Of a stretch of DNA of 64,000 bases, positions 1 to 64,000 are shown in pieces (the stretch's first letter is position 1; the number at the start of each line of letters is the position of its first letter). Position numbers and translations under genes: made by a program. This stretch comes from Cetorhinus maximus (lineage: Eukaryota), in contig NC_135895.1 in assembly GCF_964194155.1 (NCBI RefSeq), forward strand, positions 43,400,001-43,464,000. Direction: 5' to 3'. The notes under the pieces were generated by a model. It did no database searches. It saw nothing but the letters and a program-made list of their open reading frames with translations, and was not told the origin of the DNA.

Positions 1-3000
1 GCAGATGAGTTGAGGGCACAAATTAACACATGGAAGTATGATGTCATTGCTGTCACAGAGACATGGTTGAGAGAGGGGCAGGATTGGCAGCTCAATATTT
101 CAGGATATAGGGTCTTCAGGCGAGACAGGGAAGGAGGTAAAAGAGGAGGGGGTATCGCAATATTGATCAAGGAATCAATTACAGCAGGAAGGAGGGATGA
201 CATCTTAGAAAGCTCCTCAAATGAAGCCATATGGGTCGATCTGAAGAACAGAAAAGGAGCAATCACATTGCTAGGTGTGTACTATAGGCCCCAAACAGTC
301 AGAGAGAAATAGAAGAGCAGATATGTAGGCAAATTTCAGAGAAGTGTAAAAATAATAGGGCAATAATAGTGGAGGATTTCAACTTCCCCAACATTAACTG
401 GGTTAGTCATAGTATGATAGGTTTAGAGGGAGTGGAATTCTTAAAATGCATCCAGGCGAGCATTTTAAGCCAGTACGTAGAAGGTCCTACAAGAGAGAGG
501 GCATCCTGGACTTAATTTTAGGGAATGAAGCTGGGCAAGTGGTAGAACTATCAGTTGGGGAGCATTTTGCAGATAGTGATCATAACTCCGTTAGATTCAA
601 GATTGTTATGGAAAAGGACAAGATTGGGCTAGAAATCAGAGTTCTAAATTGAGGGAAGGCTGATTTTAATAAGATCAGAAGTGATTTGGCCAGAGTGGAC
701 TGGGAGCAGCTACTTTTAGGTAAATCTGCGTCAGAGCAGTGGGACTCATTCAAGGAGGAAATAGGGAGAGTACAGGGCCAACATATTCCAGTAAAGATAA
801 AGGGTGGGGCCAACAAATCCAGGGAACCCTGGATATTGAGGGATATACAGGATTGGATAAAGAGAAAAAGGGAGGCTTATGGCAGATACCGAGGGCTCAA
901 AACAGCAGAAGCCCTAGAGGAGTATAGAATGTGTAGGGGGGAACTTAAAAAGGAAATTAGGAGAGTAAAAAGGGGGCATGAGAAAACATTGGCAGGTAAA
1001 ATAAAGGAAAATCCAAAATTCTTTTACAAGTACATTAAGAGTAAGAAGATAAATAGGGAAAGAGTAGGGCCCATTAAGGACCATAGTGGTAATTTGTGTG
1101 TGGAGCTGGAAGACATAGGTAGGGTTCTAAATGAATACTTTGTGTCAGTGTTCACAAGTGAAAGGGACGACGTGGGTATGGAAATCAGGCAGAAGGACTG
1201 TGATATAATTAAAGAAATTAGCATAGGAAGGGAGGAGGCTCTAAGTGGTCTGGCAGGCTTAAAAGTAGATAAATCTCCAGGCCCGAATGAAATGTATCCC
1301 AGGCTGTTGAGTGAGGCAACGGAGCAGATAGCAGGGGCACTGGCAATCATTTTCAATACCTCTCTGGCCACAGGAGAGATGTCAGAGGACTGGAGGACCG
1401 CCAATGTGGTACCATTATTCAAGAAGGGAGGAAGGGATAAACCAGGGAACTACAGGCCAGTCAGTCTAACCTCAGTGGTGGGGAAACTATTGGAAGCAAT
1501 TCTGAGGGATAGAATTAATCTACACTTGGAGAGGCATGGAATTAATCAAGGACAGTCAGCATGGTTTTGTTAAGGGGAGGTCATGTCTGACCAATTTGAT
1601 TGAATTTTTCGAAGAGGTGACCAGGTGTGTAGATGAGGGCAAGGCATTTGATAAGGTCTCGTATGAGAGACTGATAACGAAGTTAAGAGCCCATGGGAAC
1701 CAAGGCAATTTGACAAATTGAATCCAGAATTGGCTGAGTGGCAGGAAGCAGAGGATAATGGTCGAGGGGTGTTTTTGCGACTGGTTGCCTGAGTCCTGTG
1801 GGGTTCCACAGGGATCGGTGTTGGATCCCTTGCTGTTTGTGGTATATATAAACAATTTAGACTTGAATGTAGGAGGGTTGATCAGTGAGTTCACAGATGA
1901 CACGTAAATTGGTGGGGTGGTAAATAGTGAGGATGATAGCCTTAGATAACAGGATGATACAAATGGGCTAGTCAGATGAGCTGATCAGTGGCAAATGGAA
2001 TTTAATCCAGATAAGTGTGAGGTGGTGCACTTGGGCAGGACAAACAAGGCACGGGAATACACGATGAATGGTAAGACCCTGGGAAGTACCGAAGATTAGA
2101 GGGTCCTTGGTGTGCTTGTCCACTGGTCCCTTAAGGTCTGGCAGGTAGATAAGGTGGTTAAGAAGGCATATGGGATACTTGCCTTTATTAGCCGAGGCGT
2201 AGAATATAGCTGAGGATAGTGCAGTTGATGTAGTTTATATGGATTTCAGCAAAGCCTTTGACAAGGTCCCACATGGGAGTCTTATAAAGAAGGCAAAGGC
2301 ACATGGGATACAGGGTAATTTGATAAGGTGGATTCAAAATTGGCTAAGATGTGGGAGGCAGAGGGTGATGATAGAAGGATGCTTTAGTGACTGGAAGCCA
2401 GTGTCCAGTGGCGTACCACAGGGATCTGTGCTCAGTCCCCTCTTATTTGTCATTTATATAAACAACATAGGTGACTATGTGGGGGCTAGGATTAGTAAGT
2501 TTGCGGATGACACAAAGATTGGCCGGGTGGTTAACAGTGAGGTTGAGTGTCTTGGGCTACAGGAAGATATAGAAGGGATGGTCAAATGGGCAGATAAGTG
2601 GCTGATGGAATTTAACCCTGAGAAGTGTGAGGTGATATACTTTGGAAGGAGTAGTTTGACCAAGAAGTATTCAATGAACGGCATGGCATTAGGAAGTTCT
2701 GAGGAACAGAGGGACCTTGGAGTATGTGTCCATAGATCTCTGAAGGCAGAGGGTCATGTTAGTGGGATGGTGAAAAAGGCATATGGGACACTTGCTTTTA
2801 TCAATCAAGGCATAGATTACAAAAGTAGGGAGGTCATGTTGGAGTTGTATAGAACCTTGGTGAGGCCACAGCTGGAGTACTGTGTGCAGTTCTGGTCGCC
2901 ACATTATAGGAAGGATGTGATTGCACTGGAGGGGATGCAGAGGAGATTCACCAGGATGTTGCCTGGGACGAAACATTTAAGATATGAAGAGAGATTGGAT

Positions 3001-4020
3001 AGACTTGGGTTGTTTTCGTTAGAGCAGAGAAGACTAAGGGGTGACCTGATCGAGGTGTACAAGATTATGAGGGGCATGGACAGGGTGGATAGGGAGCAGC
3101 TGTTCCCCTTAGTTGAAGGGTCAGTCACGAGGGGGCATAAGTTCAAAGTGAGAGGCAGGAGGTTTAGGGGGGATGTGAGGAAAAACTTTTTTACCCAGAG
3201 GGTGGTGATGGTCTGGAATGCACTGCCTGGAGGGTGGTGGAGGCGGGTTGCCTCACATCCTTTAAAAAGTACCTGGATGAGCACTTGGCACGTCATAACA
3301 TTCAAGACTATGGGCCAAGTGCTGGTAAATGGGATTAGGTAGGTAGGTCAGGTGTTTCTCACGTGTCGGTGCAGACTCGATGGGCCGAAGGGCCTCTTCT
3401 GCACTGTGATTCTGTGATAAGAGCAGGGAAGTTATGCTGGATCTGTATAAAATGCTGGTTAGGTCTCAGCTAGAGTATTGCGTGCAGTTCTGGAATCCGC
3501 ATTATAGGAAGGATGTGATTGCACTAGAGAGAGTGCAGAGGAGATTTACCAGGATGTTGCCTGGGCTGGAGAGTTTTAGTTATGAGGAGAGATTGGATAG
3601 TCTGGGGTTATTTTCCCTGGAGCAAAGGAGATTGAGAGGGGACATGATTGAGGTGTATAAAATTATGAGGGGCATAGATAAGGTAGACAGGAAGGGACTT
3701 TTTCCCTTGGTGGAGGGATCAATAACCAGGGGGCATAGATTTAAGGTAAGGGGCAGAAGGTTTAGAGCGGATATGAGGAAGAATTCTTTCACCGAGAGGG
3801 TGGTGGGAATCTGGAACTCACTGCCTGAAAGGGTGGTAGAGGCAGAAACCCTCATAATATTTAAGAAGTATTTGGATGTGCACTTGTGATGTCATGGCAT
3901 ACAAGGCTATGGGCCTAGTGCTGGAAAATGGGAATAGAATAGTTAGGTACTTGTTTGACCGGCGCATACTCGATGGGCCGAAGGGCCTTTTTCTGTGTTG
4001 TAGACCTCTATGACTCTATA
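1..4020 (+). mobile_element. CR1-clade LINE, decayed ORF2 (endonuclease + RT) through to the 3' tail; split by a nested CR1 at 2209-3416
   Basis: APE motifs VIAVTETWL, GDFN and LDLILGN..SDH; RT-associated motifs DKSPGP, NYRPVSLTSVVGK and QHGFVKGRSCLTNL; C-terminal ORF 3434-3889. Several frameshifts and stops. Ends in a (GACTCTAT)-like microsatellite tail near 4003-4020. Confidence 0.92.
2209..3416 (+). mobile_element. 5'-truncated younger CR1 LINE nested in the older CR1
   Basis: 367-aa ORF 2239-3342 with DFSKAFDKVPH, GVPQGSVL and KFADDTK. 3' end gggccgaagggcct...ctgtgattctgtg is the CR1 (ATTCTGTG) tail. The host frame GAA TAT A|AG AGC AGG rejoins across the insert, with ATA on both sides (2206-2208, 3417-3419). 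Confidence 0.9.
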
Positions 4021-4533
4021 AAAGGGATAAAATATATTTGAAGAAGGGTGGAAGGCTGAGCTGTGGCCTTGTGAGATCTTGAAAGGTGTACCATGTGAAA
4101 CAGACTTGGGAAAAGCCTCTAGCCACCCTGCAAAAGTTTGCTGTTACAGTAACCAAACTTGTGTTAAAAGCCTTTGGAAGTCCATTGTCCAATGAGTGCT
4201 TGTGGTAAAATTGCTGGATGACTTTATAAGTTTGGAACCTATTTGGACTGTTGGCTTAAAGGGGTGTGTAGTTGGGAGTCTGGTTAAGTAAAAATTTTGG
4301 GAACTGTTAAACTGTAATCTTGTGTGTGTGTTTAATTTTTTCCTTCTTTTGTTAATAAATGTTTTAATTTAGTCTTTAAAATCACTAAAGGTGACAGTAG
4401 GCTCATTACTTCTGACTTCGGTGCACAAGCCTTCTTGTAATAAATACAAATTGCAAAATCGTTGTAATAACTTGGCCAAGTTTCCCTTGTTTATTTGGTC
4501 AACCTGGCAAATACCACCTGCCATATCATAACA
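4021..4533 (+). mobile_element. 3' part of an LTR (same family as 35045-36093)
   Basis: Ends ...CCATATCATAACA, contains AATAAA, and is similar by eye to the 3' part of the LTR-like element ending at 36093 (ttattacttctga, aaatacaaattgcaaaa, caagtttccct, ctgccatatcataaca). Confidence 0.55.
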
Positions 4534-4818
4534 CTAGGGCACGATATTCCTGCAGTAAACACAGTCAACATCAAGGTGCAGGCATACTGAGGTGGGCTTT
4601 GACTTTGGGACAGGACAATCACTGTGGTCAGAAGGTCATGCACTGCACAGAGGAGGGGCCCTGGACTGTGACTCGTGACTTCATTTTGTGCAGGGACCAA
4701 AGGTTTCACTTCTGAATGACATGAACACATCTCATCATAACAATGAGACATGATTGAATGTATTTACATGGGTGAACATTATATGTCAGTGATTAACACC
4801 CATGCCCACATTGTGCAA

Positions 4819-6518
4819 CTACATCTGCTTGACTTTCCTAACCTTGCTACTACGTCTTGGTGCATCACTGACATCCACAGCGGGGGTGGAGGCGGCCTTC
4901 TGACTGCTATGCCCTGTTCTCTGTGATGATCTTGGTGGGTGTCCTCTGGAGGGCTGAGACCTGGAGGGCCCCAGCCTGCTTTCGGGGTCCTGCTGTGTGG
5001 CAGTGCCACCCTCCTCGGTCTGCGGAGCTGGAGCTGCAGGGGTCACAGAAAGAGGGGATTCGAATGGGCCAGTCACTCCCAGAGTCACCTCGGTGGGTGG
5101 CCCCGGAGTGTGCACCTGCTGATCCTCCTCCCTATGGGTCCCAAGGGCCCCTGGCTGACTCCTTGAGAGGAAGGGGTAGCTGGAGTGAGCTCGAGATGCC
5201 TCGACCCCCCCCAACCCCTCACATTGACACTGATGGATGCCAGCAAGTTCCTCAGCGATGGAGTGCATCTCCTGCAGCAGTGCAGTGCAGCATTGATGTC
5301 CTGCGCCAAGGTCTCCATGGTGGCCACCACCCTATCAATGTTGACCTCGGCGTGTTGGCATGCCAGCGCTATCGCTTTGGTCTGAAGGATGGCAGATTCT
5401 TCCATCGTGCCTTGCAATCTAAGGACATCCCTTCCCAATGTTCCCGAGCTTGTCTTTGTAGCTCCAGCACCTGAGGTAGAACTGAGTCCAGATTCCTGGC
5501 CTCCAGCTGTCCTCCTAGTGCTGGCACCCTGGGATGTCCCTGCCTCCGCCTGCTGTGGATCAGACCGTGTGCTGTCGCTCACCAGATTGTGACCCTGAGG
5601 CTACTCGAGAGCCAGGTCCTGCTGAGGTGTGTGTGTCTGCACTGTTGAAGGGTGTGGGTGAGAGCTGTGACAGGCCTTCAATTAGGGTGTCATCAGATTC
5701 CTCTTCCGAGGTGTCTTTGGGGTTTGAGTGGAGGGCTGAGTCATGCACGCTCCCGGATGCTTCCCAGGTGTGCCTGCATAAGTAAAGAAAGATCATTAGT
5801 GCATGACAGGGGACTGTGGAACAGGAGATATCACTCACAGCATGGTTGTCTGATGGATGTTGTAGTGCAGGATCCTCACTTGGTTGAGCACCGCAAACCT
5901 CACCGTCAGCACAGGAACAGTCCAGATCCTCGCCAGCCAGGTGGATGGCTCTGTTCTCAAAGACAGTCAGGACCTTCAGTTGAGGCATTCCATCCCCAGT
6001 CTGGGACCTCCTTTTTGTTATGAGCCAGTTTGTCCTGCATGAAGATAGATGGAGAGAGTGTAAGGAGGATTCCTGCCAGGCTAGATGAGAAGGATGTCTG
6101 GCATGTGTGGGTGGTGAGTGGTGCCATGGATGGGATGAGGACACGATCTGCAGAAGAGATGACGGTGTTTGTGAGTGAGTGAGTGAGTGGTGATGATCCT
6201 TGACCTGGCAGAGATTCCTGTGAATGTGTGATGGGTTTGTGAGTTGAGAGTGATGAGAAGGGTGACTTATCATGGCAGAACGGAGGAGATCATTCATCCT
6301 CTTTCTGCACTGGGTGGCTGTCCTCTTCTGTAGGACGTTGGCACTCACCACCGCTGCCACTGCCTCCCATGCTGGATTTGTCACCTTGGATGAAGGTTCT
6401 TTGCTCAGAGCAAGGTGGGGTAGAGGATTTTGCGGCAGGCCTCCACTGCAACCAGTAGGTGCTCAAGAGAGGCGTCACTGAATTTCGGGGCAGCATGTTT
6501 CCTCCCTTTGGATGCCAT
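4819..6518 (-). pseudogene. Decayed intron-containing Myb/SANT-like DNA-binding protein gene (Harbinger ORF, NAIF1/MSANTD-like)
   Basis: ATG at 6518 gives MASKGRKHAAPKFSDASLEHLLVAVEACRKILYP, then a frameshift, then TNPAWEAVAAVVSANVLQKRTATQCRKRMNDLLRSA. First donor is mutated (ATAAGT, 6270). Next exon from 6034 reads DKLAHNKK..SQTGDGMPQLKVLTVFENRA. A further acceptor lies at 5775/5774. Confidence 0.75.
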
Positions 6519-6737
6519 GACTTTCCACCAGCTATCGATCCCTTAGAAAGTGCTAGTTCTGTGCAGGAGCAACCTTTAAATATGGCGGGCGGATTACAGA
6601 AGAGCTGAGGTGACGGCAAAGCGGGCGAATCAGAGGCCGCCCTGCCAGCGATCCGACGTGAAACCCATGCCTCTCAATTCTTTCAACAAAGTGACGCACA
6701 ATATGGCGTTCTCAATATTCAATATCGTTCACAATAT

Positions 6738-6940
6738 TCTTGATGGGCCAAAAGGCCTACCTCTGCTTCTATGTCTTATGGTCTTATAGTCAGATTTTTA
6801 ATCAGTAAGGGAATCAAGGGTTATTGGGAAAGGTAGGAAAGTGGAGTTGAGGATTATCAAATCAGCCATGATCTCATTGAATGGCGGGGCAGACTCGATG
6901 GGCTGAATGGCCTACTTCTGCTCCTACCTCTTATGGTCTT
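6738..6940 (+). mobile_element. Two tandem short CR1 3'-end fragments
   Basis: Two copies of the gatgggc..aa.ggccta..tctgct..tatgtcttatggtctt tail. Confidence 0.7.
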
Positions 6941-7674
6941 AAAATGCCGCCATTGCCATCAATGGGTCAGACGCCAATTTCCCTGCCTGCTTTTGGACTT
7001 TGTCGATTTCACGGAAAATCACAACCTATATTTTTTATAGGATATTGTTTTTCTGTGAATGTTACTGCCCAATATAGAGTTATATCTAACCTTTTCTGAT
7101 CATCTAGCTAACTTGACTGAAAACTTTCAGGCAGTGTGGATGCACACCAACTTGATTCTTAAAAGTAATTTGAACTTTAAGCTAATGGGCAATTCTAAGT
7201 ACTGATTAAAAATCTAATGTTGTGATCCTGGAATAGAAAGAATATCTTTGTTTCAACTAGTATAAATACTCAAATTATTCTGCCAGTCCTCCAATGCAAT
7301 TGCATTTCCAGCAGAGTGCATACTTTAATTGTAGTTTGAGATTTTCTTATTTTAAGAGTTGGAAAGTGTTTTTTATGTACCGTGACCATAGTGGCTGAAC
7401 TCTTGCTTCTGTTTGTGGAACACAATATTTTAGAATGCGACACTGGCAAGCAGTGCTACTGTCGGTACCAATGATGACCAGCAAAACAGTAGCTAAATTC
7501 AGTAACGGGTATTATTATGTTTTGTGAGTATTCTGGAAAAATAATCATGCAATAGACAACATGGTTGGGGGAAATTTTATCAAACTTAATATCCAAAGCA
7601 CTGGGGCCGTCATTGTTTTTGTATATGTGAATTTTTCTAAACTGAGCTTAAAAGCCAAAACCAATTCTTTGTAG

Positions 7675-10600
7675 ATTTTTGATGGAAAAGAAGTGCCGCA
7701 GAGAATGGTAGATGGATGGAATGCCTTCTTCTTTGATGATGTTGAAGAACTGGTAATATATTATTTTTGATTCATTACATCCATGTTTTACCTTGAAGGT
7801 AATGTAACTGGATTATTGGGATTTAAGTTATGGAAAGTTTTCTTGAAATTGTTTAGAACTGTGGCGTTTTACAAACACATAAGATGGTAACTTTTCTCAT
7901 CGTATCTGTGCCAGATTTTTGGGGAGAAAGCTATCTACTTTTACCATTCCTTATACCCTTTCAGTGGTTTCTTTCTAAACATTTTTTCACATGAACCCTG
8001 CTTCCAACACTTTTCAATAGGCTATCAATCCCATGTTCTAACATCTTCCAGCATATAAAATTTTTTATCCCCTTTGTTCTTTAAGGTACAAATGTAACGT
8101 CCACTGTCTACTGCCTCACTTAACAGTTGATAAATTTCCTCATCAATGCACTCTGTTATTTCTTCAAAGAACTCAATTTGTTGGACATGATTTGCCTTTT
8201 AGAAATCTGTAAATTTAGGCTGTTTTGAAATAACTGTTTTTTTCCGAAGTTTTAATTTCATCCTGTAATAATGTCTCGAAAGGTTTACCCGCTGTCAATG
8301 TTGGGCTGACCACTCGATATTACCTTGTTTATTCCTATCTCCTTTCTTAAACACAGGTGTTACAAATCCTCCAGTCCTCTGGCACTGTTTCCATGTGCAA
8401 GGATGTTTGAAAGATTGTGGTCAGAGCCTTGGTTTCCTCAATTATTTTGCTTAGTATTCTAGGATGCATGCCATCAGGCCCAGAGCTTTTTCCATTTTAA
8501 GTTCCACCTAAGTTTTTCAATGCTAACTAACCTTTTCAGTGCTTAATTTCCTAGAACTAGATTCTGAACTGCTTTCTTCCTTGTTAAAAATGTATTTGTC
8601 GTGGTCAATGTGATAATTCTACAGTTTGGGGAAATTGTGCTAAATTACTTTGTTTAAGTGCCTGGCTTTACAGCTCAATATTGTAAACCTTTTTCATATA
8701 TCGCACTGAATAACTTATTAAGAATATTTCTTCTCTCACGCTTTAGAAGAAAAAGTTGCCTGAACTTGGGACAAACAAAGAATCAGTGGGTGAACTTTGG
8801 TTAGGCCTGTTGCGATTTTATACTGAAGAATTTGATTTCAAGGAGTATGTTATTAGCATCAGACAGAAAAAACTTTTAACAACATTTGAAAAGCAATGGA
8901 CTTCAAAATGCATCGCTATAGAAGGTATTTAGCTCAATTTATTTATTCAATTATCGATTGGTTATCTGCTTCACTTGATATAATATCACTAATTCCAAGA
9001 ACGGATTATCATGCATTGTTTTAGGGACTAGAATCAGTACAGAACTCGGGAACATGTTGCACTCCCATCTTTTTACAGACCAACTGTAATTATTATGTGC
9101 ATTGACTTTTTAAGCAGATAGATTTTTGCTTTGTCCTTTTGAACCCCAGCAACAACTCATTATTATTATCATTATTGTTCTGAACAAGACTGGACCATCA
9201 ACCCAGTGTCCTTTCGTTACTTTCCCCTACATCCCTCAATTTATGGCTATTGTTCTATCCCCAGTCCTTTCTCCTGAAGACTTATGATGATCATTTGTGC
9301 TGTAACTGATCACTGTGGGCTTCAGGACATTGCTGTTGGGCTGAAAAGCCTGAGACGGGCCCTGCTGTGAGCAGAGCTAATTCAATAATTTGACTGAAGG
9401 AGGCCTCCTAATTGGCCACCTGCGAGCCCACAGCCCAATTAAGGATGGCAGGCGGGCTCCTGGTGCAGTAGCTCTGAAGCTTCAGCAGTTCCACCGGAAG
9501 AGTGGAGGTTACTGAGGCAGGTTGGAGATCTCGGGGCACTGCACAATGGAGGTGCCCTTAGACAGGCAAGTACAAATTAAAATTTCCAGGGCCAAGGCAG
9601 TGGGCCGCACGGGGTGGATGGAAAACACCTCCGGAGAGATCACTGGGGCCACAGGGGCTGCCTTTCCTGCTTGCAGCCTTCTGTTTGGAACATGGTGCTT
9701 CTGGCTCTGATGCCTCCCCCCACTGGACTTGGCCAACTTCATGAAGCTGGAAGTCTCCCCACTTGGCAGGAGTCCACCCCAAAATACTGGCAGCCCCATA
9801 AGGTGGACCTAAATAGGGCCTTTAATTATGTAAATTGGCCGCCTGCCTCCCTGGCAGCAGAACTACGATGGGAAGCTACCCCGGTGTAGCTCCTTGCTAT
9901 TTTACTGCTGTCCTCTAACTTCCTCCCTGCCTCCCAACTCCATTCTTGTCACCTGGTGACCAGTAAAATTCAGCACTTTGTTTTCAAATTCCTCCATGGA
10001 CTTGCCCTCCTCATCTTTCTGACCTCCTCCAGCCCTGTAACCCTCCAATTTTTCCAATTCTGGACTCTTGCACATTCCAGATTTAATCACTCCACCAATG
10101 GTGGCAGAGCCTTCAGCTGCCAAGGCTGTAGACTCTGGAATTCCCTCCCTAAACCCCTTCACCTCTCTTTCCTCCTCCTCTCTTTCCTCCTTTAAGGTCC
10201 TCCTAAAAGCCTATCTCTTTGACTAAGTTTGTGCTCATCCCCATCCTAATATCTCTTTATTCTCAAATTTTTGTTTATAAACACTTGTCTGAAGTCCCTT
10301 AGGACGTTTTACTATGTTAAGCGTGCTTATGTAAATACAAGTTGTTTTTACAACCATCTGAAACCGATAAACTTTTTAATATACTATATGACATGAATGT
10401 TTGGGTTTTGCAATAGCTTTTTGAGTGTTTTTTTGCCCTGCTTTTTGGTAGGAATGAAAAAGCCTAGTTCAAGCTGATTTAAAACTGAGTCAACATACCT
10501 CCCAGCTTTCTCTTTCCATGTAAAAGGGTTTGGCGTCCATTCACTGTTTCTGCTGTCCATCTGACCAACATTGGAAACTCTTTGGAACGAAGCATGTGCT

Positions 10601-13600
10601 GTCGCTGTCATCTCTTAGTTGATCTTTTTGATGAACATAAATAATGATGCTACCTAACATTTTGCTGCACATTTCAATTCCCCAAAGTGTAAGCTTCCCA
10701 TTTTTGCCCTTATATGATGGTTAATAAGCAGAAGGTATTTTCTGCTGGTTTTTATTCTCATTATTGTTGTTTGTAACTAAAATAACCAAGTATTTTTTTA
10801 TGTTGCTTTGTCAACTGTTCATGAATGATTTTCTATATTGGCACATCACTATCTGAAAGAAGTACGAAAAGGTGAAATAGATAAAAGTGTTGCAAAATTA
10901 TTAGAATATTCTAATATTTCTGTGATAGCAGAATAAATGAATGAAGGGAGCTAATACCATCTTAAACATGATGCATTGATGCCAGAGCTTGTTTTCCAGA
11001 TCCTTTTGACTTGAATCACAATCTTGGTGCTGGAGTCTCAAGGAAAAGTAAGTCCTCTTTCTTTTGGGCTGTTGACAAGTTTTTTTGCATCAAAAGGCAT
11101 GAACTTAGCTCCGATACCAATATTTGCTGTCTTTGCAGTGACCAACTTTATTATGAAAGCTTTTATTAATGGACGCAAGTTATTTGGTACACCTGTATAT
11201 CCACATCCTGGCATGGAAACAGTATGTAAATACAATTATTTTACTCTACCTTTCTTCTTTCTTGTTGATTAAATAAGACATGCATTGTCAATCCCAGCAA
11301 CTTTTACTAAGTAGAACCCCAGTAATGTCACCTCACAGTGCTGCAATAACACATTTTATTGCTTGACCAGCTAATATAAAATTGTAATTATTTCAAAACA
11401 TATTTGTCTATGATGATTTCACTAAGGGATGTAGAAGAGGTTTAAAATTATGAAAGGATTTGATAGGGTAGACATAGAGAAAATGTTTACGCTTGTTGGG
11501 GAGTCCAAAACTAGGGGCCATAAATATAAGATAGTCAGTAATAAATCCAATAAAGAATTCAGGAGTAACTTCTTGGTTAGAATAAGGAACTTGCCACCAC
11601 AAGGAGTAGTTGAGGCAAATAGCATTTGTTGCTTTTAACGGAAGCTAGATAAGTAAGTGAGGGAGAAAGACATAGAAGGGTATGCAGATAGGGTTCAATG
11701 AAGTCGGATGGGAAGAGGCTCAAGTGGAGGATAAAAACTGGCATAGATTAGCTGGGCTGAGTGGCCTGTTTCTGTACAGTAAATTCAATGTTATTCGTTA
11801 CCATTAATAATATCAAATATGGCTATTGTAAATAATATCTATGTTTCATATTATATTGTGTTTGGTGTCTGTATGGGTTTTACCCAGTGAAAAAAAGCTG
11901 AATTGATGATGCCATGGGGTCATCATGTTTATTAAATACCAAATTTTTACAAACAAACCTCAACCCATTTTTGGATGTGGTATTACTGTCCTTTTGTTGT
12001 CCATTTCAACCCCAACCTATTTTTCTCACAGCTGAAGTTATAGGATCCTGAGACCTATATATATGATGGAAAGAAGGGAATATCAGGGGGTTGAAAGTTA
12101 TGGAGATAATCATGGTCATCTAACCTCCACTGCTGGAGTCCATAATGTGTTGTCATGGAGACTGAATAGACATTGATATTGGATAGAAAAGAAACAAAGT
12201 AAAAAAAACCCTGAGAAAGAAGAAAAGGGAAACCTGCAGGAAAGGAGCCATGTTGAGCAACAACAGAAACATGGCTATATGGCAGGGTTAATGTAGAAAA
12301 ACATGCTGGCACTTAAGAAGCATGATGAAAAATGGATGTTAAACAAAAGAATGGCAGATTAGGAGGGATGATGAAAGACCTGGTTAAAGAGGTGGGTTTT
12401 AAAGAGGATCTTAAAAGGAAATGTGGAATGTGGAGAATCAGAAAGGTGATAGAAAGGGTATTCCAGAGTGTTAGGTCCATGCTGCTGAAGGCCTGGCCTC
12501 CAACATTTGGAAAAGGAGGGCAAGCCAGAGTTAGAGGAACAGAGATTTGGGATGTAATGGAAATTGTAGAGATTGGAGAGGGATAAAGAGCAGGAAAATC
12601 ATGGAGGGATTTATGCACATGGATGAGAATTTTACATTTGTAACTTTGGGAGACTGGTAGCCAGTACACGCCAGCAAGGATAGCGATAATGAGCAGCAGA
12701 GCTTTTCGTGGGATAGGATGAGAAGCAGAGTTTTAGATGAGCTGAAGTTTATCGAGGATGGGGGGCTGGTCAGAAGAGCACCAATGTAATGAATTCTGGA
12801 GGTGAGAAAAGCATGGATGAGGGATTCAGCAGAAATGAATTGAGGTTAGTGGGAAGAGTTACAGACATGGAAATAGGCAGTCTTTGTGATTGGATTGGTG
12901 ATTGGTTGAATAGGATGCTATGGTTTTGAACAGTAGCCGAAGGAGGAATGAAGTCGTCATGGGGCCCAAAGATAAACAATGTTTTCTGTGGAAATTGCTA
13001 CTCCTTCAAGATTGATTGTCAGACAAGCCATCTGATAGCACAGAGACATTGGAGTACAGAGCAGTAGTAGGGAAGTGGAGCTGGATGTCAATAGCATACT
13101 TGTGGAATCTGACCTCCATGCCTGTGAACATCAACAAGGGGTAGCATGCAGATGAGAAGAAGAGGACAAGGATGCATTCCTCAGGGGATTCCAAAGTGGG
13201 CTTAACTGCTCTCACTAAAACTAGAGATAGGTGAGACTGGAACCAACTCTTATCAATCTGGACATCAGCGGAAGGAAAGTTTAGGATGGTGGCATCATTG
13301 ATCGTGTTGAAATCTGTGATTTGATCTACGAGAATGATGCACTACAGACATTTGAATATTATTCATGACTGTTTAGGAAAAGTTTTAATTGAGAGAGGAT
13401 GGGGGATATGGGTGGTGCGGAATACAGTGAAGTTAGTTGGAGATGGTGTCTTGTTGGTGATTGATACATTGAGTGTGTGTAGAGGTTGCGGGAGATGATG
13501 AGATAGTGAGAATGGCCAACAACATGAATAGGAGAACTTATTTGGATGGAGATGTTTGGAGAAGGCAATTCATTTGGAGAGAGAACAAGGAAGTTGAGAT

Positions 13601-16600
13601 GGAGATTAAAGTCTTTTGGTGAGGGAGAAGGAAAAAGGATAACGTAGAGTAGGATTGAGATGGGCTCATTACAGCAGAAGTGAGAGTTTATGCTCTCTTG
13701 AGGAGAAGGAGAAGGAAAAGGTGCTAAGAGAATAGAAGGTACGCCAAAATGCGACTTGGTAAGCAGTGAATGTAAAGAAACGTAGAAAAAAACAAATAAT
13801 TAGAATGAAGAAAGTTAATGAGATAAAGCAAATGAAAATTAGACAAGAAGACAGAAACTGAACTGAAGGAAAACTTGGACATCTGATTTTTTTTTTAAAA
13901 TTATGAAAAACCTGTTTCAAACTGTTTCTATTTCTCTAGATCTTAATGTTGGTCATTTAGTGAGCAAACTTAGTTTTCTCATGTTAAATTTGTATCCATG
14001 ATCATGTGATCAACAAAATTGAAATTGTGGAAATAACTTTTTTAGGATTACTTTTTTGATTCGAAAATTCTGACTGATGGGGAGTTGGCACCAAATGATA
14101 GATGTTGTCGTATTTGTGGGAAAATTGGACATTACATGAAAGACTGTCCAAAGAGGAGGCGGTAAGAAACAGCTTGTATTTATTTAGTTCCTTTCATGTC
14201 CTCAGACTATCTCAACTCATTTCACAGCCCATTGATTAGCTTTGAATTGCATAGCAGCAAGATCACACTAACAGAAAATGAGATAAATGAAGATAGCTAG
14301 CAGAAAGAGGCTAAGGGAACACATGAGAGCATGGTGTTGCCTGAATAATGGAAATCGGCAAGGACACTGCTGGTCTTCAGGTAGTACCATAGGATTCCTT
14401 ATGCCAGATAGAGATTAAGATTTCACCAAAACATGTCACCTCTGACATGTGTGTTCCCATAGTACATCAGACTAGATTATACGCTCTAACCCTGGAATGG
14501 AATTTGAACCCACGCTTTTTGACTTGGGTGGGATTTCTACCATTGAGCCAAGTTGACAGTTTGAATTGTTGAAGAAGTTTTCAACCTCTATTATTTGATC
14601 TAAGAAATGCCCTTTTCAATGGACTTCGGATTCCCAATTTTTGTCATATTGAAAAACAAACAGTAGACATGGCTGCACAGCACCTGCAGCATGCTTAGAA
14701 GTTTCTCTTAAAAATGTTATGTTTTTTTTCCACTCTCTGTCTTCCTTGCTTTCTGTCTTTCCTCTCCCCCTTCCCTCTCCCACTCATCTTCCCTGATGAT
14801 GACGAGAACTTAATTTTGATTTTTGGTCATTTAAATAGTTTGAATCAATTAGTTTTGATCTTTTACTGTAACTCCTGCAATACTGGACAAAAAAAATGCT
14901 AGAAACCTGGAAAACCATGCCTTTTGGTGCTTGTTAATATTTGAAATTTTTAAAACTTGTTAATAAAACCAGTCAAAACTGAGACGGGTGGCAACCCTAA
15001 ATTCATCCTTGCTTGCTATTATTTTTAACTTAAAGGATTGCAATATTGACTACATATATATTGTGTTAAGAATGAAGAAGAAAGAAAACGAGAAAGATGA
15101 AGAGAAGGATTCAAAGGAAGAAGAAAAAGAACTAAGAGAGAAACGATGCTTTATCTGTGGTGACACTGGTCATATGAGAAGAGACTGTCCAGAATACAGA
15201 ACAGCCCGACCAAGGAACAACACTGTGTCTGGTAAATAAACTATTTGGTTGGGTGAAAAAGAAGTATTTGTATTTTACCTTATGGTATTTTTGTACGTGC
15301 TCAGATTAGAACTGCTTCTATTCCTTCAAAATCTTCAAGAAAAAGTACTTCTAAGATACAGTTTTCAGTGATGCTGTGCATTGATGCAAAGAACAATAAT
15401 GTAGATTTGTGCCTGCAATTCACCTGTTTGAATGCCCAATCTTAGTAGCACAGTCAAGAAGATGAAAGGTAGTTATTCTTTTTCAAGAGGGACAGAAAAT
15501 TGGAGAGTGAGTCATTCCAGGATGCTTCTGACTTCTATGAAATTCTTTAAAAGGCCAAAGTATATATATATAGTGCCCATAAAGGAGAAGAACCTCAGGT
15601 CGCTTTAGAGAAGATAGACACCAAGCAGTGGGGAACTGTTAGGAGATATGGCCCAAGGTATGACTGAAATAATAGTTTATTAAATGTAGGGGTGATTAGT
15701 GAGGCTGAAGAGTTTAGGAAATTCTGGAACAATATTACACAGGAGTTGATGGCCTCTTTATCTGTCCTTAGGCCAATGATGTCATCGTGATCAATCATTT
15801 GGCATCACCAAAACAGCTAGCATCGTCCCCCCACCACCCCCCTTTAAAAAGCCTATTCTGGATCCCTCTGTCCTCTCCCAACTATGGCCCCATCTCTAAC
15901 AACCTTTGTTACGATCCTGTTGTGACCGATAACTTTTAAAAAGAAATTTGAGCTTCCAGTTAATAGATGAAATAATGACCCATCAAGATTTCACGTTTTA
16001 AAACTTTTACTGTAACAAATGACTAAAGCACAGTTAATTAAACACTATTTTTGAAGGGAACTTATACTTTTGTTAGAAACTGGAGAATTTAAGGAGGTTG
16101 TATTTATGTTTGTGGGTGTTAGGAATAAAGTTTAAATTGTGTTTCTATTTTTGTGTGTTAAGAAAGGGAGATTCTGTGTTTAATTTTCACTTTATAAGAT
16201 GCCTGCATTTTAATGAGGTTTACGACTCTTGAAGGGGAGTTAAAGCAAACAAAAGGTAGAAAAGACTGTGCTGTTGCCTAGCAACAGGGGTCCAGAGAGA
16301 GGCCCCACACAGACACAAAGAAACCAAAAGCAGTTTGAGTTCAGTTGGTCAGTGTACTCTAAGATTGAAAGGAATTGCCAGCAGAAGCAGCATTGGAGAG
16401 GGACGGATAGCAAGTCCTAACTAAAATTGGAAACAGGAGCAAGAAGATGCTGGACAGGAGGGACCTGCAGGAAGCAGGCTTCCCCAAAGAACAGAAGAAG
16501 GGGGAACCCAAGAAGGCCTTCTAGTCAAAGGATGAACAGGAGCCTGGAAAAGGTCCTGTTAAGTGAAGATAAGAGTGAGGAGGAGAGAGGAAGGCTCCAA

Positions 16601-19600
16601 GCTTAAAGGGAGAAAGCTACAGGACACAGACTTAAAGCAAAATAGGCTTGCGAGAAGCCAGAAGATCCAAGGAGACAGCCGAAGGTCAGTAACCCTTTAC
16701 TATGGGCATGTGAAACAATGGTATCCTGTTGCCATGGCTGAGTATCTGAGAGAGAGAGAGTGCGTGGAAGGCAAAACTTGAATGCGCATGGCGATTCAGG
16801 GGAGAGAAACATCGGAAGCAGAGTTCGAAACCCTGGAGGTGGACCCTTGTGGAATGGGTCTGAGAGAAAGCGTCGTTTGGGAGAAGATTCCAAAGCGGGC
16901 TCTTCAAGAGTGGAAATTGGAAACCCCTGTGTGCAGGACACAGACTTATAGCAAAATAGGCTTGTGAGAAGCCAGAAGATCCAAGGAGACAACCAAAGGT
17001 CTGTAACTCTTTACAATGGTATCCTGTTGGCACGGCTGTATATCTGAGAGAGAGTGAGTGTGTGGAAGGCAAAGCTTGAGTGCGCGTGGCAATACAGGAG
17101 AGAAGAACGTCAGAAGAGAGTTCAAAACCCTGGAGGTAGACCCTTGTGGAAGATGTCTGAGAGAAAGCGTCATTTGGGAGAAGATTCCAAAATGGGTTCT
17201 TCGAGAGTGGAGATTGGAAACCCTCATGTGAAAGATGGAGTTCAGTAAGACCAGTTGGCTCACGGTGTGACAGACGTCTGGGGGGAGTTGATGAGAGATC
17301 CATAGCATCTATTTGGGGTGGCATCTGTCACTTGTTCAGGTGTGCCTGACCACAGGTCGCCTGTTGGTCTACCTGTACTGTGTAGTTACTGTGAACATTA
17401 GAGTATAAAATAGCTTTTGTAACTTGTGTTATCCTTACAAATCTGTATATGTCTGTAAAGGTATAGCTGTGGGTGAAGGAGTATTGTAATATAGTTTATC
17501 TTTTGTTGTTTAATGAATGTTTTATTCTTTGCTAACAGTTCACCAGCTGACTCCTGTGACTCTGTTCAGTAGCTGCCCTCCACGTTTCCAAACAAAAAAA
17601 TAAGTTACGGTCTATCAAACCAGGAGCAAAAACAAATAATGCTGGAAAAACTCAGCAGGTCTGACAGCATCTGTGGAGAGAAAGACAGAGTTAACGTTTC
17701 CAGTCTGTATGACTCTCCTTCAGAGCTCTTCATTTTTGTTTTTGTTTCTGTTTCAGATTTCCAGCATCCACAATATCTTGCCTTTACCTATCAAACCAGG
17801 TTCTGACTTGTCCAGTAGCAACATCAGCTGGGAGCATTACACTTTAAACAGCAGAAAGGAATACCCTTCCTTTCTTATTTTTAGCTCAACTGAAAAAAAA
17901 CTCTTCACAGGTGTATTCACACTGTCCTTTACATAGACATTCAATTTTCCCAGAATCAATCCAAAGTGATTCTTAGCTCCCGAGGGTGTATTTGTTTTAC
18001 CATAACAATCTTGTAAACCTCATAATTTTAACACCCTTCATATCTAAAGATTCTTAAATGTATTATCATCATCCAACTTAGTGCCATTTCTCCCGTTACT
18101 TCCTGTTTGAATCTCTTCAGTCCTTCTTTTACACAGCCCATGTCATGGAGACTGCCTTAGTGAATGTTAACAATTAAACAGTGAACTTTATTTCTTCTTG
18201 ACTTCTCTATGGTCTTTGACCTCACTTGCCACTTTATTCTTCTCCTGAGTGCTTCCATTGCTACTTTTACAGTGCAGGAATTGAACTTCCTGGTTTTTAT
18301 GTAGCATGACATGTGATATGCTTTCCTACTAAATCATCAAGGGAGAGACAGGTTTCAGTTCTATTAGTCCTTTAACAACAATACTAGAAATTAATATCCA
18401 TATTGATGGGGGAGGGGGATAACAGTGCATAGAGAAATTAAGTGACTGAAGAAACTAAGTATAAATAGGTACATACACTGCATATACTAAAATATTCCAG
18501 GGTGGGTTGATGCACTCTTTTGGAGCTTGAGATTTTTGTGCAATAGAGTGGTGCAGCATTGATTGAATTGCTGTTCCGTGCGTGGTAAATTCCCAATCTC
18601 AATGTGACAGCATGTGAACTGGCAAGAAGCCAGGCATTTCCTAGCAGTGAAAAAGATAAATCTGAAGGCTCAATTATCCTGAGCAGTGTTAATATGATCT
18701 TTTGTTGCTAGTCTATTAGTGCATGGTTCAAATCCATTCCTTTTTCAGGTAAGGTTCTGTAGTCTGACAAGATGGTGTAGGAAGGCAAGACTTAAGTGGA
18801 AAATAAAGAAGTAATTAGAAAAGGAAAGAAGGGTTAAGTAATTAAAACTGCAAGAATTCAGGAGTAACAGTATTATTCAATATTAAATAATCATTTGTAA
18901 CTGTCATGTTTGGTATCGGACAGAGATTTTATTTTTTGTCTTAAAGTTCCTCAGGCTACACGAAATATCGCGAATATACAGACAGTCACAACTTCCCAGC
19001 CATCAGCATCACATTCAGGGCATCATCAGGATTTCCCACAATGTACCAGGCAACCCTCGGAATGTGTGAGTTATTTGTTTCTGGTTCTTTCATAAAGTAC
19101 TACAGTTGCACAGGGTTTTCTCCTGCATAGAAGACTCTACATTGAAATTGCCATTTGTAGCTTTGCGCTCAAAAACATTTTTTTAGAGCTTGATACCCCG
19201 GGGCAAACCCCTGATTGTAACTGAGATTATCAATATTACATGGTAATGAATAGTATCACAGATATGTGGGAATCTCTGTACTTACAGCTAAACAGTTGTA
19301 GTGACATATTTGTATTTGAAAATGGTATATCAGATAAATCCTTTTAGAACAATTATCACTTTCCCCATCCTTCCCACACACAATATTTTTGTAAGTTATT
19401 TCCTCCCCTCTTAAAACATGGTTTAGTGAAAGAATGTTAGAAACTGGAAATCCATTAACTGCAGCAATAGTCTGTCTCATTGCTTTTTTGTTTCTAATTT
19501 TCAGTCAGAACCACATCAGACGCCTTCTTATTCTCCTCAAACTGCACATCAGCAATTAACACCAAATTCATCTCAAACAGCTTCTGTTTCCCATCCACAG

Positions 19601-22445
19601 ACCCAACAAGCTGCTTCTCAAAATAAGCTAGCACAGACACTTGCTCAACCAACCCATCAGGTTCAATTGCCCTTGTTTCCATATCCTCAGCCTCACCCAG
19701 GTCAGTATTCCAATCTACACAGCCTGGGTTTAATACAGTCACACCAACCACAGCACCAGGTACAAATGCCCACTAACTCTTGGCCTGCTGTCCTTCACTC
19801 TGCATCTGGTAACCATCCCAACATTACTTTCCCAATGCGGTCTAGTAGCAACACAGCTAATCCCAACAGTATGAATCTCAATGATCCTAGTATCATCTTT
19901 GCTCAGCCTGCTGCCAGGCCCATGGGTATCTCCAACACTCCTCACGATGGACAGTGGCACAATCACATGACTCGCAGCACACTAGTGGGAAATGGCACTC
20001 TGGGAACTTCAGGTATATTTATTTTTCTCATTATATTAATATGTAGCTACTATTCTTCTAATATGCACTGTAATGGACATGCTTAAGTGTAGCTTTATAG
20101 TTCTTTCAACAATTTTATAATACATATGATTATGTTTTTTTATGTCAGACGTTATCGAGCAAAAATGCATTTCCTTTATGGATAGATGACAAATAACAAA
20201 TAATGAGGGGCAAGATTATCAAATGAAATAATAAATGAGCTCAAAGATGTAGCTTGTGATGTAGCACTTCCTCAATGGTAAACTCCAGAAGATGTCCAAC
20301 CTGTGCTGAATTGGCTGATTTTGGTTGGGACAGTTATTAGGTGCTACAGTTATTCTTGGAAGCTGGCTGGCTCTTTGCCCTTTCCATGCCAGACCACTGA
20401 TTGGTATACATATTGATGTCAGGTGAAGATGGGATTGATTCAATGTTTTGTTGATGCTGTCTACCTGACATGTGAAGAATGGGAACTGTAAGGTTACCGG
20501 CACTTGCAGAATCATGCACTAGCAAGAGTTAATGCCTCAAAAGAGAAGGGAAGCAAATTAATTAATCATGCTTTTGGGAGAAGTTGTGGTTTCATCTCAT
20601 ATGGAAATTCTAGAGAACCAGAAAAGCAGCAAAATACTTCCTGCATAATTGAATATCTTGGCAATATTTTGCAACTCAGATTATAAAATTACAGTATAAA
20701 TTACACACAAGTCCTATAGTTTGTCACCATCAGTACTCATTTCATAAAAATTAGACCAGTGAAAAAAATGACTTCAAGCCCTTTGTGTTTATTTTTTAAA
20801 AATATTTTATGTTTAAGGGATCCCAACAGTAAAACTTATTGTGACAATTATTACTACTACTGCAAAAATAGCACGAACAGAAACAAAAAGAGACTGATAA
20901 AGGATTCTGGGCTATTTTTAGAGGGTAATTTAGCCTATAATTTGCTTCTTCTCATTCCCCTCTCTTTTCCACCTTAAATAACAATGTTTTTTTTTATATT
21001 AGCTCATTATCACTGATAGCATTAAATTCTCAGTAAACCCTCTGCAGTGTGTTTTGCTCTAATATCTATTTCGTATTGTATTAATATTTTGCTCATACTT
21101 CTGACAGAATGTTGTTTTTAACTATGTTGGTGAAGTAAAGTAAGTACATCTTGCAACAAAATGTTTAAACAAGCTACCCTGCTACAAGGTTAAATATGTT
21201 ATTACAGAGGAAATAATACTAAGGAAGAATTACATGCCACCCAGTTTGCAAAGGGGACAAAAGAATGCACTTTATAGGCTTCTTAATGTTAATTTTAAGC
21301 AATCATGTCTTACAACAAACATTTGACTTTTTTTCCTCCATGGAAACATAGATCAAAGGTTTCAGGGACAATTTGCAAAACTAAATCCTCCACCCATACC
21401 TTGGGAGCATCATCCTCTTCCTCATTTTCAAGCACCGTGGCCTTACAGAATGCCTCAGAACTTCATTCAGCAGGGAAATACGAACTATCCTCAGCAGAAC
21501 AAATCCTACTATTCTCAAGGTACCAATAACAGCAAGCCATTCTGATTAGGTTTAACTATTGCAAAGTGATATGGCAGGTAAATATAGGAGTATTACTTCT
21601 CACTTTATATGTATTCCCTAGATATTGTTGTAAATGGTTTGAGAAAAGAAAGTATACCCTACATTTAGTGGCCTTTATGTACATTCCACCCAAATAATGA
21701 TGGACCTTGGGAAGCCAGGAATTTTTCATGTTAACTCACAAGTATCAGTTCTGTGGTCCAAGATTTTATGAATTGTAGAAATTGTACCTACAACTAAATG
21801 GATGATAATCCCTAAGTGCATTGGTTCTGTTCTCCTTCTCTCATCCAATCGATCAAGCCTTTCTGTGATATAGTGCAGAATACTGCAAATGTACTGGTAA
21901 ATTGTGATGTGGAAGCTCAATAAAAACAAGATCAACACCGAGCAGAATCAAGAGGACAGGGAATGGGAGGATCAAACCCCACGAAATCTGTAGTATTTTA
22001 TAGATTGAGTGAACTAGGTCTTGCTGCTGGTTCATTTGGCAAAAGCAGCATGTAACTGAGCCACACAGACCAGTAAGCGAAGATGGCACCTAACTTTACA
22101 ACCAGCAAACTGAATTTCTCATCCAAATAATGGTGAGTTCCAGAAAACTTCTTTCAAATATGCAAAGCAACTTGCCTGCATCTGCAACAATTGACTTTTG
22201 TCCCATTCACACTTGTGCAAAGATTTTTTGAACATACTATTCCAATTGAAGTTTCAATTTTTCAACTTGATGGAAACAACATGAATGCAATATTTACATT
22301 CTCATAATGTAGATCTGAAATTGATGTATCTGTAAAACCTGTAAATGTTTCTATTTTGACAGGTCCTACGATCCACAGTAACCAGCATTTTCCAATCATG
22401 CCGCAAGGGAGAATACGGATGAACTACATTCAACAAAAGAAGTGA
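7675..22445 (+). CDS. TUT4: Terminal uridylyltransferase 4 (ZCCHC11), last 10 coding exons; 5' part lies upstream of the window
   Basis: GT-AG exons with consistent phase: 7675-7752, 8747-8924, 11000-11047, 11139-11221, 14046-14161, 15071-15231, 18947-19065, 19505-20012, 21352-21519, 22363-22445 (TGA). Encodes IFDGKEVPQRMVDGWNAFFF, ESVGELWLGLLRFYTEEFDF, IAIEDPFDLNHNLGAGVSRK (PAP-associated domain with the UTP-recognising His), CCHC knuckles CRICGKIGHYMKDC and CFICGDTGHMRRDC, and the TUT4-type Q/P-rich tail (LNDPSIIFAQPAARP, PIPWEH). Confidence 0.96.
9940..10350 (+). mobile_element. L2-like LINE 3' end
   Basis: ggcagagccttcagctg...ctctggaattccctccctaaac...tttaag..ctcctaaaa.cctatctctttgac...ttttactatgttaa motifs, shared with the copies at 12310-13600, 31130-31637 and 52510-53800. 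Confidence 0.65.
11410..11790 (+). mobile_element. CR1 3' fragment
   Basis: Translates MKGFDRVDIEKMFTLVGESKTRGHKYKI, the CR1 ORF2 C-terminus, followed by the 3' UTR hairpin motif. Confidence 0.75.
12310..13600 (-). mobile_element. Degraded L2 LINE
   Basis: Minus-strand ORF remnant MYWLPV..KILIHVHKSLH..GGQAFS..LWNTL is typical of the L2 ORF2 C-terminus. Confidence 0.65.
14170..14555 (-). mobile_element. Deu-domain SINE (SacSINE1/AmnSINE-like), degraded
   Basis: Reverse complement has a tRNA-like head (tggctcaatggtag...gggttcaaattcc) and matches the SINE copies at 28275, 43370, 60380 and 61590. Confidence 0.55.
16071..17841 (+). mobile_element. Solo LTR with 4-bp TSD CTTT
   Basis: cttt|TGTTAG...CATTACA|cttt. 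Internal ~314-bp tandem duplication (16620-16933 and 16934-17230). X-box-like palindrome GTTGCCTAGCAAC at 16273-16285. Confidence 0.75.
17625..17787. mobile_element. Penelope-like terminal-repeat insertion with 13-bp TSD
   Basis: CTATCAAACCAGG duplicated at 17612-17624 and 17788-17800. Body gctggaaaaactcagcaggtctgacagcatctgtggagag..gttaacgtttc is shared with the 26200 and 54783 copies. Confidence 0.75.
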
Positions 22446-22860
22446 CTTAAAAAGAATTCCACACCATGATACACAGTTACCGAACCCTACTCACTTGGGA
22501 AAGGGGAGCAGGAAATTATTTTAAGACTGTTTTTAAACTGTATGATTTGTACATAGACCAAACCTGATTGTAATTTTTACTAGTTTTTTTGTTGTGATGC
22601 ATCACAATGTGACTTATGATACAGATCACATCTATTTTAATGCCTCCCATTTTTGAAGGTGGGGCAAAATCATTTTTTGTTTGAAGCTGATGGAACTGTA
22701 AAAAAAAAGCTTTTAAAAAAACTGGATTTATTTTCTCTTTGTTGTATTCATACTTTGGCTGCCTCAGACTTTGTATATGGTTCTTAAAAAAAGAAAATAT
22801 GGTTTAAAGATGGTCAGCTGCATTCAGAGCAAAAGTATATAGTGCCAAATGCCTTTTAAA

Positions 22861-22866
22861 AATAAA
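22861..22866 (+). terminator. Likely TUT4 polyadenylation signal
   Basis: AATAAA ~415 nt after the stop codon, followed by T-rich sequence. Confidence 0.6.
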
Positions 22867-23094
22867 CTGTAGCTTTTTAAAAAATGGTATTTTTCTATAA
22901 TTATTTCCTCTCTGGACTGCCAAAGTTTAGTGCATGCAACATCTAATAGGATCAATTTAATTCATTCTGTATTTCATTTGTCAACAGCAAGAAACATTAT
23001 GAACATTTGGAACTCTTCCACAAACAGCAGCTGATACTAGGTCAGTTGTTCATTTTAATCTGAAATTAGCAGAATTTCATTAACTAACATTTTT

Positions 23095-23465
23095 TAAAAA
23101 TTAATTCACGGGATGTGGGCTTTGCTGGCTGGGCCAGCATTTATTGCCCACCCCTAGTTGCCCTTGAAAAGGTGGTGGTGAGCTGCCTTCTTGAGCTGCT
23201 GCAGTCCATGTGGTGTAGGTACGCCCACAGGGCTGTTAGGAAGGGAGTTCCAGGATTTTGACCCAGTGACAGTGAAGGAACAGCAATATATTTCTAAGTC
23301 AGGATGGTGAGTGACTTGGAGGGGAACTTCCAGGTGGTAGTGTTCCCATCTATCTGCTGCCCTTGACCTTCTAGATGATAGTGGTTGTGGGCTTGGAAGG
23401 TGCTGTCTAAGGAGCCTTGGTGAATTCCTGCAGTTCATCTTGTAGATGGTACACACTGCTGCTAT
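23095..23465 (-). mobile_element. LINE 3' fragment (same family as 39540-42800 and 57200-60180)
   Basis: Minus-strand ORF ..TVTGSKSWNSLPNSPVGVPTPHGLQQLKKAAHHHLFKGN* and the tail gggcaataaatgctggccc..gcccacatcccg. Confidence 0.7.
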
Positions 23466-24889
23466 TAAGGGATTTGGGTAAAGGCGAGTATATGGAGTTA
23501 GGTCATAGATCAGCTGTGATCTCACTGAATGGCAGAACATGCTCTGTGGGGGGAGATGGGGGAGTGAAATGGCTTACTCCTGTTCCTTTGTTCCTCAACT
23601 AGTGAATTGACTATTACGTTGGGCTTAAGAAATACGCTACAGTGAAGCCTGTAAATTACAGACACCATAGGGACATCATAGGCATCAGCTATCTTTTTTA
23701 ACAGGTGATCTTATTTTAAAAATGGTATGAACTGTAAAAAAGAAAATCAGTAGAATGAGAGTTCTTTACCCAGCATCCATTGCAGCAAAGAAAACATTTT
23801 GTTGCTGGGATAGAGTTACCCAAGCTTTCAATCCCAGAGATAGACCAGTTTCTTTGGTGTAATGTATGCTGGATAAAGAGCTCCCCATTACACCAAAACT
23901 GTCACCTTGCACTGACTGGCATATCCTGACCTTGTGAGTATTTGGTTACAGAAAGGAAGCATGCTGCAAAGAGAAGTGCCTGGGAACCCAACTCAGTGAA
24001 AGATCTGTATACAGCAGCTTTGCAGCAGGCGGTGTCCTGTGTTTTTAAGTTGTAATAGGACTGAGTGTACTCATTTTTTGAGAATGTCCATTTACATTTT
24101 GCTGCAAAAAACAAACGTCCAGCTCTGTCTCCCAATTTTATCCCACCGCTCCTGAAACTCGCTCTTTGGATCCTTCAAGTGTGGCCCCTGCCTTCCTGAC
24201 AGCACCAAAACAGCCCTAATCAGTCACAAATGATCTTCCTTTATGATTGTGACCATTGTGCATTATTCCCCCCAAAGCCCTTCAGCAGTGTTCAACACTT
24301 AACCGTGCTATGCTCTTGAAGTGTCTTTCTTTCATTATCCAGATTTTGGATTGACCTCAACTGCTATCCATATAAATATAGCCAGTGCATCTTCATTGGT
24401 TTCTCTCCTTTGCAGCTTAACCTGCTGAATCCCACAAGAATCTATTTTACTCCTTCCTTTTTTTCATTTATATTCTGTCCCTAAGTGATATTGTTAGCAA
24501 CTTACACACTGATGACAACTAGCTCTACCTCACCACAACCTCCTTTGACGCCCCCCCACCCCCCTGCTTTGCTGTCAAACTGCTTATTTGAAATATAGTT
24601 TTTGGATGAGTCTTAATCTATTCCTGTTAAACATCAGAAAGACCAAAGCTGTCATCTTCAACGACCACCATGAATTTCACTACCATGTCAATGACTGCAG
24701 CCCCCTCTTTGACCAGTGTCTCAGGTTGAAGCAGACCGAAACTCCAGCAGCCTACCAAACACTGAGCTTTGTTTTCAACTTCACATCCTCTTGATCACAA
24801 TAACTACTTCCAGTTCCATAACTACTTGCTTTCTACCCTAACCCCCTGACAATCCACCTCTGAAATCTGCATATTCACCTTTATCACCT

Positions 24890-26915
24890 GTTAGGAACAT
24901 AGACCTTGGGAGCAGGAGTAGGCTATTTGAGCCTGCTCCACCATTCAATAAGATCATAGCTGTTCTGATTGTGGCCTCAACTCCACTTTCTTGTCGACTC
25001 CCTTGTCTATCAAAAACCCATCCAACTCAGCCTTGAATAATTTCAATTATCCAACCTCCATTGCTTTCTGGGGAAAAGAATTCCACATGCTAATGATCCT
25101 CTGAGAGAAAAAAAAATTACCTCACCTCCATCTTAAAAGGGAGACCTCCTATTTCTCTACAAGAGGAAACATCCTCCTGGTATCCACCCTATCGAGTCCC
25201 CACAGGATCTTACATGTTTCAATAAGATCACCTCTCATTCTTCTAAACTCCAATGGATATAGGCCCAACCTGTTCAACCTTTCTTCATAAGATAAGCCCT
25301 TCATCCCAGGTATGCGTCAAATGAACCTTATCTGAACTGCTTCTAAGGCATTTATATCCATTCTTAAATAAAGAGATCAAAACTTTATACAGTACTCCAG
25401 ATGTGGTTTCAACAACACTTCGTACAACTGTTGCTAAACTTCCCTACTTTTACATTCCATTCCCCTTGAAATAAATGTCAACAATCCCATTTGTCTTCCT
25501 AGTCACTTGCTCTATGTGCATGCTAACTTTTTGTGATTTATGATCCAGTTCAGTCAGATCCCTCTAGTGCAGAGTTCTGCAATCTCTCTCCATTTAAATT
25601 ATATGCTGCTTTTTTATTCTTCCTGCTGAAGTGGACAAGTTCCCACATTATATTCCATCTGCCAATTTTTTGCCGATTCACTTAACCTATCTATATCACT
25701 TTGCAGACCCCTTATTTCCTCTCGCAACTCACTCTCCTACCTATCTTGGTGTCATCAGCAAATGTAGCTACCATACATTCGGTTCTTTCTTCCATATAGA
25801 TTGCTAATAGTTGAGGCCCCAGCACTGATGCCTGTGGTACTCCACTAGTTATAGCTTGCCAACCCAAAAATGACCCATTTATTCCTACTCTCTGCTTCCT
25901 GTTTGCTAACTAATCCTCTATCTATGTTAATATGTTACCCTCTGCACATGAGCTCTTATTTTGTGTAGCAACTTCTGATGTGGCACCTTATCAAATGCCT
26001 TTTGGAAACCCAAGTACACCACATCTACAGGTTCCCCTTTATCCATGTTACTTATTCTTCCTCAGAGAACTCTAATAAATTAGTTGAACACAATTTCCCT
26101 TTCACAAAACCATGTTGACTCTGCCTGATCCCATTATGATTTTCTAAGTATCCTGCTATAACCTCATTAAAGAATGGATTCTAGCAATTTTCTTATGACA
26201 GGTAGTGCTGGAAAAGCTCAGCAGGTCAGGCAGCATCTGTGGAGAGAGAAACAGAGTTAACATTTTGAGTCCAGCATGACTTATTTGGAACTGAAGAGAG
26301 CTAGAAATATGATGGATTTTATCCATTGAAAAAGGGGGAGGGAGTCAGGTGGAACAAAAGGAATGGTCATTTCTACCTCTCTTTCGTTCTGAAGAATAGT
26401 CATATTGGACTCGAAACATTAACTCTGTTTCTCCCATCACAGATGCTGCTAGACCTGAGTTTTTCCAACACTTTCTGTTTTAATTTCAGATCCCCAGCAT
26501 CTACAGTATTTTGCTTTTATCCCTATGACAGATGTTAGGCTGGATTATAGTTTCTTAAACTATCTTGAATAAAGGTGTTACATTTGCTATTTTCCAATCT
26601 ACTGGGACCCTTCCAGATCTAAAGAATTTTGGAGGATTATAATCAATGCCTCTACTACCTCTGTAGCCACTTCTTTTAAGACCCTAAGATGCAGTCCATC
26701 AGATCCTGGGGACTTGTCAGCCTTTAGATCTAATAGTTTTCCCAGTACCTTTTCCCTGATGATGGTGCTTGTTTTAAGACCCTCTCTCCCTTTCACCTCT
26801 TGATTTTCAAGTATCTTTGGGAAGTTTTCCAAGTCTTCTACAGTGAAGACAGACACAAAATACCTGTTAAGTGCTTCCACTATTTCCTTGTTTTCCATTA
26901 TTAATTCCCCAGCCT
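24890..26915 (-). mobile_element. CR1 LINE fragment, interrupted by a Penelope-like insert
   Basis: ORF remnant ALNRYFVSVFT..LKADKSPGSDGLHLRVLKE; RT and 3' UTR motifs run towards 24890. Confidence 0.8.
26203..26520. mobile_element. Penelope-like foldback insertion
   Basis: Inverted pair of the gctggaaaa.ctcagcaggtc..gcagcatctgtggagag repeat. TATGACAG is duplicated on the flanks. Hammerhead-like core at 26389-26424. Confidence 0.7.
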
Positions 26916-26929
26916 CACTGTGTTGGCTC

Positions 26930-27840
26930 TCCCAGGAGGTTACAATGCTTTGGGGTAGCAGGAGAAAGCGTTTTGATCATGATCAATCTTCATGGTGTGG
27001 TGCAGAATTGGTGGACCAGCTGGTCTTTTCCTGCCTGTAGTTGTAATTGAGGAGAACAAACCTGGACACAGTGTCCCAAGTGAAGTTTGACCAATTCTTG
27101 TACAAGGACAAAATGGTATGCTGTGTTTTAGAATCAATGTCCTATGAATGCATCCCAATACCCCATTTCTTTTAGCTATTGCTTCACAGAATTGTTCATG
27201 TGCCTTGAGAGATCTAGGCTTTGGAACACCCAGATCTCTCTCTTTCTCCACATTTAGTGCTTTTCACTGAAGGGTATATGAATGTTGAACATTCACCCTT
27301 CCCTCGTCCATAATACAGTATTTATCCGATTTAAACATCATTATTCATAACCCAATCTCCCAACACATTAGGATCTACCTGAAGCAGCTGTGCATTGGGT
27401 ACAGTCCTAAAACACACACTTTGTATCATCTACAAATTTGTTGATCTTGCTCCCAACACCTACATCCAGATCATTAATAAAAATAGTAAAGAGCAATGGT
27501 GCTAACATTGATCACTGGGTAATGCCATGATGAGCGGTCTCCAAACAGATCTAAATCCATTTATAAATACTTTTTGCCCACATCTGCCAGCCAGATCTCT
27601 ATTCAGCTTAACATTTTACTACTAATCCCAGAGACTTTAATCTTATAAATAAGTCTCCTGCATGGTACTTTATGCTTTTTGAAAGTCTTAAGTAGACAAT
27701 GTCTACTCGGCTTCCCGTCTTAGTAAGTTCTTAATAAAAATACATTTATATTTGTAAAACATGACCACCTTTAATGAAGTCATGTTGGGTGTCCTCAATT
27801 ATGTTCCTCACCACTCCATCCAAATAATCATGTAATGCAT
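26930..27840 (-). mobile_element. Old CR1-like LINE remnant
   Basis: ORF remnant EKERDLGV..SLKAHEQ..AIAKRNGVLGCIHR plus degraded RT motifs. Confidence 0.6.
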
Positions 27841-27847
27841 TATTTAA

Positions 27848-28217
27848 GGGAGATGGTGGCATAGTTGTAATGTTACTAGACTAGTAATCCAGAAGTCCAG
27901 ACTAGAATCTGGGGACATTGGTTCAAATCCCACTATTGCAGGTGGTGGAATTTAACTTATAAATCTGGAATATAAATGGTAACTCTTGACAACTATTGTT
28001 GTAAGACCCCATCTGGTTCATTAATGACCGTTAGGAAAGGAAATTGCCATCCTTACCTGGGGCTGGCCTACATGTGACTCCAGGCCCATTGCATTGTGGT
28101 TGACTCTTAACCGTCCTCTGAAATGGCCTAGCAAGCCACTCAGTTCAAGGGCAATTAGATATAGCCAACAAATGCTGGCCTTGCCGGTAACGCCCACATC
28201 CCATGAAAGAATAAAAA
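27848..28217 (+). mobile_element. tRNA-derived SINE with LINE-derived 3' tail
   Basis: A-box-like GGTGGCATAGTTG and B-box GGTTCAAATCC. The 3' tail caagggcaattag..aaatgctggccttgcc..gcccacatcccatgaa matches the LINE 3' ends at 23095 and 58170-58235. Confidence 0.75.
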
Positions 28218-28274
28218 CAAATGATGTCTTCAAGCATCTTTCCCATTACTGATGTCACAGTACTAGATTGATAC

Positions 28275-28600
28275 TTCAGTGCAGCACTAAGGGAATGCTG
28301 TACTGTTGGAGGTGCTGTCTTTAAAATGAAACGTTGAAAAGAAGGCCTTGGCTGCCCTCACAGGTCCCATGGCACTATGCAAGGATGAACAGAGAAATTC
28401 TCCTGCTGTCCTAACCAACTTCTATGCCTCAACCACACCTGAAACTGATTATCTGGCCATTTAAATCATTTCTGTTTATGGAGCCGTGTACAAATTGATA
28501 CTGTGTTTCCTTACATTACAGCAATACTTTATTGGTTGCGAGCACTTCAAAGCACCATGAGGGCATAAAAAGCACCATATAATTGCAATTTCTTTCTTCC
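28275..28600 (+). mobile_element. Deu-domain SINE
   Basis: cagtgcagcactaagggaatgctgtactgttggaggtgctgtcttt..cccatggcactat core. Confidence 0.65.
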
Positions 28601-30350
28601 TATCAAAGTAATTCACTCATTGGTCAAAACGTGAGTGGACTGCATTAGGTGCCCATGAATATGAAAAAAAAACTAAATATCATCAATGGAAAAAACAGGA
28701 TAGTTCTTCCAAAAATGCTTGTAAAAAATTGAAACACTTTAATGATTAATATGTCGACTTGAATATGTGAGAATGGACAAATTAGTGGACAAACTAATCT
28801 TTCAAGGAAGGGCAATTAATTGAGTCACTATCTACCCATATATGAATCTTGGACCTGGAATGTACAAACTGGATAAGATCCAGGACTTGATTATTTACTG
28901 CTACAACTTGTGACATCTTCCTGACTGCCATGAGGAAGTAGGCTGAAAATCTTCTGAAGATCAGTGAAAGCAATGTAAATTAATGTTCCCTGAGCAAGAA
29001 GATGTGCAATATCTTAAGCTACAATCTTCCCTTTGCAACCTTGCCTGTTTGTTTCCGATTACTCTGGGGGGCGGAGGGGGGGAGGGTATCCAAAGCATGT
29101 GATATGTTTACTACAACAAAACTATGTGCCACTGATAATCAAGACTTGATAGGCTGGAACTATCTATTTTTGACACATTTAAGTTTTTTTTAAATATACT
29201 TTTATAATTATACCATGACTCCTTCTAGATCCATCTTTCAGGCAGAGTCTCCATGGTCTTCTTCCTGAGGATTGTTAAAATTAGACCCATCTGCTGTACT
29301 CCCTGGTACTTCCCCACAACCTCCTCCTTCACACCTCACTCCACTCATGCAGTTGCTTTGTATCCACCTGTACCATTGCCTTACTGAGATACCCCCAAAA
29401 GCCTTGTGCTTGGCTTGAAGTTACTTAAGCTCTTAACAATTTTACCATGATAAGCACTTACTCAACATCAGTCTTTGCATGGGTTGGGGGGGGCGGTGGT
29501 GCAATCCTGAAAGGATTCCTCCATCCCCTTATATAAAATGCATACAGAATATAGTAAAGAATAATGACACTTTCAACAGCTTGCTGCTGGGGAAGCACAT
29601 TTGTAGAGCTGAGGGAGATAGGTGGGGGGCGAAATATGAAAGCTTAAAAGCTTGGATTCTTCTTTATTCGTTTTATATGTGCCCTTGTCACCCATGTCTT
29701 TGTCTCTTCCTGCTACGATCTCTTGTCACTCCCACCAAGGCCACCCCTAATGCTGGGGAAATTCTTTTCATTATATTCTCAGCTGTAACCAACCAGCTTT
29801 AAGCTATAAGTATTTCTTGCACTTTTATTACAAGATCACAAGGTACTTAGGGGTGAGCAAGGTCATGTAACCCATCTTCATCCATCCATTGCTGCAACTA
29901 ATTGTTATTCCAACAAATTATTCCAAAGTTTTGCCCTCTTCTACACTACCTATTCACCCATTCCAAGCATTGATCAGTGTGATATCTTGTTAATAGAACT
30001 GCCCTATTATTTTGAATTTGTCACCTTGTCCTACCCTGTTTAATTTGTATTCCAGATTTACCTCTAACATTCCCATTCCAGTCATTTCCAACCACAACCT
30101 CTTCCTGAGACTGTAATAATCCCTCCCTATTGCTCCTTCATCCTGCATCAATGCACCCTACTCCCATTTCTGCAGCATCCAAGTCCCACTTCCAATACAC
30201 CATTCTTAAATCTCAAATCCTACCATCACTACACCAAGATCAAAGGGCCTATTCTTCAATATTCTCACCCAACACTTCTCCACACCCCTACAGTCCCAAA
30301 TCATATCATTCCCCCACCCACATAGTTGAAGCCCAGAACACCAGCTAGAG

Positions 30351-30801
30351 CAGGGCTTCCCAAAGCCCAACTGTGGTTCTGAGGTGAGATTTTGAGGTTA
30401 TGAGCTCCAAGACAGCAAGGCTACCATGGAGTTCGGATTGATTTCTGACAGGAGCGGGGCTCCTTTAAATGCTTGCATGTGTTTTGTTTTGTTGGTGGGC
30501 GCGGCCTAATGACTCCCCTCTGAGGCCCGATTGCTGCTGCAAAAACAGCTTGTGAATAGGTAGGTGTTTTTTGGAGAAACCCTGCCTTTTCATCAAATCA
30601 ACACCTGTTGCCTGACCCCTCACCCCTCCTTCTCCCTGGTCAAGAACTAAAGACCCCCTGCTCAGCAATAGAAGCCTCCCTCTCCCACAACCACAGCCCC
30701 TGTTCAACAACTTTTGTAGCACCCAAATTTTCACTCTGGGGTCAAATGAAGTCTGAGGCGTTAAAATGGGGTCAAATCGGGAAAAGGTTTGGGAAGCACT
30801 G
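30351..30801. mobile_element. Non-autonomous hAT (Charlie-like) element
   Basis: TIRs CAGGGCTTCCCAAA and TTTGGGAAGCACTG (13/14 match). Perfect 8-bp TSD AGCTAGAG at 30343-30350 and 30802-30809. Confidence 0.88.
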
Positions 30802-31129
30802 AGCTAGAGGACTACCATAGATTCTGGACATTTGGTAAAAATTTAAAATATAAAATTAAATTAATCATCTAATAATCATTAAAAGAGATTTTCAGACTCT
30901 TAAAAATGTGGATATAATCACAATTTCCACATAAAAGTAGTGATAAAACTTACATATTTTGTAATAAAAATTTAAATTTACTTATTCTATCATGATAAAT
31001 CAAAGGGTTTGATTTTTATGTTATAAAACATTTTACTGACACACTCTCAGAAACACCAAGGGAATCTGCTTGTGGATAAACATCTTTAGCCATACTCTGC
31101 TCTAGATTCCTCATGCATCTTTAATGTCC

Positions 31130-31637
31130 CAAGACACATCACAAAGACCTATTTGGATAAAAATTGACACCGAGCCAAAGAAGGAGATATTAGGAAGGGG
31201 ACAAAATGCTTGGTAAATGGGACAGGTTTTAAGGATGAGGTGGAGAAGCAAACAGTTTTAGAGAGAGAATTGCAAAACATCAGTCCAAGTAGCTGAAGGT
31301 AGAGTGGCCAATATGAGATGCACGAGAAAGCAGAGCTGTGCTGTTGGAATACAGAGAACTCAGAGGGTTTTAGGGTTGGAGGAGGTAATGAACAGTGAGG
31401 ACCGAGGTCATGAAGGGATTTAAGCACAAGGATGAAAATATTAAAATTTGATGTGGAGCTGGAAGTCAATGTTGGCTAGCGAGCAATAGTGTGATGGGTG
31501 AGCAGGATTTGGTGCAAGCAGCAGAGTTTTGGATAAGCTGAAGCTTATGGAGGGTGGACGATAAAACACTAACCAGGAGAGCATTGGAATAGCCGAATCT
31601 GGGGCTGACGCAAAGTCATAGATGAAGGTTTCACTAG
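31130..31637 (-). mobile_element. L2 LINE, 3' part (continues at 38628)
   Basis: L2 3' motifs. The junction ggtttcactag-TA-gattgttgctggctggggcag rejoins when 31640-38625 is removed. Confidence 0.7.
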
Positions 31638-31756
31638 TACAGTAAGTCCTTACTTTAAGTTGGCCCGCTTTAAGTCATTTGGATTATAAATATTTAAGAG
31701 CCGGTATTCCCGATTTAAGTGTCAGGAAACAAAAGGGGTTGGGGGTGGGGAAGAGG

Positions 31757-31980
31757 TCAGGAAGGCCCATGAAGCGGGAGGCAGCGACATGGCCCGCAGA
31801 GCAGCTGGCAGGAGGCCGTGAGAACGGCCCAATAGAGCTGGCAGGAGCTGCGAGGATGGCCCACAGAGCAGGCAGGAGGCTGCGAGGATGGCCCACAGAG
31901 CGGACAGGAAGCTGTGAGGATGGCCCACAGAGCGGACAGGAAGCTGTGAGGATGGCCCACAGAGCAGGCAGGAGGCAGAG
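31757..31980. repeat. 32-bp minisatellite, ~7 units
   Basis: GGATGGCCCACAGAGCRGRCAGGARGCTGYGA at 31854, 31886, 31918 and 31950, with degenerate units upstream. Confidence 0.85.
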
Positions 31981-33292
31981 AGATGTGGAGATCAGGAAGG
32001 TCATGTCCACTACTCCCTGATTGGCCAGCTTTAATTGGAATTGATTGCTGATTGACTAGGGTGATTGTCAATCAGTAATGAGTACCACCCCCCTACCCCG
32101 CCCCCTCCACTTCTGCATGCAGGGTGGAGATCATCTGGAAGCCAGAAAAATCATCTTTTTGAATTTACACTGATTGAGAGGGATTGGGGCAAGAGAAATA
32201 TAGAGAGTCAAGAAGAAAAGAATTAAGAATTTTAAAGTCTACTGGAGATATTTCTGAGCCTATGGAGTTGTTTTAACATCGCTCCTTTAACGGACTCACG
32301 TATCAGTTTTGCTCTATTTTTTGCTTGACACCCCTTCTTTCACAGCAAGATGTACTATCGCTCTATATTTTTTCGCTGAATTCTTCAATACCTAACAAAC
32401 TAGAATATAACACCTCTTTGTTACAGGAGAAACATCTATCACCAGCCAAAGGTGTACCTGATCCGCTGGATCCCAGGGACGGAGATCCAGACGAGGAATT
32501 CTACAAGGCTCAAATCTTCATGTTGTCAGGTAGAATTAGCTTTTCATTAAGGGCCAAGATTGTGATCAATTGTCTTTTTGAAACCAAGTTTGTTATTTGC
32601 CAGATAATGTAAGATATGCCCTGAATGACTAGACAGGTAAATCTAAAACGCGTGGTGCGCAACGTTGTAAAATGTAGCATTGTTCTTTCTCCATAGAGTT
32701 CCATAAAGAGATCAGGTGTAAGGTGCAGAGTAGCTCGAGGCTCATGGTGCCCAATATTGTGGACACCACTGTCGTTGACAGCAGTAGCAAAGATACACTC
32801 CTGGCAACCCTGGCAAGCACCAAGAGGGCACTCAAGGATGCGCGGGCAGACAGGGTAATTCTCGTTGATTTCCATTGTAGATAGCTTAAGATCTCAAATC
32901 AATGCTAGATGATTGCGATTTCAAATTTTCTAATATCTCCTCTCTGGCAGAAAGCGAAGTTTGTCCAAATAAGGGAGGCCCAAGAGAAACAGCTCAATCT
33001 GATAAAGGGAGAGAGAATCGCTGCAATGGGACATTTGTATAAGGATAATAAATCCAAGAAGAAGCAGCTGGAGGTGAAAACTTCCCAGAGCAGACTGTGC
33101 CTGGCCCATTAGCCTGCGCCTTCCCAGTCCCAAGAGGTGAAAATACCCAGGAGGCTCAAAGAAGAGAGAGCAGCCTTCCAGCAGAAGGTGGAGAATCTGG
33201 ACTGAAAGGTGGAGAATATGGAGGCTATGAACCTCAAGTTACAGGAGGAAATTGTTGAATTGTCAAAAATAGGTGAGATACTTTCAATTTAA

Positions 33293-34403
33293 TGTTACCA
33301 GGGTGAGAAGTTTCCACCAAATGGCAGATTTCCGATATTGGACTTTTGGAAATCCGCCATTGGCATCTTCCTTTCCAACCTCCGGACCCAAAAGACCAAC
33401 ATATAAAGAAAATCAGAACTGTCAGTTTGACTGACAGTTGCTGCAAGTAGGAACTGCTGCTACTGACCTTCAGGAACTTCCTGGTTTTTCAGCAGGCTTT
33501 TAAAAAAACTCGGAACTGCCAGCCAACCATAAAGCTGCCCAAGCATCTTTCCCGCTCTCAGCAACTGTTTTTTTTAAACCATTAACTGTCAGTTAAACTG
33601 ACAGTTGCTGAGAGTGGGAACTGACAGTAGAGCAGTGATTTCCTTTCTTCTGATCTTGCTGTTCCTCCAGAAACAGAATCTGTGATTGGAGGAGCAGCAA
33701 GGGCAGGAAAGAGGGAACCTGTGATTGGAGAACTTGAAGCCGTTACTCTGACCAGTCCCACTGGCCACTGTGCAGGATACTTTCAGCTGCACTAAATGAT
33801 TTGTGATAACATCTTCTGTGAGGCCAAGGAGAAGAAGTAGAAAATTAAAGAACAGAAGGGAGTCCCTGGTGGTAACAAGGCCAGAGCATGCCCAGAAAAG
33901 CTATAACTAAGGCATACGTCAGACTGGATCCAGCTGTCATCTGCATCCACGACACGAACCACTTCCAGAGAACTGGAAGAGACTAATTTGGTCCTCTTCG
34001 CTTCTAATGATACTGAGTTATCTTGAGCGAGGTGAGTGCTCTATCAGTGTGTGGGGCAATCACAGCTCCTTACAGGGTCGGCCATGCAGATTCCGGAGTT
34101 GGAGCTGCGATTAGTGATGTGAGGGAGGAAGGGAGAAGGATTTGTTCCCAACTCTGCTCCATAAACAACTCTGTCTTTGAATAAAGTAAGAAGCAACTAA
34201 TAATCTAAATACTTTTCCCAAGTAAGCTAAGGTAGGGCCCCATCTGATTGCCTTCCCAAAGCACATCCTGCTTTCATTTTACCATGGAACTGATTGCTTG
34301 TGGCTGTAGAGTAGACAACGGCCACGATAATAACTGTGAGGTGGGGAGCGAGATTTAGTGTCTAAGAAGTATGGGTTTCCTGGAGCTTCTACAGAATTTA
34401 ACA
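33293..34403 (+). mobile_element. LTR-like element inside an intron of the BEN pseudogene
   Basis: TGTTA...TAACA ends, twin ctgtgattggag (CCAAT) boxes and AATAAA at ~34180. No TSD found, so boundaries are uncertain. Confidence 0.4.
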
Positions 34404-35044
34404 GCAGAGCCTGATTTAAATGTTTTTATCGGTTTCCTGGCTGCAGCCAGTTAGATTGAATGGCTGGCTGTCTGACAGGCAGGTAGGCAGCTGGGGAACA
34501 GGGTGGAGGTGAGCTAAACATCAGTGGAAGGGGTGTGGGAATTGGACATTTGAAACCTGGGGTGAGTTGGACATCAGATATTAAGGAGTGGGGGATGTAA
34601 GAAATTGGGAGGTAGGGGATTTGGACAACAGACATTGGGAGGGAGAAGGGGCACAGTCGACTTGGACTTCAGATGTTGGTGATAGGCAGGTTAGACATTA
34701 GACACGGGGTGGGAGTGCTACACGACCGATTCGTGCAAAATTAGGTTGAGGACAGCATATACTTGACTGTGTTGGCCCTTGTGACTAAGTAACCAGCTGC
34801 CACTTGTTGTCTAAGCTTACGTGTAAAGAATGTCCATTTGGACCAAAAACTAGAGGGTTGCTGGTGGCATGGAACAATGCCACACATGAGTCAGTGTCTT
34901 TAGAAGAAAATTAAAGGAGGTTTCATAATGGTAGAAACACTCAGCGCAATAGTTTATTTTTATTTTTCAAAATCTGAATATAATTTCAAGCAAATTTTTT
35001 TATTTTGAAGTTTACCTCTTGTTTTAACACTTTAACAGTCCCTA

Positions 35045-36093
35045 TGTTACATAAGATGTAAATAGTAAAATATGGTAGGCCGAACTTGTAAGCCACTTAA
35101 AGTTGTGTCAAATTTCATTGTCACAAACTCATCACATTATGGTTATCAGTAGCTTTAATGTAACTTTTTCTGGACAATTAAAATGATGCTTGCTTTTAAA
35201 TATTTTCTTAAATGTTTGGGATGAGGGGCATGTGTGAGTGTGTGGTGGAGGGGTGGAGAGGGGCTGATTACAATGTGTGTTTGGAGGGTTGGAGAGGAGA
35301 GTGGCTTCAGTGAGTTGTCTGGCACCAGGGAATATGGAGAGCTTGACTGAAAAAAGAATCTAGGTTTGAAATGCGAAATACTTAAACTTGGCTGAAGTTT
35401 TAGAATGTGAGGTGTAAGGAAAATTTGCATTTTTAGATAAATTAGGTTAGTTTGAATTTCAAAGAGATGATAAGATGTTACACCCAGCCAGAAGAAGCTA
35501 CGCCAAACAGTGTGTTTATTTTTCCCAAAGGTTACTGATAAAATTAGTACTATGAAAGATTTATATTATGAGAAAAGTAAAGTTGCAAAAACATATGGGA
35601 ACAATGGAATTTACACTAAAAGGGGGAAACATGTATAAAGGAGATGAGGCTATGTGTCAGAGGAGAGAAGGAATTCTGAGATCTAACAAGTGTGAAAGGC
35701 CTCCAGTCTCTGTGTATCAAGTTGCTGTCCACAGGAACTGAAGCTGAGAAAACTCACTTTAAATTCTCCTATCCAGGGTATTCTGTTGCTTTGCCTGGGT
35801 CTATTTAAATCTATTTGTTTTTACTGTTGCCTTAATGGAGGTGTAACTGGGAGTCAGATTAATTAGCGGTTTTAGGAGTTATTATAGTAGTAATTTGTAG
35901 ACCTATGTATGTGCTTGAAATCTTTTCTTTTGTTAATTAATGTTTAATTTCATTTTCTAAAAACCTCTGAAGCCGTGGTAGTCTTATTACTTCTGAATTC
36001 AGGGCACGAAATAAAATACAAATTACAAAACAGTTGTGACCGCATGATCAAGTTTCCCTCGAGGATTTGATCATCATCTGCCATGTCATAGCA
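35045..36093 (+). mobile_element. Solo-LTR-like element inside an intron of the BEN pseudogene
   Basis: Starts TGTTAC (left boundary uncertain) and ends CCATGTCATAGCA. The 3' part resembles 4021-4533. Confidence 0.5.
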
Positions 36094-37729
36094 TGATAGG
36101 TTAAATTGGAATTGCGCAAATGACCTTCCAACTCTGAAAAATGAATGATTATTTTTCATCATGTTGCAGCAAGAATGTTGGACATGCTTAGGCGAGGTGA
36201 TAGGCCCCCAGCACCACGCAAGCAAAGATGGCTGGACATGCCTGCATCCCCAGCACCACCCAGGCACATTGAGCAAGTTCCTAAATGGAGCACCAAGAAG
36301 CCAGCGAGCAGTTGCACACTGCAATTAATGGCAAGGTAATGATTCTTATAATTAATTGTCAAAACATTTGAAAATCAATTTTGGTTTCAACAAAAAGTGA
36401 TGGATCACTATGATGATAGGTAAAGTATTAAACTTGCCTCCATTACTAAGGATTTGTCATTCAGTGAGACTGAACAATTGAATAACCTCGTGTAGCTTCT
36501 GTAGTTAATCTGAGTCTGTATTATCTTCCAATTTTACAGAGTATGTCCCTGATTTTACTTACAGGTAAAACTGCCAGATGGTATTGTGACACCGGAGAGT
36601 GTGTGGAATAGGGCACATAGCTAAGGATGAATTCATTATTCATCAGGTCCTTGGCTGTTGATATCTGGGGGTCCGACGAACTGAAGGGAAGGTCAGTCTG
36701 TGGAAGACCATGCCCACCGTTTGTGAACATGGGCAGTACTGGGAAGTCTTTGCTCTCACCACAGAAGTTAAATGTATCAAAGCTAATGCCACATAAACCC
36801 TGTATTTTCTTTTTGTGTGATGCAATGTCCCCTTAGTTAACTGAGAAGCACTGAAATAGGATTAATTGGTCTTCTGATTATGGTTAGGTTCCAAGAAATG
36901 CCCAAATGAACTGGGGTTTCCATGGGGATGAACTGCTAAGAAGCAATGGGTAAACAAATGGGGCTGTTAAAGTTGTTTTATTGCAGGCAGCATAGAAGAT
37001 GCAATTTCTCTCAGCAGGCGGTCAGCTTGGAGGCCTCTTGTCACCTGTTTTGTAAGACCCCAACTTTTAATTTCAACCTTAAACTTTTTCTCTTTTTAGC
37101 AGCATGTTTCACCCGCCAACTCCAAACCCAGGGGCTGAGTGAGGAGGCTTTTAAGAAAAAGTTCAGAAAAATGAATAATTACATCACTGAGAAAATTCTG
37201 AACCTCAATTAGAGACAAAAATCCAGTGAACCAACTAACATCTAATGCCTAAGTTCTGTATTTTGATTAACAGCTACAATTTAACATTTCTTCACTCTAT
37301 CTGTGTTTAACTGCTTTGGTTTCTGCAATTTATGTATTTAACTGTTTATTTCCCTCCTTACAGGGAAGTCAAGAGTATAAGCATCTCAGCAAAAATTGGG
37401 AGGCTGAAATCAGACGAACCATCCTGTCTTATTAATGTAAATACTGTTCAAGTTTTGCATTATGATAGCTGTAATTTAACATAATTACACTTTAACTATG
37501 GTTAGGTTTTTTTTGGTTTCTGCGCCATTTATTTGGTTTTTGCTTATGTGTTTTGTGTTTTTCTGCATCACAATAAACTTGCAGCACAGTCCAGTCAATA
37601 GTGTTTTATGCTTCACTGACTCCACAGCACACATTGACACATAGGTCATTTCTTTGACTTATTAGTAGTTCTTATGTGATTGGAATGGGTGAATTAATTT
37701 TTTGGATTTTCCTTTTTGTAATTTTGAAC

Positions 37730-37981
37730 AGTTTAGCTGGTCTCAAATGGAACCAGTTGGGCCAGTAAATTTAACCAGTCTAACCAGTCTCAACTGGAAC
37801 CAGCTCAACTGGCCAACTGAAACAAATTCAGCTCGCCAACTGGGAACAATCCAACAGGCCAACTGGAACAATCTCAGCAGCCCAACTAGGATCAGGTCAA
37901 CTGGGACCAATTCAGCTGGGCTGGCTGTCCCAATTTCGACAACTAGTTTGGATCCATCCTTGTTCAATTCTGCAGCAAGTG
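37730..37981. repeat. Subterminal AACTGG/CCAGT repeat array ending in ...CTGCAGCAAGTG (EnSpm/CACTA-like end)
   Basis: Many closely spaced AACTGG, ACCAGT and CAGCT motifs in both orientations. The terminus reads CACTTGCTGCAG on the minus strand. Confidence 0.55.
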
Positions 37982-38039
37982 AGGCGGAGAGGCAGTTTTA
38001 AAGCTCTAGGAAAGCCATTTGCTTCTCTCAAGTCAACAT

Positions 38040-38385
38040 GCCCAGCATCGGGGCACTAATCACTCAAATCCACCTCCTCTGAAATGCTTCAGAAATGTTC
38101 TTAAAGCATCCCTGAAGGTGTCAAACATCTCAATATGGTGACTGACCAAAATGGGAGAAGGTTCATTTGGGAGGGCACCCAATGCAGAGGGACTTCGTCA
38201 GGCACACGCAAAGGCAAAGTCAAGGCAACACACAGAGTGCAAAAAACTCATCTGACTAATTTTCCAGGCACCACCTGCCCACACGTGACAGAGTCTACAG
38301 GTTGTACATGCCATCTCAGAACCCATTGAACTGGAGTGGAAATAAATCATCCTCGATTCTGAGGGACTGCCTAAGAAGAAAGAAA
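38040..38385 (+). mobile_element. RTE-like LINE 3' fragment
   Basis: C-terminal zinc-knuckle remnant (TTCPH..HLRTH) and the tail catcctcgattctgagggactgcctaagaaga. Confidence 0.5.
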
Positions 38386-38627
38386 GATTGCTGATATTTA
38401 ATTTGAATTTATACAGTATTTATTTTATATTTGGTGATTTATTTTACTTTACACATGTACGGGACAATATTTCAACTTGTACGTGGGATTTTCCAGGCTA
38501 GAAATGTCCAAAGGAACCTAACTCTGGCTTTAACATTGATTCCTATGAGAACCTTTGATTCACTTAAAGTTTTTTCACTAAAAGTCGTGATTTTAAGGAA
38601 CACAACTTTAAGTGAGGCCTAACTGTA

Positions 38628-39270
38628 GATTGTTGCTGGCTGGGGCAGAGATAGATAATGTTACAAAGATGGAAATAGGTGCTTTTTTGAGATGGCAAGG
38701 ATGTGGGAAACAAAGCTCAGTTTCAAGTAAAATAGGACACCAAGGTTGGGAGCAATCAATTTCAACTTGATATAAGGCCCAAGGAGGGGGATGGTGTCTT
38801 CAGCAAGGGCACAGAATTTGTTACAGGAGCTGAAGATGATGGTTTTGGTCTTTCCAATGTTTAACTGTAGGAAAATTGCAGCTCAGCCAAGACCAGGTGT
38901 CAGACTAGCCTGCTGACAACAGAAGCAGCAGAGGAGTCGAGACGGTGGATAGATAATGGGTGTCATTAGCATACCTGGGGAATCCAAAGGTACATCTTTG
39001 GGTGATGTTGCTGGGGGGATTGGTACCTTTTATATGAGGAATAAGAGGGAGCCAAGCATAGATTCTTGATGCACTTCAATGATGGTGTGGGGCAGAAAGT
39101 GCTATTGCTGGACACTCTCTGGCTACAATAGTTAAGAGCGAAACCAAGTGAAGGCAATCTTTCTGAGTTGATATCAGAGGAGAGACGTTGGAGCAGGATG
39201 GTGTCAATAGCCAAGACAAAGACTGCAACAAGGCCAAGAAAGGATGGTGGGATGTCACTAGGGTGTACGG
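38628..39270 (-). mobile_element. L2 LINE continuation
   Basis: Minus-strand remnant AIDTILLQRLSS and L2 RT motifs; continuous with 31130-31637. Confidence 0.65.
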
Positions 39271-39271
39271 A

Positions 39272-39510
39272 GGGGAGACGGTGGCATAGTGGTATTGTCA
39301 CTGGACTGGTAATCCAGAGACGCAGAGTAATGCTCTGGGGACCTGGGTTTGAATCCCATCATGGCAGATGGTGGAATTTGACTTCAATAAAAAATCTGGA
39401 ATTAAGAATCTAATAATGACCATGAAACCATTGTTGATTGTCATAAAAACCTACCTGGTTCACTAGTGCCCTTTAGGGAATGAAATCTCACCTGGTCTGG
39501 CTTACATGAG
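39272..39510 (+). mobile_element. tRNA-derived SINE (family of 27848)
   Basis: ggagacggtggcatagtggtattgtcactggact..gggtttgaatccc head. Confidence 0.7.
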
Positions 39511-39539
39511 CTGCAGTAATGCTGGCATCAGGCCAAACA

Positions 39540-41232
39540 TGGATTACCAAGTACCACCCCCACTCAGCTGATGAATCAGTACTCCTCCATGTTGAACACT
39601 GCTTGGAAGCACTGAGGGTGGCAAGGGCGCAGAATGTACTCTGGGACTTCAATGTCCATCACCAGTAATGGCTTGGTAGCACTACTGCTGGCTGAGTCCT
39701 AAAGGACATAGCTGCTAGACTGGGTCTGCGTGCAGGTGGTGAGGGAACCAACACGAGATAAAAACATACTTGACCTCATCCTTACCAATGTGCCTGGTGC
39801 AGATGCAGCTGTCTATGACAGTAGGAGTGACCACTGCACAGTCCTTGTGGAGACAAAGTCCCATCTTAACATTGAGGATACCCTTCATCATGTTGTGCGG
39901 CACTATCACTGTGCTAAATGGGATAGATTTAGAACAGATCTAGCAGCTCAAGACTGGGCAACCATGAGGCGCTGTGAGCCATCAGCAGCAGCAGAGTTGT
40001 ACTTGAACACAATCTGTAAACTCATGGCCTAGCATATCCCCCACTCTACCATTAACCCTGGTTCAATGAAGAGTGCAGGAAGGTATGCCAGGAGCAGCAC
40101 CAGGCATACCTAAAAATGAGGTGTCAACCTAGTGAAGCTACAACACAGGATTACTTGTGTGCCAAAGCATAAGCAGCAACTGATTGACAGAGCTCAGCAA
40201 TTCCACAACAACAGATCAGATCTAAACTCTGCAGTCCTGCCACACCCAGTCGTGAATGGTGGTGGACAATTAAACAACTCTCTGGAGGAGGAGGCTCTAC
40301 AAATATCCCCATCCTCAATGATGGAGCAGCCCAGCCCATCAGTGCAAAAGATAAGGCTGAAGCATTCGCAACAATCTTCAGCCAGAAGTGCCGAGTGGAT
40401 GATCCATCTCAGCCTCCTCCAGAGGTCTCGAGCATCACAGATGCCAGTCTTCTCCCAATTCGATTCACTCCACATGATATCAAGAAATGGCTGAAGGCAC
40501 TGGATACAGAAAGGCTATGGGCCCTGACAATAGTACTGAAGGTTTGTGCTCCACAACTTGCCATGCCCCTCGCCAAGCTGTTCCGGTTCAGCCACAACAG
40601 ACATCCAGCCGGCAATGTGGAAAGGTCCGCCTGTACACAAAAAGCAGGACAAATCCAACCCCATTAATTACTGCCCCATTAGTCTTTACTCGATCATCAG
40701 TAAAGTGATGGAAGGGATCATCAGCTTTGCTATCAAGCAGCACTTGCTTAGCAATAACCTGCTCACTGATGCTCAGTTTGGGTTCCGCCAGGGTCACTCA
40801 GCTTCTGATCTCATTACAGCCTTGGTTCAAACAAGGGCCAAAGAGCTGAACTCCAGAAGTGAGGTGAGAGTGATTGACCTTGATATTAATGCAGCATTTG
40901 ACCGAGTGTGGCATCAGGGAGCCCTAGCAAAACTGGAGTCAACGGGAATCAGGGGTAAAACTCTCCACTGGTTGGAACCATACTTAGCACAAAGGAAGAT
41001 TGTTGTGGTTGTTGGAAGTCAATCACCTCAGTTTCAGGATATCACTGCAGCAGTTACTCAGCGTAGTATCCTAGGCCCAACCAAATGCAGCAAGACCTGG
41101 ACAATATCCAGGCTTGGGCTGACAAGTGCAAGCAGCCTACTTGATTGGCACCCCATCCACAAACATTCACTCCCTCCACATAGTCAGCACTGTGTATCAT
41201 CTACAAGATGTGCTGCAGGAACTCACCAAGCT
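39540..41232 (+). mobile_element. Decayed LINE ORF2 (endonuclease end to RT)
   Basis: QVVREPTRDKNILDLILTN..SDH; NYCPISLYSIISKVMEG; QFGFRQGHS; AAFDRVWHQG. Confidence 0.85.
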
Positions 41233-41235
41233 AGG

Positions 41236-42800
41236 GCTCCTTGCCGCCTGATAGCACTGTTGATGGGCCCTTCCATCACTTTACTGAAGATCAAGAGTAG
41301 ACTGAAGGGGCGGTAATTGGCCAGGTTGTATTTGTTCTGCTTTTTGTGTGCAGGACATACCTGGGCAATTTTCAACATTGTTGGGTAGATGCCAGTGTTG
41401 TAGCTGTACTGGAACAGCTTAGCTAGGGGCACGGCAAGTTCTGGAGTACAAGTCTTCAGTATTATTGTTGGAATATTTTCAGGGCCCATAGTTTTTGCAG
41501 TATCCAGTGCCTTCAGCTGTTTCTTGATATCACGTAGTGAACCGAATTGGCTGAATACTGGCAACTGTGATGCTGGGGACCTCTAGAAGAGGCCGAGATG
41601 GATCATCCACTCAGCACTTATGCCTCCAGATTGTGCAAATGCTTCAGCCTTATCTTTTGCACTGGATATGCTGCACTCCCTCATCATTGAAGATGGGGAT
41701 ATTTGTGGAGCCACCTTCTTCAGTGAGTTGTTTAATTGCCCACCCCCACTCATGACCGGACGTGGCAGGACAACAGAGCTTAGATCTGATCCGTCGTTTG
41801 TGGAGTTGCTTAGCTCTATCTATCACTTGCTTCTTAAGCAAGTTGTCCTGTTTTGTAGCTTCACCAGGTTGAAACCTTATTTTTCGGTATGCCTGGTGCT
41901 GCTCCTGGCGTGCCCTCCTGCACTCTTTAATGAACCAGGGTTGATCCCCTGTCTTGGTAGCAATGGTAGAGTGGGGGATATGCCAGGCCATGAGGTTATA
42001 GATTGTGGTTGAGTACAATTCTGTTGCAGCTCTTGGCCCACAGCGCCTCATGGTTAGCCAGTCTTGAGTTCCTAGATCTGTTCAAAATCTATCCCACTCA
42101 GCACAGTGATAGTGCCACACAACATGATGGAGGGCAACCTCAATGTGAAGACGGGACTTCGTCTCCACAAGGACTGTGCAGTGGTCACTCCTACCGATAC
42201 TGTCATGCATAGATGCATCTGCGGCAGGCAGTTTGGTGAGGATGATGTCAAATTGGTTTTTCCCTCGTTGGTTCCTTCACCAACTGAAGGTTGCCACAGA
42301 CCCAGTCTAGCAGCTATCTCCTTTAGGACTCGGCCAGCTTGGTCTATACTGGTGCTACCGAGTTACTTTTGGTGATGGACATTGAAGTCCCCCGCCCAGA
42401 GTACATTCTGCGCCCTTGCCAACCTCAGTGCTTCCTCCAAGTGGTGTTCAACATGGAGGAGTACTCAGTCATCAGCTGAGGGGGGATGGTACATGGTAAT
42501 CAGCAGGAGGTTTCCTTACCAATGTTTCACCTGATGCCATGAGACTTCATGTGGTCTGGAATCAATATTGAGGACTCACAGGGCAACTCCCTCCTAATTG
42601 TATACCACTGTACCACCACCTCTGCTGGGTCTGTCCTGCACTGAGATGGTGATGGTGGCGTGTGGGACATTGTAAGGTATCATTCCGTATGACTGTCAGG
42701 CTGTTACTTGACTAGTCTGTGAGGCAGCTCTCCCAACTTTAGCACAAGCCCCCCCAGATGTTAGTAAGGAGGACTTTACAGGGTCGACAGGGCTGAGTTT
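41236..42800 (-). mobile_element. Second copy of the same LINE family, in inverted orientation
   Basis: Minus-strand ORFs KALDTAKTMGPENIP..NYRPFSLLLIFSKVMEG and PWFIKECRRARQEQHQAY are homologous to 39540-40740. Confidence 0.85.
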
Positions 42801-42829
42801 CTGTAGCTGTTTCCGGTGCCTAGGTCAAT

Positions 42830-43002
42830 GAGAATGCTGATTGATTGGCATGTGGCATTGCACTTTCTTCACATAGTATAAATTGTTGTTTTCCCCTTAT
42901 ATTGGTATTCTTGCAAAGTGACCTGATGAGTGCAAGACGAAAAACTTAAGACATCTCTTTTTTTTTCAGCAATACTCAAGTTCTGTACTACCAAACGACT
43001 AT
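42830..43002 (+). mobile_element. Penelope-like terminal-repeat fragment with hammerhead-like core
   Basis: CTGATGA(42923-42929)-GTGCAAGAC-GAAA(42939-42942)-AACTTA. Confidence 0.5.
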
Positions 43003-43369
43003 CTCATATTATTAATATTCTGTGTTTAAGAACATATTTAAATGTACCTAGTGTCTTTCATGACCCCAAAGCACTTCACAGCCAATGTAGTTTTGGAATG
43101 TAATCAGGGAGAGAACAAGGACCCTTTAACATGGATATTAGAAGGGGTTAATAGTGATTCTCAATGTGCCTTACCGTCTTTGGAAGTAGGAATTTCCAAG
43201 AAATCTTTTTCCCTGAACTTGTCTAAGTTTTTAGGAATGTTTATTTTCTGCCTCTCCTATGGCTGCTGGTGGGTGAGAGTATTGGGGTCATAATGCTTAA
43301 TTACAAGAAGACTGTATGGGACAAGCTTAGTGGACCAGCTGAACTCTTTCTGTCATTTTCTTCCATCAG

Positions 43370-43750
43370 TTTGAAGGTGGGAATGGGATTAAGCTCCACT
43401 CTAGAGATTTGAACACACAATCTAGGCTGACACTCCAATGCAGTACTGAGGGAGCACTGTATTGTCTGAGGTGCTGTCTTTCAGATGAGACATTAAAACC
43501 AGGACCTGTCTGTCCTATTAAGTGGATATAAAAGAGTCCATGGAATTGCTTCGTATCTGGGCCAATATCATCATTAAAACATAATTTTTAAAAATCTGGT
43601 CATTATCTTATTGCTGGTTGTGGGAGTTTACTGTGTGCGAACTGGTTGCCATGTTTATCACATTGCAATAGTGACTAGACTCTAAAAGTACTTCACCGAC
43701 ACAATTGGATGCTCTATGGTCATGCTGTATAAATAGAAGTTCTTTCTTTC
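43370..43750 (+). mobile_element. Deu-domain SINE
   Basis: caatctaggctgacactccaatgcagtactgagggagcactgtattgtctgaggtgctgtctttcagatgagacattaaa core. Confidence 0.65.
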
Positions 43751-43970
43751 TCAAATCTTTGATTTATCAAGTGTTAGAACACTACTGGTAGAAGACTGTT
43801 CTTCACTCTAGACCTGACTACTAGAGGGAGGTAAATATACTTCCACTGTTTATAGATCTTGATAAAACTCTAGAAACCATAGATGTTTTCTGTAGTAGTA
43901 TAACAATGCCTAGCTCAGTGAGACAAAATAAAACACTGAAGAATGAAACAGCTTCAAATTTGAATGATCA

Positions 43971-43976
43971 TTTATT
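43971..43976 (-). terminator. Likely distal PRPF38A polyadenylation signal (a proximal one lies at 44334-44339)
   Basis: TTTATT (AATAAA on the minus strand) followed on the minus strand by T/GT-rich sequence. Confidence 0.55.
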
Positions 43977-44684
43977 GCTGGTTTGAACCTTCACTGCTCA
44001 ATATACAAAGGTGGCCTTTTGGACAGGTTTAATGTGCATGCATATACAAAAGGTTTAAATAGTTACAAAATTTTTCTAACATCCCAAAAGAAATAATAGG
44101 TTTTTTTTGCTTTCCTAACCTGAATTTTGCCAATGAGAAACAATCATATTGTGATTGGTCAGCTAGTTTTCACAATTGCTAGTGTGCCTTAGTACACAGG
44201 ACATTTATGGCATTAACTTTTTCCACAGTATTTGTTCTTGGTTCTTGAAACAGTTTGAACTTTGACATTTAACATTTGTAGACTTAAGAATGGAATATAA
44301 CATGTCTCAAGTAAATCTTTGTACAACCATTGCTTTATTCATCACTTCTAATAATCAAGTTTACCAAATGTTATTAAGCAATGAACTTGCTCCATATTTA
44401 CAACCAAAATTTCACCTAAATCATCGCTAATAAAAACTAGTTTCTTCAGAAAGCACTCAACATATTCACAAATATTAGCAGTAATGTCAATCTTCTGCCC
44501 GCTCTTGAAAGCTGTAGAACAGCTTTACCATAGTTTTTTCATGTCAAGTGGAATTGTTGCATCTTAAAATCAGAATGAACAAAAAGTACACAAATTGTCA
44601 ACATAAGACTAGGATATATCAGTCATATCTACACATAGGTCTTGTGACACACTGGAAATGTGTATTTGTAGTTATATACCACCT

Positions 44685-47600
44685 TCATTCATTTCCTCGT
44701 CGACTCTTCTTGTGACTCTTCTTTGATCTAAAATTAGTGTAAAAATTATTAGAAATAATGCATTCACTCTATGAGTTAATTAGAAAAAAAAAAGTCTAAA
44801 AATAATAATACCTTTCAGGTGATTTAGAATGACTTCTATGTCTGTGGCTTCTGTGATGGCCTATTTGAAAAATGTAATAAGTATCAGTGACAGAAACACA
44901 CATTAAATGGCAAAACAGTGTCTCTACAGTTCTCAAAAACACATTCTCCCCCCCCCCCCCCCCCCCCACCGCACCCCGCAAAAAAGATAGCAATTCACTT
45001 ATAATATTAAGAAACATCCCCAAAGTCTCTTCAGGGAGCAGTTACGAGTCAAGCACATTTGTGTAGAACTGGAGTAACATACAGTCCACACCAGGTAAGG
45101 GCAGCAGGTTTCCTTCCCATAAAGGACATCACTGAACCATATTTATAGCCATCACCAGCTTTGTGATCGCTTTTAGTGCTGCCAGCTTTTACACGAAGTT
45201 TTTTTAAAAACTGAATTCAAAATCTCAAACTGCCATGGTGGGATTTGAACTCATGTTCTCTGGACATGAATCTGAGCCTTTGGCAGTTGCTGATCTGTAA
45301 CATAACCACCACGCTATCATACACATAAACAAGCTGAGAAACTTTAAACTCAAGCACAAGTACTTGGGCTTATTTAGTGCATATGTGTTCATCCCAGACA
45401 CACACAGCATCTAGAACATACCACACGGATAATGCACATAACAAGCTTAAATTAATGAAAATTTAAAATAAGTAAACATTTTAGGATTTTTGGCACAGTC
45501 ACTCCTATTAATGTAGTGACTTTCTATTTAATCAGTGAATGTTGATTCTCAATTTTGTTTTTTAAACTGTGTATAGTTTGCAATTCTAGTTTGAATTTCC
45601 TTGATGTGACAATTTTCCCTATTTTGCTTTCCTTCTTTAACCTTTCAACCATTCAGTACATTTAGGTTTACATTCTCCTTCAAACTGTATATTCTTTATT
45701 GCTTCCCTCTTCCATCCATTCATTTAAACTCCTGCCCACAGTTCTGGTTAATCTCCCCTCAAGATATTTTTAGGTGTAGGCTGTCCCAGTCAATTTTGGA
45801 TTTCATTAACAAAGAACTCCATAGACACCATATCTACATTTCCTTTAAATACTAACACAAGAAGCCAGTCAGTTACAACAAATATCACCTTAAAAGACTA
45901 TCCATCATCTATCACAATAAATTACGAGGGAGAACACATGAAGACAATCCTTCTTACAGGTTTCTCTGTAGACATTAGTCACCAAACATAAAGGCTGTCT
46001 ACAAGCTTCCATTCTCGAGGTGAAAATGGCAAGTTGTTGACTTGAAAACAAGTAAAAAAAATTATACCTGGAGATTTAGATCTTGATCTGTGACGACGGT
46101 CTCTAGATCGACTACGATGACGCCTGGGACTTTTGCTGCGATGTCTTTCACGACGTGGTGATGGGCTTCAGTAAAACAAAAACATCAAATGAGAAATAAA
46201 AACAATGGTTGCATTTACTACCTATAAATGACAATGAATTAAAAAAACGCCATACCTCCTTCTCTTGGGGGACCTGCTTCGCCTGTAAAATACAAGATTA
46301 AGAATTTGATTACTTTTGAATAATTCCTTTAGCATGATGTAAAGGAAAACGTATCTTTATTACAATAATTGTAACTTTAACTTGTGTTGGTCTGTTTTCC
46401 CAAATTTGTTATGAATTGTTCTTGTATCTGCATGCTTTGACACTGCTGATAAATTCTAAACACCAACAAAATACATCTTAAAAGAAAAGATTTACCACAA
46501 CTTGCTAGCATAATTAAGTATCACCACGAATTCGTAACTTATAGAAAATAATTAGATAAAATACTGTAAATCTGAAAAAATATATACTGAAATACACAGG
46601 GTCTTGAAATGTACCTGAAATGCAAATTATTCTTTCCTTTTCTCATATGCTGTTGAATTGATTGTGAATATTCAGCATTTTGTATTTTATTTCATTTATT
46701 AAAAAGTTAAGACTGCAGCTGCTTTCTTACCGCCTTGGTGTTTTGCTTCGACTTCTTCTATATCGTGGAGATGGGGATCTTCGAGGCCGATCAAGATCAC
46801 GGTAGCCTCGTCGTGGAGGCTCTGGTGATGGAACTCTGTCACCCTGGAGGTTATTGACATTTAATGTGCAGGAAATTATGAATGCAAATTAACATTTACA
46901 TAATACATTTTGCCATTCATCCTGTACTGAATACGTACATAGACAATCAAAATTACACAAAACACTGCAATCAGGTGAATGACATAGTTGACATAAATTA
47001 ATTATGTAAACAAAAGTAGTTTTAAAAATGTAACTGCTTTTAAAAGCTACTTTCAAATAGAAACTCAGGAAATGTTTTTTGCCTGGCCGAATGGGAGATG
47101 GGATACAGGTGGGTTGAGGAGAGAAGGCAGGGAAGACTGAAGGTCATTCAAAAAAATCGTTATAAATATTGAGAGAAAAGTACTGGCACAAACATGTTGA
47201 GAACTGAAAGGGTCCATTTGAAAAAAACCATCAAGTTGGCACAAGTGTTTATTTTTTCTTTTTTTTAAAAAATGGCAAATGTAGTTTTAAGCTATGCTGG
47301 AATCAAGTTAGTTTTGAAGTTCAGAAATATTTAAATGTATCAGTCCTATTTTTAAAAGAAATATGGATCGACAGGAAATTATGCAGTTTAGTAACAATAC
47401 ATAAGCTTTTCTTTTACGGCTACAAATGTGATGGATCATTTCTTAGGTATGCAGTATGCATTCGGTTCTAAAGCATGCTGGAAGGAAGACCAAAGTTTGA
47501 TTAAAAGTTAGGTTAATGGAACAGCTTCGTTTGGGCCAAACAATTTGTTCCGAAAAAAAATTATGTTTTAAATGTGCATGAAAGGACATTAAATACATCC

Positions 47601-50600
47601 CCTGGAAAGAGGTTGAAGTGAGTTTTTTTTAAAACAATAAAGACAAATATATAATATTTAGAATACACCCTTTAGTTGTATATAAACCTTATCATCATCG
47701 TCATCTTCATCTTCACTGGTGTCTACATCATCCATATCTTCCTCTAATGCACTGACTCGTGTATCCAGCATCTCTGCTTCTTCCAACACATAGCGTTTCT
47801 AGACGATCAAAATAACTTATTTTAAAGCAGATTCACACCAATTATTACAAATTGCTCAAGCATAATGAAAGTTTTGTAGCTACAAAATTCATAACATATA
47901 GAATGGATATTTGGAATATGTTAAAGGCTTATTTTTATGTTGCGGATAGCAATTTCATCTAGCAAAGGGTTACCTTTTTACATACAAAAAAACCTCAAAA
48001 ATATGTTTACAGTATCAAGAAACACTTAACTCAAGCCATTGTTGCACTTATGCAAACTACTGTTACTATCTTTCTACCTACAGAATCCCAAGTTATGGGA
48101 TTTTCAGAGGATAAAACTAGCATTAACTTACTATCGTGGGGTGGATTCCTGTCACCCACCCCCACAATTTTCTTTCCCCCTTCCAAATACTGAAGGCAAG
48201 ACTCTTAATGGACTATGGTTCTATTGTTGAACAGAGTCATATAGGGTACCTGCCCAAGTGACCATTCATTTGAGACTCCAGAAGAAAGCAACGGTAAGTT
48301 ATTTGATCAGACAAAATCACAAGCAATTCTGTCATCTGTCTCAGTGCAGCCTCTTTAGCCCAATCACCGTCAAACATACCAATGATCTTCAATTGATCAT
48401 AGGATCAGATGGGGGGCTACTTGCTGATGACTTTGATGTTTACTACCATTAGCAATTCCTCTGATAACGAAGCAGTCAATGCAATCCTACAGCGAGACTT
48501 GGAGAGCACTCAGGCTTGAGTTGACAAGTGAGAGGCAACATTGAACATCACCCAAGTGCCAGGCAATGACCACTTCCAACAAGAAAAGGCCCAACCACAG
48601 GTGCACCATTGCCAAGTTCATCAATGCTTCTCCTCCAGCTATAAAGGTTCATGTAAAGAATGTACTGGAATACTCACATCCTTTCTGGAAGGAAGGAGCA
48701 TCTGAAAGAGTCAGGAAACTTGATACTATGAACAAAACAGTTGTTTGACTGACTCCCCTGCCACTGATCTCAGTATCCACCCCTTCATCACCAGTGTATG
48801 CACTACGCCTGCAGTGTTAACCACTTGCACTGTATCGACCTAATAAGATTACCCTGATAGCACCGGCTAGCCCTGTGACCTCTATTACAGAGGAAAATGG
48901 CAACAATACAATGGGAACACCAACAACTCTAAGCTTTCTTCCAAATCACAAGTCAACCTGACTTGGTTCCTTTGTTGGCATGAATAAAATGTTAGAATTT
49001 CTTAACACCATCATTACCACAAGGATTGCAGTGATTAGAGGAGAAGGCCCACCAACATCTCAGTTTAATTAGGGATGGGCTGCATCGCCCATGTCCAAAG
49101 AACACAGTAAAATAAAAAGTAGACATTCAACCCAGAGATTACCCAGTTAGGATGCTGGTGCCATGTTGGTTTAAAGTCACAATGTAGACATGCAGCTTGG
49201 ATACAGACAAAGTCAAATTAAACAGAGTGCATACAGTAATTCATCCTTCAACTACTCCTTCTTCTTAGCCAGTGTAAAGTGTAGAAGTTAGTTTTTCCAC
49301 TTACATCAAAACCTTGTATATAACTGGCTCACCTGTGCCAGGCAACTTCCCTATTTGGAACAGGAAATGAACTCAGTCTCTTATGCAAACAAGAGTAGTG
49401 TCAGAGCCTTTTCCCAATTAAATATGCATCCTTCAGAGTGCTGACAATTTACTCACCTACAGTAACAGATATAGTTGTAATCTAGCAAGCGAACAAAACA
49501 AATTTTGCACGTGATGCCAGCACAGAACTGATATAACAAGAAGACATGAGGACGATCAATATTTTGAAGATTTGTTCCACTATTTTAGAAGATCATGAGC
49601 ATTTATGCAAAAAAAAGTAAATCTTATGTAGTTTGTGGATCTATTAAAAGAGATAGGAAGGTAAGTAAGTGGTTCACTAGTGTGAAGTCTTCACCCTCTA
49701 TTAGTTCTATAAACTGTGCCTCTCTATGACAAATACTAATCATTAAAATCAATATGTCCTGTCACCTACCTGTTTAAAAATCTGATGTCAGCAATGTCCA
49801 TAAGCTTTCAGTGTTAACTATGCTCACATCTAGTGATTCCAGTCATATTTGAGGTGTTGCTCATTAAGGTGGTAGTTTGTGATGCTGCAGTTTCAGTTTT
49901 AACGTCTTCTTTATAACAACGAGGTACCTTTCAGGTCCTCAAGCTCACCCCACTTGACAAACATCATTTCCTGGCCCCCGGTTTCTCACTCCAAGGTATT
50001 TTTCAGGCCTATGTGACAACCCCTGATATTGATCTCAGCCTAACACCCTAAAGTAGCTTCCCAGCATTAAGACCACCTCCTCTGATACTGCCTCTTTGCC
50101 TAATTACACCCTCTCACCACCTCTCATCATGCTTGATTTAAAGACTGCCCTTGGTCTTGGTTATTCAGGTCCTAACCCACAGGAAATCATATAATAGTAG
50201 TGATCATGTTCCTTGTGCATGATGTCTGCAAATGTCGAATGTCAGTAGTTAAGATTTATCTTAAAGGAATCATGTATGTACCACATAAAATAAACTATTC
50301 CTTCAATATTAAAAAAATTATATGGCATTAACTATAGAATGAAAAACGATGTTTTATTGCAAGACACAATTTAGCGTATTCAATTCTGACCCCAGATTTT
50401 CTCCTCTCCTCTGCTTTATGGGCACCATCAGCCCTCTGGTGCTTTGTCATAGTAGCCACCGTTTATGTGTGAGCTTACAGTTTAAATGTTAGCAAGCTAT
50501 TCATTCATGGGTGGGGTGGGGAAGGCAGTGGTGTGTTGTAGCCGAGTCCAATCCTAATCCCACCTGATACTTTTCAATAAGAGTTGAGGGGAAAAGAGGT

Positions 50601-53600
50601 CAATATTTTCACTTCCCTAATGTTAAATACAATTAATTGGAGAGAACAGAACATACAGAATTTCATATTCAATATAATCTGTACCTGAAGTCGGGGCAAG
50701 ATAATATCACAAACTCGCTCTTCATGGAGTAACTCATCCATAAATTCATCCACGTGAATAAGTTCAAATTCTTGAGGAGAAAAAAAAAGATAAACAAAAA
50801 TAATACATCAAAACCTGAAGTTTCATTTTAATTTATAAATTATTCATAAGTAAAGTAGTGAGCACTCATTGGTGCCATTTAAGAACTGACTAACTTGGGA
50901 AGAAAGTTAATAGTCTCAAACAGCTAGAATTAAATCTAGGTCCTAAAGCATTTGAGGCAATTTCATAACTTATCCTCTACCTGCAATTTTCAATGTCAAG
51001 TAAAAGAAAAATAATTTTACAGTAGATTGGCTTAATACAAGATCATCAAGCGGGATTCAAATCACCAGATCTCTGAACTGGTTTAGCTTACGTCCATCAA
51101 GGAGATTGCAATAATTTTCAAGGATTTAACACTCAAAAATGAAAGTACTGAGGGTGAATATTTGTGAGTGAACTGAGATTAGAAATTGATATGCTATTAA
51201 GTAAGCTATTGTGAATAAAGCAATATCATATCATTGCAATCTATCATTACTGTTGAAGTACATTTGCTCCAAACAAGAAATCTTTCTAAGTTTCACCCCA
51301 CAAGGCACTCAATTCTGGAAAACAACTAGATCTCACTTTTACTCATAGCTGGAGCAATTTTTACCTCCATCTCTCTTCTGCCTCTTCACTTTCCGATAAT
51401 CATTATAGAGTGGTTCCAGATATTTGTAACAATCAATGGCCGAGCCCGTCAATCGCATGTACAATGCACCCAGCAGTCTGACATACCTGGGATGAAAACA
51501 AATTGAAAGATCTTAAACTTCAGTTACCAAGTTCTTCATTTGTAAAACATGTTCCTTCATTTACAAAATCTAATAACATTAGATACCAAAGAACTTGGCT
51601 GTGCGTTAGGAAAGCAGGCACAGTAAAATAACTTGATAAAATATTACATGGAAAGCACTGGAGGTTTTATGACAAATTGATGTCATTACACAGGGTAACT
51701 AGTTTCCAATGCTCATTAATTCATCCCTCCCCATAATAAAGACTATCAAATTTTATTTTCTGTAGTTTCATCATATTTGGAAAGCGGGTTCAGGACTATT
51801 CCACCTCCATTCCTGAAAGCGCATGCTGAAGAACAGATATTTCACATGCACAGCTGCCTCAAATTGGTGTTCTTCTTGTATATTCAACCAAGAACTGCAT
51901 TGCAGCCAAGCATGAATTTGTTCTCATCATAGTTACCATATGCGCATTTTCCATCAGGGAACACCAAACAGTAACTGGAACCAGGAACTGTGGCTAATTG
52001 TTTATACTTCAGCATACTCACCACCTTGACCTCTATTTTAGACCATAATTGGACAATGAACATTGGAATTGATAAGTTTACAAGTGATTTAATCGTATAT
52101 AAATCATACGTACTTAAAATCTTCATTCTTTATAAATTCAACAATTATATCCTTTTCGGGTTGAATTTGAAGCATCTTAAGGGTCAGACAAAGGAATGGT
52201 GAAGGCTTAATATTCCCACCATAGACGCCACCAATATATTTCAGTTCCATAGCTTTGTCCACAACCAATTCCGCTAAGAAGCAAAGAAGAAATGGTTGTT
52301 ACAACATTTCTACAGCATAAGACAACTTCTCAATCAATCTGCTGTAACACCTAAACAAATGAAGTTACTTAGAAACATGTTACACTAGACTTGTGTGGAT
52401 TGTAACAAAGAAGGTGTAAGCTAACAGTGAAAATGCAGCTGAGTAAATAAAGTTTGGTCTGAACTGGAATTTAACACAAGTGCAACTGGCTCATCAATAA
52501 GCAACCCTTGAGCCCTCCCATCCTTGCAAACTACAACCCCACCTCCAACCTCCCTTTCTTCTCCAGAGTCCTTGAACATACTGTCACCTCTTAAATGCCT
52601 GTGTATCTTTCCCAGAACTCCAATCACTCCTGCCACAATATAAAACCTCACTTATCAAAGTCACAAAGACATCCTATGTGACTGTGACAAAGGCTAAATA
52701 TCCCAGTTTGGCCCTCTCGACCTATCTGCAGCTTTTGACACTGTTGGTCACACCATCCTCCACTACTGCCTAGTTGGGCGAGAATGCACTTGTTTGGCTC
52801 CATTTTTATTCATTTAATCATAGTCAGAGAATCACCACAATGGTTTCTCTTCCCACCCAAGCACTGTCACCTCGGGTGTCCCTCAAGGACCTATCATTGT
52901 CCCCACCCCACCGCCTCATTTCTCATCTACATGCTTCCCTCGACAATAAAATCCGAAAACACATCAGTTTCCATGTGTACATCAACAACACCCAGCTGTT
53001 ACCTCACCGCCACCTCTCTCAAACCCTCCACTGTCTCTAAATTGTCAGACAGCTCCAATACCAGATAAGCAGCTAAACATTGGTAAAAACTAAGCCATTG
53101 TCTCTGATGCCCACCAGAAACTCCATTTCCTAGCTACCCATTACATCCCTCTCCCTGGCAACTATCTGAGGGTGAGCTAGACTGCTCACAACTTTGGTGT
53201 CATATTTGACCCCGAGAGCTTATGACCACATATCCATGCTATCAGTAAGACCACTTATTTCCACCTCCATAATATTGCTGCTTTATTTCACCACACTCCT
53301 GTTCAGCCTCTCACGTTCTACTCTCTATAAACTTGAGGTCATCCAAACATCTGCAACTCGTATCCTAACTCATACCAAATGCCGTTCATCCATCACTCGT
53401 GCTCGTTGACCTACACTGGCTCCCAATCGAGCAATACCAAGATTTGAAAATTTGCTTCCTGTTTTTCCGATCCCTCGATGGCCTCATCCCTCTCTAGCTT
53501 TGTAATCTCCTTCAACCCTCTCAGACATCAGCACTTCTCCAATTGCAGTCTTGAGCACCCCAGATTTTAATCACTCCATCATTGGAGGCTGCGTCTTCAG

Positions 53601-55910
53601 CTGCCAAGGCCATAAGGTCTGGAATTCCCTCTGCAAACTTCACCTCTGAACCTTGTTTTCCTTCTTTAAGACAGCTTCTTAAAACTTATTTCTTTGCCCA
53701 AAATATGGTCACCTTCCCCTAATCTCTCATATGGCTCAATGTCAAATTTTACTTAATAATGCTCCTTATTGTTCTTTGGGATGTTTTACAACTTGCTTAT
53801 ACACAATTTGTTGTTATTATCTTGAAAATACTTTGTTATTTGAGTTTCCAAAATATGTGTCAATTTATGATGGAAGAAAAATTGAAATAAACGTCATGTG
53901 GAACTTACACAATATGAAAGTTTCCAGAACTATGAACATCTAAGCTAACAATGGGTGGTAGAAATTACATTTTCTCGAAGTTACTGAACTTACACAGTCT
54001 GACTCCACATTACAACAGTGTAGGAAGGGTTCCCAAAGTTACAAAAGAATAGCCAGCCTGCAACAAGAGAGGAAAAGTAAGGCAGAGGAAGGGTCCCAGT
54101 GGCTAGTGTGGGGGGTGGTGAACATGAGGAAACATGCAGAAAAGAGAGTGAGTTAGGTGTAGAACTGCAGGAAATTCCTGATGTCTATATACGTATGGTG
54201 TACCGTTGAGCAATAGTTACTGTATTAAAGTGATAATGTTGCAAAGGGCAAGTGGAGATGTGGATGATTTTTGAGAGGAAAAAACAGAATTGTAAACAAT
54301 CATGACCAGCACTACAGAAACTCTACTGCCTTAAGAAGGGTAAATGACGTAATGGGGAAGATGTTGGAAAGAAAGAGTGAATATTGAGGTTCAATGATGC
54401 AAGGAGAACAGGTTGGAAAACTTACAATGGGCATTTGAGGAATTAGGCATCAAGTTAAAATGCAGGGAGCAATCTCAGGATAATTCCTGTGCTGCATGCC
54501 AGGTCATCTGGGGAGAAGCAACAACAGCTTGAATGTATTTGGTGCCTTTAACGTAGAAAATGTCCTACTGCAATAGGGAATGTCAAACCATGACAAGGAA
54601 AATTTGGAAGTGAGGCAGAGAAAGCTCAATGAAAAAATGTGTTTTGAGAAAACCTTTGAAGGTGGAAAAAGAAATGGAGAGACAGAGCAGGAACTGGACT
54701 CAAGTGACTAAAGATCACCATCAATAAGGGAATAAAAGGATTTGTATAAGGTCTAAATTAGAGAAACAAGGGTTTTGAGGGAAAACAAAAATAGCTGGAA
54801 AAACTCAGCAGGTCTGACAGCATCTGTGGAGAGGAACACAGTTAACGTTTTGAGTCCGTATGACTCTTCATCAGAACTTTGATGAAGAGTCATACAGACT
54901 CGAAACGTTAACTGTGTTCCTCTCCGCAGACGCTGTCAGACCTAAGTTTTTCCAGCTAATTTTGGTTTTCGTTTCAGATTTCCAGCATCCCCAGTATTTT
55001 GCTTTCATCTTAGGGTTTTGAGGGAGTGGGTTCTCTTTTTTCCCTTATTTCTTACCCCTAAAACCTGTTTTCTGTCACTCCAGTGCTGCACTGCAGTCTT
55101 TTTGTAGTTTCTTGCCCTCTTGAAATTTAGTCATGAGACCCACCACTTGTTCTATTCCCTCAATTTGTTCATTCAACTCCCTTTACTAATCCTGTATTAG
55201 TTGGCCTTCAGGGCTCCCTTTTGTCAGTCACAATCCCTTTCAAAACTGCTGGCATCACTCCACTCAAAAAAGAAATTCTACTTTAGACCCATCTGTGCTT
55301 GCGAATTATGCCATTCCTAATTTTTTCCCCAAAATGTATTAACTGATAGAACCTCATTAAGTTATACCGTCCAAATGTTTGTCCATTCTGCAAACCTATG
55401 CCTCCTTTCTATTATTGCCAAACAACCTCCATTCGTGCTGTCAAACATTACTTCGAGACTATGTTGATGGTGTGGGTGTGTTAAAAGAATGAAATCTCAC
55501 TCTTAATATAAAACCCCGCTCTCTTCACACTCAAGCTCGGCAACCAGCTTTAATTCTTGTTCCGAAAATCCAAAACCAGCTGAAAAGCAATGATCAAAAG
55601 CACTGCGGCCTCTACTCACAAACCAGAACAGGTTGAAGCTCGGGGTTTCTGCTGGAAATATGAAAAGTCATCAGTGCAACTGAGAGCCTGCTCCAGTCCG
55701 CAATGCAAGCGGCCCAGACCTCCCTCAGCCACAATCATGTCCTGAAGCACAGGGCTTGATCCCCCAGCCCAATTCCCTACCTGTCAGCCCGAAACATTCC
55801 TCCTTCCAGTACTTGGATTCATAGATGCGGGTGCGGATGATTTTCTCGATCAAATACTGCGGGTTGGTCCCATGGATGCTATGAGCATCTTTCACAGTCC
55901 GGTTCGCCAT
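44685..55910 (-). CDS. PRPF38A: Pre-mRNA-splicing factor 38A, complete, 10 exons, 312 aa
   Basis: Exons (minus): 55910-55781, 52273-52114, 51486-51365, 50770-50685, 47798-47688, 46843-46731, 46282-46256, 46165-46068, 44860-44812, 44727-44685; total 939 nt, all GT-AG and in phase. Protein runs MANRTVKDAHSIHGTNPQYLIEKIIRTRIYESKYWKEECFGLTAELVVDKAMEL... to an RS-rich tail ending SKKSHKKSRRGNE*. Confidence 0.98.
52510..53800 (+). mobile_element. Degraded L2 LINE in PRPF38A intron 1
   Basis: ctcgacctatctgcagcttttgacac (LDLSAAFDT), ggtgtccctcaagga (GVPQG), cacactggctccc and L2 3' end motifs. Confidence 0.75.
54783..55011. mobile_element. Penelope-like palindromic insertion with 14-bp TSD
   Basis: AGGGTTTTGAGGGA at 54769-54782 and 55012-55025. 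~90-bp inverted arms centred at ~54876, each carrying a hammerhead-like core. Confidence 0.8.
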
Positions 55911-55954
55911 TGCAATCCCGGCAAGCACTGCGGCGCCTCAGTTAGTATCCAGTG

Positions 55955-56652
55955 GAGAGCCCCCCGCGGCCGAGCAGGCATCCCGCCACAGCGCCCTCCC
56001 CGCGGCCGGGAAGACATCCCGCCACAGCGCCCCTCGCGGCCGGGCAGACATCGTGCCTATAGCGCCCTCCGCGGCCGGGCAGACAGCCTGCCACAGCGCC
56101 CCTACATGGCCGGGCAGACATCCCGCCTATAGCGCCCTCCATGGCCGGGCAGACATCCCACCCTATAGCGCCCCCACGCGGCCGCGCAGACATCCCGCCA
56201 CAGCACCGCCCTCCCGCCCCGCAATCACGCGCGGCCGGGCAGACATCCCGCTACAGCGCCCAACCGCGGCCGCGCAGACATCCCACCCTATAGCGCCCCC
56301 CCGCGGCCGCGCAGACATCTCGCCACAGCACCGCCCTCCCGCACCCCCCTCACGCGCGGCCGGGCAGACATCCCGCTACAGCGCCCCACCGCGGCCGGGC
56401 AGACATCCCGCCACAGCGCCCCCCACCTCGCGGCCGAGCAGACATCCCGCACAGCGCCCCCCGCGGCCGGGCAGACATCCCGCACAGCGCCCCCCGCGGC
56501 CGGGCAGACATCCTGCCACAGCGCCCCCCGCGGCCGAGAAGACATCCTGCCACAGCGGCCCCCGCGGCCGAGCAGACATCCCGCCACAGCGCCCCCCGCG
56601 GCCGGGCAGACATCTCGCCACAGCGCCCCCCGCGGCCGGGCAGACATCCCGA
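55955..56652. repeat. GC/CpG-rich ~34-bp minisatellite, ~19 units, between PRPF38A and ORC1
   Basis: Unit approximately GCGCCCCCCGCGGCCGGGCAGACATCCCGCCACA. Includes a higher-order ~125-bp duplication (~56150-56272 and ~56275-56395). Confidence 0.92.
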
Positions 56653-56699
56653 CGCCTCTTGTGTTTTCTGATTAATTTAAATGCACCCAGAATGCTTCG

Positions 56700-56915
56700 C
56701 AATGCCTCAGCTGACCGGAATGGCGCGAAAATGTAACATTGGGGCTGGAAGTAGCGGAGCTGGAGCGCAGCGCGGGAGGAAATAGCCAAGAACCGGCTGG
56801 ATCGGAGCGGATTTTAACTGTGTTTCGAATATTTACAAGTGTATTTTAATTTAAACTTTCTTCAGAGCAGATTCCGGCTGGAATTAGTTCCGCTGTTCTT
56901 CAGGCGGGAGATTTT
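56700..56915. promoter_or_regulatory. ORC1-proximal part of the PRPF38A/ORC1 bidirectional promoter, with E2F site
   Basis: GGCGCGAAA at 56722-56730 (TTTCGCGC on the minus strand, the E2F consensus TTTSSCGC), adjacent CCGGAA, and a second GGCGGGAGA near 56903. Vertebrate ORC1 is an established E2F target. Confidence 0.7.
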
Positions 56916-56965
56916 ATTTCAGTTTTTATATTTTATAACCTGAACTTTACATAATCGCACCTGAA

Positions 56966-59900
56966 ATGACCAAATATTTAACCAGGTTGAAGGAGCGTGA
57001 AAGATACGTTTACACCTGGGCAGGAAAACCTCTTCATGTGAATCGCAAACTGCGGCATTCAGATTATGAGTGAGTCAAAACTGTACTTCCTCCCTTTGCA
57101 GGGAATGTAATTTATGGGATAGCTGCACCTCAGAGACTGAAATCTGGGAATGTGACCATCAGGATCGCCTAATGTTACCGTATACTGGCTATATTTCTAT
57201 TTAGTCTATTCGTGGGATGCGGGCATTACTGACTAGACCAGCATTTATTACCCATCTCTAATTGCCCCTGAGAAGGTGGTGCTGAGCTGCTGCGGTCCAT
57301 GTGGTGTAGGTACATCCACAGTTCCAGGATTTTGGTGTCCTATCAGTTATCTTCAGCTGTTTCATCAATGACCTTCTCTTCATCATAAGGTCAGAAGTGG
57401 GAATGTTTGATGATTTGTTCACCATTCTCGATTCCTCAAATACTGAGGTGGACCATATCCATTTGCAGCAAGGCTTGGGCTGATAAGTGGCAAGTAACAT
57501 TTGTGCCTCACAAGTGCCAGGCAATGACCATCTCCAACAAGAGAGAGAATCTACCCTTGATGTTCAATGGCATTACCACCACTATCAACATCTTGGGGGG
57601 CTATCATTGACCAGAAACTGAACTGCACTAGCCACATAAATACTGGCTACAAGAGCAGGTCAGAGGCTGGGAATCCTGCGACGCGTAGCTCGACTCCTGA
57701 CTCCCCAAAGCCTGTCCACCGTCTACAAGGCACAAGTCAGGAGTGTGATGGAATACCATCCACTTGCCTGGATGAGTGCAGCTCCCATAACACTCAAGAA
57801 GCTTGATACCATCCAGGATAAAGCAGCCTGCTTGATTGGCACCCCATCCACAAACATTCACTCCATCCACCACCAATGCTCAGCAGCAGTGTATACCATC
57901 TATAACATGCACTGCAGGAACTCACCAAGGCTCCTTAGCACCTTCCAAATGCATGAGCAATACCATCTAGAAGGACAAGGGCAGCAGACACACGGGAATA
58001 CCACCACTTACAAGTTCCCCTCATGCCACTCGCCATTCTGACTTGGAACTATATGGCTGTTCCTTTGACTAGCCAGATCAATCCTAGAATTCCCTTCCTA
58101 ACAGCACAGTGGGTGTACCTACACTACATGGACTTCAATGGTTCAAGAAGGTTTCCCCACCTTCCCAAGGACAGTTAGGGATGGGTAATAAATGCTGGTT
58201 TAGCCAGCGACATACACATCCTGTGAATGAATAATGAAAAAAAATTTGACCCAGCAACAGTGAAGGGATGACAATGTGGTTCCAAGCCAGGATAGTGTGT
58301 GGCTTGGAAGGGAACTTGCCGGTGGTGGTGTTCCCACGCATCTGCTGCCCTTGTCCTTCTAGGTGGTAGCGGTCGTAGGGTTTGGAAGGTGCTGCCTAAG
58401 GAGCCTTGGTGAGTTGCTGCATCTTGTAGATGGTACACACTGCTGCACAACATCCAACATGCCCAGAGGAAGGCCAAAAGTTACGCAGCTGCAGAAGTTC
58501 CCCGAAGTATTAACAATAACAACACGAACTGCCAGTTCTGTGGATGTCCATACTTGCGTGGATTTTGGAGCCATGAGAGCACCCACAGAAGGCAATGAAG
58601 TCTCAGCTTGGAGATATTCAGATAACAAGGAGTTGACTACAAGCCACTGATGACACTGTCAGCGGTGGAGGGAGGGAATGTTTACTGGATGCAGCTTGGC
58701 TGCTTTGTCCCCTGGTGTCGAGCTTTTTGAGTGTTGCTGGAGCTGCATTCATCTAGGCAAGTGGATAGTATTCCAACACACTCCTGACTTGTGCCTAGTA
58801 GATGGTGGACAGGTGTTGGGGAGTCAGGAGGTCAGTTACATGCCATCAATGGTAGCCCTGCCCCCAGGATGTTGATAGGGGATTGAGCGATGCTAATGTT
58901 AGATGTCATGGGAAGATGATCAAATTCATTCTTGTTGGAGGTTATAATTGACCAGTGTGGTGCCAATGCTGCTGTCAATTATCAGCTCAGGCCTGAATGT
59001 TGTTCTGGTCTTGCTGCATGTGAGCACGACTACTTCAGTATTTGAGGAGTCATGGATGATTCATAATGAACACTGTAATCATCAGTAAAAATCAGAAGGA
59101 ATTTTCATCGCTGAATCCTTCTCCATCAATATCTTGGGGGATTACCATTGACATGAAACTTAACTGGACCAACCATATAAATACTATGGCTACAAGAGCA
59201 GGTTAGAGGCTGGGTATTCTGATCTTATGATGGAGGGAGGGTTATTGATGACGCAGCTGAAGATGGTAGGACCCTGTCTCAATCCCTGAGGAACTCCTGC
59301 AGTAATATCCTGGTACTGAGATGATTGATCTTCAACAACCAAAACCATCTTACTTTGTGCTAGGTATGACACCAACCGATGGAAATTTTTCTCCTGATTC
59401 CCATTGACTTCAGTTTTGCTAGGGCTTCTTGATGTCACTCTCGGTCAAATGCTGCCCTGATGTCAAGGACAGTCACTCTCTCTGTTCATGACCAAAGCTC
59501 AAATGAGATCTGAAGCTGAGTGACCCTGGCAGAACTCAAAATGAACATTGGTGAGCAGGTTATTGCTGAGTAAGTGCCATTCAATAGCACTGTTGACCAC
59601 ACCTTTCAACACCTTTCAACACTTTTCTAATGATTGTGAGTAGACTGGGCGGTTATTTGCTTGATTGGATTTATCCTTCTTGTGGACAAGACATAACTGG
59701 GCAATTTTCCACTTTGTCAGGTAGATGCCAGTGTTGGCACTTTATCAGGTAGCTGTACTGGAACAACTTGGCTAGGTGTGCGGCTTGTTCTGGAGCACAA
59801 GTCTTCAGTAGCGTAGCTGGCATTTTGTCAGGTTCTATAGCCTTTGCAGTATCCAATGCATTGTGATTTCTTGATATCACGTGGAGTGCATCAAATTGAC

Positions 59901-62900
59901 TGAAGATTGGCATCTGGCAAATGGTCAAAGTACTTGGAGCACAGAAACAGGCCATTTGGCCCAAAGACCAATGTTGATATTTATGCACCACATGAACATT
60001 AATGTAATGCCATCAACAGGTCCTTCTATTCCTTTTTATTTCCTAGCTATCTAGCTTTTTTTAAATTCATTTACGGGATATGGGCATCACTGGCTAGGCC
60101 AGCATTTATTGCCCATCCCTAATTGCCCTTGAGGTGGTGGTGAGCTGGCTTCTTGAACCACTGCAGTCCCTTCAATGCATCTAAGCTATTTGCCTCAACT
60201 ACTCACTGAGGTAGCAAGTTCTACATTCTAACAACATTGGGTAAATAAGTTTCTCCTAAACCCCTTTTTGGATTTTATTTTGGATTTATTAGTGACAGTC
60301 TTGTATTGCTGGCCCCTAGTTTTGATTTTATTTGCTAGTGGCTATCGTATCAAATGTTTTCATCATCTTGAAGACCTCTGGTGCCAATTGTGGCTCAGTG
60401 GGTAGCACTCATCTCCGAGTGAGAAAGTTGTGGGCTCATGTCCCACTCCAGGACTTGAGCACAAAAATCTTGTGACGCTCCAGTGAAGCACTGAGAGAGT
60501 GCTGTGCTGTCAGAGGTGCCATCTTTTGGATGAAGTTGCTAAATCAAGGCCCTGTCGACCTTCAATAAAAATGTGCTGGAAAAACTCCGCAGGTCTGGCA
60601 GCATCCGTGGACAGTTAACATTTCAAGGCAAATATTTTTCTTCAAGACTTTCTCAGGTGGACATAAAAGATCCAATAACACTATTTTGAAGAAGAACAGG
60701 GGAACTGCCCCTTGTATCCTGACCCATATTTATCCCTCAATTTCCTACATTATAATAGTGATTACGCTTCAAAAGTACTCCATTAGCTGTAAAGCACTTT
60801 GAAACATACTGAGGTTGTGAGACGTGCTCTAGAAATGCAAGCTTTTTTTCCCTTCTCTATCAGGTCACCCATCAGTCGTCTTTCTGGAGAAAAGAGCCTC
60901 CGTCTTTTCAATCATTCCTGTTAGGTATAACGTCTCAGTTTTGGTAATGTTCTAGTAAATAATTTTTGGTTCTATATCCATTGTGCAATGTGGAGTTCAC
61001 AATACTCCAAGGGCGTTTTGATCAAAGTAATATAATTTTTCTGCTTTTCAATTCCATACCCACAGAAGTGAACCCCAGTGCTTTGTTTTCTTTTTTATAG
61101 CGTCGCTAACTTGTGTCACTACTTTATGTACTTTATGTTTTGCCTATCTGTACCACCCCACCCCCACCGCCGATCTTTTTGTCCTCTACCTCGTTTTGAA
61201 ACATATTTTCCAAGGAATATTCAGCCTCCTTATTCTTCTGACCAATATATACTATCTCACACTTTTATATTGAAGTTAATTTGCTGGCCACATGTCCATT
61301 TTACAAGTTTTTTGACATCTTCATGTTTTAAGCATCCAAAGTGACATTGTGTGGATTTACACTTAAATTTACTTCCCAGTTGGAAAATCTCAGCTATATA
61401 CCCCTCAGCTGTAAACTGTCTAGGATTATAGTACTGGAACATTAACATTTTGAACATGTCACTTTTACAGACTTTCTGGGAGATTGAGCAATAACGTATT
61501 TATCACTGAGCTCATTCTCCCAAAACTCAAAGATAGAAATTGAACCTTTAGAGCTGCTTGCTTCAATTAACAGATTTTATTGGTAGGGCACCGGGGAAAA
61601 CTCCACTGCTCTTTTGTAATAAACATGGGGTCTTACACACCCACCTGAGAGAGCAGACAGGGCCTCCGATTAATGTCATTTCCGAAAGACAACACCTCTG
61701 ACAGTACTGCACTCCCTCAGCCCTGCGTTGGGATGGCAGCCATGATTTTGTGCAAAGCCTCTGGAGTGGTATTTGAACCCATAACCTCTTGACTCTGGTA
61801 GAAAATAACTCTGACCCATGACTGACACTTTGCCTGTATTTTAGTTGTCTGCTATATTCCAAAATTACCATGGTGCTTTTTTACTTTTGGTTTTCATATG
61901 ACTCTTCTCCCTTTTTTGGAATGATAATTCATTACATGAGAAATTGTATAACTCCCATTTGAGTGGTATGTTGCTCCACCTGTTTCCCAGTGGTTGATTA
62001 CAGGATATTTAAGTGCAGGGTGATAATAGAGTAGCATTTTCTGTAAAAATGGTAGAGTTGCAATTGTAAAACCTTTAATCGCAAAGTTGCTATTAACTGA
62101 AGGTGAGATTATCATGTAATCCTTGCTGGCATCCAAAAGACATATGATAAGGTACCACATCAAAGGTTATGACGCAAGATAGAGTACATGGTGTAGGGGG
62201 TAACAAATTAGCATGGATAAAGGATCGGTTGACTAACAGGAAACAGTAGTGATAAATGTGTCTTTCTCGGCTGGCAAGCTGTAACTAATGGAGTGTCACA
62301 GGTATCAATGCTGGGCCCTCAACTGTTTACAATCTATATTAATAACTTGGATGAAGGTACCGAATATCTTGGATGAAGGGACCGAATATATGCTAGCTAA
62401 ATTTGCCGATTACACCTAGATAGGTAGGAAAATAAGCAAGTTGTCAAGAGGAGGTCGAGAGTCTGCAAAGGAATGTAGACAGGTTAAGTGAGTGGACAGA
62501 AAATTGGCAGTTGGAGAAAAATGTGGGAAAATGTGAACTTGTTCACTTTGGCAGGAAGAATAGAAAAGTAGTATATTATTTAAATAGAGAAAGATTGCAG
62601 AACTTGGTGGCTCAGAGGGATCTGGGTGTCCTAGTACATGAATCACAAAGTTAGTATGCAGGTACAGCAAGTGATTAGGAAGGCAAATGGAATGTTGGCA
62701 TTTATTGCAAGGGAAATGGGACATAAAAGTGGGAAAGTTTTACTGCAACTATACAGGGCCTTGGTGAGACTACACCTGGAACACTGTGCAGCTTTGGTCT
62801 CATTTTAAAAAAAGGATATAGCTTTAGAAGTTGTTCAGAGAAGGTTCACTGGATTCATTCCTGGAATGAAGGGGTTGTCTTATGGTGAACAGGTTAGGCC

Positions 62901-64000
62901 TCTACCCATTGGAGTTTCAAGAATGAGAGGTGATTGAAGCATATAATATCCTAAGGGGACTTTAAAGGGTGGATACCCAGAGGATGTTTCCTCTTGTAGG
63001 GGAGACTAAAACTAGGGGTCATAGTTTAAAAATAAGAAGTCTCCCTTTTAAGACAGGGATGAGACTTTTTTTCTCCCAAAGGTTTGTTGGCGTGTGGAAT
63101 TCTCTTCCGCAGGAAGTAATGAAAGCCGGCTGATGGCAGGGCTGGACAGCTTTTTGCAAAGCAAGGGAGTCGAGGGTTATGGGGAGGCAGACAGGAAAGT
63201 GGAGCTGAGACCACAACCAGATCAGCCATGATCTTATTGAATAGTGGCGTAGTCTTGAAAGGCCAAATGGTCTATTCCTACTCCTATGTTCCTATCTTGC
63301 AGAGAAATGTTTGCTGCAAATTCATTTCTTGTACAATTTCTGCATGTTAGTTGTTGAGAAGGGACATAATATGTTTTGCGTACTCCGTATTTGTAAAATT
63401 ACATATTTTTGCTTCTTTAGAGGTATTCAGATAGAATGCGAAGGAACTTCTAACAAACATTGCATCAACATTGGAGATTTTGTTTTTGTCAAAAGTGATG
63501 ATGAGGATCAACCGTATGTAGCTAAACTGCTAAAGTTGTTTGAGGATGGTAAGGAAACCATGTACGCTTCTGCTTTGAATGTTTGTAATGGACTGAAAAG
63601 TCGCCTCGCATTTACAGGAAATAATCATTTATTCAAAAAATATTAGTTGTGAGACAAATATTCGGTTCAAGGCTTGCTCATGAATATTTGGTGCCTTTTG
63701 GCATCTACACGTAGCATTCTCCTAGCACTTTACTGTGAACTATTGAAAGTTATGCAGCAGTACCAGGAATGTATGTAATATTTATTTAATATCAGTTTAC
63801 TGTACTAGCAAAACAAAAGTTGTGCAAAGTAGGAATTCATCTTTATGGCAGTGTTGTGTTGAAGATAATTTAATTTGAAACTTCACACCCTGGTCTCTCC
63901 TTTTAATATACTGTTTGAAACATTTCGAGCTTCAGTTTTTCATATTCCTCGTAATTGGTGTTGGTTTATTTTCCTCACCAGGTACCCAACAACATCTCAC
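56966..64000 (+). CDS. ORC1: Origin recognition complex subunit 1, first coding exons (BAH domain N-terminus); continues beyond the window
   Basis: Exons 56966-57069 ([34 protein letters not shown]), 63421-63548 ([43 protein letters not shown]) and 63982 onward (GTQQHL), with consistent phases. Resembles the human ORC1 N-terminus as recalled, and synteny with PRPF38A agrees. Confidence 0.93.
57200..60180. mobile_element. Cluster of rearranged LINE fragments in both orientations (family of 39540-42800)
   Basis: [22 protein letters not shown] and [15 protein letters not shown] on the plus strand; [15 protein letters not shown] and TAGVPQG on the minus strand; several 3' tails. Confidence 0.8.
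60380..60845 (+). mobile_element. Deu-domain SINE with a short Penelope-like insert (~60563-60645)
   Basis: gtggctcagtgggtagcactc head, Deu core and tail; interrupted by gctggaaaaactccgcaggtctggcagcatccgtgg. Confidence 0.65.
61585..61830 (-). mobile_element. Deu-domain SINE
   Basis: Reverse complement of the same Deu core (ctgagggagtgcagtactgtcagaggtgttgtctttcgga). Confidence 0.65.
62120..63295 (+). mobile_element. Degraded CR1 LINE 3' portion
   Basis: gataaggtaccacat, ggagtgtcacagg, aaatttgccgat motifs and the CR1 3' tail cctatgttcctat. Confidence 0.8.

Follow-up and report, generated by a model that had tools for sequence, protein, structure and literature searches.

A broken yet still spliced BEN-domain gene copy within a dispersed inverted-repeat DNA element of the shark Cetorhinus maximus

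The window analysed here, a stretch of 64,000 nucleotides from Cetorhinus maximus, contains a decayed copy of a six-exon BEN-domain gene, flanked by TUT4-like and PRPF38A-like genes and lying within a truncated transposable element (Table 1). An initial annotation, made from the sequence alone, had described six plus-strand exons of a BEND5-like gene starting near 32160. The exons are real; the start, however, has to be moved to 32427, where a derived acceptor opens exon 1. The copy no longer has its start codon, nor the N-terminal quarter of its first domain. The peptide blocks that the annotation quoted are all present in the exon translation, but they are spread over different frames because of frameshifts. 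The coding capacity of the copy is gone: there is no start, there are three stops and four frameshifts, and the fifth donor has been destroyed, intron 5 beginning with CT at 36783 where sister copies have GT. The breaks in exon 5 comprise a stop and a frameshift at 36622 and a further frameshift near 36775. An AATAAA lies downstream of exon 6, at 37572, and the likeness of the region upstream of exon 1 to the CpG-rich upstream region of an intact family member on contig C40 suggests that it may once have served as a promoter.

Table 1 Features of the BEN-domain gene copy and its surrounding element (positions in the window)
Feature	Position	Strand	Remarks
Non-autonomous TIR DNA element of the older subfamily (A), truncated and interrupted	31718..37990	+	Defined by homology to sister copies
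32-bp minisatellite	31777..31985	.	6.2 copies; upstream region of element
Putative promoter, decayed, plus the beginning of exon 1	32000..32426	+	Two GATTGG boxes (32019, 32182); no start codon left
Exon 1	32427-32529	+	Derived acceptor; remainder of N-terminal domain; frameshift near 32480; phase-1 donor
Exon 2	32697-32854	+	Open; phase-0 donor
Exon 3	32951-33272	+	Coiled coil; stops at 33110 and 33203; phase-1 donor
Later insert of other repeats, 2.8 kb, in intron 3	33299..36092	.	Sister copies lack it
Exon 4	36170-36335	+	Linker; one frameshift; phase-0 donor in ancestral frame
Exon 5	36565-36782	+	BEN domain, first two thirds; donor dead at 36783
Exon 6	37103-37212	+	Final BEN helices; open; terminal stop codon
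Right subterminal array, CAACTGG-type motifs	37740..37960	.	6 AACTGG in 221 bases

Despite its breaks, this is a BEN gene copy that is still spliced, as seen in a related species, organism C, in whose RNA-type contigs introns 1 to 4 are removed at the predicted GT..AG boundaries. In particular, intron 3 was skipped in all four runs and introns 1, 2 and 4 in three of four runs each, the intron-4 joint having short sides of 27-44 letters; intron 5 was retained. A further 52-118 bases 5' of exon 1 have no assigned place and may reflect either a promoter of the copy itself or read-through from the TUT4-like gene. That the spliced contigs come from three studies in all, that the locus is common to three organisms at ~97% identity, and that exons 1-3 give ~140 open codons in one frame could all be taken as signs of exaptation, with the copy now making a functional short protein or non-coding RNA between its two neighboring genes. 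We consider this very unlikely, however. Of the exon differences, which number at least 25, the 25 listed divide into 10 silent and 15 replacement changes, by simple count near the drift expectation, one stop differs between the two species, and the organism C copy has suffered an additional 1-base loss in exon 5; the retention of intron 5 and the absence of a start codon also speak against exaptation. The window copy is a fossil, valuable as evidence.

The assignment of the gene to the BEN class draws on its intact relatives. When searched with the Pfam BEN profile (PF10523), the exon-5 fragment scored 17.7 bits (E=0.0041), below the cut-off of 23.2, and the other 10 gene fragments searched gave no BEN match. 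Intact family members scored 28.1-28.9 bits, above the cut-off; the BEN domain claimed by the initial annotation is secured by the profile at the level of the family. Structure prediction for one intact relative (P0007) gave a BEN region with pLDDT 89-98, and the best fold matches of this model were the BEN domains of Drosophila Insensitive (Insv; E 2.2e-4) and Bsg25A, with TM scores by target of 0.71-0.80. The predicted fold is a BEN fold, closest to that of Insensitive. These two proteins (PDB 4IX7, 4X0G) are the closest solved folds, but they are products of single-copy host genes and share only 18-24% identity with the family. A protein search with short fragments returned no match, and a PDB sequence search returned no BEN chain. 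A Pfam BEN profile search of the genome recovered only exons that we take to be BEND3-like and BEND7-like; it missed both this family and BEND5.

The gene is far from single-copy. DNA of exon 5 matches at least 39 other places on 17 contigs at 72-85% identity, a lower bound given that 40 of 64 candidates were scored, and protein-level matches occur at no fewer than 41 other places (E<=0.001). The copies retain their introns, are dispersed with unrelated flanks, and are homologous up to sharp common boundaries. They form units of 4.3-4.6 kb whose ends align to one 21-bp inverted repeat; the exact inverted-repeat pattern occurs seven times, its reversed control not once. At the level of the family, and by way of the sister copies, these inverted repeats and dispersed intron-bearing copies, together with subterminal motif arrays, identify a terminal-inverted-repeat (TIR) DNA transposon, as the initial annotation had supposed when it spoke of a decayed copy in transposon sequence.

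The element in the window is itself a remnant. Same-strand homology to sister copies runs from 31718-31770 to about 37965, with none further left; on this side the element has lost ~1.3 kb, the left TIR included. The right end was placed by alignment with sister ends; its inverted repeat has decayed beyond recognition, and no inverted pair was found that brackets the copy. Sequences weakly similar to the minisatellite occur in several sister copies, and within the intron-3 insert, the intervals 33.5-33.8 kb and 35.3-36.1 kb show very high read depth from other copies. An apparent extension of the element past 38.0 kb was rejected as unrelated repeats, and an Rfam search of 28-45 kb gave no match.

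Poxviruses and bracoviruses carry BEN genes (PMC5704228). Such genes have passed from bracoviruses into moth genomes, and the copies might in principle be remnants of an endogenous DNA virus. We regard this as next to negligible in probability, since no family relative was found in viral contigs, the units have short inverted ends and no adjoining viral gene, and the gene has five spliceosomal introns in common with BEND5.

Both ends of the elements are dense in a short motif. In the majority sequence of subfamily B, AACTGG is present at 36-40 per kb in the two ends and at 0.3 per kb in the middle; in the right subterminal array of the window copy, which holds a 23-bp tandem unit, it reaches 27 per kb, as against 0.7 per kb across the whole window. 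In more distant lineages, five of eight loci have a cluster of this motif on the 3' side of the gene (the other three have none), and C40 has a faint one; at least four diverged lineages bear the gene plus the same end motif. The subterminal motif differs by one base from the binding site of Insensitive, a likeness that was noticed post hoc. Sites within one base of CCAATTGG number 5, 3 and 3 in the two element ends and the window array, respectively, counts that were each reached by 0 of 200 shuffles, and two such sites lie in the middle. Insv binds CCAATTGG, and the BEN domain of BEND5 detectably binds the same site (PMC4281564).

Which superfamily the element belongs to was approached through its ends and through searches for a transposase. 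Subterminal repeat arrays are a feature of CACTA/EnSpm elements, and the family possesses them. Like En/Spm and the CMC/CMCT elements, it combines short inverted ends and motif arrays under both ends with a spliced non-transposase gene. Its ends, however, read CC..GG rather than CA..TG (12 of 13 well-kept left-type ends start CCC; CAC is found at one of five right-type ends), its putative helper is a BEN protein, and no transposase was found. CMCT elements mostly have CA..TG ends (PMC12730594). Among the lengths considered for a target-site duplication, 4 bp gave the best fit (across 11 copies with both ends, 21 of 44 bases match and two copies are perfect, which is not above chance under the model), and the cleanest copy has a perfect one; this possible duplication falls in the CMC/CMCT range of 2-5 bp (PMC12730594).

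The linked transposase that the initial annotation proposed to look for, which in CACTA/EnSpm (CMC) elements would be a DDE enzyme with C(2)C and H(3-4)H motifs, did not come to light. A Transposase_21 profile search gave no matches (the control was likewise silent), a DUF4218 search gave two weak ones (E 0.17 and 0.41), the left half of the element has no open frame and no cross-family protein match, and no fused transposase domain was present in 17 long or typical hits. One of these 17 has a CENP-B N-terminal domain and another a gag domain. Metagenome contigs yielded no family relatives. No transposase having been found, the assignment to a CACTA-like superfamily is a putative one. The target sites are TTAA for piggyBac and TWA for Harbinger; TTAA flanks none of 18 well-kept ends and TTA or TAA one, which fits neither group. 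A Harbinger element lies downstream of two copies on the C40 contig and of one on C18, but a link was rejected on account of its own ends, varying distances and both orientations elsewhere; the Harbinger beside the intact C40 gene is a separate insertion with ends of its own.

Taken together, we think it probable that the six-exon BEN gene, now carried by an old shark DNA family with inverted ends and scattered copies, once acted as helper in a cut-and-paste transposon of two genes; the encoded protein is predicted to recognise subterminal repeats of the very element that carries it. The autonomous parent would have been CACTA-like and would have had its transposase in the left half, which is now empty. 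A dimeric protein, combining the coiled coil and the BEN domain, would bind the near-palindromic CCAACTGG arrays and might thereby bring the element ends together or else repress the element, and defective copies would have been moved by a transposase from elsewhere. TnpA acts likewise for En/Spm, binding subterminal repeats. Tn3 transposases read transposon ends with a BEN-like fold (PMC9579193). A literature search found no published description of a BEN-plus-CACTA pairing. The transposon nature of the family is shown; the accessory role that the initial annotation gave the gene is supported as a probable one.

The main rival to a helper gene is capture, in which non-autonomous inverted-repeat elements of Pack type took up an ordinary host gene, C40 or a forerunner of it, introns included, and multiplied it as cargo; at no time would the protein have had a function for the transposon. 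The C40 gene is intact and conserved in other sharks (in its BEN region, 113 of 115 residues are as in Carcharodon and 103 of 115 as in Mustelus), has no recognisable inverted ends, and joins the family tree at its unresolved base by a branch of zero length, as expected of a captured source gene. Besides the failure to find a transposase, capture is favored by subfamily B, which spread with its BEN exon already deleted, so that the gene is dispensable in cis. We nonetheless judge capture unlikely. At least four diverged lineages carry both gene and end motif, relatives are found at multiple loci in unrelated animals, and trees built on the two domains place both the window copy and a protein from Stegostoma outside C40 (98/85, 95/80); moreover, defective copies keep an exon-1 motif and a donor that are common to BEND5 and that the C40 protein models skip. 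With a helper gene as the preferred reading, one family member would have been tamed on C40, likely as a second domestication, and BEND5 earlier, from a sister lineage.

The window gene is not the host orthologue of BEND5, in agreement with the initial annotation: that orthologue is another gene, on contig C4, where it adjoins RAD21/UTP23-like genes. It was not found in the AGBL4-like gene, the place of BEND5 in bony vertebrates being inside AGBL4. The two are nevertheless of one class. Vertebrate BEND5, a BEN-solo transcription factor (PF10523), resembles the family in having an N-terminal beta-rich domain, a coiled coil and a single C-terminal BEN domain, and the intron comparison proposed earlier showed all five introns of shark BEND5 to match those of the family in place and in phase (1,0,1,0,1). 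It differs in forming a separate clade, with ~24-30% identity overall, whereas the shark family is multi-copy, inside a TIR element and, in the window, broken rather than single-copy, intact and conserved. The common architecture and introns could indicate that the copies simply arose from host BEND5 as pseudogenes or by segmental duplication; this is most improbable, given that a single clade of the family with BEND5 is rejected (p-AU 0.0011), that the best matches outside sharks are echinoderm proteins, and that homology among the copies stops at sharp common ends.

BEND5 did not arise from the shark family directly; the two are cousins. Since the family shares all five intron positions with shark BEND5, vertebrate BEND5 likely came from a transposon helper gene of this kind, and the transposon origin suggested by the initial annotation is supported as a likely one. 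Two fishes, a tick and a sea cucumber each have several loci for BEND5-like proteins, and proteins of this kind fall beside BEND5 in the trees (92/92 in one, 89/92 in another). We lean, by a modest degree, towards the broader view that BEND5 and the whole BEND5-like class are tamed helper genes of animal CACTA-like elements, their BEN protein having read subterminal arrays, and that jawed vertebrates tamed the gene at least twice, as BEND5 (at different places in sharks and bony vertebrates) and then as shark C40, with dozens of fossil copies like that in the window yielding spliced RNA to this day. A precedent exists in Harbinger transposons, whose Myb/SANT helper genes were domesticated as NAIF1 and MSANTD genes; there too a DNA-binding helper gene of a transposon was recurrently turned into a vertebrate host gene, albeit with another domain and other ends.

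Shark models named 'BEN domain-containing protein 5-like' (XP_078390906.1, XP_041036331.1, XP_078063628.1 and XP_048398036.1) belong to the same family, showing 42% identity to the window copy when the latter is translated across its breaks; they are intact or long and annotated as host genes, under names that carry no transposon link. In humans, the transcription factor BEND5 has roles in cancer and in the differentiation of germ cells (PMC10183524). If our interpretation is correct, BEND5 would join the transposon-derived genes with a helper gene, not a transposase, as its source, a BEN-solo protein would acquire a concrete and testable candidate target sequence, and several 'BEND5-like' annotations in many animal genomes would be accounted for. 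The analysis also flags a shark-specific gene that likely arose from a second domestication.

The six plus-strand exons and the peptide blocks of the window gene, a broken BEND5-like BEN gene, were recovered where the initial annotation had placed them, with small corrections. This copy has lost its start, contains stops at 33110, 33203 and 36622, is frameshifted in exon 1, in exon 4 and twice in exon 5, and cannot encode the protein. In putative RNA contigs from three studies of organism C, a relative with reads matching the window, introns 1–4 are spliced at GT..AG ends, intron 3 being skipped in all four runs and introns 1, 2 and 4 in three of four each (the runs were taken as RNA by guess). 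The spliced contigs are ~97% like the window, and because their differences from it are common to DNA runs of organism C and a second relative, organism B, we assign them to the orthologous locus. These contigs keep intron 5, which fits the change of its donor from GT to CT at position 36783. Organism C is without the stop at 33203, yet one base is missing at 36667 in three of its four runs; among 25 exon differences listed (a sample), 10 are silent and 15 are replacements. Near 32425 the spliced contigs continue past the 5' side of exon 1, by 52 and by 118 bases that found no place within 31900–37800; a further exon upstream, or transcription running on from the TUT4-like gene, may account for them.

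The window, C18:43,400,001–43,464,000, is part of a 4.0-Gb genome, and the copy is located between the 3' ends of the PRP38-family gene and a gene that we presume to be TUT4-like; beyond them lies what we take to be ORC1. A GC-rich minisatellite with a 34–35-bp unit occupies 55950–56650, where the ORC1-like and PRP38-family genes share a promoter region. Two LINE fragments inverted to each other form long inverted repeats at 39540–42500. A Myb/SANT-like frame on the minus strand at 4800–6500 (Myb_DNA-bind_4, E=0.0013) was probably the helper of a Harbinger element that has since decayed.

Genes in and outside the window (positions without a contig name are those of the window)
Feature	Position	Strand	Remark
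TUT4-like gene	last coding matches near 21.4 kb	plus	zinc knuckle
PRP38-family gene	55.9 to 44.7 kb	minus	
ORC1-like gene	63.4 kb		BAH-domain exon
C40 gene	C40:13.83-13.84 Mb		intact, conserved in three sharks
Shark BEND5	C4:52.53-52.58 Mb		

The window gene is one of many: 39 further places, spread over 17 contigs, resemble its exon 5 DNA at 72–85% identity (40 of 64 candidates scored), and its peptide is found at 41 places with E<=0.001 and at 69 with E<=1 (92 candidates). The sister copies keep the introns, and the 2.8-kb insert of intron 3 is absent from them. Comparison of the flanks of 30 of the copies matched by exon 5 DNA with those of 40 additional and 9 distant loci indicated that homology runs on the same strand for ~4.3–4.6 kb, with abrupt limits. 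The inverted repeat CCCTCATGGAAAAATCAGTTG lies at both element ends; this end pattern occurs seven times and its reversed control not once. Inside each end is an array of a CAACTGG-type motif (36–40 per kb, versus 0.3 per kb in the middle). A perfect 4-bp target repeat is present at the copy whose two ends are the best; across 11 two-ended copies, with two flanks set by hand, 4 bp was the best duplication length of 2–8 bp (21 of 44 bases), which is not above chance under the model used. Most copies of the commonest subfamily, B, are 80–88% like its majority sequence, in which half of exon 5 is already gone and no transposase frame was found. The window copy belongs to the older subfamily A, which has a whole BEN domain; it starts near 31.72 kb, with the left 1.3 kb missing, and a decayed array at 37.74–37.96 kb forms its other end. 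The locus is real and, in our view, very probably the fossil of a shark TIR element with a BEND5-like gene.

At about 1120–1490 and 1760–2070 the subfamily B majority sequence has a GC-rich hairpin with ~190-base arms, together with a fixed LINE 3' fragment that has moved along within the DNA element. Two copies with identical scores 32 kb apart (C26:43.97 and 44.00 Mb) are local duplicates, as is an exon 5 in a tandem repeat at C6:68.26 Mb. The Carcharodon orthologue of a fossil copy at C14:18.80 Mb is annotated as a 218-residue protein; this copy is an old shared insertion, possibly expressed.

The element motif CCAACTGG differs by one base from CCAATTGG, which excerpts of PMC4281564 describe as the site bound by Insv homodimers and as one to which BEND5-BEN binds detectably, with an apparent preference for another site. 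One-base-off Insv sites are enriched in both element ends and in the window array, with none of 200 shuffles reaching the observed number in any of the three, and not in the middle. At 5 of 8 distant loci the motif is clustered on the 3' side of the gene, and a faint cluster is seen at the C40 gene (4 matches in 150 bases, a weak match as the best of a few windows). TnpA of En/Spm coats the ends of its element and, by analogy, the BEN protein would be a helper coating the shark element's ends through predicted binding. In Tn3 transposases, a BEN-like domain reads transposon ends (excerpts of PMC9579193). We think it probable that the BEN gene served an autonomous parent element as its helper.

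No transposase was found in left-half frames, in fused domains of long relatives or in profile searches of the genome, of which the one for Transposase_21 had a silent control. Weak DUF4218 matches at C35:1,731,907-1,732,176 (E 0.17) and C21:46,476,946-46,477,152 (E 0.41) are possible EnSpm-type transposase remnants. Whereas CMCT elements mostly end in CA..TG, with 2–5-bp duplications (excerpts of PMC12730594), the shark element ends in CC..GG; because of these ends, and because a transposase was not found, we term it CACTA-like in build and not a member. The transposase result also fits capture of a host gene by the element, which would likewise put the C40 gene at the base of the family with zero branch length; in a tree of 22 sister copies (112 columns, projected on the C40 sequence) C40 is basal with zero branch length, its position being unsettled.

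Our preferred reading of the C40 gene is that it is likely a domesticated family member. It has a CpG-rich upstream region (observed/expected 0.8–1.2), a start codon and open exons. Its first 85 of 85 residues are identical to NCBI models named for Cetorhinus, and the later exons are alike; those models use an earlier exon 1 donor and skip a motif common to the fossil copies and BEND5. Counterparts match at 96% in Carcharodon and 75% in Mustelus, with 113 and 103 of 115 BEN-region residues kept, respectively. A 4.1-kb Harbinger element lies in the 3' flank. Intact C40-type models exceed the Pfam BEN cut-off, and in the Atlas BEND5-like clusters are top-ranked (0.96). In the predicted structure a small beta domain and a long coiled coil accompany a BEN domain modelled with confidence, to which Insensitive and Bsg25A are the nearest structures. 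A profile search gave 310 matches at E<=0.001, 150 of them listed, and the nearest named proteins are from sharks; among the matches listed, sea cucumbers and crinoids supply the best ones outside sharks (E 2e-42 to 6e-32), with vertebrate BEND5 behind them at 1e-21. Several of the relatives put to a name (20 of the 150 listed) are encoded at two or more loci in a single species, as in Megalobrama, Brachyhypopomus, Ixodes and Holothuria.

A frog BEND5 query identified one strong gene, on contig C4, that is 94% identical to catshark BEND5 and has bony-vertebrate BEND5 as its best matches; its BEN exon has 47–53% identity to frog and teleost BEND5 versus 91–95% to catshark. The likeness to BEND5 first seen in peptide motifs extends to gene structure, the five coding introns of the C4 gene being those of the window gene in aligned places and phases (1,0,1,0,1). 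The initial annotation's view that the window copy is not the host orthologue agrees with 218-column trees of 39 rows (9 of 48, redundant or fused, dropped) and 26 rows (13 more, long or redundant, dropped), in which that copy falls in a shark-element clade (100/95; 97/92) and the C4 gene in a BEND5 clade (99/94; 97/89), with multi-locus fish proteins clustering with BEND5 (92/92; 89/92). One forced clade of shark-element genes and BEND5 is rejected (p-AU 0.0011), and order deeper than the two clades has no support in either tree.

Bony vertebrates have their BEND5 gene nested within AGBL4. The annotation of one human probe assigns it to the gene body of each of the two (excerpts of PMC9618774). 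Three library proteins are BEND5-AGBL4 fusions. The shark gene at C18:46.38-47.49 Mb is presumably AGBL4-like; BEND5 was not found in the 362 of 458 kb searched between its flanking exons, with queries that detect the C4 gene, and genome searches, two of them under a stricter filter, gave no BEND5 match on C18. Shark BEND5 instead adjoins exons that we take to be RAD21-, UTP23- and EIF3H-like (Pfam is silent on two fragments). Because it lies on C4 and was not found in the AGBL4-like gene, a relocation of the BEND5 lineage, or its fixation on two occasions, is likely. Long single frames at C19:4.85 Mb and C9:62.74 Mb span several exons' worth of AGBL4-like protein, and are paralogues with fewer introns, or retrocopies.

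In literature represented mostly by titles and abstract openings, we found no account of animal TIR transposons with a BEN helper gene, nor of BEND5 having come from a transposon; the original BEN, CMC and first Insv papers, or Repbase, may already note the link. We lean slightly towards a transposon origin for BEND5. New here are a vertebrate case of a BEN gene in a TIR element, the same introns in that gene and BEND5, a shark BEND5 position unlike that of bony vertebrates and, likely, a second domestication in the C40 gene.
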